DNA from: an uncultured Eubacteriales bacterium
GTDB lineage: Bacteria > Bacillota > Clostridia > Christensenellales > UBA1242
Length of the DNA stretch: 64,000 nucleotides
NCBI GenBank assembly: GCA_948514155.1
Contig: CAOQYA010000003.1
Span: 6,057 to 70,056 of the forward strand
Direction: 5' to 3'
Numbering within the stretch: the first letter of the stretch is position 1; every line of letters starts with the position of its first letter. The position numbers and the translations under genes are program-made. This document shows positions 1 to 64,000 of this stretch, in pieces. The notes beneath the pieces were generated by a model. That model did not search any database. It was not told the origin of the DNA and saw only the letters and a list, made by a program, of their open reading frames with translations.

Positions 1-119
1 ACGATATCTTTGCAAGAAGCAAAGTGCATTCCCAAAAGATTAGATAGACTTTCAGCAAGTTGTGCGCCCACCGAATTATCTAAACTTGTTATCAATATGC
101 TTGTGCCTAAGTTTTTCAT
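1..119 (-). CDS. 5' end of an unidentified ORF running off the left edge (partial)
   Basis: ATG at 119 (minus) opens MKNLGTSILITSLDNSVGAQLAESLSNLLGMHFASCKDI with no stop before position 1. Same orientation as the upstream MBL gene. Too short to assign. Confidence 0.25.
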   Translation of the reverse strand, partial: MKNLGTSILITSLDNSVGAQLAESLSNLLGMHFASCKDI

Positions 120-165
120 ATGATTATTTTATCAGCAATTTATATTTTAATCAAATATATTTACA

Positions 166-1248
166 TTATTTTTTTACAATTTTATTATTCCCCTCTTTCT
201 CGCGCTTAAAAGCGTTAAAATCAGGAATTCCCCAAACAATCAGCAAAATGCAGCCTAAAATGGTGCAAATAAGAGCGTAATCAATCATTTTCCCCTGCAA
301 AATTCCGGTGTAAATTTTGTTTCCTTTTGTTTTGAAAAGAATGTTGCCATAGTCAATAGTGGAGAAATATGTAACACCAAAGAGTTTAAGGTTGTTTATC
401 ACTTCTTCTGTGGGATGCCCATATTTATTGTCCTTTCCCGCACTGATAATCGCAAATTCGGGGTTGACATATGAAAGAAAATTTGTGCTTGTTGAAGTTT
501 TTGCGCCATGGTGACCAACTTTTAGCACATCTGCAGCAAGATTTTTGCCATATTTCTTGTAAATCTTATTCTCTTGAGCATGCGCCGCGTCGCCCATGAA
601 AAGAAATTTTGTGCCGCCGAGTTCGGCGTGCAGAACTGCCGATGTGGCGTTTGTGTCCGAATATGACTTGTCGGGATAGAGAATTTTAACAACATAGTTT
701 TCGCCAATGATATTCGTGCCCTCTTTGGCATAAAACATCTCGGCTCCCGCTTCTTCATAGAAGGCGCGAATGACATTGTCATAGATTATGGTGTCATGAA
801 CATAAAAATCTTCCGGCTCGCTCTCCGAAAGTGACCTTGTCAGCGGCCGATAAAAATTCTTGACTTCAAAGTTATCAAATATCTTCACTCCTCCGCCAAC
901 ATGATCTTCGTCGGCATGAGTGAGAAGAAAATAGTCAATCGTCTCCACTCCAAGATTTTGTATGTAGGAAACAAGTTGGTCGCCGCTTGCGCGCGAGCCG
1001 CAATCGATTAGCATATTTTTGCCGTCGTCAAGTTCAATCAATGTGCTGTCACCCTGGCCAACATCAATGTAGTGCACTGAAAAGTCGGCGGGCGCATTCA
1101 ATTCGCTGTTCCAGTTATATATCTTCCTGGAAATGGGCTGACGAAAAACAATCACCAAAATAATGGCAGCAAGCAGAAAAACTGAAATAGCCGCCCTTAT
1201 CGCAAGTGATTTTTTGCTATAAAATATTTTGAAGGTGAATTTTTTCAT
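166..1248 (-). CDS. Membrane-anchored MBL-fold hydrolase, ComEC C-terminal-domain-like
   Basis: N-terminal TM helix. HYIDVGQGDSTLIELDDGKNMLIDCG and LLTHADEDHVGG (HxHxDH-type metallo-beta-lactamase motif) match the ComEC/Rec2 nuclease domain. Confidence 0.8.
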   Translation of the reverse strand: MKKFTFKIFYSKKSLAIRAAISVFLLAAIILVIVFRQPISRKIYNWNSELNAPADFSVHYIDVGQGDSTLIELDDGKNMLIDCGSRASGDQLVSYIQNLGVETIDYFLLTHADEDHVGGGVKIFDNFEVKNFYRPLTRSLSESEPEDFYVHDTIIYDNVIRAFYEEAGAEMFYAKEGTNIIGENYVVKILYPDKSYSDTNATSAVLHAELGGTKFLFMGDAAHAQENKIYKKYGKNLAADVLKVGHHGAKTSTSTNFLSYVNPEFAIISAGKDNKYGHPTEEVINNLKLFGVTYFSTIDYGNILFKTKGNKIYTGILQGKMIDYALICTILGCILLIVWGIPDFNAFKREKEGNNKIVKK

Positions 1249-2099
1249 ATAAACTCTATCTCGCTGGCAGAAGAAAACTTCTTTTTAAGAAATGGCTTGC
1301 GTTTTTTAAAGAGCGCCATAATTTCCGGCATAACATCAATGGTCGCCTTATAGCCCTCTTCAATCATTTCCTCAAAGCCCTCCGTCTTTGTGGACTTAAA
1401 ACGTTTTGTCTCGGGCGCAATGACAACATCGGAGTTAACATATCCCTTAACAGCGTTCGATTTCATGAGAATTCTTATCGAGCAAGATAGGACATCGGTC
1501 ATTTTAAGCGACTCTGTGCCATATGTGCGCGACTTGTTGCAGTCGACGCTGATAACATAGTCGCAGCCAAAATATCTTGGAATATCGGCAGGAATGGTGT
1601 TTTGAAGGCCGCCGTCGCAAAGTATCATATCGCCAAACTCAACCGGCACAAACACGCCCGGCACGCAGCATGAGCCGGCCACCGCTTTGGCAAGATTGCC
1701 CTTTGTTATGCACACTTCTTTTGTGGACTTAATGTCAACTGCCACAGCTGCAAACTTTGTGGAGAGTTCTTCGATGTCGATGTCGCCAAGCGAGCGTTTC
1801 ATAAGTTCTTCAATGCCCTCAGTTTTGGAAGGAAGAAGCGGAATTCGGCTGGTGCGAATATCTTTCGTCTTGATAGATTTTGCAATGTTGTAAATCTCTT
1901 CAAAACTTTTGCCCGCAGCATATGCGGCGCCCACAACACTGCCCGCACTTGTGCCTGCCACAAAATCGAACTTCAGCCCAAACTCTTCAAACGCCTTAAT
2001 GGCGCCAATATGAGTGAAGCCTCTTGCTCCACCTCCGCCAAACGCTATTCCGATTTTAGGCTTGCGACCAAACATATCGAATTTATTTCCTTTTATCAA
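1245..2099 (-). CDS. Patatin-like phospholipase
   Basis: GIAFGGGGARG oxyanion loop, GTSAG (GxSxG) nucleophile elbow, CDGG catalytic Asp motif. 4-nt overlap with the downstream MBL gene. Confidence 0.85.
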   Translation of the reverse strand: MIKGNKFDMFGRKPKIGIAFGGGGARGFTHIGAIKAFEEFGLKFDFVAGTSAGSVVGAAYAAGKSFEEIYNIAKSIKTKDIRTSRIPLLPSKTEGIEELMKRSLGDIDIEELSTKFAAVAVDIKSTKEVCITKGNLAKAVAGSCCVPGVFVPVEFGDMILCDGGLQNTIPADIPRYFGCDYVISVDCNKSRTYGTESLKMTDVLSCSIRILMKSNAVKGYVNSDVVIAPETKRFKSTKTEGFEEMIEEGYKATIDVMPEIMALFKKRKPFLKKKFSSASEIEFI

Positions 2100-2141
2100 A
2101 AATTTAATGATTTTGTGCCATTTTTTATTTAAAAACGCATT

Positions 2142-3095
2142 CTAAACATAGATAATATTAAAAACTAACAGATGCAAGGCGTTATTTTGAAGCACGCTTC
2201 CAGACTTGACAGCATAGTCCGCCTCCTCCAAAAGCGAGGAGATTTTTTTAAGTTGCGCCTTCGAAAAGCCGCGCGCAAGTTCGCGAGATTTTTTGATGGC
2301 ATATTCCTTAACGCCAAGAAGCGCGGCAAGTTCCCCGTCGGACATTTCCGAAATGGAAACATAGAAAAGTCGTCTAAACTGATTGGAAATAAGGCTGAAC
2401 ACTCCCGCATCTTTTTCCATAAGTTTTAAAAGTTTAAGTGCCTTGTCCCCGTCTTTTTTAGCAAGAGCCTCGGTCAATTCAAACACCGAATATTCAACAT
2501 CTTTGCTAACAAGTTCTTCCACCATTTTTTTGGTTATCGCCTCAGCCGCAGGGTCATAGAAGCAGAGTTTGTTAAGTTCGCTCATAATGCGAGTAAGATA
2601 GCCGTTGCAACTTTCAATAAGCGCCATAAGCGCGTCCATGTTTATAGTTCGGCCAAGCCTTGCAAGATAAGCAACAACAAGTTTTTTCACCATTTCCTTG
2701 TCCATTCTTCCGGCGTCGACAAGCACAAAGTCTTTCTTTAAAAATTCGAAGTTTTTGTTGTAGTCCAGCACAACAACGCAAGTTGTTTTTGGAATGTGAA
2801 GAAGAATTTCATTCACCTTTTTTTTGCCCTCTTCGTTAAGTTTGCCACCTTTAATAACAACAAGTTTTTTTGGGTCTAGCATGGGCAACATTTCAGTTGC
2901 GGCAAAAAGTTTGTCCACCGAAAAACTCTCGTCGTCAAGCACGGTCAAATTAAAATCTTCCATGGTTATTTCGCAGGCAGATTTAATCATTGAAAGCGCT
3001 TTATCAAAAAGATAAAAATCGTCCCCTTCAACAAGATAGACCCGCGCTAAGCCTTCCGACAATCTTTTTTTCAGTGTTTTCAATCTATCCTCCAA
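2142..3095 (-). CDS. holA: DNA polymerase III delta subunit
   Basis: About 317 aa and overlaps the comEC stop (classic comEC-holA synteny of Firmicutes). N-terminal YLVEGDDFYL-type start and helical C-terminal domains. Confidence 0.7.
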   Translation of the reverse strand: MEDRLKTLKKRLSEGLARVYLVEGDDFYLFDKALSMIKSACEITMEDFNLTVLDDESFSVDKLFAATEMLPMLDPKKLVVIKGGKLNEEGKKKVNEILLHIPKTTCVVVLDYNKNFEFLKKDFVLVDAGRMDKEMVKKLVVAYLARLGRTINMDALMALIESCNGYLTRIMSELNKLCFYDPAAEAITKKMVEELVSKDVEYSVFELTEALAKKDGDKALKLLKLMEKDAGVFSLISNQFRRLFYVSISEMSDGELAALLGVKEYAIKKSRELARGFSKAQLKKISSLLEEADYAVKSGSVLQNNALHLLVFNIIYV

Positions 3096-5110
3096 ACTCT
3101 GCCGTCAAAGGCATATTTAAAACTTCCGCCCTCTTTAAACGAGTAATCTGCAAACTCAGACGGCGCATATGTGGCAAAGAAGAAATCATTCTTGCCAAAC
3201 ATCTTGAAATTTTCGGCATAAACAAAGTCATATTTGCCCTCGGCAAGCCGCTCGTTAAGTTTAGTGTAATTATAACTCGAATAGCTTAAATTTGTAAAGA
3301 GAATTTTAACATCGTCAAACTCAAATGTGTAAATTCCGTCCTTGCGCTTGAATTTAAAGTCACCGACAAAGCCCTCTTCTTCGTCAATCACCATGCCGCC
3401 GAAGATGTCTTTCTCATATGTCGGAGCGTCGAAAATGTAGTCAATTTCATTCAGCCCTTCCTGCGCAAGATAATAGGAAATCAGCGAGTTATCATAGCCC
3501 ACGCACAACATTTCGCCATTTTCGCTTTCCAGCATAAGCGTGCGGCTGTAACTTGAGCCGAGCACGCTGACCATGGAGCCGCGATAGTTTAGTTCCGGCC
3601 GCACCATTGTGTAGAGCGACATAACAAGAGTAAGCCAGACCACAAGCAACCACTTTGCAAGGTGCTTTGCCATAACAAAATGACTTACAACAAATGCGAT
3701 AATAAACATCATTGCTGTGAATATAGGGTCAAAAGGCTTGAGCGCAACATATGCATTTGTGCTGGCAAAGAAGGAGGCAATCGCCGTTATTGCACTAAAG
3801 CCCCAGTCACAAACTGTGAGCACCACGCCAGCCGAAGGAATTATCATTGAGAAGATTGTAAGCAGAATAAGCAGCGGAAAAAGCAAGCTGAATATTGGCA
3901 CAACAATCAAATTGGCAAAGAAACTCAGCACGTTCAGTGAAGAAAAGAAGGAAGCAATAAAAGGCAAAATTCCCACCTGAGTTGCAATTGAAATTGCCAC
4001 AAGTGAAGCAATCTTTTTTGGCAAGAACTTGCCGAAAACTCTACTAAAAGGCCTGTGCAAAAGTAAAATCGCGCCAACGCATCCATAACTCATTAAAAAC
4101 CCAACATCCAGTGCAGACAATGGAGAAATAAGCAGCGTCAAAATTCCTGCGCACGAGAGTGCAATTGCCCCGTCATAACTTTTGCCGAACAGCCCGGCCA
4201 TAGATAACATCAGCCCCATTATCATTGCTCGAACAATGGAAGGCGCAAAGCCGCAGATATAAGCATAAAAGAGAATGATGCCAAAAGTCAGAAAGAAATT
4301 AACAAATCTGTTGACCTTACATTTTTTCAAGACCCACGCGATAAGTGTTGTCAAAAATGTCACATGTAAGCCCGAAACGGTGAGGATGTGAATTATTCCC
4401 GACTGGCGATAATCGCTCTTGATTTCCATTTCGATAAAATCTTTTTCACCGGTCAGCACGGCAAAAGCGACTGTGGCATATTTTTCGTCCATGTTGTCGC
4501 TTAGCGTCTGCCAAATCTTATTTCTCGCCTTTTCGTCAAACTTAAGTTCTCCGCTAACAATGCTCACAAAATCTTTGTAACTGGCCTCGCAGGTGTAAGC
4601 TATGTTTTCGCGATAGTAACTCGACTGAAAACTTCCCAAGGTGAACATCTTGTTGTGCTCGAGACTGCCATTAAAAATGACCATGTCGCCAACTTGGAAC
4701 TCGCCTCCGCCAACATCAAAAACAGAAATTTTCACTCCATTAACGCTATCGCCGGCCGCAACAACATCTTCAAGATAAAGCGTCGTGGAGTTTGACCACT
4801 CCTGCACATCACTAACTCGGCCGCAGATAACGGCATCTTGATATTCCCGTCCCATAAAAGAGGAATAACTAAGAAAATAAAGTCCATTTCCCACAAAAAA
4901 GAAAATGCCGGCAAGCAATATCAAAACATATTTAAACTTCAGGCAACTGTAAACAAGCAGCCCAAGAAAAGTTAAAACAACAAGCGCGATATAAACGCCG
5001 TCACCTGCATAGAGCTTTCTTGCCGAAATAAGCCCGAACAGGAGACTTAAAAACACCACCACAATAGGTCTGAAATTGACCTTGAATTTAAACTTTTCTT
5101 TTGTAAACAA
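3080..5110 (-). CDS. comEC: DNA internalisation competence protein ComEC/Rec2 (C-terminal domain lacks MBL His motif)
   Basis: Polytopic membrane protein with the competence-domain motif SGIIHILTVSGLHVTFL. The C-terminal ~170 aa have no HxHxDH. Confidence 0.85.
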   Translation of the reverse strand: MFTKEKFKFKVNFRPIVVVFLSLLFGLISARKLYAGDGVYIALVVLTFLGLLVYSCLKFKYVLILLAGIFFFVGNGLYFLSYSSFMGREYQDAVICGRVSDVQEWSNSTTLYLEDVVAAGDSVNGVKISVFDVGGGEFQVGDMVIFNGSLEHNKMFTLGSFQSSYYRENIAYTCEASYKDFVSIVSGELKFDEKARNKIWQTLSDNMDEKYATVAFAVLTGEKDFIEMEIKSDYRQSGIIHILTVSGLHVTFLTTLIAWVLKKCKVNRFVNFFLTFGIILFYAYICGFAPSIVRAMIMGLMLSMAGLFGKSYDGAIALSCAGILTLLISPLSALDVGFLMSYGCVGAILLLHRPFSRVFGKFLPKKIASLVAISIATQVGILPFIASFFSSLNVLSFFANLIVVPIFSLLFPLLILLTIFSMIIPSAGVVLTVCDWGFSAITAIASFFASTNAYVALKPFDPIFTAMMFIIAFVVSHFVMAKHLAKWLLVVWLTLVMSLYTMVRPELNYRGSMVSVLGSSYSRTLMLESENGEMLCVGYDNSLISYYLAQEGLNEIDYIFDAPTYEKDIFGGMVIDEEEGFVGDFKFKRKDGIYTFEFDDVKILFTNLSYSSYNYTKLNERLAEGKYDFVYAENFKMFGKNDFFFATYAPSEFADYSFKEGGSFKYAFDGRVWRID

Positions 5111-5204
5111 TTTTTCTCCAAACTAATCGAGTAAGGCAAAATATTTTAACATATTCTCACCCTTCTTCCCTAAAAAAATATGGCTCCGACAAGTGAAGAG
5201 CCAA

Positions 5205-5411
5205 TTAGTTGCGACCAACAAGATAGTCGATTGAAATATCAAAGAAATCTGCAAGTTTAATGAGCCAAAATATGCCAGGCTCAATTTGACCACTCTCCCA
5301 AAAACTTATTTGTCTTTGAGTTGCGCCGATTTGACGAGCAAGTTCGGTCTGAGTCAAGCCCATTTCTTTTCTTAATTCTTTAAGTCTTTCGTTATATGCA
5401 TCCCTTTCCAT
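5205..5411 (-). CDS. XRE-family HTH transcriptional regulator
   Basis: LKELRKEMGLTQTELARQIGATQRQISFWESGQ is a typical Cro/CI HTH. Divergent from the MazF pair. Confidence 0.85.
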   Translation of the reverse strand: MERDAYNERLKELRKEMGLTQTELARQIGATQRQISFWESGQIEPGIFWLIKLADFFDISIDYLVGRN

Positions 5412-5451
5412 ATCGGATTTAGTTTAGATTATTTCCTACTATTTTTATTCA

Positions 5452-5472
5452 TTTAGATAAATTTTGTCTAAA
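5452..5472. promoter_or_regulatory. Inverted repeat TTTAGA-N9-TCTAAA, candidate operator in the divergent XRE/MazF promoter region
   Basis: TTTAGATAAATTTTGTCTAAA read directly. Further TTTAGA(T/C)A copies occur at about 5423-5430 and 5485-5492. Confidence 0.35.
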
Positions 5473-5573
5473 GAATTTTTACAAGTTTAGACATTATTCG
5501 CATTTTGAAAACGCATATAAGAGACAAATTTCCTCATTCTAGGGTGTATAAGAAGAAATTTTGAGGTGAATAA

Positions 5574-5798
5574 ATGAAAGAGAAAAATCAATTTAGAGAG
5601 AATTTTGACCGCAGCATTAAAGAATTTGAGGAAAATGGCGGAGACCTAGCGAAATTTGCGGCCGAGGAAACATCAGAGGACTCTTTGCATAAACTGCTAA
5701 AGAAAGAAGATTTTATCTTGCCCGAAGCAGTTTTGGAGGAACTCTCGGAACTTGAAGCGGCGGACTTAATCGACTTAGAGAAGGAGATATGGAGTTAA
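5574..5798 (+). CDS. Small acidic protein, putative non-canonical MazF antitoxin
   Basis: 74 aa, very acidic C-terminus ([19 protein letters not shown]). 10-nt overlap with the mazF start, RBS GAGGTGA upstream. No recognisable RHH/AbrB fold motif. Confidence 0.45.
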
Positions 5799-6148
5799 AC
5801 GTTAGACGAGGAGAAATATATATGGCAGACCTTAGCCCTGTTGTCGGAAGCGAACAGGGCGGCGTTAGACCTGTGCTAATCATTCAAAACAATGTTGGCA
5901 ATCGTTACTCCCCAACTGTTATAGTTTCGGCAATTACAAGTAGACTTGATAAAGCAAAACTCCCCACCCACATTGAACTGCCATCGCAAGACTATCACCT
6001 GCCGAAAGACAGCGTGGCACTTTTAGAGCAAATCCGAACGCTCGACAAGCGCCGACTACGTGAAAAAATCACAACCCTTGAAGAAAGTAAAATGAAAGAA
6101 ATAAATCGAGCAATTTTAATCTCGCTCGGCTTTGCAGAAAAAAATTAA
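5789..6148 (+). CDS. mazF: MazF/PemK/EndoA-type mRNA interferase toxin
   Basis: [45 protein letters not shown] is near-identical in pattern to EndoA/MazF. Confidence 0.9.
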
Positions 6149-6172
6149 AATCGCCCATATGGACGATTTTTT
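6147..6172. terminator. Bidirectional intrinsic terminator between mazF and the convergent ORF
   Basis: AAAATCGCCCATATGGACGATTTT hairpin flanked by an A-run and a T-run. Confidence 0.6.
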
Positions 6173-6518
6173 ATCTATTAAAATTTGGTGTATTGCGTTT
6201 TAGAATAACATTCTTTTCAAAGTCAATTCCGGAAAGGCCCTTCAAGGTTTCTCCGTTTGAAAATTTCGCCTCGTAAAATCGATCGGGAGTATCTCCGACA
6301 ATGTGGTTTTTGTTCAAATAAGTTTGACATTCTAAGTCATATGAATAGACACTTGCAAGACTTTTTAAAATATGTTTAACATCACAATGTGAAAGATTTT
6401 TTACAGTCCCGTCAGAAAAATGAGTTTCGTAATCAAGAAAGTCATTATTTAACATAAAACAAATATCTTCCTTATTTACTACAATTTCTTTACAAGCATC
6501 ATTATCATGCGCTCTCAT
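6171..6518 (-). CDS. Hypothetical protein
   Basis: 115-aa ORF with no recognisable motif, in an AT-rich context. Confidence 0.45.
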   Translation of the reverse strand: MRAHDNDACKEIVVNKEDICFMLNNDFLDYETHFSDGTVKNLSHCDVKHILKSLASVYSYDLECQTYLNKNHIVGDTPDRFYEAKFSNGETLKGLSGIDFEKNVILKRNTPNFNR

Positions 6519-6615
6519 ACATAACTCCCAAAAAAATATAATTAGATTATATCACACAAAAAACGCAAAAACAAGACTGCAATTTAAAAAATTTGAAATT
6601 TTTTAAGCAAAACCC

Positions 6616-6644
6616 TTGCTATTTTTTTATAAATTTGATAGAAT
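6616..6644 (+). promoter_or_regulatory. SigA-type promoter of tRNA-Glu
   Basis: TTGCTA, 17-nt spacer, TGaTAGAAT (extended -10), 17 nt upstream of the tRNA 5' end. Confidence 0.55.
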
Positions 6645-6661
6645 TTCAAAGTCTAAATCGT

Positions 6662-6736
6662 GGTCCCTTGGTCAAGCGGTTAAGACGCCGCCCTCTCACG
6701 GCGGAATCAGGGGTTCGATTCCCCTAGGGACTACCA
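6662..6736 (+). tRNA. tRNA-Glu (anticodon CUC), CCA encoded
   Basis: GGTCCCTTGGTCAAGCGGTTAAGACGCCGCCCTCTCACGGCGGAATCAGGGGTTCGATTCCCCTAGGGACTACCA folds as a cloverleaf. Same architecture as Bacillus tRNA-Glu. Confidence 0.9.
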
Positions 6737-6739
6737 GAG

Positions 6740-6765
6740 AAATGCCTATTAGGCATTTTTTTATT
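6740..6765 (+). terminator. Intrinsic terminator after tRNA-Glu
   Basis: AAATGCCT-ATT-AGGCATTT hairpin followed by a T-run. Confidence 0.7.
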
Positions 6766-6774
6766 TTAATGAAT

Positions 6775-6786
6775 GGGGAATCGAAC
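6775..6786. repeat. Inverted partial copy of the tRNA-Glu T-arm
   Basis: GGGGAATCGAAC is the reverse complement of GTTCGATTCCCC (6713-6724). Confidence 0.6.
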
Positions 6787-6975
6787 GGGCGGAATAGCAA
6801 AGGCAGCGGTGTCTGCGTTTGCTCTTAAAAAGGGAATTCCAAAAATGAGTTCATTTTTGGAAAAAAGGAACAAACAAGCAATAAATGAAATTTTGTTGTT
6901 TAACAACAAAATGAATTCTAAGCGCAGTTTGTGACGCGGTGATAGCCTGCCCTGCCTCTGGCGCACACTTGCAAA

Positions 6976-7003
6976 GGCGGAGCGATTCCCCTAGGGACTA
7001 CCA
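6976..7003 (+). repeat. Direct repeat of the tRNA-Glu 3' end (att-like)
   Basis: CGATTCCCCTAGGGACTACCA (6983-7003) is identical to 6716-6736 (21/21). The preceding GGCGGA also matches the tRNA anticodon-stem 3' strand. Confidence 0.85.
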
Positions 7004-7010
7004 AAGAAAG

Positions 7011-7033
7011 AACACTCTTAAGAGTGTTTTTTT
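7011..7033 (+). terminator. Intrinsic terminator after the tRNA-Glu 3' end copy
   Basis: AACACTCTTAAGAGTGTT hairpin plus a T-run. Confidence 0.7.
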
Positions 7034-7063
7034 GACGCTATAAATATAATGTCAGAAGGGCGA

Positions 7064-7246
7064 TTATTTTTCCAAAATCTTAAAATATTCCTCCCAGCGA
7101 TAGTCGCGAATGGGCATCGGCGGGTGGTCGGAAAAGTGAAGGACGAGTGCTGGGCTGATGCCGTGATACTCCTCCACTATTTCAAAATATTCAAGTTTGC
7201 CCTCTTCGATAAGTTTCTTCGCCCGGGCATGATAGTTATAATACAT
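7064..7246 (-). CDS. Small conserved-looking hypothetical protein (start moved to internal ATG)
   Basis: The N-terminus in the ORF track overlaps the upstream gene's terminator hairpin, so the ATG at 7246 (MYYNYHARAKKLIEEGK...) is more plausible. No clear RBS. Confidence 0.35.
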   Translation of the reverse strand: MYYNYHARAKKLIEEGKLEYFEIVEEYHGISPALVLHFSDHPPMPIRDYRWEEYFKILEK

Positions 7247-7280
7247 GCCATAATTTTGGGAAAAACAGCTTAAATTATTC

Positions 7281-7308
7281 AAAAAAACGCGCATTTTGCG
7301 CGTTTTTT
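7281..7308 (-). terminator. Intrinsic terminator after the CofE-like gene
   Basis: AAAAAAACGCGCA-TTT-TGCGCGTTTTTT, a perfect GC hairpin with flanking A/T runs. Confidence 0.7.
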
Positions 7309-7309
7309 C

Positions 7310-8491
7310 TTATTCTGAAGCGTAATTATCAAAATAGCCGGTGATAAGAACAATAGGCGTGCCCTTATCTCCACTGCCGCTAACGAGGTCGGAAAGCGAG
7401 CCAACAAGGTCTGTAATCCGCCTTGGAGTTGTGCCAAGCGACACCGCTTTATTTTTAAGATTTCCCTCTTTTTCTTTAATCAGTTTTTTCATTTCATTAA
7501 TCGCCGCGTCGCCTTCAAGACTGGCAATTTGATTGTCGGCAACATATTTAAGTTTGATTTCATTAGGCGTGCCGTTAAGCCCTGCAGTGAACGCTGGGCT
7601 GACAACAGGGTCGGCAAGTTCCCAAATTCCTCCAACTGGGTCTTTGAATGCGCCGTCACCATAGACCATGCACTCCACTCTTTTGCCGGTGCGTTTTTTA
7701 AGTTCCTTTTGAAGTTTATCAACAAAAGTTTGGCAGTCGCGCGGGAAAAGTTTAACGGTCCCCTCACTCGACATGTTTGAGCCTAAAAGGCCAAACTCTT
7801 CATGATAGCCATGTTTTTTCGATTTTTCATTTAAGATGTCGTCAAGGCCAATCACTTTTTTAGCGCCATTTGCAAGAAGCAGTTTTTTGTTTCTGAATCG
7901 CGAGTGAATGTCCGCACAAATCACCTTATCTGTGTATTTCAAAATTTCGCAAGGGTCGTTGCTTAAGATAACCGAAGCCTTGCCGCCGCAAAGTTCGAGA
8001 TAGAATTTGATGTAATCAAGGCCGGTGAACGGGTGCTCCACACTGCCAACAAGTTTATAGAACTCGTCCGAAGTAAATGGTTGATTAAAATTATGAATGC
8101 CGAGGTCATATAGCTTATCAATCGAAACAAGCGGATTTCCCACCTCGTCAAAAGGATATGAAAGTTGAATGACTAGTTCGTCCACGCCGTCCACAATGCC
8201 TTTTAAAAGTTGCGAAAAACGATTGCGCGAAAGAATAGGAAAGACAAGACCAATTTTGCCCTTGCCCATTTTTTTGCGAACATCTTTTGCGATGTCTTGT
8301 GTGCTTGCAAAGTTTCCTTGGCTCTTTGCCACAATAGCCTCTGTCACGGCAACAATTGCGCCGTCTTTAAGTGCGATGTTGTTGCTATTAGCAACCTCTA
8401 TCACGCAGTCCGCTGCGATTTTAACAAGGTCGTCGCCCGGTCTGATAATCGGAGCGCGCACCCCAAATGCTGATGTTGTTACTGTTCTCAT
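7310..8491 (-). CDS. Coenzyme F420-0:L-glutamate ligase (CofE)-like family protein
   Basis: N-terminal RPGDDLVKI...GAIVAVTEAIVAKSQGNF resembles the CofE/FbiB ligase fold. Function in a Firmicute is unclear. Confidence 0.55.
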   Translation of the reverse strand: MRTVTTSAFGVRAPIIRPGDDLVKIAADCVIEVANSNNIALKDGAIVAVTEAIVAKSQGNFASTQDIAKDVRKKMGKGKIGLVFPILSRNRFSQLLKGIVDGVDELVIQLSYPFDEVGNPLVSIDKLYDLGIHNFNQPFTSDEFYKLVGSVEHPFTGLDYIKFYLELCGGKASVILSNDPCEILKYTDKVICADIHSRFRNKKLLLANGAKKVIGLDDILNEKSKKHGYHEEFGLLGSNMSSEGTVKLFPRDCQTFVDKLQKELKKRTGKRVECMVYGDGAFKDPVGGIWELADPVVSPAFTAGLNGTPNEIKLKYVADNQIASLEGDAAINEMKKLIKEKEGNLKNKAVSLGTTPRRITDLVGSLSDLVSGSGDKGTPIVLITGYFDNYASE

Positions 8492-8525
8492 ATTTAACCT
8501 CTACAAGAGATTATATCCAAAAAAA

Positions 8526-9782
8526 TCAATCTCGCCAAATAAATTTGCGACTAAACAACTTTTCCGGCAAATCTCCCGCCCCCATTATTGCCAAAATCGC
8601 TCCTTTTTCAAACGAATTCAGTTTATCAATCAGCGCGTTGAGGTCGTAAAACATGATTGTTTCAGTGTGAGCGGCGAGTTTTTTCAAAAGTTCAATCTCG
8701 ATTTCAGGCTGCGGCTGTTCGCGGGCGGCATAGGTCTTAAACAAAATCACCTCGTCAAATTCGGAGAGGGCTTTAACAAATTCGTGCATAAGCGTTGCAG
8801 TGCGCGAATAGGTGTGCGGCTGAAAGATTGCAACTTTGTTTCCATGCATGCCCTTAAGCGAGTCCACCACGCTTGCAATCTCGTGCGGGTGATGAGCATA
8901 GTCAACAATCGCGCGGCCGGGCGCGGCACAGCCCACTCTTTCAAATCGCTTTTCAAGACCTTTGTAGTTTTCAAGGCCAAGTTTAATGAGGCAGTCGCTG
9001 ACGCCGAGTTTTCGGCAGACCTCAATAGCAAGCAGCGCGTTCTTAGCGTTATATTTGCCGCCAACAGCCATACGCAGATTAAAAAGCCGCGCCCCCCTTT
9101 CAAGCACATCAAAAACGATGTCGCCTCGGCGGCCTGTTTTTAAGTTGCGAATTTCAAGATTTGTGTTTTCAACAACATTTAGGCTACTTTCTTTAAATTT
9201 ATCAAAAGACTTGAGTTCATTTTTGAAAGTGCCAAAATAGTCAAGGTGCTCCGGCTCAACATTGGTCACAACACTTAAAAATGGACGCAAAAAAAGAAAG
9301 TTGTCGTGATACTCGCAGGCCTCAGTCACAAAAAACTCCTTGCCCGCAAAATCAAAACTTCTTCCACTCTCCTTCAAGTTCGCGCCCACATGCAGGCTGG
9401 GCTTAAACCCCGCCACACGCAAAATATTATATACCATGGCCGTCACGCTGGACTTACCATGCGAGCCGCTTATCGCGACCACCTTTTCATGCTGCCCCGC
9501 AATCTCTGCCAGCAATTTTCCCCGCACGCTCAACTTCTTGCCAAGTTTTTTGGCATGCGCCAAAAGCGAAAAACTTTCGTCAAAAGCGGAAGAGTAAACA
9601 ATCTCGTCCGCCCATTCGATATCTTCTAAGTTTTCGCTGTTTGAAACTTCAATTCCGCATTCTGTTAAAATGCCGAGACTATTTCTGTCATAGCCCCTAA
9701 CGCAAAAGCCCTGCTGCTTTAAATAGATAGCAAGACTTGACATACTTGCGCCGCAAATTCCCACTAAGAAATAATTTTTCAT
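8526..9782 (-). CDS. murC: UDP-N-acetylmuramate--L-alanine ligase (Mur ligase family)
   Basis: GICGASMSSLA N-terminal Rossmann, ISGSHGKSSVTAM P-loop, DYAHHPHEI C-terminal motif. Confidence 0.8.
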   Translation of the reverse strand: MKNYFLVGICGASMSSLAIYLKQQGFCVRGYDRNSLGILTECGIEVSNSENLEDIEWADEIVYSSAFDESFSLLAHAKKLGKKLSVRGKLLAEIAGQHEKVVAISGSHGKSSVTAMVYNILRVAGFKPSLHVGANLKESGRSFDFAGKEFFVTEACEYHDNFLFLRPFLSVVTNVEPEHLDYFGTFKNELKSFDKFKESSLNVVENTNLEIRNLKTGRRGDIVFDVLERGARLFNLRMAVGGKYNAKNALLAIEVCRKLGVSDCLIKLGLENYKGLEKRFERVGCAAPGRAIVDYAHHPHEIASVVDSLKGMHGNKVAIFQPHTYSRTATLMHEFVKALSEFDEVILFKTYAAREQPQPEIEIELLKKLAAHTETIMFYDLNALIDKLNSFEKGAILAIMGAGDLPEKLFSRKFIWRD

Positions 9783-9814
9783 AGTAAGTGTTTATGCAGC
9801 ATTAAGTTTTTTAG

Positions 9815-10213
9815 TCACTCGTCGTCGTCAGTGGCAGGCATAAGACCGCTTTTCTGTGCTTTGAAACGCACATATTCAGCAATCAGCGCAATAAGTTCAC
9901 TGCTGGTCGGCTTGTAAGTCCATTTCTCGTCGGACATATTATAAAGTTTGCAAAGTGGCTTAAACCCGGTTTTATAGAAGCCAATATCAGTTGAATGACG
10001 CATGCTTCTTTCAACAACGCCGCCATAAACTGCGAACTCTTTCCCAACAAGTGGATACAAATTCTTAGTCACTTTTCTTAAGAGCGTTGGGTCTTCGATA
10101 ACCTTAAGCGCACAAAGTTGCAGACATCTAAATCCTTGCAAGTTCGCCGGAATGCCAAGTTCGAGCAATATTTTTGTTACTTCCTCCCGTGCAAATAGTT
10201 CAAAATCCGTCAT
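9815..10213 (-). CDS. Stand-alone Spo0A C-terminal (DNA-binding) domain-like protein
   Basis: ILLELGIPANLQGFRCLQLCALKVIEDPTLLRKVTKNLYPLVGKEF...VERSMRH parallels the Spo0A_C consensus (GvPahikGy.YL..AI...TK.LYP.iA...VERAIRH). Start set at the ATG at 10213, preceded by AAGGAGG. Confidence 0.7.
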   Translation of the reverse strand: MTDFELFAREEVTKILLELGIPANLQGFRCLQLCALKVIEDPTLLRKVTKNLYPLVGKEFAVYGGVVERSMRHSTDIGFYKTGFKPLCKLYNMSDEKWTYKPTSSELIALIAEYVRFKAQKSGLMPATDDDE

Positions 10214-10413
10214 GTTTCCTCCTTTTATGTTTTGATTATACAAGATAGGAAAAATAAAACCAAGCGATTTGACGCATTTTTGTAAAAAATTCATAATTTT
10301 TTTACAAAATTTTACAAAAATAAGGCCAAAATCACCATTTTAGAAGAAAACTATCTGAAAATACCTTAAAAAAGCGTTAAAAAAGCCCGCAAACGCTGCG
10401 GACTTTTGAAAAC

Positions 10414-10629
10414 TTATTTCTCATTTTGGGGCTTAAATAACTCTCGGACATCGATTTCGAGGATTATAGCAATATCAAGAATAACACTCAGTGTCGGATT
10501 TATCTTATGATTTTCGACCTTGGAAATATAGCCAGAACTCTTCCCTAGCCTACCACTCAATTCATACGCTGACATATTTCTCTTTTGTCTATGCACAGCA
10601 AGATTAAAACCAAAATCTTTAAAATCCAT
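10414..10629 (-). CDS. XRE-family HTH protein, tandem paralogue 3
   Basis: 71 aa, NMSAYELSGRLGKSSGYISKVENHK. C-terminal DVRELFKP is shared with paralogue 2. Confidence 0.85.
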   Translation of the reverse strand: MDFKDFGFNLAVHRQKRNMSAYELSGRLGKSSGYISKVENHKINPTLSVILDIAIILEIDVRELFKPQNEK

Positions 10630-10634
10630 ATTAT

Positions 10635-10850
10635 CTATTTTCCATCCACTGGTTTAAATAATTCTCTTACATCCACTTCAAGAGCATCCGCTAGGTCATA
10701 AACAACTTTCGTCCCTACTGAAATCAAATTATTTTCTACTTTGTATATGTAAGAAGTTGTTTTGCCAATTCTTAAAGAAAGTTCATACCCAGAAAGGCCT
10801 CTGAGTTCCCTAAGTCTATGAACATTAAAACCAAAATCATTCAAACTCAT
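10635..10850 (-). CDS. XRE-family HTH protein, tandem paralogue 2
   Basis: 71 aa, GLSGYELSLRIGKTTSYIYKVENN. 5-nt gap to paralogue 3. Confidence 0.85.
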   Translation of the reverse strand: MSLNDFGFNVHRLRELRGLSGYELSLRIGKTTSYIYKVENNLISVGTKVVYDLADALEVDVRELFKPVDGK

Positions 10851-10902
10851 ACTTTTATTCTACTTAATAGCGCACAGCGCTTAGTCGACCTATAGTCGCG
10901 AT

Positions 10903-11124
10903 TTAATTTTTATTCAATAACTCTAAAACATACGACGGCTCCACATCTAAAGCCTGACATATCTCAATAAACCTAAGAAGAGAAATATTAACCTCTCCTT
11001 TTTCTACTTTATACATATAGTCATTTACTTTTCCTATACGCAAACTTAGTTCGTATGCGGAGATATTCTTTTCTTGCCTTATTTTTTTTAATATAAGCCC
11101 TATATTGGTCATGTTTGTTTTCAT
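10903..11124 (-). CDS. XRE-family HTH protein, tandem paralogue 1
   Basis: 73 aa, NISAYELSLRIGKVNDYMYKVEKGE. Confidence 0.85.
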   Translation of the reverse strand: MKTNMTNIGLILKKIRQEKNISAYELSLRIGKVNDYMYKVEKGEVNISLLRFIEICQALDVEPSYVLELLNKN

Positions 11125-11151
11125 ATATTAGATTATAAACCACTTAAATAA

Positions 11152-11181
11152 TTGACATTTAGTCCCTCCCGCTATTATAAT
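11152..11181 (+). promoter_or_regulatory. SigA-type promoter for the SLOG gene
   Basis: TTGACA, 18-nt spacer, TATAAT. The -10 box overlaps the ATG used in the ORF track. Confidence 0.6.
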
Positions 11182-11212
11182 GGACCGTGAGTCCATTTTT
11201 AGGCGGTGCCAT

Positions 11213-11683
11213 TTGTTAGTTTGCTCTTTATTCGGTCACAGTTATATTTTGTTTCTTGACAGAAACTTGATTTTTGATACAATCAAATCGGCAGTCGATA
11301 GAGGCTATCGCACCTTTTATGTCGGCAGACATGGCGAATTTGATAAACTGGCCTTGCAAATATGCAAAGAGATAAAAAACAAATATTGCCCAGATATGAA
11401 GATTTATCTTGTTTTCACTTCAATGACTGACATGGTAAGGAATAAATCTGGGTTATGCAATATGGACTGCTTGTATGATGTGGAGCCAATTTTGTTTGAA
11501 ATCGAAAATGTTCACTACAAGAGGAGAATAACCTTCACAAATCAGCGCATGGCAGAATGCTGCGATTTAGTGATTTGCTATGCTGACGAAGAGGTTGTTG
11601 ACAGCGGAGCGGCAAGGGCTGTGCGTTATGCAAGAAAAATCGGCAAAGAAGTAATCAACTTATTTAAAAAGCGCCGACCTTAA
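11213..11683 (+). CDS. YpsA/DUF1273-type SLOG family protein
   Basis: The N-terminal CSLFGHS resembles the C.FTGHR start of DUF1273, with a Rossmann-like remainder. The ATG at 11180 lies inside the -10 box, so I prefer the TTG at 11213 after AGGCGG. Confidence 0.6.
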   Translation: MLVCSLFGHSYILFLDRNLIFDTIKSAVDRGYRTFYVGRHGEFDKLALQICKEIKNKYCPDMKIYLVFTSMTDMVRNKSGLCNMDCLYDVEPILFEIENVHYKRRITFTNQRMAECCDLVICYADEEVVDSGAARAVRYARKIGKEVINLFKKRRP

Positions 11684-11688
11684 TAATT

Positions 11689-11743
11689 CTATCGGCAAGA
11701 AAAATTTCAATTTTTTCAATTTTGCTTGATTTCTTGCCGATAG
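11689..11743. promoter_or_regulatory. Perfect 14-bp inverted repeat (CTATCGGCAAGAAA / TTTCTTGCCGATAG) with a 27-nt loop
   Basis: Read directly. The loop holds a TTCAATTTT direct repeat. The right arm overlaps the -35 and spacer of the putative fic promoter. Confidence 0.5.
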
Positions 11744-11754
11744 ATGTATATAAT
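11726..11754 (+). promoter_or_regulatory. Putative promoter giving a leaderless fic mRNA
   Basis: TTGATT, 17-nt spacer, TATAAT. The ATG at 11761 lies 7 nt after the -10 box and has no Shine-Dalgarno. Confidence 0.4.
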
Positions 11755-11760
11755 AAAGAT

Positions 11761-12639
11761 ATGGAATTTAAAAGTGTTAGTGAAATTGCTAAAATCTGGA
11801 ATGTGTCGGAGAGGACTGTTCGCAACTATTGTGCGTGCGGAAAGGTTTCAGGCGCAAAACTTTCGGGCAAGACATGGCTTATCCCGAAAGACGCCAAAAA
11901 GCCCGAAAGATTAAACAAAAAAGAAACCTCTCTTCTTCACACATTAAAAGAAGAAAGAGATATGGGGCTGAAAGGCGGAATATATCATAAAACACAAGTC
12001 GAGTTCTCATATAACACAAATCACATCGAAGGCAGCACTTTAAGCGAGGAGCAGACAAGATTTATTTTTGAGACTAACACAATTGGGATATCTCCTTCCC
12101 CAATAAATGCCGACGATGTGATTGAAACAACAAATCATTTCAAATGTTTTGACTATATGCTAGACAATGCAAATAAAACACTTTCAGAAAAGTTCATTAA
12201 AAAACTGCACTACATCTTAAAATCTTCCACTTCGGATAGTAAGAAAAATTGGTTTAAGATTGGAGACTACAAAACTAGGCCTAATGAAATTGGCGGAAAT
12301 GCCACTTGCCCGCCAAAGGATGTCCAAAAGCAAATTGAGACGCTGCTAGATAGATACAACTCCATTCAAAAGCCGACTTTAGAGGACATTATTGAGTTTC
12401 ACAAAAATTTTGAGAGCATCCACCCATTTCAAGACGGAAACGGCAGAGTGGGCAGGCTGATTATGTTTAAGGAATGCCTTAAAAACAAGATTGTTCCTTT
12501 CATTATAAATGACAGCGTGAAATGGTTCTATTATCGGGGCCTAAGAGAGTGGGACAATGAACGAGGCTTTTTGATTGAAACATGCCTCGCAGCACAAGAT
12601 AGATATAAAGCATATCTTGAGTATTTTGATATAACTTAA
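11761..12639 (+). CDS. Fic-domain protein with N-terminal MerR/excisionase-type HTH
   Basis: HPFQDGNGRVGR Fic motif. N-terminal SVSEIAKIWNVSERTVRNYCACGKVSGA HTH. TNHIEGSTLS Fic_N-type motif. Confidence 0.9.
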   Translation: MEFKSVSEIAKIWNVSERTVRNYCACGKVSGAKLSGKTWLIPKDAKKPERLNKKETSLLHTLKEERDMGLKGGIYHKTQVEFSYNTNHIEGSTLSEEQTRFIFETNTIGISPSPINADDVIETTNHFKCFDYMLDNANKTLSEKFIKKLHYILKSSTSDSKKNWFKIGDYKTRPNEIGGNATCPPKDVQKQIETLLDRYNSIQKPTLEDIIEFHKNFESIHPFQDGNGRVGRLIMFKECLKNKIVPFIINDSVKWFYYRGLREWDNERGFLIETCLAAQDRYKAYLEYFDIT

Positions 12640-12657
12640 GCGGAGGGCGCGCCTTGA

Positions 12658-12705
12658 GCCCGGTCGCACGCGCGCTTTAGCGCGGGCGGCCGGGCGTTTT
12701 GTTTG
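12658..12705 (+). terminator. Very GC-rich intrinsic terminator after fic
   Basis: GCCCGGTCGCACGCGCGC-TTTA-GCGCGGGCGGCCGGGC (16-bp stem, one mismatch, one wobble) followed by GTTTTGTTTG. Confidence 0.65.
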
Positions 12706-12745
12706 CGCCGGAGCGGGCGGCGGAAAGCCGGACGCGGGGCGCAAG

Positions 12746-12783
12746 CAAAAAAAATCGGCTAGGGGCTTTGCCTCAGCCGATTT
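12746..12783 (-). terminator. Intrinsic terminator after the VanW-family gene
   Basis: Minus strand: AATCGGCTGAGGCAAAGCCCCTAGCCGATT hairpin followed by T8. Confidence 0.7.
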
Positions 12784-12796
12784 CAAGGCGCGCGTT

Positions 12797-14329
12797 TTAT
12801 GGGTTATATGCGCTTGGCCTTTCTTTTTCGATTTTTGCTCTCACAGTTTCATTCGTAGTTCCCGTCACCTTCTGCGGCGGAATGAATTTAACATCATTCT
12901 CTGGCAAGGTCATGCCCTCTCCGAGTTCTTCCGTGCCTTCCACGATAATGCCCTCTTGCGGCCAGTAGTAGTCGTGGCGAAGTTCTTTTTCTTCCACCAC
13001 CTCGCCGTTTTCAAGATATTCAAGATATGCCTTGCTTTCATATCCCTCTCTTGGATAGCGAACGCGATAATATTCACCCTTATAAATCACCTTGTTTGAA
13101 TATTCGCCGGTCGTGTCTTGAATAATCTTATCCCCACTGTGCGGAAGCACCTTGATAAATTCGGCTCTTGTGCGGATGCTCTTTCCCTCTTCAATCGGCT
13201 GACCGTAAATCTCGGCATAAACATTTTCGTTATCTGAATATGTCTTGATGTAGATTGGCGCTTCCAACGTGTTTTTAAACACAAGGTCGGAATATCCCTC
13301 AGACACCATAGCATCCAGCGATAGCGGCACATAACTTGCCGGCAGTGAGTGGTGATTTGCTTCTAGTATATCAACTCCTGCAAGCAGCAGCGCGTTATAT
13401 AATGTTGTAGAAGCCTGGCAGACACCTCCGCCTGCGCCCTTAACATATGCGCCGTTCAAGATAATGTTGGCCTCTTTGTAGCCATTCTCTGTCGTTCTTG
13501 CGCCCGTCACATTATTAAAACTAACTTCCTCGCCCGGCATAATCACCTTGCCGTTGAAAGAGCCGAGCGCGCGCGAAACATTGTTCTTTCTCGCAGGCTG
13601 AGAAGAGGCATAACTTGTGGAGAACTTAGACCTCTGGGTTATTGCGCCCAAAATATCCTCCTCGCTTCCCTCAAAAGGAATTTCCACAACTGGAATGTCG
13701 ATGTCGACTTCCTTTCCCTCTTGCAGCCCTTCGTCAATTCTTGCATAGAGTGCGCCGCGGTCAACGCTTATTCCGCTCTTTCCCTCGCTCAAAGAAAACA
13801 TCGGGTCGCCCTCTGGATCAAACACCACTTCTGGCGCAGAGGCAGGCTTATCAATTTCCGCTGCAATCGTCTCCACCTTCTCTTCAAGCCCGCCAAGCAC
13901 CGTCTTATATGACACCTGCACGGCCAGCCCGTTTTTCTTTATTTTGTTTGTCTCTTTAAATCTTTTTAAAAAGGTGCCTTCGTGTCCCACCTTAAGAACT
14001 TCGGTCAGCACCGGCTCGACCTCATTTTTCACCTCAAAATCGCTGCCCGTGAATGTCCATTTTTGGTCGCCATAATGAAGAGTTAGCTTAACATCGGCTC
14101 TTGAAGAGAGCAGCGAATAGGAAACTATGTTTTCCGCCTGCTTTCTGGTCATACCCGACACATCAATGCCGTTTATCGTAGTTCCGTTTAAAAATGTGTC
14201 ATTTGGCGAAAGATTATCAACAAAATAGAACTGACAAAACAGAAGCAGCCCCACTGCGAGCACTGCAACGCCAAGCCCCCAATAAAGCCCCTTCCACTTT
14301 TTTCTTGTTTTAACTTTTTCTGCGCTCAT
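12797..14329 (-). CDS. VanW-family protein with N-terminal TM anchor and C-terminal G5-like domain
   Basis: GGGVCQASTTLYNALLLAG VanW motif. N-terminal hydrophobic helix. Confidence 0.8.
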   Translation of the reverse strand: MSAEKVKTRKKWKGLYWGLGVAVLAVGLLLFCQFYFVDNLSPNDTFLNGTTINGIDVSGMTRKQAENIVSYSLLSSRADVKLTLHYGDQKWTFTGSDFEVKNEVEPVLTEVLKVGHEGTFLKRFKETNKIKKNGLAVQVSYKTVLGGLEEKVETIAAEIDKPASAPEVVFDPEGDPMFSLSEGKSGISVDRGALYARIDEGLQEGKEVDIDIPVVEIPFEGSEEDILGAITQRSKFSTSYASSQPARKNNVSRALGSFNGKVIMPGEEVSFNNVTGARTTENGYKEANIILNGAYVKGAGGGVCQASTTLYNALLLAGVDILEANHHSLPASYVPLSLDAMVSEGYSDLVFKNTLEAPIYIKTYSDNENVYAEIYGQPIEEGKSIRTRAEFIKVLPHSGDKIIQDTTGEYSNKVIYKGEYYRVRYPREGYESKAYLEYLENGEVVEEKELRHDYYWPQEGIIVEGTEELGEGMTLPENDVKFIPPQKVTGTTNETVRAKIEKERPSAYNP

Positions 14330-14365
14330 GCCTCTAGTATGTGAAAGAGGAATAAAAAAATACGC

Positions 14366-14394
14366 AATAAAAAAGAGAGATTCCTCTCTCTCTA
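14366..14394 (-). terminator. Intrinsic terminator overlapping the cca stop
   Basis: Minus strand: AGAGAGA-GGAA-TCTCTCT followed by a T-run. Confidence 0.65.
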
Positions 14395-15606
14395 AAATTT
14401 GTGATAATGCTTTTTTCCTATGTTTCTAAGAAGTTCCTCTGCAGTATTTGCGCACTTGCCGTCGAACACGTCACTTAAAGCGTCCATAAACACCTTATCA
14501 TACATCTTTTCGGGCATGGACGGAAAATGTTTTTTAAGGTCCTTCTCGCCGATTTTCAAATCGCTTTTTCTGATAACAAGTTTGTGCGAAATGATATATT
14601 TATAGAAAAATTGATATTTTTGTGCCAAAATCTTTGATTTTTTAATTAACACATCATATATCTGCGGAAAGTTATCGAAATATCTAAAGAAATATTGTTT
14701 ATTCTTTAAATGATTGAGCGCGTCATAGTAGCCCGACACAATGTTGATAAACTGCCCTTCTCTCTTCTTTGTAAAGCCCGAATTTTCAAGCAAGTTATAT
14801 AAGAAATATGAAATGCTTGCAGGCTGCGCCGCATCAACAACATCAATTATAAAGCCCATAAGTTTATCGTCACATTTTGCAATCATGCGTGGCTTTATGT
14901 GCTCAACTTCAAAGCCCACTCTCTTCCAAACGCCCAATCGATTGTAAAGTTTGACAGCTCTAACAGCGCCCTTGTTTGTGGTGCGTGCAAAGAGTTTTTC
15001 AAGTTCCTCGGTCACCTTAGATTTTGTGATATCTTTAACATTATCCACATTTTTATGCGCCCAAACGAGAGTTTGCGCTTCGATTGAGAAATTGTATTCT
15101 CCGGCAAGACGCAACATTCTTAAAATGCGCACGCCGTCGTCATTTAAGATATGGTCGCTGACCGCTCGAATTTTCTTGCGTTTGAGGTCCTTAACTCCGC
15201 CGAACGGGTCTATAATTTTCTCCGCCAATATGTCATAATAAATGGCGTTGATTGTAAAGTCGCGGCGCGAGGCATCTTCGCCAAGGTCAGAAATAAACTC
15301 CACCTCTTGTGGGCAATGGCCTTTAAACGCCCCCTCACGCCTGAAAGTTGCATAGTCAAAACTCTTTGTTGGGCAAACAATCTTGCAGGTGCCAAAGGCC
15401 TTGTTTTTATTCTTGAGCGAAAACTCGCTGCCCTCAAGTTTCTTCTCAAGTTCTGATAGTGTCAGCGCGCTGCACACATCTTCGTCCTCGCATTCTCTGC
15501 CAAGCAGTGCATTTCGCACCCACCCGCCAACAAGATAAAAATTGCCGCTAACGAGCGTGGCGAGTTCTTTAACCTTTTCACTTGGAGTGATTTGAAAAAT
15601 ATTCAT
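14392..15606 (-). CDS. cca: CCA-adding tRNA nucleotidyltransferase / poly(A) polymerase family
   Basis: LVGGWVRNALLG...DEDV and RDFTINAIYYD motifs. Confidence 0.8.
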   Translation of the reverse strand: MNIFQITPSEKVKELATLVSGNFYLVGGWVRNALLGRECEDEDVCSALTLSELEKKLEGSEFSLKNKNKAFGTCKIVCPTKSFDYATFRREGAFKGHCPQEVEFISDLGEDASRRDFTINAIYYDILAEKIIDPFGGVKDLKRKKIRAVSDHILNDDGVRILRMLRLAGEYNFSIEAQTLVWAHKNVDNVKDITKSKVTEELEKLFARTTNKGAVRAVKLYNRLGVWKRVGFEVEHIKPRMIAKCDDKLMGFIIDVVDAAQPASISYFLYNLLENSGFTKKREGQFINIVSGYYDALNHLKNKQYFFRYFDNFPQIYDVLIKKSKILAQKYQFFYKYIISHKLVIRKSDLKIGEKDLKKHFPSMPEKMYDKVFMDALSDVFDGKCANTAEELLRNIGKKHYHKF

Positions 15607-15678
15607 ATTTAAATCTTAAACAAATAGCATATTTTTGTCAAGCGAATGTTATTTCATTTGACTTTAGTGGCATAATTT

Positions 15679-18081
15679 TTGTATCATTTAATCGTGAAAA
15701 AAGAGAAAAAAGCATTCGAACTTGTTCGATATGTTACAAATAAAGATTTTGGGCTTAGCAGCGAGCAAATTGCCGAGCGTAAGGAACACGGCCTCGTCAA
15801 TGACACGAAAGTCAAATCGTCTCGTTCCTATTTTTCCATTTTCGTAAAAAACACTTGCACATTTTTCAATCTTATCTGGCTGCTGATTGCAATCGCGCTG
15901 ATTTGCGTGGGAGCCTACAGCGACCTGTTATTCCTTCTTGTTATCTTCTGCAACACCGCTGTTGCAATAATTCAAGAGTCAAGGGCAAAGCACATGATTG
16001 AAAAACTATCGCTGGTCACCACTCCTCGCATTAAAACTGTGCGAAATGGAGAACAAAGCGAGGTGCCGGCCGACGCACTGCTTCTCGACGATGTGATAAT
16101 CTTGCAAAATGGCGACCAAGTCCCCTCCGACTGCGAAATAATTGACGGCGATGTGGAGGTTAACGAAAGCCTGCTGACTGGCGAGAGTAACGCAATCAAA
16201 AAGAAGGTGGGCGACACTCTTCTTTCGGGAAGTTTCCTTGTTGCGGGCAAATGCTGGGCGCGAGTTGAAAAGGTGGGCAAAGATAACTACATTCAAACAA
16301 TCGCCTCCAAAGCAAAAGAGTTTAAAGCCCCCGCCTCCAACCTGTTTAAAGACATCAATCGCCTGATAAAATATATCGGCGTGGCGCTCATTCCACTTGG
16401 CGTGCTGACAATCATAAAAGAACTTGTGCTTCTGTCAAACCCTGTTAAGGATGCGGTCACAAACACCTCGGGAGCGCTCACCGGCATGATCCCGGCGGGA
16501 ATGTTCCTGCTTATCACAATCTCGCTTTCAGTTGGCGTTGTCAAACTCGCCCGCAAAAAAACACTTGTTAAAGATATCTACTCCATTGAAATGCTCTCAC
16601 GAAGCAATGTGCTCTGCCTTGACAAAACAGGAACAATCACCGACGGCACAATGAATGTTTTAGAAACAATCTACACTTCAAAGAAAAACAAAAAATCTGT
16701 TGACAACATAATTTCCAACATTTTAGGCGCACAAAACGCCACAAATGCCACATCAACTGCTCTAATTCAAAAATTCTCGATTAAGCACGACATGAAAGTT
16801 TCTGCAAAAATGGAATTTTCTTCGGCTAGAAAATATTCTGCAACATCATTTTCAAATGGCAAAACATATTATCTTGGGGCGCCGACATTTGTTAATGTTA
16901 AACTAAGCGAAAAACAATCGGATATTTTAAAACAACGCATGCAAGAAGGCTACAGAGTGATTGCCCTCACCGAGACCAACCAGCCGTTTGACGAAAAAAA
17001 TGGAGCGCCCGTGGGCATAACCCTTGCACTGTTTGTGCTTGAAGACCACATCCGCGAAAACGCAGTTGAAACAATTCGCTGGTTTAAGGAAAATGAAGTT
17101 GAAGTTAAAATCATTTCGGGCGACGACCCAATTACCGTTTCCAAGATTGCCGAGCGCGTGGGCGTGAATGGCTACGACAAATATATCTCGCTCGAAAATG
17201 TCTCGCTCGAAGAGGTTGAACAACTGGCCGAAAACTTCACCGTGTTTGGAAGGGTCAGTCCCGAACAAAAATATGTTATCGTTAAAACTCTAAAGAAAAA
17301 AGGCAAGGTTGTTGCAATGACCGGCGACGGCGTGAACGACACTCTGGCCTTGAAAGAAGCCGACTGCTCGATTGCAATGGCCGATGGCAGCGAGGTGGCA
17401 AGAAACATCTCAAATCTTGTGCTCATGGACTCTAACTTCACTTCCCTGCCAAGTGTTGTTAAGGAAGGAAGGCAGGTTGTTAACAATGTGCAAAACTCCT
17501 CCGTTCTTTATCTTATGAAAACCCTTTTCACTCTTGTTATGTGCCTTGCAACAATCGTCATGGTGGTGCCATATCCATGCGCGCCGCGTCAACTTTTCCT
17601 TCTTGAAATGTTCGTGATTGGTCTGCCAAGTTTTATCTTAACATTCCAGCCTAACACAGAACTAATAAAAGGAAATTTCATTCCCGAAGTTCTTAAGAAG
17701 TCAATTCCAATGGCACTTTTAATGATATTCAATGTGTTTGTGGTCATTTTCCTAGGCTCCGAGCATTTCAGCACGCTAAGCGCAGCCGAATACGACACAC
17801 TTATCACCCTCACACTCACATTCACCGGCTTTTTAAATCTTGCTTGCCTGTGCATCCCGCTGACCAAACTTAAAGCGGTTGCGATGTGCTTGTCGCTGAT
17901 TTTACTTGTTGCAACAAGCCTTGTGATGCCAGAGTTCTTCACAATGACAGAGTTCAGTTTCACCGTGCTTGTCACCTTCTTTGCAATCATGGCCTGCTCG
18001 ATGCTAATTCTCTTTGTAGCGAACATGCTACGCGGTCGAATAAAAATCAATCTCAAAAAGAAAAAAGAAAAAGCCAAATAA
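15679..18081 (+). CDS. Cation-translocating P-type (E1-E2) ATPase
   Basis: CLDKTGTITDG phosphorylation site, MTGDGVNDTLALKEAD hinge, about 10 TM segments. The TTG start is uncertain (alternative GTG at 15694). Confidence 0.9.
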   Translation: MYHLIVKKEKKAFELVRYVTNKDFGLSSEQIAERKEHGLVNDTKVKSSRSYFSIFVKNTCTFFNLIWLLIAIALICVGAYSDLLFLLVIFCNTAVAIIQESRAKHMIEKLSLVTTPRIKTVRNGEQSEVPADALLLDDVIILQNGDQVPSDCEIIDGDVEVNESLLTGESNAIKKKVGDTLLSGSFLVAGKCWARVEKVGKDNYIQTIASKAKEFKAPASNLFKDINRLIKYIGVALIPLGVLTIIKELVLLSNPVKDAVTNTSGALTGMIPAGMFLLITISLSVGVVKLARKKTLVKDIYSIEMLSRSNVLCLDKTGTITDGTMNVLETIYTSKKNKKSVDNIISNILGAQNATNATSTALIQKFSIKHDMKVSAKMEFSSARKYSATSFSNGKTYYLGAPTFVNVKLSEKQSDILKQRMQEGYRVIALTETNQPFDEKNGAPVGITLALFVLEDHIRENAVETIRWFKENEVEVKIISGDDPITVSKIAERVGVNGYDKYISLENVSLEEVEQLAENFTVFGRVSPEQKYVIVKTLKKKGKVVAMTGDGVNDTLALKEADCSIAMADGSEVARNISNLVLMDSNFTSLPSVVKEGRQVVNNVQNSSVLYLMKTLFTLVMCLATIVMVVPYPCAPRQLFLLEMFVIGLPSFILTFQPNTELIKGNFIPEVLKKSIPMALLMIFNVFVVIFLGSEHFSTLSAAEYDTLITLTLTFTGFLNLACLCIPLTKLKAVAMCLSLILLVATSLVMPEFFTMTEFSFTVLVTFFAIMACSMLILFVANMLRGRIKINLKKKKEKAK

Positions 18082-18109
18082 AAAAGCGCCCTCAAATGGG
18101 CGTTTTTTT
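18081..18109. terminator. Bidirectional intrinsic terminator
   Basis: AAAAAGCGCCC-TCAAAT-GGGCGTTTTTTT. Confidence 0.7.
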
Positions 18110-18755
18110 AAAGAGTTTTGAAGTCTTCAATCGAAGAGTAGATTGAATTTGTGTTTGCTTTTTGCGTTACTTTAACAACATATGTTGTTGCATTTTCCGC
18201 GTCCGAATATTTAACTGCAACATACATGTCAAGGCTTTTAAGTTCGTTCTTTTCAGAAAGAGCGAAATATATCGATGTGAATGTTAGTTTTTCATTTTGA
18301 GCGAATATGTTGCGATATTCGCTGCCGTCCGCATATTTGAGTGTTTGAGGCTGAGAATATTTAAATTCAACATAATAGCCCTTTTCAAGCACATTAGACT
18401 TCACACCTGAAAGTGTTAAGTTTTCGCTCTGCCCACTTATAGAATAATCGCCAAGTCTGCCACTGAAAAGCGAAACAAGATAGGAAGCCTGATAGATGTT
18501 ATCAAATTTTTCCATGAAATCATTGTATAAGCTTTGGTCGGAAGAAAACTCTCCATATGCGTTCGACTTGTCATAAATCACCACTCTGTCCGGCTTGCCG
18601 ACAACTGCCGGCTTAAGGTTCATTGGCACGCAAGCGCCCACAATGATTAGAATTGCAAGCACAAGCGCCACCCCTATAACAGACAGCGCAATTATGCGAT
18701 TTTTTTTCTTCTTTCTTATCGCCATTTCATGGTCAAGAATAAGGTCATTCGCCAT
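18108..18755 (-). CDS. Membrane-anchored hypothetical protein downstream of ftsH
   Basis: 215 aa with one N-terminal TM helix and no known motif. 2-nt gap to the ftsH stop. Confidence 0.5.
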   Translation of the reverse strand: MANDLILDHEMAIRKKKKNRIIALSVIGVALVLAILIIVGACVPMNLKPAVVGKPDRVVIYDKSNAYGEFSSDQSLYNDFMEKFDNIYQASYLVSLFSGRLGDYSISGQSENLTLSGVKSNVLEKGYYVEFKYSQPQTLKYADGSEYRNIFAQNEKLTFTSIYFALSEKNELKSLDMYVAVKYSDAENATTYVVKVTQKANTNSIYSSIEDFKTL

Positions 18756-18757
18756 GA

Positions 18758-21076
18758 TTATTCTCCTTTGTTGTCGTCTTCTTTGTTTGCTTCTTTTTTA
18801 ACTCTTGGCTTTGCAGCCTTCTTTGTCTCTGTCTCAGTTTTTGGCGCTGCAGTTTTCTTTGCTGCGGCCGACTTAGCCTCCTCCTTCTTTGCGCGAACGC
18901 GTTTAGGGGCTTTATCGCCTTCTTCGGCCTTCTTTTCAGCCTTAGCCGCCGGCTTTTTCTCTTCAACCGGTTTTGCGGCCTTAGAAAGTTGCTCCTCGAA
19001 CTCCTTGACCACCAATTCATACTCTTGCTTGGTGATTATGCCGTTTTCCAAGAGTTTCTTGCCTTCGGCAACTTTATTTTTATATTCTTCGAGTTTCTTG
19101 ATTTCTTCTTGCTTCTCGCGAATTTTCTCTTCTTTTTGTTTCTGCTCTTTTTCCTTCTTTTCCATAAGTTTAACAATTTCTTCGGTGGTCTTGCCGGCAA
19201 TAATCATGTCAACTTCATCCTTATAGATTGTTTCCTTTTCAAGAAGAAGTTTTGCCATTTCTTCAAGAAGATTTTTGTTGTCGGAAATAATTTTCTTAGC
19301 GCGTTTGTAGTTCGATGCCAAAATCTCTCTAACTTCGTCATCCGCTTGAGATGCAAGTTTTTCGGAGAAATCGTTCTTAGTTTGATAGTCTCTTCCCACA
19401 AAAATGGTCTCTTGCGAGGAAAGGTTCATAAAGCCAAGATTTTTGCTCATTCCCCAGTCAAACACCATGCGATGGGCAAGTTTTGTTGCATGTTGAATGT
19501 CGCTTGCTGCGCCAGTGGTGATTTGTCCAAAGATAAGTTCCTCAGCAATTCTTCCACCCATGCTCATTGCGATGTCGTCCATAAGTTTGTTGTAACTTAC
19601 AAACGACTCGTCCTCGTCAGGTCTGCTCATAGTGTAGCCGCCCGCCATTCCGCGAGGAATGATTGAAACTTCTTGAACATCGTCGCAATTTTCAAGTTTC
19701 TTTGCAAGCAGCGCGTGTCCCGCCTCATGAAAGGCTGTGATGCGCTTATCTTTATCCGAAACAAGCCTGCTTTTCTTTTGAGGACCCATGATAACCTTGT
19801 TTATGCCCTCGGTGATATCGGTCATGATAATTGTTGGTCTGTTCGCTCTTGCAGCCAAGATTGCCGCTTCGTTAAGCATGTTTTCAATGTCCGCGCCAGT
19901 AAAGCCAGCAGTTATCCTTGCAAGAGTTTTAAAGTCGACGCTGTCGTCAATCGGCTTATTTCTTGCGTGAATTTTCAAAATTCCCTCTCTGCCCTTAACA
20001 TCCGGAACATGAACATATATTTGTCTGTCAAATCTGCCTGGTCTAAGCAGCGCAGGGTCAAGAACATCGCTTCTGTTTGTTGCCGCAAGCACGATTATGC
20101 CCTCGTTAGGCTCAAAGCCGTCCATTTCAACAAGCAGTTGATTGAGCGTTTGCTCTCTTTCGTCATTGCCTCCGCCAAGTCCGGCGCCGCGCTGACGACC
20201 CACAGCATCGATTTCGTCGATAAACACGATGCAAGGCTTATTCTTCTTTGCCTGGTCAAAAAGGTCTCTCACTCTCGAAGCGCCCACTCCGACGAACATT
20301 TCCACAAAGTCGGAGCCCGAAATGGAGATAAAAGGAACATTGCTCTCTCCGGCAACTGCCCTAGCGAGCAAAGTTTTTCCCGTTCCCGGATTTCCAACAA
20401 GCAAAATGCCCTTTGGAATTCTTGCGCCAAGGTCGGTGAACTTCTTAGGGTTTTTCAAGAACTCCACAACTTCTTCAAGTTCAGCCTTCTCTTCGTCTGC
20501 ACCCGCGATATCGGCAAATCTCACCTTTGTTGTTGCAAATGCTTTGGCTCTTGTTTTGCCAAAACTCATTGCACTTTTGTTTGAGCCCGCCATAACGCGA
20601 TAGAGCACCCAAATCATAACTCCGCCAAAAATGATTATCAAAAATGTTGGCAGAAGCGACATAAACCAGTTGTCACCCGGCTTGGTTGTATAGTATGTTA
20701 TTTGGACTTTAGCGCCTTCTGTGCCATTCGCGGCATCGATTTTTTCGATGATTTTGGAAATGTCTGCAGGAGTTGAATATTCAAAGTAGTAGTCTGCATT
20801 TTTTGGGAAGGAATCCTTATTCTTGCTTCCCTCCACCAAAATATAGCCGATGCCGTCACTGTAATAGAAATCGGTCATTTGAATATTTTCTTTATGCGCA
20901 TCTTCATCCACATAAGTTCCCGAAATCAGGCTGTCTACAGCGCTGAGTTTGACCGCCTTTCCCGGGCTTGTGGTGTCGATAAACAAAAAGCAAATCAGAA
21001 GCACCACGAGCAATAATAATATCAGATATGAGAACCTAAAGCCCCCTTTTTTCTCTTCCAAGTTAATAACCTCCAA
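18758..21076 (-). CDS. ftsH: ATP-dependent zinc metalloprotease FtsH with long C-terminal extension
   Basis: [17 protein letters not shown] Walker [11 protein letters not shown] Walker B, HEAGHALL zinc site. The last ~137 aa are a charged coiled-coil/SHOCT-like/K-A-rich tail. Confidence 0.95.
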
Positions 21077-21192
21077 TAGATATGAGATATTCTAGCATAA
21101 TCGCATAATTTTTCCAACCGATTTAAATGGTCTTAAATACTAGTATATATCTTTTCTTCTATATTTTTGACAAAAAAGGGTTTTTGTTATCA

Positions 21193-22527
21193 CTAATTAG
21201 GAAAAACTGAGACATTGAATTTAAACACAATGTGCGACAAAAATTCGTCAGGGTCGCCAATCTCCCGAACAAATCTCTTGGTCTCGGCACGCTTTGAACG
21301 ATAGAATTTTTCGTATATCTCAAGCACATCGCATTTCTTCTCGGTGAGCAACATTAGCGAAGAATTAATCTGCTTTTTAATATCCTCCTCCATTTTTTCT
21401 CTCACCTTTTCACTTATATAACTTGGCTCATGCTTTTTGGCGCGGTCGTCCTTGCTGCCATTGACCTCCACCAGCGAAACAAACACTCTAAGGTCCACGC
21501 TGTAGACCGGATAGCCATTTTCATATTCCACATTATCAAGCACCTGCTTTGCGTTTATGCGATAAATGAGGCTGGCATTTGTAAAGTTCTCGTCGCTGAC
21601 CTGGTCGAGTGCAAGTGTTGTTCCTTCTGTTTTAGAATTGAACCAGTTCAACCCGCGAAGTGTGTCACGGTCGATAATTGCTGCCATTTTGCCGTCTTTA
21701 ACGATAATTTCGCTGCCGTCGTTGATAAGTTCCACTTTTTTAGGGTCACCACTGCCCTGAGCTGCGCCTCCCGAAGTTTGCGCGCCGCCGCCTTGACCGC
21801 CACTTTGGCCGCCAGCACCTCCGCCGAGCGCTCCTCCAAGCATGCCGCCGTCGCCTCCACTCTCGCCGCCGCCGGAACTTCCGCCGGCACTTGGGTCTTC
21901 GACTGGAATGCCGTCAATGTCGCCTTTTGAGAGTGGGAAGAAACTTAACATACTGCTTCTTGTCGGCGAATAATAGCCTTTCATGAAAGCGCTAATCGTG
22001 GTGTCGTTCCAATAAACATAGTTGGAGTTATAGAAAGAAAGTTCCTCCAAATTTATTTCCGTCTGGCTGTCAAGTTCAGTGATAAAGTCGAGAAAGCTTT
22101 TAGAGTCGACATTGGTCGCTACAAGCACACAACTTTGTGGCAGTGACGCCACGCGCACTAAAAAGTCAAGTGCCGGCGCAATGTCCTCTTCCAGCAGTTT
22201 TTCGCTAATCACCGTGGTGTGAACATGAAAAAGAGAAATGTTTTTGCCCACTTGCAGCCCCGCCTTTGTAAGTGCCTCACTGAGCGTTTTGCCGGTGCTT
22301 GTGAAAACTTCGTAACTTTCGGTGTAGGTCTGATTTGGATATGACAAAAATGTGAGCAACGACACCTCAAATTCGTCCTCTTTCTTGTCTATTCCCACGG
22401 CGGTGATAATCGAGTTATCAACACTTTCGGGCGGAGCGATAATAGCGTGGGGAAAGAAGCACAGAAGAATGACTATAAGCATCAAAAGAACGGGCGTGTG
22501 TTTGACAACGTTTAGAAACTTCTTCAC
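21193..22527 (-). CDS. gerAC: Spore germination protein, Ger(x)C lipoprotein family, with Gly-rich insertion
   Basis: Third gene of a gerA-type operon with overlapping starts and stops. N-terminal signal/anchor. Internal SAGGSSGGGESGGDGGMLGGALGGGAGGQSGGQGGG block. Confidence 0.75.
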   Translation of the reverse strand: MKKFLNVVKHTPVLLMLIVILLCFFPHAIIAPPESVDNSIITAVGIDKKEDEFEVSLLTFLSYPNQTYTESYEVFTSTGKTLSEALTKAGLQVGKNISLFHVHTTVISEKLLEEDIAPALDFLVRVASLPQSCVLVATNVDSKSFLDFITELDSQTEINLEELSFYNSNYVYWNDTTISAFMKGYYSPTRSSMLSFFPLSKGDIDGIPVEDPSAGGSSGGGESGGDGGMLGGALGGGAGGQSGGQGGGAQTSGGAAQGSGDPKKVELINDGSEIIVKDGKMAAIIDRDTLRGLNWFNSKTEGTTLALDQVSDENFTNASLIYRINAKQVLDNVEYENGYPVYSVDLRVFVSLVEVNGSKDDRAKKHEPSYISEKVREKMEEDIKKQINSSLMLLTEKKCDVLEIYEKFYRSKRAETKRFVREIGDPDEFLSHIVFKFNVSVFPN

Positions 22528-23606
22528 TTCTCACCTCCCTTGTCAAGTTTTTTCTTAGCAAAGAAGAAGACGATTGTCGGCAGAATAAAATGCAAAAGAA
22601 TTGCAAGATATGAAACAAACTCCTGCCCAATTTTTATCGCAACAAGATAGTTTATCAGCGAAGAGAGCACAATCGCGATAAACAAAATGTCGAAGACGAC
22701 CACTGAATATGCGGTGGAAAGTTTAGAGAATATTTTCACAAAGCACTCCGAAAAAGCATAGGCATAGAGGCTGAGTTGAAAGAATGCAAGGAACATAATT
22801 GTTATAATGGCAATAAGGTCAAGCCTGCCAAGGTCGATAAAGCGATAGGAAAATGTGATAATGTCCGACACTGCATTTTTGTGCACAAAACTGGTCACGC
22901 CGAATATGCTGTAGAACATGAAATATATTATCAGCATGATGGTCACGCTAAAGGCCGCATAGCCGAAAATGCGCTTGAAATCTTTGCGCTTGACTTCAAG
23001 TTTGTCCATGATAACAAACAGGACAAGCAAATCGCCAAAGCAGAAAGTATGGCGGAAGATGCCGTCGAAAAAGGACTTAGCATTGCTTTCAAAGAAGAAT
23101 GGCAATCTGTCAAAATTGGCAATCGACAGAAATAGACAAAGCACAAGACTTGCCATAATGAAAACATAGAAAAATTCGCACCCTCTTGCAATCGGTCTAA
23201 TTCCTCTAAGCACGCTTGTGTTCATGATAACGAGAAAAGCAAAAATGAAGATAAAATAACTTGCGTCAATGTAAACTTGCACCTTTAAATACATGTAGAT
23301 TATATTAAAAAGCAGCATAACTTTGTAGAAAAAATAGACAATTAAGATCAGATAAAATGCCTTGGCCGCAAAAGTGCCCATTTTATTTTTAATTATGTCA
23401 TAAAAACTATCGTTTGGAAAAGCCTCTTTAACGCGAAGAAAAAGATAGAGCATTATTAGTTCAAACGCGAGCAATATCGCAATCATGAAAAAGCCGTCTG
23501 CCTTCGATTTTTCATAAAAGAGCGAAGGTAGAACAAGAATTTTGTTCGCAAACAAAATCAGCGAGGCAATTATGCCTGTTTGTCTGGAAGAGACCGCTTT
23601 CGTCAT
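22524..23606 (-). CDS. gerAB: Spore germination protein, GerAB-type permease
   Basis: 360-aa polytopic membrane protein between GerAA- and GerAC-like genes, 4-nt overlaps on both sides. Confidence 0.8.
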   Translation of the reverse strand: MTKAVSSRQTGIIASLILFANKILVLPSLFYEKSKADGFFMIAILLAFELIMLYLFLRVKEAFPNDSFYDIIKNKMGTFAAKAFYLILIVYFFYKVMLLFNIIYMYLKVQVYIDASYFIFIFAFLVIMNTSVLRGIRPIARGCEFFYVFIMASLVLCLFLSIANFDRLPFFFESNAKSFFDGIFRHTFCFGDLLVLFVIMDKLEVKRKDFKRIFGYAAFSVTIMLIIYFMFYSIFGVTSFVHKNAVSDIITFSYRFIDLGRLDLIAIITIMFLAFFQLSLYAYAFSECFVKIFSKLSTAYSVVVFDILFIAIVLSSLINYLVAIKIGQEFVSYLAILLHFILPTIVFFFAKKKLDKGGEK

Positions 23607-25030
23607 TTTTGCCTCGTTTTATTGTAGTTTCTAAACGACTGCGGCCGCTTTTTCATGCCTTGAATCGGCGACATGATTATGCCGTCTTTAAGGTCGCTGT
23701 TAACTCTTGGCGCATATGGAGCAAGATATGGCGCGCCATAGGAGTCGATGGAAGCAAGATAAACAATAAGATACACAAACAGCCCCACAATGCCAATCAT
23801 GCCAAGCGAGCCGCCCACAAACAGGAAGATATATTGCATCACAGTCAGTTGATATGCATGTTCCGGAATAACATATAGCGCAATTTTTGCAAGCGCAATA
23901 ATAATAACGCCGGGCGGCGAAATCAAGCCGGCTTTAACGCCGGTGTCGCCCAAAATCAGCGCGCCCACAATGCTGGTGGCAAGCCCCAAATAACTTGGCA
24001 GCCTTAGCGAGACCTCATACAAAATCTGGAACAAAAGGCTGATAAAAAGCATCTCCAAAAACGGAGTGAAAGGCAGTCCCTTGGTGGTGTTTGTGATAGT
24101 TATCAAGAACTTTATCGGAATAACATTCTGGTGATAAACACGCAGCGCGATATAACTTCCAGGCACGATAACTGCAATAATAATGCCCAAAAGTCTGACA
24201 ATTCTGATAAACGATGCATAGATGTGCGAGTTATAGTAATCATTGCTCGACTGAATTTCTTCCATGAAAATGAAAGGAAGAGTCAGCACAATCGGCGAGC
24301 CATCCACCATAATGGCCACCCTGCCTTCCAGCATCTTAGCAGCCACAATGTCCGGCTTTTCCACGCTTCCCACCTGCTTAAAAAGCGATTGCGGGTTCTT
24401 TTCCAGGAATTTAATTATATATTGCGAGTCAATTATGCCGTCAATGTCAATCTGGCCAAGTTTTTTTTCGATTTCTTTAACAACATCCTTGCTGGCCACG
24501 CCTTTGATGTAGGCAAGCACAATTCGCGTGTTGGAATATCTGCCCACAAAAACATCCTTAAGCACAAGATTTTTGTTGTAAAATCGGCGACGAATGAGGG
24601 TGACATTTGTTTTAACATCTTCTGTGAAGCCCTCTCGCGGGCCCTGAATAACAGCCGATGTCGGCGGCTCAGACGGCATTCTAGCAGGAAACTTTTGAAT
24701 ATCAATCGATAAAAGTTTATTCTCGCCGCTCACAAACAGCACAACATTGCCCATAAGCACCTTGTCTGCTGCCTCGCTCTCTTCAATTTCGGAAACATCG
24801 GCCGTTTTAATGATGTTTGATGTCAAACTCTCAAGACTGATTTTATCTTGAGTTCTCACAATGGGCTCATAAATTCCGTCGACAAAGAGAGCATTGTCAA
24901 TCATGCTTTTAAGAAAAACAAGGCCGATTTTGGTCTCTTCTTTTTCAATTATTCTGCTGGCAACATCGCTTGAGGAGTTAAGTTCTTTTTTTAACTTCTC
25001 CACTGCCGCTTCAACATCAGAAAAAAGCAT
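23603..25030 (-). CDS. gerAA: Spore germination protein, GerAA family
   Basis: 475 aa with a soluble N-terminal domain and C-terminal TM helices. Typical GerA-family layout and operon position. Confidence 0.8.
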   Translation of the reverse strand: MLFSDVEAAVEKLKKELNSSSDVASRIIEKEETKIGLVFLKSMIDNALFVDGIYEPIVRTQDKISLESLTSNIIKTADVSEIEESEAADKVLMGNVVLFVSGENKLLSIDIQKFPARMPSEPPTSAVIQGPREGFTEDVKTNVTLIRRRFYNKNLVLKDVFVGRYSNTRIVLAYIKGVASKDVVKEIEKKLGQIDIDGIIDSQYIIKFLEKNPQSLFKQVGSVEKPDIVAAKMLEGRVAIMVDGSPIVLTLPFIFMEEIQSSNDYYNSHIYASFIRIVRLLGIIIAVIVPGSYIALRVYHQNVIPIKFLITITNTTKGLPFTPFLEMLFISLLFQILYEVSLRLPSYLGLATSIVGALILGDTGVKAGLISPPGVIIIALAKIALYVIPEHAYQLTVMQYIFLFVGGSLGMIGIVGLFVYLIVYLASIDSYGAPYLAPYAPRVNSDLKDGIIMSPIQGMKKRPQSFRNYNKTRQK

Positions 25031-25115
25031 ACTCCCTTCCTTTTTGAGTTAGTATGCTTAAAAAAGATGTAAATATTAAATTTTTCTCGCTCTCATTGGC
25101 AGAACTTTTAAAATG

Positions 25116-26033
25116 CTATTTTTCAAGCACAGTTGCTTTGCCATTGAAAATATTCCAAGCATCCCCAAGCGGGCGCACAGTGAATGTTTTATCTTGCGAA
25201 TAAACTCCGGCCGCCGAGAACGATATCACAAAACTTTCGCCCTCTTTAATCACATCAAATTCTTCGATTGTGAAGTCAATGCCAGATTGCAAGTCACGAA
25301 GCACAATAGCCGTAACTTTCTCTGGCGAGGTGATGTGCACAACATAGTCCCGGTCGATGTATGCCGCCGTAAATTCGGATAAAGTGTGGGTGATAGTGGC
25401 TGTTATCGTGTTAGATTTATCACTTTCTTTTAAGAATGTGTTTGCGCTGCCCGCGGTCACAAAAATGTTGTGCTTGCCGCCGATTATTCTTGAAAGGTCA
25501 AAGGATAGCGAAGCGGTCTTTTCTTGAGCAAGCCCATTTTGAGTGCTGTAATAGATGTTGTAAAAGTCCGCACCCCTCACCGCTTGCCACGAAATTCTGA
25601 CATCCTCTTCCGAAAAGGTTACTGTCGGGCTTTTGAGTTTCAGGCGTGGGGTCAGCACCGTCTCTCTGCTGTAATTTCCCGCGAGCACCCCGCTCGGCTC
25701 AACAAGGCAAACGCTCACGCGATAGGAAGTGCCTAGTTTAAGTTTTCCGTTCCAAACATGCTCGGTCACATCCAATATATGCGACTGCGAGTCCACAACA
25801 AACTCCTCTTCCCCGAATGCAAACTTAAATCGATAGGAATGGTTTTGCTCGGAGGCGTCAGTTTTAACAAAAATCTGATAGTCGCCCTCTTCCACAAAAA
25901 CGCGTTCGGCAGGTTTAGGCTTCAAAAGAAAGACAAGCAAAAGGCAGGCCGTCAAAATGACTGCCGCGCTGAGAAGCACACTCACAGAAATAATAATTTT
26001 CTTTCTTTTACTCACACTGATATTATACAACAA
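25116..26033 (-). CDS. Signal-anchored hypothetical protein with FN3/Ig-like repeats
   Basis: N-terminal TM. ISWQAVRGADFYNIYY is an FN3-like strand pattern. Confidence 0.45.
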   Translation of the reverse strand: MLYNISVSKRKKIIISVSVLLSAAVILTACLLLVFLLKPKPAERVFVEEGDYQIFVKTDASEQNHSYRFKFAFGEEEFVVDSQSHILDVTEHVWNGKLKLGTSYRVSVCLVEPSGVLAGNYSRETVLTPRLKLKSPTVTFSEEDVRISWQAVRGADFYNIYYSTQNGLAQEKTASLSFDLSRIIGGKHNIFVTAGSANTFLKESDKSNTITATITHTLSEFTAAYIDRDYVVHITSPEKVTAIVLRDLQSGIDFTIEEFDVIKEGESFVISFSAAGVYSQDKTFTVRPLGDAWNIFNGKATVLEK

Positions 26034-26113
26034 TCAAAAATTGTTAACAAACATTTTTAATTTAATTTTTAATATTGACAAATATTTAAAATTGTGATAT
26101 ATTATCTATATAA

Positions 26114-26542
26114 ATGGAGGTAAAAATGCTCGATTTCGGATTATTAACACCTTTTCAACTTACAACATTCGTTCTTGGGATTGTATTTTCAATCTTAACA
26201 ATCGCCATGGTGTTCTACACACTTAGGCACAAAGGCCAATATAGAAGCAACTTTGTTAAAGTGCTGTTCACATTTGTGCTTCCAATGATAACTTTTGCAA
26301 TGTGGTTTGCGAGCGTGTTTGCAGCATATAACCTTTTCAATTCGGAAGAGTTATACATCATGCTTCTTGCAATCGGATGCGGAATTGTGCTCTCACTTAT
26401 TACAGCTTTCGTTGCTTGGGTTATCAGCAAGTGCATGACAAAATATGAAGCGAAAAATAAAACAAATAGCACTGATGTGAAAATCGAAGTTAAAGTTGAA
26501 GACGGAAAGAAAGTTGAAATTAAAGATGTTGAAACAAAATAA
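26114..26542 (+). CDS. Small integral membrane protein
   Basis: 142 aa with 4 predicted TM helices and a charged C-terminal tail. RBS GGAGG upstream. Confidence 0.5.
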   Translation: MEVKMLDFGLLTPFQLTTFVLGIVFSILTIAMVFYTLRHKGQYRSNFVKVLFTFVLPMITFAMWFASVFAAYNLFNSEELYIMLLAIGCGIVLSLITAFVAWVISKCMTKYEAKNKTNSTDVKIEVKVEDGKKVEIKDVETK

Positions 26543-26572
26543 AAAAAACGGCTTAAGTTAAGCCGTTTTTTT
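26541..26572. terminator. Bidirectional intrinsic terminator
   Basis: AAAAAAAACGGCTTAAGTTAAGCCGTTTTTTT. Confidence 0.75.
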
Positions 26573-26603
26573 ATTCAGTCTTTATCATTTTTTTAAAACA
26601 AAC

Positions 26604-27590
26604 TTAGTTAAAGTTTTCGTGTGGCTTGTCAACATCCACAACTTTATCCATTGCGCTGAAAACTTGAGTAAATGTTGCATTTGTGCTAAGAGTCAATGTC
26701 GCAAAATCAGCATAAATGTAACTTATGAACTTCTCTCTGCGCACCATTTTTGCAAGTTTGCCCGTTTTCTTGTTGATTGTGAACTCATATTCATAACTTT
26801 GATAGGTCACAGGTCCAAGAGCAGAGTTTGCACGATAGTATCTATTCATTTCTTCAGGAAGTTTGCCCAAGTTATACGAAAGCGTCACAACATTATATGT
26901 TTTGCTTGTGCGATTGTTGTAGTCCTTCACAGAACAAGTTCTTTCGTTAATTTTAAGTGGAAATTCCATTGAGTGAACAACAACAAATCTCTCTTTTGCC
27001 TCATTTTTTGTGAAAGTCTGTTTGTTCCCAACTGATGCGTCATATGTTCGGTCTTTGTAGTTTGCCCTTGGAGTTTCAGCAAATATCGTGCTGTCTTCGG
27101 CTTCATTGGTGTAAATGCTTCTGTATCCTTCCTTTAAGAAATTGCCTGCGTGAAGTTTTTCAGCAACAAAATCTCCGCCGAAAACATTTCCATAATAGAA
27201 ATAGCACTCTTCAAGGTTTTCATTTTGATTTCTTAAAACATTTCCAACAGCATATTGGGTTACACTTGCAGGCGTTCCCGCCACCACGGTTGAATTTTTG
27301 ATTTCATAAACAAAACTCGATTTGCTTCCCTTGCCGTTGTTATATATATCAAGAGCATAGTTTACAAGTTCAATGGGGTCACATGGAATTTCCACATCGC
27401 TACTGTTGTTATCCTCGTCTTCTTCGTCTGGGTCAAGAGGTGGAAGGTCGTCGATATTTGAGCCGTTGTTGGTCTCGCTATCGCTTGCATAAGAACTTGA
27501 AGTCGACAAAAATGTCATTCCGATATATGCACCTATCAGAATGACCAGCATCGCAAACATTAAATAATATTTAACACTTCTAGTCTTCAT
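26604..27590 (-). CDS. Membrane-anchored secreted hypothetical protein, tandem paralogue B
   Basis: TM anchor, acidic linker (DPDEEDEDNN), then a conserved block DPIELVNYALDIYNNGKG shared with the upstream gene. Confidence 0.55.
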   Translation of the reverse strand: MKTRSVKYYLMFAMLVILIGAYIGMTFLSTSSSYASDSETNNGSNIDDLPPLDPDEEDEDNNSSDVEIPCDPIELVNYALDIYNNGKGSKSSFVYEIKNSTVVAGTPASVTQYAVGNVLRNQNENLEECYFYYGNVFGGDFVAEKLHAGNFLKEGYRSIYTNEAEDSTIFAETPRANYKDRTYDASVGNKQTFTKNEAKERFVVVHSMEFPLKINERTCSVKDYNNRTSKTYNVVTLSYNLGKLPEEMNRYYRANSALGPVTYQSYEYEFTINKKTGKLAKMVRREKFISYIYADFATLTLSTNATFTQVFSAMDKVVDVDKPHENFN

Positions 27591-27637
27591 GCGTTCCTTT
27601 ATTTTTCTGTTCTTGTGTTTTCGACCTTTCCATTATA

Positions 27638-28612
27638 CTATAAACTATCACGAAGTGCAATAGTTTTATTCATATTCGCGAAAGTTTGCACAGTTGTAGC
27701 TTTAGAATTTATCGGGCAAGAGCCCACAACCGGAGCGTTCACCGCTGTTGCCCTAAAACTCTCTTCTCTTTTTATAGAGTAGATATTGCCTGTTTTGTTA
27801 TGAATTTTAAAGGTGATTGAAAGGCTTTGATATACAACATCCTTCATTTGTCCCGAGCAGGTGTAATAATCAAGATAGTTTTTAGGCAAAGAAGAAGGGT
27901 TTTTGTAAAGCACTGTGATTTCTCTGTAAGTTTTGCCCTGCGTGTCGTTATTTATGATTTTAACTGTGTTAGCATTGATTTTAATTGGAAAATCAAGACC
28001 TTGCAAAACTTTGAATTCAGAAAGCGCCTTTTCAGTTGTGATTGTCTCATTTCTCGACGCATTCGCAAGATTGAATGTCTGATTTTTATAGTTATAGTCA
28101 TTTGTTATGCCAACTTGCGTCATGCCGGTGGAGTTATTAACATAAAAGCCCTTAAAGTAGTTCGCCACGCTTCCAGCAGCAGCCCCACCCTCAAAAGAAT
28201 AGAAGTAGTTTTCTTCAATGGAAACTTTCTCTCCCTTAGAGTTAGTGCCGCGCACAACCTTGCCGTCCATATACTGCGTTGCAGGAATAGTTCCAACACT
28301 GGTCTGCGCGCTGTTAACAACTGCGCTTTTAAATGTGCTTTCATAGCCTTTGCCATTGTTAAGAATGTCAAGGCTGAAGGCAATAAGTTCAAATGGGTCA
28401 ACCGGCACATCGATTTCTTCGCTTGGATCTTCTTGATTAGGGTCGTCTTCAGGTGGCTCCGGCTCAACAATCACGCCCGAGTTTCCAGCATTGCTGCCAG
28501 AGTCTCCCGTGCCAGCAGGCTGCGACAACAAAAAACTCATGCCAAGATAGCATCCCACCAAGGCAACGAGTCCAATCATAATTAAATTATATCTTAACTT
28601 TTTAAAGTTCAT
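27638..28612 (-). CDS. Membrane-anchored secreted hypothetical protein, tandem paralogue A
   Basis: Start moved to the ATG at 28612 (MNFKKLRYNLIMIG...) to match the paralogue's N-terminus. DPFELIAFSLDILNNGKG block. Confidence 0.55.
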   Translation of the reverse strand: MNFKKLRYNLIMIGLVALVGCYLGMSFLLSQPAGTGDSGSNAGNSGVIVEPEPPEDDPNQEDPSEEIDVPVDPFELIAFSLDILNNGKGYESTFKSAVVNSAQTSVGTIPATQYMDGKVVRGTNSKGEKVSIEENYFYSFEGGAAAGSVANYFKGFYVNNSTGMTQVGITNDYNYKNQTFNLANASRNETITTEKALSEFKVLQGLDFPIKINANTVKIINNDTQGKTYREITVLYKNPSSLPKNYLDYYTCSGQMKDVVYQSLSITFKIHNKTGNIYSIKREESFRATAVNAPVVGSCPINSKATTVQTFANMNKTIALRDSL

Positions 28613-28802
28613 ATTCCCAATAATTATCGTCTTTTCGTCGACAATGTAAATATAACACAAAAAACGCCTTAAGTCAACAAAATCGATAATAATTCTTATT
28701 TTTCTTTAATTATACATATTTGAGCGTAGACAAAAATATGAACTTTTCCTTAAATTTCGCCCGAAAAAGGCAAATTGCAATAATGTTTGCAATGCATATT
28801 TT

Positions 28803-31232
28803 TTACTTTTGAACAATCAAATTCACAATCTTGCCAGGCACATAAATCACCTTGTTAACAGTTGCGCCGGCAAGAATATCGGCATGTTTTGCCTCTATTT
28901 CGCTGAGAATTGCATCATTTTCAATATCTTTATCAACTGCAATTGTGCGAACAAATTTGCCATTCACTTGCACAGGCAAATTCATAACATCCTCTTGCAA
29001 AAACTCAGGGTCATATTTCGGCCAACTCTCGCCTAATATGCCGCCGCCAAACACTCTTTCAAACATTTCACTTGTGATGTGCGGCGCGAGCGGGTTTAAA
29101 AGCACAAGGAAGTTTTTTAACTCCTCGCGAGAAATAAACTTATCTTCCCTCACCTTTTTTATAAAAATCATAAGCGCCGAAATTGCGGTGTTGAGGCGGA
29201 GATTTTCAAGGTCTTCGGAGACCTTTTTGATAAGTCTGTTCATTTCATATATATGCTCTTTGCTTATCTCGTCGCCCTTAATCATATCTTGCAAGCCCCA
29301 AACGCGGTCTAAAAAGCCGGTAATGCCGGTGATGCCTTGATATGTCCACGGCGTGTTATCTTCATATCCGCCAAGGAAATGCACATGCAGTCTTGCCGCA
29401 TCTGCCCCATATTTATCGATAACTTCAAGCGGCGAAACGCCATTTTTGGAACTTTTGCTCATTTTCTTGCCTTGGTCGTCCAGAATAAGTCCGCTGCCCA
29501 TTTTTCTAATAAACGGGTCCCTTGTTGGCACAGCGCCAATTTCATACAAGAAATTTTGCCAGAAAAATGCATACAGAACATGACGAGTGATATGTTCCGT
29601 TCCGCCGGTGTAGCAGTCCACACTGCCCCAATATTTAAGTTTTTCATAGTCGGCAAGCGCTTTGTCGTTGTGCGGGTCGATATATCTCAGCCAATACCAG
29701 CTTGAGCCCGCCCAGTTTGGCATGGTGTCGGTCTCGCGGCGAGCCGGACGACCACACTTAGGGCACTTGCAGTTAACCCAATCATTCACCTTGGAAAGCG
29801 GGCTGTCGCCCATTTCGTTTGGCATGTAGTCGTCTGTGCGCGGCAAAGTTAAAGGCAAATCTTCCTCTTTAAGCGCAACTATTCCGCAATGCTCGCAAAA
29901 TACAACCGGGAAAGGCTCGCCCCAATATCTTTGGCGATTGAATGGCCAGTCTTGCATGCGAAAGTTAACTTGCTTCTCGCCCACGCCCATTTTGATAATC
30001 TTGTCGGCAATTTTTTCTTTAGCCTCTTTCACTTGCATGCCTGAAAACTCTTCCGAGTTTATTAGGCGAGAGTTTTTGGCAAGATATTCGTATTTTTCCA
30101 CCGCGCTTATAGAACAGTCGCCTTCGATAACTTGTATCATTGGAATATTGAACTTCTCTGCGAACTCGTAGTCTCGCTGGTCGTGCGTTGGAACAGCCAT
30201 AACTGCGCCTGTGCCATAGCCGGCAAGCACAAAATCTGCAAGGAACACCTTCACTTTTTTGCCGTTTACAGGGTTTATCGCATAGACGCCCTTAAGTTCG
30301 CAGCCGGTCTTATCTTTTTGGTCGCTCATGCGGTCAAACTGGCTTCTGAGGCTGACCTTTTTCCTATATTCTTCAACTTCTTGGAAGTTTTCGATGCTAT
30401 CTTTTATTTTGTCAACAATATCGTGCTCCGGAGCAAGCACCATGAAAGTTATGCCATATATTGTCTCCACGCAGGTGGTGAATATGGAGATATCCCCCAC
30501 ATTTTTATCCGTTTTGTCCACAAGTTTAAAATCAACTTGCATGCCTTCACTCTTGCCAATCCAATTCCGCTGCGCTTCTTTAAGATTTTCGGACATGTTT
30601 ATCCTCTCAACATTGCCAAGCAGTTTTTCCGAATACTCCTTCATTTTGAGATACCACACCCAACGCTCTTTTTGCACAACATCACCGCCGCAGCGGTCGC
30701 ACTTGCCGCCCTGACTGTCCTCGTTTGAAAGCGTGGTCTTGCAGTTTGGACAATAGTTAACAAAGCCCTTTTGCTTGTAGGCTTTATCGTGATTTAAGAG
30801 TTGCAAGAAAATCCATTGTGTCCATTTGAAATATTCCGGATCACTGGTGCAGATTGTTCTATCCCAGTCAAAAGAAAGACCCAAAAGTTTAGACTGCGAA
30901 AGCACTGTTTTCATGCCATTTGCAACAAAATCACTTGGATTTATGCCCGTCTTTATTGCAGCATTCTCTGCCGGAAGGCCAAAAGCGTCGCCGCCGATAG
31001 GGAAAAGCACATTGTAGCCCTGAAATCTTTTCATTCTTGCAAGGGCATCGGCAGGAATTGTGCCTTTAAGGTGGCCCATGTGCAAGTTGCCGCTTATGTT
31101 AAAAAACTCATAGAGCACATAATATTTCGGCTTTGTCGGGTGAAAGTCCACCGCTTTAAAATATGGCTCATTTTCCCAGCGCGCTTGCCACTTTTTTTCT
31201 ATCTCTTTAAAATTGTAGTTTCCCTCTTGCAT
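28803..31232 (-). CDS. leuS: Leucine--tRNA ligase
   Basis: HMGHL (HIGH) and KMSKS motifs, 809 aa. Confidence 0.95.
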   Translation of the reverse strand: MQEGNYNFKEIEKKWQARWENEPYFKAVDFHPTKPKYYVLYEFFNISGNLHMGHLKGTIPADALARMKRFQGYNVLFPIGGDAFGLPAENAAIKTGINPSDFVANGMKTVLSQSKLLGLSFDWDRTICTSDPEYFKWTQWIFLQLLNHDKAYKQKGFVNYCPNCKTTLSNEDSQGGKCDRCGGDVVQKERWVWYLKMKEYSEKLLGNVERINMSENLKEAQRNWIGKSEGMQVDFKLVDKTDKNVGDISIFTTCVETIYGITFMVLAPEHDIVDKIKDSIENFQEVEEYRKKVSLRSQFDRMSDQKDKTGCELKGVYAINPVNGKKVKVFLADFVLAGYGTGAVMAVPTHDQRDYEFAEKFNIPMIQVIEGDCSISAVEKYEYLAKNSRLINSEEFSGMQVKEAKEKIADKIIKMGVGEKQVNFRMQDWPFNRQRYWGEPFPVVFCEHCGIVALKEEDLPLTLPRTDDYMPNEMGDSPLSKVNDWVNCKCPKCGRPARRETDTMPNWAGSSWYWLRYIDPHNDKALADYEKLKYWGSVDCYTGGTEHITRHVLYAFFWQNFLYEIGAVPTRDPFIRKMGSGLILDDQGKKMSKSSKNGVSPLEVIDKYGADAARLHVHFLGGYEDNTPWTYQGITGITGFLDRVWGLQDMIKGDEISKEHIYEMNRLIKKVSEDLENLRLNTAISALMIFIKKVREDKFISREELKNFLVLLNPLAPHITSEMFERVFGGGILGESWPKYDPEFLQEDVMNLPVQVNGKFVRTIAVDKDIENDAILSEIEAKHADILAGATVNKVIYVPGKIVNLIVQK

Positions 31233-31260
31233 AACTCTTTCCTTAACAATAGTTTTGGCT

Positions 31261-31290
31261 AGTATACACCTTTTTGGAAATTATTGTCAA
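31261..31290 (-). promoter_or_regulatory. Putative leuS promoter
   Basis: Minus strand: TTGACA, 18-nt spacer, TATACT. Short leader. Confidence 0.5.
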
Positions 31291-31360
31291 TTAAATAAGT
31301 CTTTGTCTCCAACTTAACCCGCTTAAAAAAATAAACTTTAAAAAAATGTGCTTAAAACTG

Positions 31361-31389
31361 TTGACAATTTGTTTTGCGTTAGATATAAT
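31361..31389 (+). promoter_or_regulatory. Consensus SigA promoter of rplJL
   Basis: TTGACA, 17-nt spacer, TATAAT, read directly. Confidence 0.75.
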
Positions 31390-31525
31390 ATCAAAGTCTA
31401 AATAAATCTTTCCATAGACAGCAAGTGCTATTGCGTAAATGCTCGAGGGGCATGCTTGCCGAGGAAAAAGGATATAAGCGAATTTTCTCTCTTGCACCTT
31501 TTTCTTTGGCGCAAGAGATTTTTTT
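31390..31525 (+). promoter_or_regulatory. rplJ 5' leader with terminator/attenuator hairpin (L10-leader type autoregulation)
   Basis: About 170-nt leader. TCTCTTGCACC-loop-GGCGCAAGAGA plus T7 at 31488-31525, just upstream of the RBS AAAGGAGG. Confidence 0.55.
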
Positions 31526-31561
31526 AGATTGCACAAAACAAAAATCTAAAAAGGAGGAAAT

Positions 31562-32080
31562 ATGAGTGCTAATTTTGAAGCAAAGAAATTGGTAGTTGCC
31601 GAAATCAAGGAAAAACTTGAAAAAGCAAAATCCGTAACTTTCGTTGACTATCGTGGACTTACTGTTGAAGAAGACACAAAAATGCGTAAAGAATTCCGCG
31701 AAAACGGCGCAGAATATAAAGTCTACAAAAACAGATTGATGCTCCTTGCACTTAACGAACTCGGAATAAAAGGTGCCGAAAAATACCTTGAAGGCACAAG
31801 TGCCGTTGTTTTTGGATATAACGACGAAGTTAGCCAAGCGAAAATCGTTTGTGACTATGTTGAGAAAACCAAAAAACTTAGTATCAAATTTGGGTTACTT
31901 AATGGACAGAGCGTTGAAAGCAAGGACATTGAAGCTCTTGCCAAACTTCCATCCAAGGAAGTTCTTGTGGCAAAACTTCTTGGAACACTGCTTGCTCCTA
32001 TCAGTGGGCTTGCTAGGGTTCTTAATGCCCCTACTCAGGGTCTTGCAATCGCACTTAATGCCATTGCAACAAAAGAGTAA
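31562..32080 (+). CDS. rplJ: 50S ribosomal protein L10
   Basis: 172 aa with typical L10 sequence, immediately upstream of rplL. Confidence 0.95.
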   Translation: MSANFEAKKLVVAEIKEKLEKAKSVTFVDYRGLTVEEDTKMRKEFRENGAEYKVYKNRLMLLALNELGIKGAEKYLEGTSAVVFGYNDEVSQAKIVCDYVEKTKKLSIKFGLLNGQSVESKDIEALAKLPSKEVLVAKLLGTLLAPISGLARVLNAPTQGLAIALNAIATKE

Positions 32081-32112
32081 TCAAAAGTAAAAAATTTTAG
32101 GAGGAAATTAAA

Positions 32113-32493
32113 ATGGCTGAAATCAAAAACCTTATCGAAGAAATCAAAAAACTTACAATCGTTGAAGTTAGCGAACTTGTAAAAGCTCTTGAAGAAGAGT
32201 TTGGAGTTAGTGCTGCTGCCCCAGTTGCAGTTGCTGCAGCTCCTGTTGCAGGTGCAGCTCCAGCTGCTGCTGCAGAAGAGAAAACAGAATTTAATGTTGT
32301 GCTCAAAGAAGTTGGAGCAAACAAAATCGCTGTTATCAAAGTTGTTAGAGAACTTACAGGCCTTGGCCTTAGCGAAGCAAAAGCGCTCGTTGACGGTGCT
32401 CCAAGCACAATCAAAGAGAATGTTGCAGCTGCTGAAGCTAAAGAAATGGAAGCTAAGCTTAAAGAAGCTGGCGCAACTGTTGAACTTAAGTAA
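32113..32493 (+). CDS. rplL: 50S ribosomal protein L7/L12
   Basis: Ala-rich hinge plus [27 protein letters not shown]. Confidence 0.97.
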
Positions 32494-32528
32494 TCAAATT
32501 AGGCAAATTTTAAATTTTGTTTTGTGTG

Positions 32529-32561
32529 AAAAAAAATTCGCGTTCCTCGCGAATTTTTTTA
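32529..32561. terminator. Bidirectional intrinsic terminator
   Basis: AAAAAAAATTCGCG-TTCC-TCGCGAATTTTTTT. Confidence 0.75.
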
Positions 32562-32567
32562 TTAACT

Positions 32568-35087
32568 TTATGCAATTTTATCAAATTTTGTAAAGCCTAA
32601 ACTTTCGAATTTAGCAGCAACATCCTCGCCGCTCAACACTCCCTCCTGCCAAAAGAACTTCTTTAACACAGGATGCGCATCATTAAGTTTTTCGCTCCAG
32701 CCCCAGTCTGAGGAAGCAAACATCGGCGTCTCGCTGTTATGGACAAGGCCTTTGAAATCGGCATAGTCATTAGGAGCGGCGGCGTCCATAATCACCTTCG
32801 TTTGCACAGCGCAGTTAGTTGTGTTAAAACTTCTGAGGTTAGAAAGTTGCCCCTCGTCCAGCTCAAAACTTGCAAGCTCCATTTTAGGCGATAAGGTCAC
32901 TTGAACATTTAGGCTAAGATTGTTAACTCTTAAATTTGCATCCGAGTTTGCAAGAATGTTTCCATAGGCCATTTTCAGCATATCTGAAATATTCATATCG
33001 GCGCCTGTAAATTTGATGTCTGCGTCTGAATAGTCAGCATGCGTGTTAAGTTCAATGTTCTCAAGAATGGTGTTTTCGCAAGTGAAAGCGCCAAAATTCA
33101 TGAAGTTGCTCTTTGTGAAAATGTCGCCATATATTCCGGAAAGTTCGAGCGATGCAAGTTTAGCCCCTTGATTATCTGGCACGGCCACCACTGTGCCGAT
33201 GCATAGGAAATATGACAGCATGTCTGTTTGGTCGTAGTCACAATTTAACAGAATTTTGCTGTCTCTAATCGAAATAGTGGTCTTTTTCTCGCCATTTTCG
33301 TCAAGACTGATACTTCCAATATGATTAACTAGCCCAGCAAAACTGGTGTGCCTGTCAATAAGGCATGCTGCCGAGCAACCTTCAACTGAAATATCACCAA
33401 TAACAGCACTAGCATTCAGCGAACCTCCAGCAAGCAAAATTCCTGCGGCCGTGCTCATGAAAGAATGCGATCCGTCAGCATATTTATATCCCAGCCTTTT
33501 CTCTTCTTCCTGGCTGTAGCGCACAAGCGAGCCGGTGTTTGTGCAGTTCTTGATTGTTATTGAGCCGCTTGTCAAAATTGCAATTCCCGAAGAAAACGAT
33601 TGACCAAGCGTGCTTGAAATGATAACGGGATAGGCAAGAGTGCCGGCATTTAAGCAGTCGATTATGCTCATGCTAGCGCAATTAGAAACTTCACCCACAA
33701 TTCCGCTTTGATAGCCGCCCGAATAGATGTTTCCATAGTTTTTGCAGCCAAGCACGAGCACACTGTTGCAGTCCTCCGCCTTGCCGATAATGCCGCCATA
33801 TCCGTCGTTGGCACGACTTGTTGCGATGCAGTAAAAATCACCAAAGTTTTCACATTTTCGCACTTCCATGCGTCCTGTCTCTCCTCTCTGGACCAAGCCA
33901 ACAATGCCGCCCGTCTCAGCAGCGGTGGCAAATGTTGCATAGTTTTTGCAGCCCACAATTTCAGCGTCGCAGCCACCCATGTCCCAGCCTAAAAAGCCGC
34001 CAACATAAGAGCCTTCGCCAGAGCCGGTGCTATATATCATTCCTTTTGATATCGAATTCGACATCCTAATTTTCATGCCCGAGCCATTCATAAAAAATGG
34101 GACTGCATTTCCACCATAAACTTCACATGTGGAAGAACAGTTGATAACTTCGATAGGCACAATTCCAAGCCCGTCACTTGAGCCGTCTAAAGCAGGCATT
34201 CCAAGCCCGGACATGGTGCCAAGACCGCCCAAATAGAAATCACATCCAACAAATCTTGAGCCGTCCACGATATACATAAAGTATAGCAGCATTCCGCCAG
34301 CGCCCTGCTTGAACTGATATGACATGTTTTCAAATGTTGTGAAACTGGAAATAGCGGCAATCGCTAAGCCTCCGCCAAGGCCTCCGTTGTTTGCGCAGTC
34401 CGCTTCAAACGAAATGTTTTCGATAACACTATCTTCGAAAGGCAGCACCGGTGTGGCCGAGCCAGACATCGCCATTGAAAAGGTTATGTTTCCAACTGAA
34501 GTGAAAAGTCCCACGCCATACATAACATAGTTAAACATCTTGTGCCCCTGGCCGTCAAGGTGGCCAATGAAGCCGTCGGTGACCAAATTGCCGTCGTCTG
34601 CAAAAGTCAGGTCATACAAAAAGCCATTAAAGTCGATATCATTTTCAAGAACAGCATAAGTGTATGTTTTATCTTCTGTTGGAAGGCCGGTCTTGTAAAC
34701 AAACCACACCCAGCCTTTCATGTTTTTAATTATGTAAGGGCTCTGTTCTGTTCCCTCGCCGGTCAGAGCCCCGTCGTCGCCTATCGGCGCAATTTTGCCG
34801 TCGTCTGTCTGCCAAGAAGCAATGTCGTCTGCAAAAATTCCGGTCAGTCGTTTCTGCGAAAGCACATTTCCGCTCTCGTCCACATATTCCGCCGTCCACT
34901 TGGCGTCGAAGTCAGCGACCTGCTTTTCCAACCTAGCCTTTAAGTCCGCAAAAACAGGCTCGGCAAGGTCGCGGCCGAGTTTGTTATATTCAACTGTTGG
35001 AGTTTCCTCCGCTTCTGCTGTTAGGCAGTTAGGGAAACACCCCCCTGTAACAATATGGGGCAGAGCATAACACAAGCAAGCACACAA
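32568..35087 (-). CDS. Large GLUG-repeat surface protein (N-terminal signal peptide apparently out of frame)
   Basis: Recurrent GG(I/L/F)(V/I/L)G blocks (GGIVGLVQ, GGIIGKAE, SGIVGEVS, GGFLGW) typical of the GLUG motif. See the T8 tract at 35102-35109. Confidence 0.7.
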   Translation of the reverse strand: MCACLCYALPHIVTGGCFPNCLTAEAEETPTVEYNKLGRDLAEPVFADLKARLEKQVADFDAKWTAEYVDESGNVLSQKRLTGIFADDIASWQTDDGKIAPIGDDGALTGEGTEQSPYIIKNMKGWVWFVYKTGLPTEDKTYTYAVLENDIDFNGFLYDLTFADDGNLVTDGFIGHLDGQGHKMFNYVMYGVGLFTSVGNITFSMAMSGSATPVLPFEDSVIENISFEADCANNGGLGGGLAIAAISSFTTFENMSYQFKQGAGGMLLYFMYIVDGSRFVGCDFYLGGLGTMSGLGMPALDGSSDGLGIVPIEVINCSSTCEVYGGNAVPFFMNGSGMKIRMSNSISKGMIYSTGSGEGSYVGGFLGWDMGGCDAEIVGCKNYATFATAAETGGIVGLVQRGETGRMEVRKCENFGDFYCIATSRANDGYGGIIGKAEDCNSVLVLGCKNYGNIYSGGYQSGIVGEVSNCASMSIIDCLNAGTLAYPVIISSTLGQSFSSGIAILTSGSITIKNCTNTGSLVRYSQEEEKRLGYKYADGSHSFMSTAAGILLAGGSLNASAVIGDISVEGCSAACLIDRHTSFAGLVNHIGSISLDENGEKKTTISIRDSKILLNCDYDQTDMLSYFLCIGTVVAVPDNQGAKLASLELSGIYGDIFTKSNFMNFGAFTCENTILENIELNTHADYSDADIKFTGADMNISDMLKMAYGNILANSDANLRVNNLSLNVQVTLSPKMELASFELDEGQLSNLRSFNTTNCAVQTKVIMDAAAPNDYADFKGLVHNSETPMFASSDWGWSEKLNDAHPVLKKFFWQEGVLSGEDVAAKFESLGFTKFDKIA

Positions 35088-35101
35088 AACTGCACAAATA
35101 G

Positions 35102-35109
35102 AAAAAAAA
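35102..35109. repeat. A8/T8 homopolymer separating an ATG plus signal peptide from the GLUG ORF frame
   Basis: The ATG at 35133 (minus) gives MKTKSISKFFF...; removing one T fuses it in frame to the 839-aa ORF. Confidence 0.8.
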
Positions 35110-35227
35110 TTTTGATATGCTTTTCGTTTTCATGACTTTAGTTTATCACCTTTGCGGCTTTCTAGTCAAATATTTTCGCTAATTTTCGCACAAGAAAAAA
35201 ACCGCGCCTTTCGGTGCGGTTTTCAAA

Positions 35228-36385
35228 TTACTCAGCGTCGGTCTCTTCGCTTGCCTTAAGTTGCTCTTCAATCTCAGCAAGGTCAGCCTTAATCTGGTCG
35301 TTCTGAGCCTTAAGAATGTTATACATTTTTTCAAGAACTGGGAACCTGTCTTTGTTGTTCTGCATAACTTCGTGGCAGTGTTGAACAGAAAGTTTAAGTC
35401 CGTCAAGAAGGTCAAGTTCTTCAGCAAGTTTCTTTGCCTTCTCTTCGTCGATGTCTTCATAGTTGTTTACGCCATAGAGCATAACTTTCTGCTTAGCAAC
35501 AATCGCTTCTTTTCTGCGAAGTTTCTTTTCGTCGTTAGCAAGAGTTTTGTTAACTTTTGCAAGTGGAAGATATTCTTTCTTGCAAGCCTTGAACTCTTTC
35601 TCGTTTTCCTTAAGTCTTGCCTCAAGTTCAGCCTTTTCAGCCTCAAGTTCTTCCCTTGGTGTTGCAGGAGCAGCGGTGATTATTGTTGCACCCTCCTCAC
35701 GAGCAGACTGAAGTTCTTGTGAAAGTGCAGCAAATTTTGCTCTTTCCTCTTCAAGCGCTCTTCTTGCTTCTTCAAGTTCAGCCTTGATTGCAGCAGTCTC
35801 GTCGTTCTGCTCTTCAACTGCCTCTTCTTCAACAGTCTCTTCAACAACTTCTTCAACTTGTTCTTCTTCAACTTCTTCGGCCACTTCTTCGGCTGGCTCT
35901 TGAACAGGCTCAAGGCCTTCGTCTTCTTCGTCCTCGTCCTCTTCTTCTTCAAGTTGAGCCTGCATGCGTCTTAAGATTTCTTCCTTTCTCTTCTCAAGTG
36001 CAGCGCGAGCCTCTGCAAGTTTTTCCTCTTCAGATTGCTCTTCTGTCTCTTCTTCCATCTTCTCTTCTTCAACAGGTGCTTCTTCCACAGCAGTTGGAAC
36101 AAACTCTTCAACCTTAGCCTCTTCTTGTGGCTTGTCTTCCGAGATTTGAAGAAGAATTGAACTTACAACCGGGTTTTCTTTAACCTCTTCAGCGTCTTCT
36201 GCAGGCATTGCTTCAAGTTTTTTCTGAAGTTTCTTTGCAGAGTCCTTTTTCTTGTTTTTAATTCTTTCCTCTTGTCCTTTAGGATCGATAATTGAAATCA
36301 ACAAATCGCCAAGGAAGAAGATTAAAAAGCCGCCAGCGATAATAATTCCAAGCACAATCACAACATTAAGAATAACTGTTCCCAT
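35228..36385 (-). CDS. Membrane-anchored Glu-rich coiled-coil protein
   Basis: N-terminal TM (VILNVVIVLGIIIAGGFLIFFLG), then long E/A/K-rich low-complexity and coiled-coil sequence. Confidence 0.55.
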   Translation of the reverse strand: MGTVILNVVIVLGIIIAGGFLIFFLGDLLISIIDPKGQEERIKNKKKDSAKKLQKKLEAMPAEDAEEVKENPVVSSILLQISEDKPQEEAKVEEFVPTAVEEAPVEEEKMEEETEEQSEEEKLAEARAALEKRKEEILRRMQAQLEEEEDEDEEDEGLEPVQEPAEEVAEEVEEEQVEEVVEETVEEEAVEEQNDETAAIKAELEEARRALEEERAKFAALSQELQSAREEGATIITAAPATPREELEAEKAELEARLKENEKEFKACKKEYLPLAKVNKTLANDEKKLRRKEAIVAKQKVMLYGVNNYEDIDEEKAKKLAEELDLLDGLKLSVQHCHEVMQNNKDRFPVLEKMYNILKAQNDQIKADLAEIEEQLKASEETDAE

Positions 36386-36448
36386 TTTTTACCTCTTTTT
36401 TAGATTTATTTATTTTTTCAAGGCCTTAGCCTTGCAAAAACCATTTTC

Positions 36449-36802
36449 TGGTGGAGACGGCGGGAATTGAACCCGCGTCCGAAACAAGCAGTAAAAGCTT
36501 TTCTCCGTGTGCAGTTTGTGATTAAGTCTCAAAAGCGCAATTTTCACAAACAAAACTTGCTCTTTCCAGCCTTTTAGAATCTCACTTTAAAACGAAAGGC
36601 GCATTTTAAAATGATTTTTCGCTCTGTTTGACGCCCCGATAAGAGCGAGCGCACTCTCTTATGGAACGGACTGTTAGGCAGCAGCCTTAACTGTCTTAAA
36701 GTTATTATTTGCGTTTAATTTTTGGTCTGTTTTAAGGTTTCACGCCATCAACCACACGCTTTACACTTTCCTCACTCACCCCGTCGAAACCTTATCGCCC
36801 CC
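36449..36802 (-). ncRNA. ssrA: tmRNA (SsrA)
   Basis: 5' GGGGGCGATAAGGTTTCGACGGGG and 3' GGACGCGGGTTCAATTCCCGCCGTCTCCACCA, with a G3:U pair in the acceptor stem. Tag reading frame GCA AAT AAT AAC TTT AAG ACA GTT AAG GCT GCT GCC TAA = ANNNFKTVKAAA. Confidence 0.9.
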
Positions 36803-37253
36803 CGAACTTTACAAAGCGGTCAATTTCCCTTGCGGTGACCTTATCTTTTAAAGTTTCGCGTTTGTCATAAAGGTGTTTTCCTTTTGCAAGCCCCACCTCA
36901 ACCTTGGCTCTTCCTTTTTTAAAGTAAACTTTGGTTGCCATGAGCGAAAAGCCTTTTTCCTTAACTTTTTTTTCAAGTTTATTGATTTCGGCTTTATGCA
37001 AAAGAAGTTTTCTGTCTCGCCGTTCGTCGGGCTTGAAAACTGAGGAGTTTTCATACAACTTAATATAAGCATTTTTAAGGTAAATTTCTCCATTTTTGAT
37101 AAAAATGTAACTTTCACCCAAACTTATGCCATTAAGTCGCAATGATTTAACCTCGCTTCCCTCAAGCGCGATGCCGGCTTCGGTCAGTTCAGAAATGAAA
37201 TAATTGTGATACGCTTTCTTGTTGGAAGATATCAACTTTATTTCGTTATTCAT
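36792..37253 (-). CDS. smpB: SsrA-binding protein SmpB
   Basis: NKKAYHNYFI motif. Start set at the ATG at 37253 (MNNEIKLISSNKKA). Confidence 0.9.
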   Translation of the reverse strand: MNNEIKLISSNKKAYHNYFISELTEAGIALEGSEVKSLRLNGISLGESYIFIKNGEIYLKNAYIKLYENSSVFKPDERRDRKLLLHKAEINKLEKKVKEKGFSLMATKVYFKKGRAKVEVGLAKGKHLYDKRETLKDKVTAREIDRFVKFGGR

Positions 37254-37331
37254 TATATCACCATTCTTCGACTTTTTCAAGACCCTTTTTAAAATTTTTT
37301 TAATAATTTGTGTCAAAATCGCAAAATTTTG

Positions 37332-39410
37332 CTAGTTTTGAGGCACAAAATCGACTTTTCGTGTGTAAATGTTGCTGGAGGTGAGTTTCACAGTCAGTTT
37401 GTCGCCAATCTGATATCTGTGTTTTTGACCTTTAAGTTCCATCGACCTTTCGAAGAAAAGATAGCCGTCGGGCGGCAAGTCTTCCACTCGAATAAGGCCC
37501 TCGACCGAGTTTTCAAGGCCCACAAATATGCCATAACTTGCAACTCCCGTGATTTTTGCTTCGAAAACTTCGCCGACCCTGTCTTTCATAAGATAGGCCC
37601 GCCAAAGGTCGTCAACTTCACGCTCCGCTTTTTCGGAATTGCGCTCAGTCATAGAACTTTGCTCGGCACTTTGCAAGGTGAAATCTTCAAGTTCTTCCCT
37701 TCTTGATTTAGAGATTTTTTTGTGAAGGCTTTCTTTTATTATGCGGTGAATTGTAAGGTCGGGATATCTTCTGATTGGCGAGGTGAAATGGCAATAATTC
37801 TCAAGCGCCAAGCCAAAGTGCCCCAAATTCTGATTTTTATATGCAGCCTTTTGCAAACTGCGCAGAATAATCTTGTTGGCAGCCTCTTCATATGGCTTAT
37901 CTTTGATAAGGTTTAAAAGATTTTGAACAAACGCCGGCTGCACAATTTTCGGAAGCGGCGGACAGGCAATGCCAAAGCCGTTAAGAAAATCAAGCACAGC
38001 CCTTGTTTTTTCGAGCGTCGGCTTTTCGTGCACACGATAAACAAATGGAATGTCTGCAAGCGAAAAGTGTTTTGCCACACACTCGTTTGCAAGCAGCATG
38101 AACTCCTCTATAAGTTTATGCGCGTCGTTTCGCTCTCGTTTCTCAACTCCGACAACATAGCCCTTTTCGTCAAAAACAAATTGCGGCTCTGGAATATCAA
38201 GGTCAAGTCCACCACGCTTAAATCTGTTCTGCTCAAGTGTTTTTGCAAGGCTGGCCATAAGCAAGATTTCTTTTTTAAGTTTATTTGCTTTTGGAGTGGA
38301 AGATTTTCCCTCGATAACAGCAAACACTTCGTTGTATGTCAGACGCGCGCGGCTTTTTATCACACTTTCGGCAATTTTATAGTCTTTCACCCTTCCGCTC
38401 TTGTCCACGCTCATAATGCAAGAAAGCGTCAGCCTTTCCACACCTTCATTCAGCGAGCAAATGCCATTCGAAATCGCAGTTGGCAGCATCGGCAAAACTG
38501 AAGTTGGAAAATATGTGCTCGTTCCCCTTTCATATGCCACTTCGTCGAGTTTTGACCCAACTCTAACAAACTCTCCAACATCGGCGATATGCACGCCGAG
38601 TTCATATCCGCCCGCAATCTTTTTAATCGACACTGCGTCGTCAAAATCTTTGGCGTCTTCGCCGTCGATTGTAAAAGTTGTGAGTTTTGTTAAATCTAGC
38701 CTTCCCGCTTTTTGCTTGGCGGTGACCGGCTTATTAAGTTTGTTTGCAATCGCCTCCACTTCGTCCGAGAATTTTTCATACAAATTGTGCTCGCGAATGA
38801 TTGCAAGTTCCAACGTTTTAACATCGTCGCTGTCGCCCAGTCTTTCAATCACCTCGCCCGAAATCTTGCCGTTTTCGCGCCTAATCAGGCGAACAACAAC
38901 TTTTTCATTGATTTTTGGGCGCTGCTTTGTTTTTATTAACGAAATCTTAAAAGGAATTTTTGTGTTGTCAGGCTCAAGGAAAAAGTTCTTGCTTATCTGA
39001 ACAACCCTTCCAACAATCTGCTTAACAGGCTTGACAATTTTAACAACTTCTCCGTCCTTGCCCTCTTGCGCCGAGAAAAGTTTAACAATAACTTCGTCGC
39101 CGTCTATCGCGCCATTGGTGCGATTGCCAGGAATGAAAATATCCTCCTTGTCTGCGTTTGAACAAAAACCAAAGCCCTTGGCGCTGCCCATGTATCTGCC
39201 TTTAACATATCCATGCGACGGAACAACGATAAACTTGCCCTTTCTAAGTTCAAAAATCTCGCCTTCCTGTTGCATTTTCTTAAATTCTGCGCGAATAATC
39301 TCCTCTTTCTTGCCAAGCGCACTGGAAAGAAATAAAAAAAGATTGTCCGGCCTGGAATAGACCAAACTATCTTTCGCAACAATTTCCTTAATTCTGTCTC
39401 TTAATCTCAT
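37332..39410 (-). CDS. rnr: Ribonuclease R
   Basis: RNB domain (GVHIADVGEFV), C-terminal S1 domain (GEVFEAKITGVASYGIFVGL), and secG-rnr-smpB-ssrA synteny. Confidence 0.9.
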   Translation of the reverse strand: MRLRDRIKEIVAKDSLVYSRPDNLFLFLSSALGKKEEIIRAEFKKMQQEGEIFELRKGKFIVVPSHGYVKGRYMGSAKGFGFCSNADKEDIFIPGNRTNGAIDGDEVIVKLFSAQEGKDGEVVKIVKPVKQIVGRVVQISKNFFLEPDNTKIPFKISLIKTKQRPKINEKVVVRLIRRENGKISGEVIERLGDSDDVKTLELAIIREHNLYEKFSDEVEAIANKLNKPVTAKQKAGRLDLTKLTTFTIDGEDAKDFDDAVSIKKIAGGYELGVHIADVGEFVRVGSKLDEVAYERGTSTYFPTSVLPMLPTAISNGICSLNEGVERLTLSCIMSVDKSGRVKDYKIAESVIKSRARLTYNEVFAVIEGKSSTPKANKLKKEILLMASLAKTLEQNRFKRGGLDLDIPEPQFVFDEKGYVVGVEKRERNDAHKLIEEFMLLANECVAKHFSLADIPFVYRVHEKPTLEKTRAVLDFLNGFGIACPPLPKIVQPAFVQNLLNLIKDKPYEEAANKIILRSLQKAAYKNQNLGHFGLALENYCHFTSPIRRYPDLTIHRIIKESLHKKISKSRREELEDFTLQSAEQSSMTERNSEKAEREVDDLWRAYLMKDRVGEVFEAKITGVASYGIFVGLENSVEGLIRVEDLPPDGYLFFERSMELKGQKHRYQIGDKLTVKLTSSNIYTRKVDFVPQN

Positions 39411-39724
39411 TATGCCGTTTTGTTAAATAACTCCGTCACAAAATAGATAATCACGCTCACTGCAATGATGCATGCAAAAACGATTGTCACAATTCTAAGT
39501 TTGCCGTCGCGCGTGCCACCTTTATTCTTTGCATAATAACTCTCTTGTATTCCGCCGGTGATTGGGTCGCCGCCTTGAGAGTCGTTAGACTGCATAAGTG
39601 TGGTGATAATGATAAGGATAGCCGATGCCACAATTAAGAAGAAAAGAATATATCTTAAAATAGGCAAAAATGTGGTGACGAAATTTGATTGAATATCGTC
39701 TGCAAGCATTGAAATGAAATTCAT
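39410..39724 (-). CDS. secG: Preprotein translocase subunit SecG (probable)
   Basis: Two TM helices flanking a Gly-rich loop (QSNDSQGGDPITGG). Conserved position upstream of rnr. Confidence 0.6.
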   Translation of the reverse strand: MNFISMLADDIQSNFVTTFLPILRYILFFLIVASAILIIITTLMQSNDSQGGDPITGGIQESYYAKNKGGTRDGKLRIVTIVFACIIAVSVIIYFVTELFNKTA

Positions 39725-39736
39725 GTTGTCTCCTTT

Positions 39737-39967
39737 TTAGTGTTTGATGCAAATGTAAATTATTATTCCGATAACGAGTGCGAGGAAGATAAATGAAAAG
39801 ACCTTAAACTTTGTTTTGCCACCCAAAAGCCCCTTTAAGATGTTCACGGAAAACATCAGGCCAATAATAATAAGCAGGCACAAAACGATAGCGAATGTAA
39901 CTTGACTCCAGCCTCTTATCCAGTTATTCAAATCTGTAAAGATATTGCCCAGCATGGCAAGTTCCAT
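39737..39967 (-). CDS. Small two-TM membrane protein
   Basis: 76-aa hydrophobic ORF with no motif. Confidence 0.4.
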   Translation of the reverse strand: MELAMLGNIFTDLNNWIRGWSQVTFAIVLCLLIIIGLMFSVNILKGLLGGKTKFKVFSFIFLALVIGIIIYICIKH

Positions 39968-40121
39968 TCTTATCCTCCGTTATGGAAAGAGTATAACACA
40001 ATTTGAAAGTTATTTCAAGCATTCTTTGCGCATATATAGTCAGAAAAAGTTAAAAAAATTATCGAATTTCTCTAATTTCGTGATATAATCTCGCTAAGTA
40101 GAATTTTAAATCGGAGGGAAA

Positions 40122-40856
40122 ATGAAAAAGGTTATGATTATCACAGGCGGCACAAGAGGCATCGGTCTTGCAACAGCCAAGTTATTTCTAGAAAATGAAT
40201 ATAAAGTTGCAATCTTGGGCTCAAGAAAGGAAACAGTGGAAAGCGCCACAACTAAACTTTCTCGGGAGTTTGGAAAAGACAATGTTATCGGGCTGTTCCC
40301 AAATCTGACAAGTGAAAAAGAAATGCAAGCGGCATTTAATGAAGTTAAAGAAAAGTTTGGCCGCATCGACGCGCTAATCAACAACGCCGGCCTTTCTTCT
40401 TCCACCCCACTCGAGAAATATAGCGAGGACGAAGCCGACAAAATCATAGACCTTAACATAAAAGCGCCTTTTGTGTGCAGCAAAATGGCTCTTGAATTTT
40501 TAAAAGAAACAAAGGGCTGCATCTTAAACACCAGTTCCATGGTCAGCTTCAATGGTCAAACAAGCGGCTGCCTCTATCCAACAAGCAAGTTTGCAATCAA
40601 TGGCCTCACAAAGTCGCTGGCTCGCGAACTGGCGCCTTTTGGCATTCGAGTGAACGCTGTTGCTCCCGGAATAACAAAAACAGACATGGTGAAAAATCTG
40701 CCCGAGCAAATGATTAACCCTCTCATTGAGCGCATCCCTCTCGGCCGCATCGGCGAGCCGGAAGATATCGCTAAGGCGTTTCTCTTCCTCGCAAGCGAGA
40801 AAGCGTCATTTATCACCGGCGAAATCTTGCAAGTTGACGGCGGCATGATAAGTTAA
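40122..40856 (+). CDS. Short-chain dehydrogenase/reductase (FabG-like)
   Basis: ITGGTRGIGLATAK (TGxxxGxG), NNAG, YPTSKFAINGLTKSLA (YxxxK). Confidence 0.85.
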   Translation: MKKVMIITGGTRGIGLATAKLFLENEYKVAILGSRKETVESATTKLSREFGKDNVIGLFPNLTSEKEMQAAFNEVKEKFGRIDALINNAGLSSSTPLEKYSEDEADKIIDLNIKAPFVCSKMALEFLKETKGCILNTSSMVSFNGQTSGCLYPTSKFAINGLTKSLARELAPFGIRVNAVAPGITKTDMVKNLPEQMINPLIERIPLGRIGEPEDIAKAFLFLASEKASFITGEILQVDGGMIS

Positions 40857-40963
40857 ATAAAAAATCAAATCTTAACTTGATTTTTCTTATTTTAAACACA
40901 ATCTTCGACAAAATGTTTCATATATTATATGTTATCATTAATATACTTGTTTTTGGAGGAGAT

Positions 40964-41428
40964 ATGTTTATAGTTAGACCGCATTTTGACATTTTTTCAG
41001 AGAGTAAAATTACAGAAGAGGACTCTCCTATCGACATCTTCACTAAACTTCTTAAAACGCATCACCTGGATGTTTTAAAAGTGTCGGGAAATGTTTTTCC
41101 GAAGTTATTTTATCCAAACATTAATTGCCCCTACACCCAACATCTTTTTGCTGTGCTGCTTCTAAAGTCAATCGGAAAATTTGATAATTTGGGGAAACTG
41201 ACAAATGTTCACAATCTCACTCGCGGCACGGCAGCCGACCACGACAACATCGGCATAGAATTCAATTTCAATGGAGAGGACTATTATTTTGCCGGCATCA
41301 CTCCCCCTCGCCAGGGCAACAGAATTGCGCACGCTGAGGCGCAAATCGACATTGTCAAGGCTCTTCACAAAATGGATGTTCCATATGCAATTTCATATAA
41401 ACTCGACGGAAACTCTTTCTTAAGATAA
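40964..41428 (+). CDS. Hypothetical protein
   Basis: Start moved to the ATG at 40964, preceded by GGAGGAG. No recognisable motif. Confidence 0.45.
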   Translation: MFIVRPHFDIFSESKITEEDSPIDIFTKLLKTHHLDVLKVSGNVFPKLFYPNINCPYTQHLFAVLLLKSIGKFDNLGKLTNVHNLTRGTAADHDNIGIEFNFNGEDYYFAGITPPRQGNRIAHAEAQIDIVKALHKMDVPYAISYKLDGNSFLR

Positions 41429-41453
41429 TCACGCTGGAGCGCGTGATTTTTTT
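41427..41453 (+). terminator. Intrinsic terminator
   Basis: AATCACGC-TGGAGC-GCGTGATT plus a T-run. Confidence 0.7.
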
Positions 41454-41566
41454 CTTTTTAAGCATATTTAGCCATTTACAAGAAAAAATAAAATAGGTGG
41501 CTAAATGAGAAGAATAATAAAAAAACAAAAATCCGCAATCGAATATGCTAAAGGCACGCCCTATTT

Positions 41567-42733
41567 TTGTCGCGAAAAAAAATTGCAAGTTTTCCCTATC
41601 TAAACAAAGATATCTCCTGCAACATTCTGATTATCGGCGGCGGAATTGTGGGCGCGATTGCAAACTATTATCTCTCGCAAAAATATGATGTGGCGCTCGT
41701 TGACAAATCGCGATTTGGCTTTGGGCGCACAAGCCTGGCGACGGTGCTGCTTGAATATCAACTCGACGACTTTGCGGAAGAGTTAACAAAATATTTCCGA
41801 GAGGACGAGATTTCGCAAATCTACAGAATGGGACTTGAAAGCATCGAGAAAATTTCAAAGTTCATAGAAGAAAAAGGCAACTTTTGCCATTTCGCCAAAA
41901 GGCCGTCGCTGCTCTACACAAACAAGGCTCTAGGCATTAAAAACATCGAAAAAGAATGGCAATTTAGAAACAAGCACAATTTCAGCGCGCAGTTATTAAC
42001 TGAGAATAATAATCCCTTCCCTTTTGAATTTAAGGCGGGACTGTATTGCGAAGACGGCGGCGCGGAGTTTAATCCATATCTTTTTGCAAAACAAATGATT
42101 GAGAGCGCCTCCGATCAGAATAAACTTTTTGAACACACCGAAATTTGCAGCATCAGCGAGAATGAAAATGGCCTTATCGCAAAAACAAACTATGGCCAAA
42201 ACATCTTCTGCAAAAAGGTGACTTTTGCAACTGGCTACAATTTCGAACTGCTTGCAAACGCCGAACTTTGCACAACTAACATATCATATTCAATTGTCAC
42301 CCGCCCCATTAAAAATCTCCACATTCTAAACAACACTCTTCTTCAAGACGACGAAGAGCCCTATCACTACATGCGCCTGCTGCCCGACAATAGAATAATT
42401 TTCGGCGGCGAGGACAGCCCTTTAAAAAATGGCCAGATAAAAACAAAAAAAGCGGAGAAAAAATATGCGGCGCTCGAAAAGGCGCTATGCGAAATGCTGC
42501 CCGACTTTAAAAATGAAATAAAGGTGGAATATAGGTTTTGCGGGGCATTCGGCGAGACAGACAACAATCTTGGCCTAATCGGCAAAACTGACAATCCCAA
42601 CATTTTAATGATGATAAGTTGCGGCGCGAATGGTGTTATCAACGCAATGTTCGGCGCCGAACTTATCGAAAACATTCTCGAAAATCGCGAGAACCCGCTC
42701 GAGGGGCATTTCTCGCCGCTAAGGAAAAATTAG
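41567..42733 (+). CDS. FAD-dependent oxidoreductase (DAO family)
   Basis: ILIIGGGIVGAIANYYLS dinucleotide-binding motif. The TTG start is uncertain. Confidence 0.75.
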   Translation: MSRKKIASFPYLNKDISCNILIIGGGIVGAIANYYLSQKYDVALVDKSRFGFGRTSLATVLLEYQLDDFAEELTKYFREDEISQIYRMGLESIEKISKFIEEKGNFCHFAKRPSLLYTNKALGIKNIEKEWQFRNKHNFSAQLLTENNNPFPFEFKAGLYCEDGGAEFNPYLFAKQMIESASDQNKLFEHTEICSISENENGLIAKTNYGQNIFCKKVTFATGYNFELLANAELCTTNISYSIVTRPIKNLHILNNTLLQDDEEPYHYMRLLPDNRIIFGGEDSPLKNGQIKTKKAEKKYAALEKALCEMLPDFKNEIKVEYRFCGAFGETDNNLGLIGKTDNPNILMMISCGANGVINAMFGAELIENILENRENPLEGHFSPLRKN

Positions 42734-43473
42734 AAATCTTTTCCGATGTCACTTTCCGATATGTTAGGGTTAACATATCGGTCTTTTTTCTTTTTATTTT
42801 TGTATCTAATTGCTTTTTGCGGGCAGCGGTGATAACAGCCAAGGCAGGCCACGCACTTGTCCTCAAACACCGGCTTGCCGTCCTTAAATGAAATATTCCC
42901 CACTGGACAAATCTTCACGCACTTGCCGCACTTAACGCACTCTTCGCTCACGCAAAAACGCTGACCAATGACGTGCCAGTTCGACATGTTTTTAAAATAT
43001 TTCTGCTCTTTTGTCTTCTTCTTTTTAGGAAGACACTCCGCTCCACTTTTAATTTTTTCGATTACATCCGATATTTTTTTATCAGCCTTCTTTAAAGTGC
43101 TTTTTATGTAAAATTTAGGCACGGTGAAAGTTGTTGTAAAATTCTCTGGCATTTGAATTACAAAAATACTTTTCAAATTAAGGCCCAACTTTTCACAATA
43201 GGAACGCATCAAAAAGTCCGCGCCGCCCACCATGCCGCCATAGTTTTGAATGACGACGAGTTCTTTTGTTTTATCAAGTCGCGGCAAAAACTCATACACA
43301 TGCTTAGGCATGCCGTAGGAATAAATCGGCGTCACAAGAATAACCTTGTCAAACTCCTCGCCATTGCCGGCATACTTTGGAAGATAAATAATCTTGCCTC
43401 CCAACGCCTCTTGGGCACGCTTTGCGATATATAAGCTATTCCCTGTACTTGAAAAATATAAAATCCCTCTCAT
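42730..43473 (-). CDS. Flavodoxin-like / 2x[4Fe-4S] ferredoxin fusion protein
   Basis: N-terminal ILYFSSTGNS flavodoxin-like start. CVKCGKCVKICP and CVACLGCYHRCP cluster motifs. Confidence 0.8.
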   Translation of the reverse strand: MRGILYFSSTGNSLYIAKRAQEALGGKIIYLPKYAGNGEEFDKVILVTPIYSYGMPKHVYEFLPRLDKTKELVVIQNYGGMVGGADFLMRSYCEKLGLNLKSIFVIQMPENFTTTFTVPKFYIKSTLKKADKKISDVIEKIKSGAECLPKKKKTKEQKYFKNMSNWHVIGQRFCVSEECVKCGKCVKICPVGNISFKDGKPVFEDKCVACLGCYHRCPQKAIRYKNKKKKDRYVNPNISESDIGKDF

Positions 43474-43485
43474 TTTCGCCTCCTA

Positions 43486-44163
43486 TTATTTTATCGCGAG
43501 ATTAAAACTTTGTTTTACTCGCTCTACTATTTCGTTAAAGTCGACCGAGTCATCTAAGATTATCGTCACCCAGGACTTCTTGTTCATGTGGTAAGCTGGA
43601 AAATATCTTTTATTGTCCACTACACTCGCCACTTCTTGCGGGCTTATTCGCACATTCAAGATGTCTATTATCTCTTTTGATTTTATTCCAAGTTTTTCTT
43701 TTGGCAGAGCTACAAAGAGTGCATACCATTTACCGGTGTCCTTTCTTCTGCAAATCGCGTTGTTGCAAAATTTCGGCCAAAGAAATTCAAGTTCGTCTCG
43801 AAAATGCTTTGAAACAAATTCTATCAGCCGCTTAGCCTGTGCGCTCCTAAAGATGACTTTTTCAAAACAATTGTCACAAATCTTTTGCAGCAGATTTTCA
43901 AACTCTTCTCGCACCTGACCAACAAAACTTCCCGTCGCAGTCTCTACAAAGATGAGCGCATATGGCTCGCCTGTCGCAACTTCTATCACTTCAGCATCAA
44001 CCTTCCCACTCTTGTCGACACAAACGTTTACAATAAATTGGTCATCTAATATATACCCTCGAAAAGTGAATTTATCTTCTTCACAAGAAAAGCCGAATTT
44101 CAATAATTTATCAAAATTTGGCTCTCTAAACTTAAAAATCTGCTCCAAAAACTTATTTTTCAT
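43486..44163 (-). CDS. MmcQ/YjbR-family protein
   Basis: C-terminal YFPAYHMNKKSWVTIILD resembles the YjbR fold signature. Confidence 0.6.
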   Translation of the reverse strand: MKNKFLEQIFKFREPNFDKLLKFGFSCEEDKFTFRGYILDDQFIVNVCVDKSGKVDAEVIEVATGEPYALIFVETATGSFVGQVREEFENLLQKICDNCFEKVIFRSAQAKRLIEFVSKHFRDELEFLWPKFCNNAICRRKDTGKWYALFVALPKEKLGIKSKEIIDILNVRISPQEVASVVDNKRYFPAYHMNKKSWVTIILDDSVDFNEIVERVKQSFNLAIK

Positions 44164-44164
44164 A

Positions 44165-44650
44165 TCATTTTCTCTCTATCTTCAAAAGCGCCGCCTTTTT
44201 ATCGAGCCCGCCTGCATAACCTATAAGCGCGCCGTTTGAGCCGACAACTCTATGGCAGGGCACTATTATGCCAATCGGATTATGTCCCACCGCGCCGCCG
44301 ACAGCCTGAGCCGAAGCACGCTTGCCAGTCTCGCGCTCAATTTCTTTGGCGATTTCACCATATGTAACAGTTTTTCCAAACGGGATAGTCAAAAGTATCT
44401 GCCAAACTCTTTTCCTGAAAGGCGAAGCCTCTGGCAGCGAGAGCGGCGGAGTGAAGTTTGGCTGACGCCCTGAAAAATAAACATCCAGCCACTTTTTTGT
44501 TAATTTAAAAATTTCAAGTTCGCAATTTTCGCCTGCTTCCGCATGCGTCACAGCGCTTTTCACTATAAAAGACAAACCTGTAAGCGCATCCCCGTCGCTA
44601 GAGAGCAACACCTCTCCAATCGGCGATTTATATGTAGAAAAATATTGCAT
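44165..44650 (-). CDS. ogt: Methylated-DNA--protein-cysteine methyltransferase
   Basis: VPCHRVVGSNG active-site motif. Confidence 0.9.
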   Translation of the reverse strand: MQYFSTYKSPIGEVLLSSDGDALTGLSFIVKSAVTHAEAGENCELEIFKLTKKWLDVYFSGRQPNFTPPLSLPEASPFRKRVWQILLTIPFGKTVTYGEIAKEIERETGKRASAQAVGGAVGHNPIGIIVPCHRVVGSNGALIGYAGGLDKKAALLKIERK

Positions 44651-44667
44651 AACTCTATCACGCCCCG

Positions 44668-44961
44668 CTATTTTTTCATCTCTTCGCAGGTTGAGGCAAC
44701 AATGTCTCTTAAAAGTTCGATGTTGTCAAAATCTTCGAACATAAACATCGGCTTAGCGCCTTTATAGGGAATTTCTTTTGACATGCCAAACTTTTCGTTA
44801 TTTGCGCAAATCTTGAACAGCAGCCTCTCGTCATATATTCCGCCAAAAAGCACGCCGTTTGAATATAGAAGATATTCACCCATCATCGGCCGGCACACAA
44901 TCTCCTCACACAACCTTAACTGCTCCAAAATAAAATCTCTAAAGTCTTTTGATGTTGACAT
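44668..44961 (-). CDS. TfoX N-terminal-domain protein
   Basis: RPMMGEYLLYSNGVLFGGIYDERLLFK matches the TfoX_N pattern. 97 aa, N-domain only. Confidence 0.7.
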   Translation of the reverse strand: MSTSKDFRDFILEQLRLCEEIVCRPMMGEYLLYSNGVLFGGIYDERLLFKICANNEKFGMSKEIPYKGAKPMFMFEDFDNIELLRDIVASTCEEMKK

Positions 44962-45118
44962 AATTTTTTAAAAGTTCCTTTTGCGTTTTCTTTATTATAT
45001 CAAAATCTTTTCAAAACGAAAAGGAATTTATATTTTTAACAGAAATAAGGATAAAATTAGATAGCCATAACCTCAAAACTATTTTAACCTCTTTGAACAC
45101 AAAATTTTTCTTATTTTT

Positions 45119-45646
45119 TTAAAATTGATAAAAACGGACATTAAAAAAATCGTCTTCTATTTTGTCAACGATTTTTGCTTCCTTATTTTGAAAAAACAGC
45201 CAATTGTTTTCACAAATAATAAAATGCCTCGACTTTGCCCTTTCACTTAACAATTTTATCGAAGCATCGAAGTCTGTTTTCGCATCGTAAATAATCTGCG
45301 AAAATAATTTATGCAAACCCAGTTGCTTTAACATCACCTCAGTTCTATCTTTGTCAGCGGCCGTCCAAACAAATGAGTTCCGTTTGCCCTTTTCTTTAAT
45401 TTTGTTTATCAACTTTTCATTAATGACCACCCGATATTTAAGCCATGCCAGCGAAAAGTATCGCTGCTTTTCCTTTATAATATTTTCGAGTTCTTTAATA
45501 GCAAAGCCTTTTAACTTTTCCCTTGTAATTCGTTCGTTTGTTTGAATGCGAAAATTTTTAAACTTTTCCAAAGCAAAATTATATGCATCATTGTTTAATT
45601 TAGTTGAACTAACTAAAGTATCGTCTAAATCTACAAAAAGTTTCAC
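45119..45646 (-). CDS. HAD-superfamily hydrolase (phosphatase/nucleotidase-like), third gene of the PRTase-DprA operon
   Basis: HAD motif I LFVDLDDTLV at the N-terminus. GTG start overlaps the upstream stop (GTGA). Confidence 0.65.
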   Translation of the reverse strand: MKLFVDLDDTLVSSTKLNNDAYNFALEKFKNFRIQTNERITREKLKGFAIKELENIIKEKQRYFSLAWLKYRVVINEKLINKIKEKGKRNSFVWTAADKDRTEVMLKQLGLHKLFSQIIYDAKTDFDASIKLLSERAKSRHFIICENNWLFFQNKEAKIVDKIEDDFFNVRFYQF

Positions 45647-46485
45647 TTTAAAATTTCCTTTAATGTTTTTTTAGTTGTCTTCATAACATCTTTTTCTTTC
45701 AACAAGTCTTCGTTTAGTCCAAAAGTTGGCTGATTTTTATCGGTTTCACCATTAAACATCACAAAGCGCAAACGGCTTTGATATTCTTTTGCTTTTTGCA
45801 TTGCATGACGACTTCCGCTATCTCCTTCGCCGTAGCGATAACTTGCTATCAATATAACCGCTTTCGAAAACATAGCTTGCAGACGGTCTCGTTCAACAAA
45901 TCGCTTAACTGCTTCAAATCTATCTTTCGGCTCGCAAAAATACTCGCTGACAACAAGTCCGCCACTTGCAACTATTTTTTCTGCAAGTCGAACATTCTGG
46001 CCATGATATATATTTTGTAAAGTCGAGGGCAAAAATGCTATTGTTGGTCTTTGCTTGTTTACGACCACACAATGGGCAACTGTATCACAACCTATCGCCA
46101 ACCCACTGACAATCACTTGGCCATTGTCAACCAAGAATTGCACAATTTTTTCTTCTCGTTCGATTATCTCTTTAGTTGGCTCTCTTACTCCAATCACAGC
46201 AACATTTTTTGAAATATCAGACAAGAGTTCTATATCTCCACGATAGGCAAAAAGAAATGGTTTTTCACTTAACTTAATGTTTCCAAATGTTTTAGGAAAA
46301 TTGTCATCAAACGCGCAAATTAAGTCAAAATTTGCTGCTTCTAAAAGTTCTTGTTCTCCAAAAGTTTTAAGGCTAAGTGTTTCAAATACTTCTTTGTTTG
46401 AAAAATTCTTCCAAAAGTCCGCATTGGATTTTATTAGGCCTATCTTTTTCGCAACATAAACTTTTAGTGCGATCTCTGAAAACAT
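45643..46485 (-). CDS. DprA/Smf-like (SLOG superfamily) protein, ShosA-like
   Basis: VAVIGVREPT...VSGLAIGCDTVAH...PSTLQNIYHGQN...FVERDRLQAMFS...DSGSRHAM parallels the DprA Rossmann core (GSR..S.YG / SGlArGID / YP..N / F..RNRiiagLS / SGS..TA), with the canonical RGID changed to IGCD. Confidence 0.75.
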   Translation of the reverse strand: MFSEIALKVYVAKKIGLIKSNADFWKNFSNKEVFETLSLKTFGEQELLEAANFDLICAFDDNFPKTFGNIKLSEKPFLFAYRGDIELLSDISKNVAVIGVREPTKEIIEREEKIVQFLVDNGQVIVSGLAIGCDTVAHCVVVNKQRPTIAFLPSTLQNIYHGQNVRLAEKIVASGGLVVSEYFCEPKDRFEAVKRFVERDRLQAMFSKAVILIASYRYGEGDSGSRHAMQKAKEYQSRLRFVMFNGETDKNQPTFGLNEDLLKEKDVMKTTKKTLKEILK

Positions 46486-46486
46486 T

Positions 46487-47092
46487 CTAACTCCTTGTTT
46501 TTGCTATCACATACATTATACAACTTTTTGCTCCTAAATCAAAGAGTGTCTGTAAACAATCTTCACAAACATTCACATCTTTAGTGTATATATCGTCAAC
46601 CAAGATTAAATTCTTACCATTTATGGCCGCTTCATCAAATACGCAAGTGTCTTTTGTTATACCTTTATATGGGTCGCTTCCCGTGTTATTCTCAAGCCTC
46701 CAATTATGGGTTGTTTTTGTGTTTTTCACCCGTTTGATTGCATCTGTGCCATTCTTCAACCTAAGAGTATCTGCCACACTAGAAATTGCTTTTTTAAACA
46801 TCAATTGACTTTGAGAATAACTTTTTTCAGATTTCGATCTTGGAATAACACAAACAACAGCATCCTGAAAACATTTTTCTGCAATAATCTTTCGTATATC
46901 GAAAGACGCACAATCACAGACTTTGATAAAATCTTCAACTAAATCAGTTTCCTTATACTGCTTTGTCATATTTTTCAAATGATTAACGAAGTCTGGATTT
47001 CCTTCCTTTTGATATCCAACATAATCTTGGTGATAATAGCAAACAACATCTCTATCCAAATACTTATTCTTACATATAGTAAACTTTTTCAT
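46487..47092 (-). CDS. Phosphoribosyltransferase-like (ComF-type fold) protein, ShosT-like
   Basis: NLILVDDIYTKD PRTase acidic motif near the C-terminus. No N-terminal CxxC zinc finger. Start set at the ATG at 47092 after GGGGGAG (the ORF track uses the TTG at 47134). Confidence 0.7.
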   Translation of the reverse strand: MKKFTICKNKYLDRDVVCYYHQDYVGYQKEGNPDFVNHLKNMTKQYKETDLVEDFIKVCDCASFDIRKIIAEKCFQDAVVCVIPRSKSEKSYSQSQLMFKKAISSVADTLRLKNGTDAIKRVKNTKTTHNWRLENNTGSDPYKGITKDTCVFDEAAINGKNLILVDDIYTKDVNVCEDCLQTLFDLGAKSCIMYVIAKTRS

Positions 47093-47248
47093 TTCTCCCC
47101 CCAATTGGCTATCACTATAGTTTAAAGTTTCCAAAATACTCTTTGACCTTAAACTTTATCCAGCCACATAGTTAGAAAATAACACTATATGCACTCACAT
47201 TTCAAGGCAAGGTGCCAGAAAAAACTCGCTAAAACAATTATTTAGGAC

Positions 47249-47262
47249 GCTGCTGACGGGAA
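47249..47262 (-). repeat. Copy of the tRNA-Thr 3' end (T-stem/acceptor strand)
   Basis: GCTGCTGACGGGAA is identical to 47503-47516 (14/14), in direct orientation, 240 nt downstream of the tRNA. Confidence 0.75.
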
Positions 47263-47421
47263 ACCACATCCATGACGGCGTCACCCGGGCGCCCACGTTT
47301 CACTCTGCCCGCTATTCTTAGAATTTTAACTTCGGACGGCGGGACCCCAAAAAACATCTCATTTTTTGGGCTAAGTCGCGGCAAAATCGCCAGCGGAGCG
47401 CGATTTTCGTTTGGTCGCTAA

Positions 47422-47461
47422 ATAAAAAAAACAAGCGTCAACGCGATACGTTTTGACGCTT
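47422..47461 (-). terminator. Intrinsic terminator after tRNA-Thr
   Basis: Minus strand: AAGCGTCAA-loop-TTGACGCTT followed by GTTTTTTTT. Confidence 0.75.
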
Positions 47462-47498
47462 GCCGGCAAAACTGAGCCAAAAGCGCAGTTTTTTCATT

Positions 47499-47574
47499 TG
47501 GAGCTGCTGACGGGAATCGGACCCGTGACCTCCGCCTTACCAAGGCGACGCTCTACCGACTGAGCCACAGCAGC
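47499..47574 (-). tRNA. tRNA-Thr (anticodon GGU), CCA encoded, atypical T-loop
   Basis: GCTGCTGTGGCTCAGTCGGTAGAGCGTCGCCTTGGTAAGGCGGAGGTCACGGGTCCGATTCCCGTCAGCAGCTCCA folds as a cloverleaf. The T-loop reads TCCGATT, with C at position 55 where U is near-universal. Confidence 0.85.
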
Positions 47575-47623
47575 ATATACATCTTCTATTGTTCTTTCAT
47601 ATCCATTGCCCCAACCTTTTATT

Positions 47624-47637
47624 TCAGTCGGTAGAGC
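47624..47637. repeat. Perfect inverted copy of the tRNA-Thr D-arm
   Basis: TCAGTCGGTAGAGC is the reverse complement of 47550-47563. Confidence 0.75.
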
Positions 47638-47737
47638 AAGCACTTCCCGGTCGCAATTATAAATTGCTCCCCGCTTGTCGCTCACAAGTTCGCTGGCTAA
47701 CGATTTGCGCACCGGCAAATCGTCTTAACGCGCCGCG

Positions 47738-47756
47738 CCAACTGAGCCACAGCAGC
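47738..47756 (-). repeat. Copy of the tRNA-Thr 5' end (acceptor plus D-stem)
   Basis: ACTGAGCCACAGCAGC (47741-47756) is identical to 47559-47574 (16/16). The match extends to 19 nt with one mismatch. Confidence 0.75.
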
Positions 47757-47871
47757 ACGAACATTTTTAATGCTTTTATATAATAGCAAATATGCCGGCT
47801 CGTTGTCAATTGATAATCAAAAATATTTTTTGCCAGCATAAAACCAAATCTGTGCTCATAACTATTTATAT

Positions 47872-48549
47872 ATGAATATTGCACTTGTTGGGGCCTGTGG
47901 ACGGCTGGGAAGCGAAGTTAAAAAGATGTTGGAGAAAAAGCACAACGTTATCTCTATCGATATCTCACAAAAAAATTTTACCTCTCTTGAAGAACTGCCC
48001 CTTCTTCCCGAAGTTATTATAGACACTTCAAACGCTGCGCAATCTGTGCAAAGCGGACAGTTTGCTTATCTAAACAATATTCCTATTGTTATCGCATGCA
48101 CCGGCCATGATAGTTGTCAACTTGGCGAAATAAACATTTTTGCTAAAGGCGTGCCTGTTTTTCTTGCCTACAACATGGCTTTCGGTGTGCAAGTTTTTAA
48201 AGAGGCGACAAAATTTATTGCCGAGCGTTTCGACGCTGACATTCACATTCATGAAGTGCACCACAGAAACAAACTCGATGCGCCTAGCGGCACAGCTAAG
48301 GAACTTGAAAACATTTTATCGCATCTTGGCAAGCGATATTGCACAACATCGGCACGCGGAGGCACAGTTATTGGCGAGCACGAAATCTCTTTTTATGGAA
48401 ATGGCGAAACGATAACTCTCACCCACACCGCCCAATCACGAGAGGCTTTTGCAAATGGCATAATAAAAGCGGCGGAATTTATCTCGTCGCAACCCGCCGG
48501 CCTTTACAACATGAAAGACCTAACGGCCTCTCACTCTTTAAGCATTTAA
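47872..48549 (+). CDS. dapB: 4-hydroxy-tetrahydrodipicolinate reductase
   Basis: HEVHHRNKLDAPSGTA signature. N-terminal VGACGRLG Rossmann. Confidence 0.85.
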   Translation: MNIALVGACGRLGSEVKKMLEKKHNVISIDISQKNFTSLEELPLLPEVIIDTSNAAQSVQSGQFAYLNNIPIVIACTGHDSCQLGEINIFAKGVPVFLAYNMAFGVQVFKEATKFIAERFDADIHIHEVHHRNKLDAPSGTAKELENILSHLGKRYCTTSARGGTVIGEHEISFYGNGETITLTHTAQSREAFANGIIKAAEFISSQPAGLYNMKDLTASHSLSI

Positions 48550-49398
48550 ACTAATGAGCATCTTCAAAAATTCTTTCGCCGCGCGCGTCAGATTTTTTTC
48601 GTTATAATACACGCCATATTCAATTGCAGGGAACTGATAATCGTCGAACACGACTTCCAGTTCCTTATTTTTTATTTCGTCCTCCGCTAAAAAACTTGGC
48701 AAGATGCCCACGCCGACGCCCGACTTACAAAGCGCTGTGATAATGTTATATCCGGTGCCCCTAATAACAGGAACATCCGTCAAACCTCTCTTTTCGATAA
48801 ATTCAGCAAAAAGTTTGTTAGAATATGAGCCTAACCCTGTCGTGATAAAACGCAAGTCGTTGTTCGCAAATTCCGGGCGAGGACTTTTTACTAGAACATA
48901 TTTTTCGTTATACAATTTCTTAAATTCAAAGCCCTCTATATCACTATTAAACTGCGTAATTAAAAGGTCAATTTCGCCTCGCCTTAACTTTTCAATCGAA
49001 CGAGACTGCACATCGTCAGTTTGAACTATGGAAACATCCGGATAAGCGCTGACAAACTCTTCAATAGTGCCCACAAGCACTTTTTTTCCTATGCTCACCC
49101 CGCAGGAGATTATCACTTTTCCCCTTGTTAGCCCATTATATTCCTTTAGCGTCTTTTCGACGCTTTCAAAGGTCACAATTGCACTTTCAACTTTTTCAAA
49201 AATCTCCTCTCCTATGCGAGTTAGTTGAACACCCTTTTTATTTCTGATAAACAGCGTCGCATCGATGTCAGTCTCGAGTTTTTTAATAGTTTGAGTGACT
49301 GCCGGCTGCGAAATAAACAATTTTTCAGCCGCTTTAGTGATATTTTTCGCCTTTGCAACCTCATAAAATATTTTGAGTGCTTCCAAATTGAGTTCCAT
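48538..49398 (-). CDS. LysR-family transcriptional regulator
   Basis: N-terminal LKIFYEVAKAKNITKAAEKLFISQPAVTQTIKKLE HTH and a periplasmic-binding-like C-terminal domain. Confidence 0.9.
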   Translation of the reverse strand: MELNLEALKIFYEVAKAKNITKAAEKLFISQPAVTQTIKKLETDIDATLFIRNKKGVQLTRIGEEIFEKVESAIVTFESVEKTLKEYNGLTRGKVIISCGVSIGKKVLVGTIEEFVSAYPDVSIVQTDDVQSRSIEKLRRGEIDLLITQFNSDIEGFEFKKLYNEKYVLVKSPRPEFANNDLRFITTGLGSYSNKLFAEFIEKRGLTDVPVIRGTGYNIITALCKSGVGVGILPSFLAEDEIKNKELEVVFDDYQFPAIEYGVYYNEKNLTRAAKEFLKMLISLNA

Positions 49399-49491
49399 AT
49401 TATAACCTCTTCTTATTGATAATATAATTTTTATATATTTTACTTATATCATATTTTGCTTTATAATGCAAGTGTAAAAAGGAGGTGGAAT

Positions 49492-50280
49492 ATGAAATAT
49501 ATTCAAAAAAATCAAAATAAAGAGGAGAATTTGGTTATAACGCCAAAATTCAACGAGGCTTTTGCCTTTGCTGTGCAAAAACATGGCTCACAGGTGAGAA
49601 AGAGCACCACAATTCCATACATCGTGCACTTGTATGAAGTTGTGCAAATCTTGAAAGCAGAGCACGCGCCCGAGGATGTGCTGATCGCCGGCATTTTACA
49701 TGACACAGTGGAAGACACAAACACCACGCTCGACGAAATTGCAGAACTTTTCGGAGAGGAAATTGCAGAGATTATCGCTGTGGAGAGCGAAGTCAAATCT
49801 CTTCCCTACATCCAACGAAAGGCTCTTCATATGGCAGAAGTTGCAGCGTCATCGCGCAAAGCAAAAATGGTCAACTGCGCAGACAAACTTTCCAATCTTC
49901 GCAGCATCTATCTTGACGGGCTCTATGACAAAAACATATGGAATAGATTTAATGGTTCAAAAGAGGAAATTCAGTGGTATTATTGCACAGCACTCGAAGC
50001 ACTTTCAGCCCTTAAAAATACAGAAATGTATAAAGAGTTGAAGGGTTACTACAACACACTTTTCAATAACGAAAAAGTTGTGACGGTGGGAGACAAAATC
50101 ATTCATTCGTGCACAGATTGTCCACAAATGAAAAGAGAACTTAATCCCGACCCGAACGACTGGTTCAACGATGATGATATGGCTTACACCTGCACTTTTA
50201 CAGGCAGAGTGTTGTCTGAATGCAATCGCCCATATGAAAAACAGCCAATCCCTGACGACTGCCCTCGCCTTGGAAGATAA
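49492..50280 (+). CDS. HD-domain (RelA/SpoT-type hydrolase-like) protein with Cys-containing C-terminal extension
   Basis: HLYEV...GILHDTVEDT HD motif. Start at the ATG at 49492 after GGAGGTGG. C-terminal CTDCP...CTFTG...CNRP...DCP. Confidence 0.7.
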   Translation: MKYIQKNQNKEENLVITPKFNEAFAFAVQKHGSQVRKSTTIPYIVHLYEVVQILKAEHAPEDVLIAGILHDTVEDTNTTLDEIAELFGEEIAEIIAVESEVKSLPYIQRKALHMAEVAASSRKAKMVNCADKLSNLRSIYLDGLYDKNIWNRFNGSKEEIQWYYCTALEALSALKNTEMYKELKGYYNTLFNNEKVVTVGDKIIHSCTDCPQMKRELNPDPNDWFNDDDMAYTCTFTGRVLSECNRPYEKQPIPDDCPRLGR

Positions 50281-50321
50281 TAAACTGTCTCTCAATCGTT
50301 CAATAGTTCGTTGTCAAAAAC

Positions 50322-50349
50322 AAAAAAGAGTGCAAGTGCACTCTTTTTT
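50322..50349. terminator. Bidirectional intrinsic terminator
   Basis: AAAAAAGAGTGCA-AG-TGCACTCTTTTTT. Confidence 0.7.
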
Positions 50350-51229
50350 AACGAGACATGGGCCTATTCCATCTGGCATTAAATTTTGCAATTTGAGAAT
50401 TTTCCTTTGGTGAATATGGCTCTTCAAATACATCTTCAACTTTCTTATCGGATAATTGCATAAAACGCGTAGGTTTCAAATCTGAAAAATAACTTCGTCT
50501 GTTTTTTGGAATTAAGCTAGAATAGAACTTGTCATTATGTTTATACATCAGGCAATCGCCTTCCACCTTTATTCCTAGTTCATTATTCGGGCCAAAAATC
50601 TCATAATATAAGCCCAACATTTGCCAGCGGCCTTCAACGTTCGTATCAAAACCATATTTGCGTACAAAAAAAGTGTAGTATTCTTTTAACATGTAAATGC
50701 CTTTATTTAGCACTTTACGAGGATAAACAAGTTCTCCATTAATATATGTAGGTGCAAAATATCTCTGCAGAACAAGTGACTCGTCAGTATATTCGTTTGC
50801 CTCTTTTATTTCATCTTCGAGCAACTTTTTATTATCACAGTTCATATAGTATTCTTCTATTATTGTCCTATGCTTAAACTTAGAGTTTTCACATGCCCCG
50901 CTGTTCAAGTATCCGTCCTGCTTATTTAAATTTCTAATCAACATATATTCAGCCATATCAATTTCCTGCATAAAAAGCACAAACTGCGGGTTAGCATTTT
51001 TGACGCGGGGATAGTTTCTTATAACTTCTACGGCAGCTTCTCTATCTCTAGCACGAAGCGTAAACAAAATAGGGATAAATCGACCTTTGCCACAATGTCC
51101 ACATTTTGCAACTATGGCATAGCATTTGTCACCTTGTCCGAATTCGGCAACTCTAGTAGATGTAAAGGTTTTTGTATCAATTAACTCTTCATTTACTCGT
51201 ATTTTTCTTTTCATAAAGAAATTATACAC
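50348..51229 (-). CDS. Hypothetical protein (orphan, AT-rich) immediately downstream of rpoC
   Basis: 293-aa ORF with a CGHCGKG element and no domain I can recognise. Confidence 0.45.
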   Translation of the reverse strand: MYNFFMKRKIRVNEELIDTKTFTSTRVAEFGQGDKCYAIVAKCGHCGKGRFIPILFTLRARDREAAVEVIRNYPRVKNANPQFVLFMQEIDMAEYMLIRNLNKQDGYLNSGACENSKFKHRTIIEEYYMNCDNKKLLEDEIKEANEYTDESLVLQRYFAPTYINGELVYPRKVLNKGIYMLKEYYTFFVRKYGFDTNVEGRWQMLGLYYEIFGPNNELGIKVEGDCLMYKHNDKFYSSLIPKNRRSYFSDLKPTRFMQLSDKKVEDVFEEPYSPKENSQIAKFNARWNRPMSR

Positions 51230-51278
51230 TTTTCAAGCCAAAAAGTCAATACACCATTTTTAAGTTGTCCTACGCGCA

Positions 51279-51311
51279 TAAAAAAACACCGCGATTGCGG
51301 TGTTTTTGTTT
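51279..51311 (-). terminator. Intrinsic terminator after rpoC
   Basis: Minus strand: ACACCGC-AATC-GCGGTGT followed by T7. Confidence 0.75.
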
Positions 51312-54836
<3,525 letters not shown>

Positions 54837-54927
54837 AACTTTCTCCCTTTTACTCTGTCTAAGTGTTAAAATTAACTAATTTTTAATGTTTTTTTGATAA
54901 ATTTACTTAAATTTTTGATAATTTAGA

Positions 54928-57900
54928 TTATTCGTCGTCAAAATCTCCGAAGTCGTCGAAGAGGTCTGCAGTGTCGATTGCTGAAGACGATGTTTCTTCT
55001 TCAAATGACTCTTTCACTTCGTCAACCTCTTCAGGTTTAGTTGCCTCTTGTGCAAGAAGTTCGTCAAAGTCAAGAGAAATTTCGTCAAAATCATGCTCAG
55101 CTTCAATTGGAGTGATGTGCTGGTCTTGCTCATCCATTGAAAGCTCGTTGATTGAAATCTCTTCGTTAGAGTCTGTGAGAATTTTGATATCGAGGCCAAG
55201 CGACTGCAATTCTTTAACAAGCACTTTGAAAGACTCCGGAATTCCAGGCTCTGCGATAGGCTGTCCTTTGATGATAGACTCATAAGTTTTTGTTCTTCCG
55301 GTCACATCGTCAGACTTAATGGTCAGCATTTCCTGAAGAACATGGCTTGCGCCGTATGCTTCCAGCGCCCAAACTTCCATTTCACCGAATCTCTGTCCAC
55401 CGAACAGCGATTTTCCGCCAAGCGGCTGTTGTGTGATAAGTGAGTATGAGCCGATTGAACGAGCGTGGATTTTAGAGTCGACCATGTGCTCGAGTTTGAG
55501 CATATATTTATATCCAACTGTTGAAAGGTTGTCGAATGGCTCGCCTGTGCGGCCGTCATAGAGTTGAACCTTTCCGTTTGCCGGGAAGTTGTTGCTTACA
55601 AGAAGTTCTTGAATTTGATTTACATCAGCGCCGTCGAAAGTTGGGGTTGCAATCTTCCAGCCAAGCGAGCCGGCAACAAGTCCAAGGTGGGTTTCAAGGA
55701 TTTGGCCGATGTTCATTCTGGAGGTAACTCCAAGTGGGTTGAGGAGGATATCCAGAGGTCTGCCGTTTGCCATATAAGGCATATCGTTTTCAGGCATGAT
55801 GATTGAAACAACACCCTTGTTTCCGTAACGTCCGGCCATTTTATCTCCGACAGAGAGTTTACGCTTTTGAGCGATTGTCACTCTAACCATCATGTTAACG
55901 CCGGCGTCGAGTTCGTCTTTGTTCTTCTTCGAGAATACTTGAACATCAACAACAACACCTTCTTTTCCGTGTTTAACACGAAGAGAAGTGTCTCTCACTT
56001 CCCTAGCCTTATCTCCGAAGATTGCACGAAGCAGTCTCTCTTCCGGAGTAAGTTCGGTTTCGCCCTTAGGCGTAACTTTTCCAACAAGAATATCGCCGGA
56101 GCGAACTTCAGCGCCCACACGAATAATTCCGTTCTCGTCGAGGTTTTTGAGCGCTTCCTCGCCAAGGTTTGGAATGTCTCTTGTAATCACTTCGTCGCCA
56201 AGTTTGGTGTTTCGACAGTAAACTTCCTCTTCTTTAAGGATAATTGTTGTGTAAACATCCTCTTTAACGAGGCGTTCATTGATAAGAATAGCGTCTTCGA
56301 AGTTATATCCTTGCCAGTTAACATATCCGACAAGCACATTCTTTCCAAGAGCGAGTTCTCCGTTATTGCAGCCATAGCCGTCATAAATAACATCGCCCTC
56401 TTTAACTTTTTCGCCCTTCTTAACGCAAGGTTTTTGATTGTTACATGTTTCCGAGTTAGTTTTTTCAAACTTTGTAAGAGCATAAATGTCTTCGTCGCCC
56501 TTCTCGGTTAAAATTCTGATTTCGTCCGAACTTACATATGAAACTGTTCCGGCGCGTCTTGCAAGACCAAGCGCTCCGCTGTCTCTTGCCGCGCGGTGCT
56601 CCATTCCCGTTCCAACGATTGGAGACTCTGGTCTAAGCACAGGCACAGCCTGTCTTTGCATGTTGGCACCCATAAGCACACGGTTAACTTCGTTCGAGTT
56701 AATGAACGGAATAAGCGCCGAAGCCACAGAAATAAACTGACGAGGCGAAACATCAACATAGTCGATTTGGCTTGCTGGCACTTCACCCATGGTCGCGCCG
56801 TGACGAGCCATAACACGCTTGTTCACAAATCTGCCCTCTTCGTCGAGAGGCTCTGTTGCTTGTGCAATGAATGCCTTGTCTTCGATATCGGCCATTTTGT
56901 ATTCGTAGTTCTTTGAAACTATGCCGGTTGCTTTATCAACTGGGCGATATGGTGTTTCAAGGAAGCCATATTCGTTAACTTTAACATAGGTTGCAAGCGT
57001 GTCGATAAGACCAATGCTCTGTCCTTCAGGTGTTTCGATTGCGCAAATTCTGCCATAGTGTGTGTAGTGAATATCACGAATGCCAACATCGGCACGCTCC
57101 TTCTTAACACCACCAGGGCCGACAGCCGAAATACGCCTCTTCTGCGAAAGTCCAGAAAGTGGGTTGTTCTGGTCCATAAGCTGAGACAATTGCGACTGAG
57201 CAACAAAGTCTTTAAGAGCCTTGTTGATAGGTTTTGGGTTAATAATCTGAGCAGGAGTAACTTCGCTAAGTTCTTTTCCCTGCAAAGACTCTTTAATGTT
57301 TGTTGAAAGTTTCTGAACGCCCGAGCGGAATGCTTTTCCAAGAAGTTCGCCAACTGTTGCAAGGCGTTTGTTTGAAAGGTGGTCAACTTTATCTGTTGAG
57401 CCAATTCCTTCAAGCACATCAAGATAAACACTGATTGTTGCAAGCATGTCGTCCATTGTAAGAGTTGTAACGATAAGATTTTTCGCGTTTTCTTTGATTG
57501 CTTCAAGACGCTTTTCTTTGGTCTTGTTTTCTTTCAAAATCTGTTGAAGAGTTGGATAGTAAACTTCTTCTGTGATGCCAAGCGCTTTTTCGTCGCAAGG
57601 AAGAACAGCCGAAAGTCTAACCCTGTTATTTCCTCTCATGAGATGCTTTTTGCCGTTAACTTGCACCCAAACTTCGTTGATGCCCGCATCTTGAACTTTT
57701 CTTGCGCTCTCTTCGGTGAAGATTTCGCCTGCCTTAACAAGAATTTCGTCCTTAACAGCGATGTTGTCACAACTAATCAGGCCCGGAAGTCTGTTTGCAA
57801 GAGCAAGACGGTGATTGAACTTAAATCTTCCAACCGGTGCAAGATTGTAGTAAGCGTCCGTGAAGAAGAAAGCGTTCAAGTAGTTTCTTGTAGACTCTGC

Positions 57901-58638
57901 CGAAGGCACATCCGAAGGACGCGACTTTCTTGCAAATTCAAGAAGCGCCTCATCTTGAGTTTGTTGAGGCTCGCGGTCGAGCGCCGCTTTAATGTATTTG
58001 TTTCCGCCGAAAACTTTATCGATTTCCGCGCTCGTGAAGCCAAAGCATTTAAGGAATAAGCCGATTGAGAATTTGTATTGACGGTCAACCACCATTTTAA
58101 CTGCTTCGTTTGCGCCTTGCTCGATTTCCAGCCACATTCCACGCTCTGGTATCATTTGCGCGCGAAGAGTTGCGTTGTCTTCCTTCTCTCTTGTGAGATA
58201 CACACTTGGAGAACGCACAATTTGAGAAATGATAACTCTCTCAATTCCATTTGTAAGGAAGGAGCCATTTTCGCTCATAAGAGGAATGTCGCCAAAGAAA
58301 ACTTCTTGCTCTGTTGCCTCGCCGGTTTCTTCGATAACAAATCTCGCTTTAACTTTAAGCGGAACAGAATAAGAGCTGCCTCTTCTTTTGCACTCTTTCA
58401 TGTCATATTTAGGCTCGGTTGCAAGGTTGGTGCCCAAGAAATAAAGTTTAGCCTTGCCGCTATAGTCAACAACAGGCGAAAACTCGTCGAGCACGCTTCT
58501 AATGCCGTTTTCGATAAAATTTTTGTAAGAAGACTTTTGGATATCAAGAAGGTCAGGAATTGGAACGATATCGTCGAGTTTAGCGAAAGAATATCTTTCA
58601 GTTTTTCCAAATTTTTGTTTCTTTAAAGTTAATGACAT
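54928..58638 (-). CDS. rpoB: DNA-directed RNA polymerase subunit beta
   Basis: GQRFGEMEVWALEAYGA and other universal beta-subunit blocks, 1236 aa with an acidic C-terminal tail. Confidence 0.98.
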   Translation of the reverse strand: MSLTLKKQKFGKTERYSFAKLDDIVPIPDLLDIQKSSYKNFIENGIRSVLDEFSPVVDYSGKAKLYFLGTNLATEPKYDMKECKRRGSSYSVPLKVKARFVIEETGEATEQEVFFGDIPLMSENGSFLTNGIERVIISQIVRSPSVYLTREKEDNATLRAQMIPERGMWLEIEQGANEAVKMVVDRQYKFSIGLFLKCFGFTSAEIDKVFGGNKYIKAALDREPQQTQDEALLEFARKSRPSDVPSAESTRNYLNAFFFTDAYYNLAPVGRFKFNHRLALANRLPGLISCDNIAVKDEILVKAGEIFTEESARKVQDAGINEVWVQVNGKKHLMRGNNRVRLSAVLPCDEKALGITEEVYYPTLQQILKENKTKEKRLEAIKENAKNLIVTTLTMDDMLATISVYLDVLEGIGSTDKVDHLSNKRLATVGELLGKAFRSGVQKLSTNIKESLQGKELSEVTPAQIINPKPINKALKDFVAQSQLSQLMDQNNPLSGLSQKRRISAVGPGGVKKERADVGIRDIHYTHYGRICAIETPEGQSIGLIDTLATYVKVNEYGFLETPYRPVDKATGIVSKNYEYKMADIEDKAFIAQATEPLDEEGRFVNKRVMARHGATMGEVPASQIDYVDVSPRQFISVASALIPFINSNEVNRVLMGANMQRQAVPVLRPESPIVGTGMEHRAARDSGALGLARRAGTVSYVSSDEIRILTEKGDEDIYALTKFEKTNSETCNNQKPCVKKGEKVKEGDVIYDGYGCNNGELALGKNVLVGYVNWQGYNFEDAILINERLVKEDVYTTIILKEEEVYCRNTKLGDEVITRDIPNLGEEALKNLDENGIIRVGAEVRSGDILVGKVTPKGETELTPEERLLRAIFGDKAREVRDTSLRVKHGKEGVVVDVQVFSKKNKDELDAGVNMMVRVTIAQKRKLSVGDKMAGRYGNKGVVSIIMPENDMPYMANGRPLDILLNPLGVTSRMNIGQILETHLGLVAGSLGWKIATPTFDGADVNQIQELLVSNNFPANGKVQLYDGRTGEPFDNLSTVGYKYMLKLEHMVDSKIHARSIGSYSLITQQPLGGKSLFGGQRFGEMEVWALEAYGASHVLQEMLTIKSDDVTGRTKTYESIIKGQPIAEPGIPESFKVLVKELQSLGLDIKILTDSNEEISINELSMDEQDQHITPIEAEHDFDEISLDFDELLAQEATKPEEVDEVKESFEEETSSSAIDTADLFDDFGDFDDE

Positions 58639-58777
58639 TTGCGCTTCTCCTTATGAATGCAAAAAAGTTAAAAAAACGACAAAAAAAGGGCATAAAGCAC
58701 CCATGTTGTGCCTCATTATACCCTTTTTTCAGTTTAAAATGTCATTTTTTTACCCACTTGCACATATTGTCTTGGCC

Positions 58778-58806
58778 ATTTTAGCACATTTGTAAAAATT
58801 TGTCAA
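58778..58806 (-). promoter_or_regulatory. Putative SigA promoter of rpoBC
   Basis: Minus strand: TTGACA, 17-nt spacer, TAAAAT, about 140 nt upstream of the rpoB ATG. Confidence 0.55.
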
Positions 58807-58833
58807 CAATTTTTTAAAATTTTAGCAAATTTT

Positions 58834-61800
58834 TTACTGCAAGTTTTGTTCGAAGCCAAGTTGTCCAAATGAGCCGTTTTTGCAAGTCCAAACAGAACTA
58901 TTAAACTTTTCGAAGAATTCGTCTTCATTCTTAAATAAAGCAAATGCGTTTGCAGGCGACACGTCTTGTCCCAAGCCTGTCCATTCATTAAGTCCTGCAA
59001 CATCTTTGCCATATTCATTTTGATTTACAATGATTTTGGAATTGTAACGCCTTGCCTTCAAAGTTGTGAAGCCTTTTGCAAGGTCGTCGTCGAGAACTTT
59101 TAAGCGCTCGTCGTCGTCTGACGCTGGCAAAACATAACTATAGATTGAAGAGTTATAAACATTATTTGCTTCTGTTAAATTAATCTCGTAAGAAATGTCT
59201 GAAACATCTTCTGGCGTTTCGTTCGCTTTTAGAACAAAATCTCCAATCTTGCAATCTTTATAGAATTTTGCCTCTCCTGTTGTGCTAGCCTCTCGAATTC
59301 TTCCCACCTGCTGCGTCTTCTCACTTGAAGACTTGTCTTCCACTATGATGTTATAGAGCGATGTGGTGTAGATGTTCTCGAGGCTCGCGGAGGCTTTATC
59401 ATTAAGCCCCACAATTGCGCCAAAGTTTGCAGTTATTTGGGTGGAATAGGTGTAAGTCTCCACAAATATGTCCGCCCAAGAATATGCATCCGTTATCTTA
59501 AGGCTGGAGCCTTCTGAAAGTTTGCCCACCATGCCTCCGATAACCGGGTTTTGATTTTGACCTTTAAGCGTGAATGTTCCTTCTTTAATTGCAAGCTGGG
59601 AAATGTTAAGTTTTCCGTTTTTTGCAACTTGACCAACAGCTCCGCCAACGATGCCTCGCGCTTCAATGTTTGCCCTAACAATCGCTTGTTCAATTTTGTT
59701 TTCTGCGCCCTCAACAAGTCCAACAATTCCGCCGACATATTCCACGGTGTTAACTTCAAGGCTGGCGTTTGGCTGATTTGCGATTGTGAAGCCTTGGCTC
59801 ATGAGCGCACTGGAAATGGATGCTCTGCCCCTCATTATTCCGGCAATTCCGCCCACGCTCTTTGGCACATACATCTCAAGTGAGAAAGGTTGGCCATTTT
59901 GCTGCTGAGAGTAAACATATGCGCCGTTAAGGTTTCCAAGGTGCTCGCCGACGATAAGTCCGCCATAGACATGCGCTTTAACTTTCATTTCTTCGTTCAT
60001 TGTAAGTTTGATGTTTTGCGCGACTGTTCCAAGGCTTGTTCCGCCGAACATCAGTCCCGCCTTTGCGCCAATAACATTTATCGCGCCAATTGGCGTTTCA
60101 ACATTTGTCACCCTGCCCTGTCCTGCAAGCATGCCGACAACGCCGCCGGCGTAGGACACAAGGTCAAGGTCGGTCGCCTCTTGTTCAAGCAGTTGCGGAA
60201 TTTTTGTGGCAAATGCGCCAATGATGGAGTTTATATTCTTCACATCATAGTTTGCCGACGCCCTTCCGATAACGCCGCCGACAATATTCTTTCCGGAAAC
60301 GATAACAAGTTCCTCGCCCGGAGCAACTTCCATTCCGGCGGTCGAGCCGAACACGCTGACATTGTAGATGTTCGCGTTTTCCACCGAGCCGGCAAGTGCG
60401 CCCACAATTTTAGCGTTGGTGAAGAGCACTTGTCTTGGGATAAGTGTTAAGTTCATAATGGAGGCACGATTATTGCTGTCTTTTCCGCTAACTCTGCCAA
60501 AAAGTCCTGCGCTGTCAAGGCTTGCCTGTGAGGAAATCTGAATGCCGTGCACTGTCATGCCATTGCCTTCAAGATTTCCGCGGAAATCAACATTGTAGAG
60601 TTTCGTGTAGTTGGAAATCTGGCCGGAATAGTCGATGTCAGTCACAATTCTTGCATTTGCCTCTGTGATGTTCGTTGGGTTTGCAAGATAACTTTCCATA
60701 GTTTCAGCCGAGTATATAATGTGTGGGTTTTCGGCCGAGCCGTCTTCTGCGCCAATGATTTTATCTGTCTCATATTGATTGAGCACAACGCCGTCAACAG
60801 TTATCGTTCCCACCCAGTTCTTGCGGCTTCTTGCCCTGATGTTTGAACTCACAAGTTCCAGTCTGCCGCCAGAGAAGGTTTTGCCCACAAAATATGAGTT
60901 TCCTGGCTCACCCTCGCCGGTGAAGAACCACACAGAATTGTAGTTTGGAGTTTTTGAATATGCAAAGTTTGCAAAGTGTTTTTCAAGTTCGCTGAATTCA
61001 TTTTTCGAGTCAGAGTATTCCAATTTTTGCACGCCCGCGTGCTCCAGTTTTGAAAGAGCAATATTGATGTTATCGCCTTTGATATAGAAGCAATCAGCAA
61101 AAGTTCCCTCGCCATTTCCGGCGAAATAGTAGTTAACATCGCGATAGTCGTTCATAATCTTGCTTGTGGAGAACGCTCTTTCAATTTGGCCGTTGTTCAC
61201 AAATGCAAAGCCGGCACTATTCGATGTTGTTGAAACAGGAATGTTAGAATAGCAGTCAACAATTTGACCTTCATTTTTGAAAACGAAGCCGCCGACCGGC
61301 ACGCTGGAATTGAGCGCGCTTAGTTCGCTATCGGAATAAGGCTTTTCTTTGTCAACAATTCCCGACGAGAAGCTTGTCAGAATTTTCGCGCTTTCAGAGT
61401 TGACTGCAACAAGTCCGCCCATGCCGAAAACAGTGTTGTAACTCGATAGGCAAGTTAAATGTCCGCCGCTGAACGCCGACGAAGCAATAACGCGCTGATT
61501 TTGTCCAACAAGTCCGCCCATATTGATAAGGCTGGTTGCCTTAATTGAACTTAGGCTGTTTGTGATATAGCCGCCATTTGTTCCGACAACGCCGCCGAAA
61601 TAATAGTTATTAGTGTTTGGAATGCTCTCAAAGTCGAGATACATTCTTGTCTGCTCGCCGCAAAGCACATTGGCATTTGTGATTGTTCCGTTGTTTGTTC
61701 CTGCAACAAGACCGAATGAAAGCGAACTTGCTGCTGCAGATTTAAATGTCACAGATGGGCTGATGTTTTCGCCATTATCGCTTTGCTCACCCACTTGAAT

Positions 61801-64000
61801 GGTGATGTTCTTAAGCACTGTGTTTTGAGAGATTGTGCCAAAGAGCCCCGCCGAAGAGTTGTTTGCGATATTGTATGTCGCATCCTTAAATATGAACTTG
61901 TAGCCGTTGCCGTCAAGGTATGCAATCGCCTTGTTAAGTGGCTCGAACTTATCTGCCGGCACAACAATGTCACTTGTTAGTATGTAGTAGCCGCTTGCGT
62001 CCATGTTCAAGAAGTCGTCATAACTTGCAATTGGGTTCGGGCTGACTTCGGAGCCACGAAGATATGAGTAAATATCAACTTCGGTTGCAACTTGTTTGCG
62101 ACCTTGGTCGTTTTCACTTTTTGAAACTTGATATTTTCCGTTTTCAATCTTGTAGAAAACTTCAGTTGTGATAAAGAAATGCCTGTCTTCTGGAATGTTC
62201 GAAAGCATTGGCACAAACGACAAGCCCGCCGTTGTGAGATATTTCGTTTTTATTGAAGTATTCTCCGAAATAATGCTTCTCGTGCCACTTTCTGTTGTGA
62301 TTGGATGCGGCTTAGTTTGAACGCCGACTTCGTTATTAATGTTAAGGTCGGTGTAGAGCGTCCATGTCGCACTTTCCGTGAGTTCGTTTAAGAATGTTGA
62401 AACACTATTTGCAACTTCCGTATTTTCAGAGTTATATTCAATCATTCCGTCGAAAGCAAACTTAAGGTTTTTGCGCTCGCCAATTGCTGAGGTAATCGTG
62501 TTGTTATTGCTGTATGCAAGAATGTCGGACCTGTCGCCTTCAGAGTAGGAGTAATTGATTACAAAATCTAATATATTAAGTTCGATATAATCTTCCGCCT
62601 GCACAGGCTCGCCGAATTCGTTAATTTTTTCTGCGATAAGCCCAAGACTAAAGTTTTCTCCAACACTTGCCACATTATTTGTGACAGACAGATATGTTTT
62701 GCCCTCACGCTCAATTATGCTTGCAAGTTGCGGGTGCGAAACAGAGATGTCGAAATCTGTGTAGCCAAGCGCGCTGATGCTAAGTTCATATTCAACACCT
62801 CTCGCAACTTCCCTCTTGTCTTCGCCGGCCGCAAGCCTGATTGAGACAGCGTCTTTCTTGAAGAGTGGGAATTCAAAAGTTTGAACTTTGTCTCCTGTCG
62901 ACTGATGCACCCGCACATCCACGGCCACATGCTGGCCGTCAATTATGCTGATGTTTGAGAAGATGTAGCGAAGGTAGAACTGACCATTGAAAGGCTTATC
63001 GATGCCACTAAACGCCTTTTCGATTGCGTCTCTTGAAATTCGGATGCCGCCCTGCACGGCTTCCGCGCCCGGCAACTGAACAAATTCAAGGCCTTCGCCA
63101 TTTGAAGTTGTCTGAAGATAGCCAAACACAAACGACGCTTCGCTTGCGCCTTGAAGGCTGTTAAGTGCATTATTTGTGATTTGAACATATTCAAAGTCTG
63201 CATCCACTGGCGAGAGAGTTATCGACATATAGCCGTTTTGTCCCGGAATGATAACTTGGCTGTCGCCTTCGTCAAGGTGCCCTGTTATTTTTGAGTAGTT
63301 GGAAAGGGAGATAACATCCACATTTTCGCGGGTCAGTTCAATCGGAATAGATTTTAAAACTTCCCTTTGCGACGATGTGAAAAGTTCAAGATAGTATGTT
63401 TTATATATGTTGCTGTTAAGTCTGTTTTGGAAGGCAAGCGAGGTTTTATCTACGCAAATTTGCGCGTCCCAAACAAGCCTGTTTGCATTCTTATCTAAGT
63501 TCACATGAAACAAGCTGTCTTCTTTAGAGCCATCTTCTTTATATGTTGCGATGTCCCTTCCTTCGTCGTCGACAATTCGATATAGAAGCATATCTTTTGG
63601 GTCGTCCGATAAAACTTCGAAAACATCAAAAACATCCATGCTCGAAGAGAGCGGATAGTTGTCTTTTGTGTTGAAAATTGCACTTGCGCCTTCGTAGTAG
63701 TCGATTGTAACTTTCTCAAGCGTGGTGATATCAAGAGAATATCTTTTTCCCGCCACATTGTAGGAAAGGTTGGCTTTGAGATTAATAACATCTTGCATTG
63801 ACGCTCCGGCGCTTGCAGCGTCCGGCTTTTTGGAGAAGGAAATGCCGTCTTTCAGCAATTCATAGTTTCCATATGCTAAGATATTCTCAACTTCCGCCGA
63901 AACAGAGGTGTTTTTCTTAAGAAGTATCACCTGTCCGCCAATGTTCACATATCCGTCACGAGAAATGGAAACATTTTCAAGGTTAGTTTGTCCGTTTTTT
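58834..64000 (-). CDS. Giant GLUG-repeat surface protein (more than 1,700 aa; N-terminus lies beyond the right edge)
   Basis: The frame stays open from 63948 to position 64000 (KNGQTNLENVSISRDGYV precedes the GTG listed by the ORF track). More than 15 G-G-(I/L/V)-(V/I)-G blocks (GGVVGTNGG, GGLVGQNQ, GGLVAVNS, VGGVIGRAS, AGGVVGMLAG, VGGIAGIMRG, VGGIVGLVEG, IGGMVGKLSE). Confidence 0.75.
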   Translation of the reverse strand, partial: KNGQTNLENVSISRDGYVNIGGQVILLKKNTSVSAEVENILAYGNYELLKDGISFSKKPDAASAGASMQDVINLKANLSYNVAGKRYSLDITTLEKVTIDYYEGASAIFNTKDNYPLSSSMDVFDVFEVLSDDPKDMLLYRIVDDEGRDIATYKEDGSKEDSLFHVNLDKNANRLVWDAQICVDKTSLAFQNRLNSNIYKTYYLELFTSSQREVLKSIPIELTRENVDVISLSNYSKITGHLDEGDSQVIIPGQNGYMSITLSPVDADFEYVQITNNALNSLQGASEASFVFGYLQTTSNGEGLEFVQLPGAEAVQGGIRISRDAIEKAFSGIDKPFNGQFYLRYIFSNISIIDGQHVAVDVRVHQSTGDKVQTFEFPLFKKDAVSIRLAAGEDKREVARGVEYELSISALGYTDFDISVSHPQLASIIEREGKTYLSVTNNVASVGENFSLGLIAEKINEFGEPVQAEDYIELNILDFVINYSYSEGDRSDILAYSNNNTITSAIGERKNLKFAFDGMIEYNSENTEVANSVSTFLNELTESATWTLYTDLNINNEVGVQTKPHPITTESGTRSIISENTSIKTKYLTTAGLSFVPMLSNIPEDRHFFITTEVFYKIENGKYQVSKSENDQGRKQVATEVDIYSYLRGSEVSPNPIASYDDFLNMDASGYYILTSDIVVPADKFEPLNKAIAYLDGNGYKFIFKDATYNIANNSSAGLFGTISQNTVLKNITIQVGEQSDNGENISPSVTFKSAAASSLSFGLVAGTNNGTITNANVLCGEQTRMYLDFESIPNTNNYYFGGVVGTNGGYITNSLSSIKATSLINMGGLVGQNQRVIASSAFSGGHLTCLSSYNTVFGMGGLVAVNSESAKILTSFSSGIVDKEKPYSDSELSALNSSVPVGGFVFKNEGQIVDCYSNIPVSTTSNSAGFAFVNNGQIERAFSTSKIMNDYRDVNYYFAGNGEGTFADCFYIKGDNINIALSKLEHAGVQKLEYSDSKNEFSELEKHFANFAYSKTPNYNSVWFFTGEGEPGNSYFVGKTFSGGRLELVSSNIRARSRKNWVGTITVDGVVLNQYETDKIIGAEDGSAENPHIIYSAETMESYLANPTNITEANARIVTDIDYSGQISNYTKLYNVDFRGNLEGNGMTVHGIQISSQASLDSAGLFGRVSGKDSNNRASIMNLTLIPRQVLFTNAKIVGALAGSVENANIYNVSVFGSTAGMEVAPGEELVIVSGKNIVGGVIGRASANYDVKNINSIIGAFATKIPQLLEQEATDLDLVSYAGGVVGMLAGQGRVTNVETPIGAINVIGAKAGLMFGGTSLGTVAQNIKLTMNEEMKVKAHVYGGLIVGEHLGNLNGAYVYSQQQNGQPFSLEMYVPKSVGGIAGIMRGRASISSALMSQGFTIANQPNASLEVNTVEYVGGIVGLVEGAENKIEQAIVRANIEARGIVGGAVGQVAKNGKLNISQLAIKEGTFTLKGQNQNPVIGGMVGKLSEGSSLKITDAYSWADIFVETYTYSTQITANFGAIVGLNDKASASLENIYTTSLYNIIVEDKSSSEKTQQVGRIREASTTGEAKFYKDCKIGDFVLKANETPEDVSDISYEINLTEANNVYNSSIYSYVLPASDDDERLKVLDDDLAKGFTTLKARRYNSKIIVNQNEYGKDVAGLNEWTGLGQDVSPANAFALFKNEDEFFEKFNSSVWTCKNGSFGQLGFEQNLQ

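Follow-up and report, generated by a model that had tools for sequence, protein, structure and literature searches.

A tRNA-adjacent three-gene cassette as a probable split variant of the ShosTA toxin-antitoxin system with a separate HAD hydrolase

Three coupled genes in a 64-kb stretch of DNA (the window, meaning the whole stretch that we analysed) encode a PRTase, a DprA-like protein and a HAD hydrolase. Their arrangement raises the question of what the hydrolase is doing beside a pair that resembles ShosTA. ShosTA, from E. coli APEC O1 and KTE181, is a type IV toxin-antitoxin (TA) system that acts against phages, and structures are available (PDB 8ZVA-8ZVD, 9VZO). Our preferred reading, to which we give a probability of about 0.62, is that the three genes form a ShosTA-type TA or abortive-infection cassette in which the toxin functions are spread over two genes, carried on a mini-island beside a tRNA gene. 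The features on which the analysis is built are as follows.

46487..47092, minus strand: gene 1 (g1), a short ShosT-like PRTase, 201 aa from its ATG (ORF, starts of homologues and ShosT model match)
45643..46485, minus strand: gene 2 (g2), a ShosA-type DprA-like protein, 280 aa (ShosA model match and PDB sequence matches)
45119..45646, minus strand: gene 3 (g3), a predicted canonical C1-capped HAD-IA hydrolase, 175 aa, GTG start (HAD motifs, AF2/Foldseek)
47176..47205, minus strand: candidate operon promoter, TTGAAA, 18 nt, TG-TATTTT (consensus scan only)
47249..47262, minus strand: 14 nt identical to the 3' end of tRNA-Thr, att-like (repeat search, family D13)
47499..47574, minus strand: tRNA-Thr(ggt), probable integration landmark (ARAGORN; Rfam tRNA, 69.4 bits)

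We verified the layout that the preliminary description had given for the locus. The three minus-strand ORFs were found as claimed and are translationally coupled: g1 and g2 meet at a TAG-A-ATG junction, with AAGGAG 7 nt 5' of the g2 ATG, and g2 and g3 overlap at GTGA. The ATG of g1 is also the start of its homologues (MKKF...). The quoted motifs are all present (NLILVDDIYTKDVNV in g1, GLAIGCD in g2 and FVDLDDTL in g3), and the cassette is AT-richer than its surroundings, with a GC content of 33.9% compared with about 41% in both flanks and 42.0% in the window. It is the lowest-GC 2-kb stretch of the window, where equally low sliding windows account for 0.6%. The tRNA-Thr(ggt) gene, placed earlier at some 400 nt from the start of the cassette, lies 406 nt upstream of g1. 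An Rfam scan of 44000-48500 returned this tRNA alone, with no riboswitch or sRNA in the 406-nt leader, and no further DprA- or ComF-like ORF was detected within the 64-kb window. Promoter and terminator scans of the locus gave site counts that were not above shuffle expectation, so the candidate promoter upstream of g1 counts as weak evidence. The same kind of consensus scan, with counts likewise within shuffle expectation, placed a promoter-like site within the 3' end of g1 (46515-46542).

The 14-nt copy of the tRNA lies between the tRNA gene and g1 and covers the end of the T-loop, the T-stem and the acceptor. This sequence has 2 matches in the window compared with 0.02 expected, and no shuffle reached 2. 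The repeat is probably an att-like scar of integration at tRNA-Thr, with the tRNA gene as the integration landmark. Homologous cassettes sit beside at least 7 different tRNA genes, and some homologous loci have integrases near the cassette. The distribution is patchy and crosses phyla, and the 2-kb unit recurs in unrelated genomic contexts. In tblastx comparisons among homologous loci we detected no shared synteny from which an empty site could have set the island boundaries. Because only 2 viral contigs carry g1 homologues, the cassette is not typically phage-borne. Taken as a whole, the 2-kb cassette is probably a mini-island that arrived by horizontal transfer and lies next to a tRNA gene.

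We compared g1 and g2 with protein family models, including the PADLOC models for ShosA (PDLC03961) and ShosT (PDLC03962), which also match the experimentally studied ShosA and ShosT of E. coli APEC O1. Both models matched the pair, and both proteins fell far below the NCBI equivalog cut-offs, which bears out the earlier description of the pair as ShosTA-like. The match of g2 to the ShosA model reached 164 bits (E = 9.6e-49) over residues 25-271; E. coli ShosA scores 285 bits on this model. Pfam DNA_processg_A also matched g2 (E = 7e-37), and the PADLOC PsyrA model matched it weakly (E = 6.5e-13). On the dprA equivalog TIGR00732, g2 scored lower than on the ShosA model (114.9 bits, below the cut-off of 191.15), and on NF008007 it reached 84.6 for a cut-off of 495. 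The best PDB sequence matches of g2 were ShosA 8zva and 9vzo, and BLASTP aligned it to E. coli APEC O1 ShosA at 29% identity (E = 7e-23). In this alignment R139 and R234 of ShosA, both essential for ssDNA binding and antitoxin activity, correspond to the R of GVREPT and the R of FVERDR in g2 and are thus both kept; R261, which is non-essential, aligns to Q. By analogy with ShosA, we presume that g2 is an ssDNA-binding, RecA-recruiting antitoxin.

Two features of g2 that had been read as unusual did not hold up as such in this comparison. The N-terminus of about 95 aa, described as unrelated, takes the place that the SAM domain has in ShosA and DprA, and the alignment to the ShosA model starts at residue 25. 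The GLAIGCD motif had been considered anomalous, yet E. coli ShosA reads GLAYGID, likewise without the Arg. The proposal that g2, as a SLOG protein, senses a nucleotide is not favoured and is weakened by the retention of the two Arg residues that are essential in ShosA.

The protein encoded by g1 is a PRTase only, with neither a fused hydrolase domain nor a zinc finger. Its match to the ShosT model was modest (30.5 bits, E = 7.9e-8), and it did not match the PADLOC PsyrT model. PDB sequence searches with g1 alone and with the g1 family profile did not retrieve ShosT. When profiles of families were compared with hhalign, the broad g1-family profile aligned to the E. coli-type ShosT family with a probability of 89% (E = 2.2e-6), g1 79-199 corresponding to ShosT 233-362, a span that covers the PPi loop, the flexible loop and the PRPP loop. 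The AF2 model of g1 has a pLDDT of 92.5, and the only PDB structures that Foldseek retrieved with it at E <= 1e-3 were H. pylori ComF (7p0h), which ranked first, and ShosT 8zvc/8zvd/8zvb at ranks 2-4 (E = 2e-4 to 9e-4). The family alignment has nine invariant residues (P84, R85, K87, T127, T128, H129, D166, D167 and T170), which include the DD and T of the NLILVDDIYTKDVNV motif; the invariant D166/D167 have their counterpart in D331/D332 of the acidic PRPP loop of the E. coli ShosT PRTase. The alignment contains no conserved CxxC pair, in agreement with the earlier remark that g1 is without the CxxC zinc finger of ComFC. As judged from these alignments, g1 is homologous to the PRTase domain of ShosT; we take it to be a short PRTase of the ShosT/ComF clade and the presumed toxin.

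We examined the gene neighbourhoods of homologues for the HAD gene, which had been put forward as a third partner. Among the 69 decidable loci with a g1 homologue, the HAD gene adjoins the PRTase/ShosA pair in 64. The order is PRT-DprA-HAD in 45 of the 69 and HAD-PRT-DprA in 19: the HAD gene is downstream of the pair in Clostridia and relatives, and directly upstream of the PRTase gene in other phyla. The second order matches the N-to-C domain order of fused ShosT. Spacing between the genes is mostly -4, -1 or 0 nt, and the genes are translationally coupled in both orders. Fusions join the same partners. Four proteins carry a g3-family domain N-terminal to a g1-family domain (P0317, 396 aa; P0323, 406 aa; P0306; P0331), others have the HAD domain at the C-terminus of ShosA (P0185 and P0320; P0219 was also counted among them), and PRTase-ShosA fusions exist too. 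The fused relative P0323, searched against the PDB by sequence, gave generic HAD matches only. In 5 loci the PRTase is intact although the HAD gene has been lost or truncated, a pattern that fits a toxin helper and not an essential antitoxin. Linkage and fusions together show the PRTase, the HAD protein and the DprA-like protein to be a conserved and, on this genomic evidence, putatively functional triad.

It is very unlikely that the locus serves ordinary competence, as comFC-dprA followed by a housekeeping HAD phosphatase that has no relation to the pair. The top fold match of g1 to H. pylori ComF and the strong DNA_processg_A match of g2 speak for this reading, as does a TfoX_N-like gene just downstream of the cassette. 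The scores argue otherwise: g1 reaches 21.5 bits on comF TIGR00201, whose cut-off is 233.55, and has no conserved CxxC zinc finger, and g2 is below its dprA cut-off and higher on the ShosA model. A movable, low-GC 2-kb unit that is scattered across phyla in varied contexts, with a strict linkage to HAD and with fusions, is also unlike competence genes. We rejected this reading because the scores stay below the cut-offs of the models and the context is mobile.

The third protein has all the HAD motifs (D6-x-D8-x-T10, T95, K123 and E146). D6, D8, T10, T95 and E146 are invariant in its family, the first three within the HAD motif I reported earlier, FVDLDDTL, and K123 is present in at least 90% of the sequences. 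The AF2 model (pLDDT 94.1) has a run of helices, 15-86, that separates strand 1 from strand 2, and fourteen residues of this C1 cap are invariant (N18, N19, D20, Y22, N23, E27, R39, R42, K60, Q61, Y63, W68, R72 and N76). Foldseek matched the model to HAD-IA hydrolases with a probability of 1.0; the top 50 matches were generic HAD-IA enzymes and comprised neither ShosT nor the BT2127 PPase. Among sequence models, g3 scored 21.9 on Pfam HAD_2 (gathering score 23.8) and slightly below threshold on Pfam NIF, and no PADLOC or PHROGs model matched it. The best PDB match of the family profile was the plant XMP phosphatase 7ef6, a weak match over 65 residues (E = 0.0023). The NCBI labels of homologues are 'NIF family HAD-type phosphatase' or 'hypothetical protein' only. 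From its motifs and predicted structure, g3 is a catalytically canonical C1-capped HAD-IA hydrolase.

The preliminary description had considered a HAD hydrolase to be foreign to ShosTA. This view is not supported, because crystal structures of E. coli ShosT contain an N-terminal HAD-fold hydrolase/pyrophosphatase domain (residues 1-164) followed by the PRTase domain (165-424) (PMC11961720; PMC12961424). The ShosT N-terminal domain has weak Pfam HAD matches, and many ShosT homologues have HAD Pfam matches or are named 'HAD hydrolase-like protein'. Since E. coli ShosT carries this domain, g3 would be a split-off or equivalent module and not an addition. We assessed homology between g3 and the ShosT N-terminal domain in three profile tests (family profile against single sequence, family against family, and a 118-sequence profile against family). 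None of the three was significant, and E was 0.28-0.5 where hhalign compared the g3 family with ShosT of the E. coli type. Both proteins belong to the HAD superfamily. We note that common ancestry of g3 and the ShosT N-terminal domain has no significant profile or fold support, that the ShosT HMM match of g1 is modest, that the hydrolase modules and the gene order differ from E. coli, and that a HAD gene coupled to the antitoxin gene in Clostridia fits a detoxifying role equally well; these points weigh against the split-ShosT view.

In the ShosTA-type reading that we prefer, the PRTase core of g1 would, like E. coli ShosT, bind PRPP and disturb both the metabolism of nucleotides and the replication of DNA, and g2 would counter the damage by binding ssDNA and recruiting RecA. 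The hydrolase encoded by g3 would supply in trans the role of the fused N-terminal HAD-fold pyrophosphatase domain of ShosT, hydrolysing either PPi or, on the phosphoribosylated product, the 5'-phosphate, and so pulling the PRTase reaction forward. The family assignments, the conserved motifs, the linkage of the three genes and the fusions are observed here, and from them we infer the toxicity of the cassette, its role in defence and the substrate of its HAD enzyme. In E. coli, changing the DD of the ShosT PRTase to AA abolished toxicity, and a PPase mutant reduced it slightly only (PMC11961720).

The HAD enzyme may act on a nucleotide instead, which is the alternative chemistry of the preliminary description placed in a ShosTA-type setting. 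The PRTase would convert a base and PRPP to an NMP, a HAD 5'-nucleotidase would free a toxic or signalling nucleoside, and the ShosA-like protein would mitigate the DNA damage. The complete phosphatase motif set of g3, including the Asp+2 general acid, suits this scheme, as does a C1 cap in which numerous polar and aromatic positions are invariant; both are typical of small-molecule phosphatases. The XMP phosphatase match of the g3 profile points the same way, BT2127-type PPases are absent from the top fold matches, and PRTase and HAD pairs have been proposed to be nucleoside-derivative synthases in Ter modules (PMC7824862). The XMP phosphatase match, however, is weak and short, and the sole biochemical precedent, ShosT from E. 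coli, has a PPase as its N-terminal domain and yielded no base substrate (PMC11961720). The 5 loci with an intact PRTase and no complete HAD gene further show that the HAD step is dispensable for retention of the pair. We regard nucleoside synthesis as rather unlikely. The same low weight goes to a broader version, in which the cross-phylum subfamily follows a distinct three-enzyme logic and is not simply ShosT cut in two: a ComF/ShosT-like PRTase and a substrate-specific HAD 5'-phosphatase with complete catalytic machinery would make a modified nucleoside that serves as a toxic analogue or as an alarm, the ShosA-like protein would buffer or read out the DNA consequences, and the degenerate HAD domain in ShosT from E. 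coli would be what decay has left of an ancestral two-step pathway.

It is less probable still that the HAD protein serves as a second antitoxin, destroying the toxic PRTase product or resetting the system while co-expressed with ShosA. The translational coupling of g3 to the end of the gene for the antitoxin, found in the window and in 45 related loci, and the ShosA-HAD fusions would fit, and the promoter-like site in the 3' end of g1 could drive g2-g3 separately. In the 19 loci of other phyla, however, the HAD gene is directly upstream of the PRTase gene and sometimes fused to it, and intact PRTase-ShosA pairs persist without HAD. Moreover, mutation of the hydrolase domain in E. coli slightly lowers toxicity and does not raise it (PMC11961720).

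ShosTA is a verified anti-phage system, for which published work has found no base substrate of the toxin and a marginal effect of the PPase mutation. Under the ShosTA-type reading, the subfamily would be a natural dissection of it, with the PRTase and the hydrolase as separate proteins that can each be expressed, deleted and assayed. Since g3 has full catalytic motifs and a conserved cap, its substrate should be identifiable. Annotation rules based on two genes would miss the third (HAD) component. We found no description of a split three-gene ShosTA in the openly accessible literature that we searched.

We compared the cassette to known systems that pair similar proteins. PsyrTA / RqlHI also combines a DprA-like antitoxin with a PRTase-containing toxin, but PsyrT is a large protein with a RecQ-like helicase and a PRTase, represented in PADLOC by a model of 689 positions, whereas g1, at 201 aa, contains no helicase domain. 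Ter-system-associated modules bring a PRTase together with a HAD phosphoesterase in a conflict or defence context; here, no TerB, TerC, TerD or TelA is nearby and the partner is DprA-like. ComFC and DprA share the folds and the pairing of a PRTase-like with a DprA-family protein, and differ in that neither g1 nor g2 reaches its NCBIfam equivalog cut-off, that g1 is without the zinc finger, and that the cassette is mobile, AT-rich and linked to a HAD gene.

In the known ShosTA system, the toxin is lethal, ShosA neutralises it without binding to it directly, and the host is protected from phage. In both the known system and the cassette, the DprA-like partner is of the ShosA type, with the essential Arg residues in place and an Arg-less GLA[YI]G[IC]D; the PRTase has DD in its PRPP loop and a flexible loop that is long; a hydrolase of the HAD superfamily is associated with the PRTase; and the genes are co-oriented neighbours on horizontally acquired DNA. 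The differences concern architecture and sequence. The cassette has a 201-aa PRTase and a separate 175-aa HAD protein, whereas E. coli has one 424-aa protein; the gene order is T-A-H here and A-T in E. coli; and the sequence similarity of the PRTases is remote. The hydrolase modules differ as well. DxDxT and a C1 cap are present in g3, but in the N-terminal domain of the E. coli type DxD is absent in 37 out of 37 aligned sequences, and motifs I and II lie too close together to leave much space for a cap. The site is tRNA-adjacent and chromosomal here and a P2 prophage hotspot in E. coli. By this comparison, the cassette is probably a variant of ShosTA with its toxin split over two genes and its gene order permuted.

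The cassette consists of three ORFs on the minus strand near tRNA-Thr, and they are just as the preliminary description had them:

46487-47092, minus strand: g1, the short PRTase gene, 201 aa from the ATG common to all homologues
45643-46485, minus strand: g2, the DprA-like gene, 280 aa
45119-45646, minus strand: g3, the HAD hydrolase gene, 175 aa, GTG start
47499-47574: tRNA-Thr(ggt), 406 nt upstream of g1

The g1/g2 junction is TAG-A-ATG with AAGGAG ahead of it, and g2 and g3 share a GTGA overlap. The cassette is the lowest-GC 2-kb stretch in the 64 kb (33.9%, against 42.0% for the window and ~41% in both flanks), in agreement with the AT-richness first reported, and all the motifs quoted earlier were recovered in invariant columns of the family alignments. 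The best promoter-like site of the region (46515-46542, minus strand; TTGATT, 16 nt, TATAAT; 10/12 matches, a consensus match only) lies within the g1 3' end, directly upstream of g2, and could provide toxin-independent transcription of g2-g3.

We compared g2 with models of ShosA, the antitoxin of the two-gene E. coli ShosTA system, and of DprA. It matched the PADLOC ShosA model PDLC03961 at 164 bits (E = 9.6e-49), more strongly than Pfam DNA_processg_A (127 bits) or the NCBIfam DprA equivalog (114.9 bits, under the 191.15 cut-off). The closest solved structures by sequence are the ShosA entries 8zva and 9vzo. The alignment reference was the experimentally studied shosA-shosT pair of E. coli APEC O1, found in a P2-like prophage (L088:24159-26418, a locus from another genome). 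g2 is 29% identical to this ShosA (E = 7e-23) and keeps R139 and R234, the two arginines that ShosA cannot have mutated and still bind ssDNA or act as antitoxin. The GLAIGCD of g2 had been regarded as an anomaly; E. coli ShosA likewise has no Arg there, and GLA[YI]G[IC]D is common to both.

The PADLOC model of the toxin ShosT, PDLC03962, which gives E. coli ShosT 180 bits, matched g1 at E = 7.9e-8. PDB sequence searches with g1 returned no match. For its high-confidence AF2 model (pLDDT 92.5), strong fold matches are limited to four structures, one of H. pylori ComF and three of ShosT. The broad g1 family profile aligned with the E. coli-type ShosT family over 118 columns (hhalign Prob 89%, E = 2.2e-6) that take in the PPi loop, the flexible loop and the DD PRPP loop. 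A plain competence locus, a reading to which the ComF fold match and the DprA-model matches of g2 would be congenial, is extremely improbable: g1 scored 21.5 bits against the ComF model (cut-off 233.55), and the family alignment contains no conserved zinc-finger cysteines, confirming that g1 is without the ComFC zinc finger.

Its motifs and predicted structure make g3 a canonical HAD-IA hydrolase. In the family alignment, D6-x-D8-x-T10, T95 and E146 do not vary and K123 is kept in ≥90% of the sequences; the AF2 model (pLDDT 94) has a helical C1 cap, and Foldseek retrieved HAD phosphatases at probability 1.0. The HAD enzyme had been described as foreign to ShosTA, which two structural papers contradict. 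In ShosT, the N-terminal domain is similar to BT2127, a pyrophosphatase of the HAD superfamily, and hydrolyzes PPi in vitro; toxicity is lost in D331A/D332A and only slightly reduced in the hydrolase mutant R56A (PMC11961720; PMC12961424). Pfam HAD models match this domain weakly, and many ShosT homologues have HAD Pfam matches or bear the name "HAD hydrolase-like protein". ShosTA thus already contains a PRTase, a HAD-fold hydrolase and a DprA-like protein; the difference here is that three genes encode them, not two.

hhalign did not show the g3 family to be homologous to the N-terminal domain of ShosT (E = 0.28-0.5), although its best alignment ran colinear with HAD motifs II-IV, and ShosT was absent from the top 50 fold matches of the g3 model. 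By architecture, g3 would be the counterpart of this domain in position and function. The DxD nucleophile motif is missing from each of the 37 E. coli-type ShosT sequences aligned, where F[GS]xxD stands instead, and the stretch from motif I to motif II is short in them, whereas 61 of 64 g3-type partners have DxDx[TS] and a highly conserved cap; g3 is the more complete enzyme. Candidate substrates for it are PPi and the 5'-phosphate on a product of the PRTase. That g3 is a 5'-nucleotidase making a nucleoside is unlikely; its closest PDB sequence-profile match is a plant XMP phosphatase, itself weak (E = 0.0023), and the activity reported for the ShosT domain is on PPi.

We scanned one genome per species and found g1 homologues at 80 loci; the hosts range from Clostridia to Proteobacteria, Bacteroidota, Leptospira, candidate phyla and others. 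Architecture was decidable in 69:

PRT-DprA-HAD: 45/69 loci; Clostridia, Fusobacterium, Veillonella
HAD-PRT-DprA: 19/69 loci; other phyla
No HAD: 5/69 loci; scattered

The gene-neighbourhood analysis suggested in the preliminary description thus places a HAD gene in 64 of the 69. The genes are nearly always spaced by -4 to +3 nt. The g3 homologues are a small family; its members occur in contexts unrelated to one another, always next to a DprA-like gene and a g1 homologue of 201 aa. In HAD-PRT-DprA loci the HAD gene lies directly upstream of the PRTase, the N-to-C order of the fused ShosT.

Searching exhaustively with the g3 family profile, we recovered multi-domain relatives. Four proteins carry an N-terminal HAD fused to a g1-type PRTase (P0317, 396 aa; P0323, 406 aa; P0306; P0331), and all four match the ShosT model. 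Three others are ShosA with a C-terminal HAD fusion (P0185, P0320, P0219), and P0268 joins a g3-type HAD to a domain that matches the PADLOC model PD-Lambda-3_A (E = 1.8e-19). Fusion to either partner and to this last domain suggests that other defence effectors also make use of the HAD module. In-frame PRTase-ShosA fusions form one ORF of 543-546 aa in a Leptospira biflexa MAG (L060:2484-4115) and a WOR-3 MAG (L076:5995-7635), each with a separate HAD gene ahead. Toxin and antitoxin in one polypeptide are hard to square with a differential-stability trigger.

All five HAD-less loci have an intact PRTase including the DD motif. Two are natural HAD-loss variants with intact PRTase and ShosA: one retains an N-terminal HAD remnant of the first 28-55 codons only (L020:7437-7601), and in the other the HAD position is taken by other ORFs, including a serine-recombinase-like gene (L029:7437-8701). 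Tolerating the PRTase therefore does not require the HAD, which suits the role of a toxin helper more than that of an antitoxin; that it is a second antitoxin is decidedly unlikely.

One flank of the cassette holds dapB, a LysR regulator and an HD-domain protein; the other holds an EFR1 ferredoxin gene as well as:

44668-44961, minus strand: TfoX N-terminal domain protein, 97 aa (29.7 bits, just below the 30.1 cut-off), directly downstream of the cassette
44165-44650: ogt, next after the TfoX-type gene
43486-44163: YjbR-domain protein, next to ogt

This cluster of small DNA-related genes could be linked to the cassette or independent of it. We rejected a defence island; the cassette is a solitary 2-kb insertion among ordinary genes, and none of the related loci shares the window's flanks. 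The tRNA-Thr 3' end (T-loop end to acceptor) is repeated as a 14-nt exact direct repeat (47249-47262 and 47503-47516; 0.02 expected by chance), the first copy lying between tRNA-Thr and g1, 254 nt downstream of the tRNA. Upstream of tRNA-Thr are an 83% copy of the tRNA 5' part (47738-47767) and an inverted 14-nt D-arm fragment (47624-47637). The repeat and these fragments look like att-site scars of repeated integration or excision at this tRNA. Related cassettes lie within a few hundred nt of at least 7 different tRNA genes (Met/Glu, Leu(caa), Arg(tcg), Ala/Ile, Thr/Phe, Ser(gct), Met; loci L008, L009, L013-L018, L020, L025, L026, L029, L039, L040, L052-L054, L074, L079), so the cassette recurs at tRNA integration hotspots. 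Integrase genes or fragments adjoin some of them; the 2-kb cassette itself encodes no integrase. Among viral contigs, homologues occur on only two. Elsewhere, the window encodes a tmRNA (36449-36802, minus strand; tag peptide ANNNFKTVKAAA) and tRNA-Glu(ctc) (6662-6736, plus strand).

We favour, at a probability of about 60%, a ShosTA-like mechanism with g1 as toxin, g3 as helper and g2 as neutralizer. The functional steps are all taken from E. coli ShosTA; our analysis shows to which families the proteins belong, that the linkage is conserved and that fusions exist. g1 would bind PRPP and disturb nucleotide metabolism and DNA replication, g3 would drive the g1 reaction by hydrolyzing one of its products, and g2 would neutralize the damage by binding ssDNA and recruiting RecA. 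Phage interference with g2 or with host expression would unleash g1.

We found no description of a split, permuted ShosTA with a canonical capped HAD enzyme in the searchable literature, and this architecture is widespread. The system belongs to an already known kind, ShosTA. The cassette is a natural dissection of ShosT that corrects two-gene annotation rules and brings no new principle.
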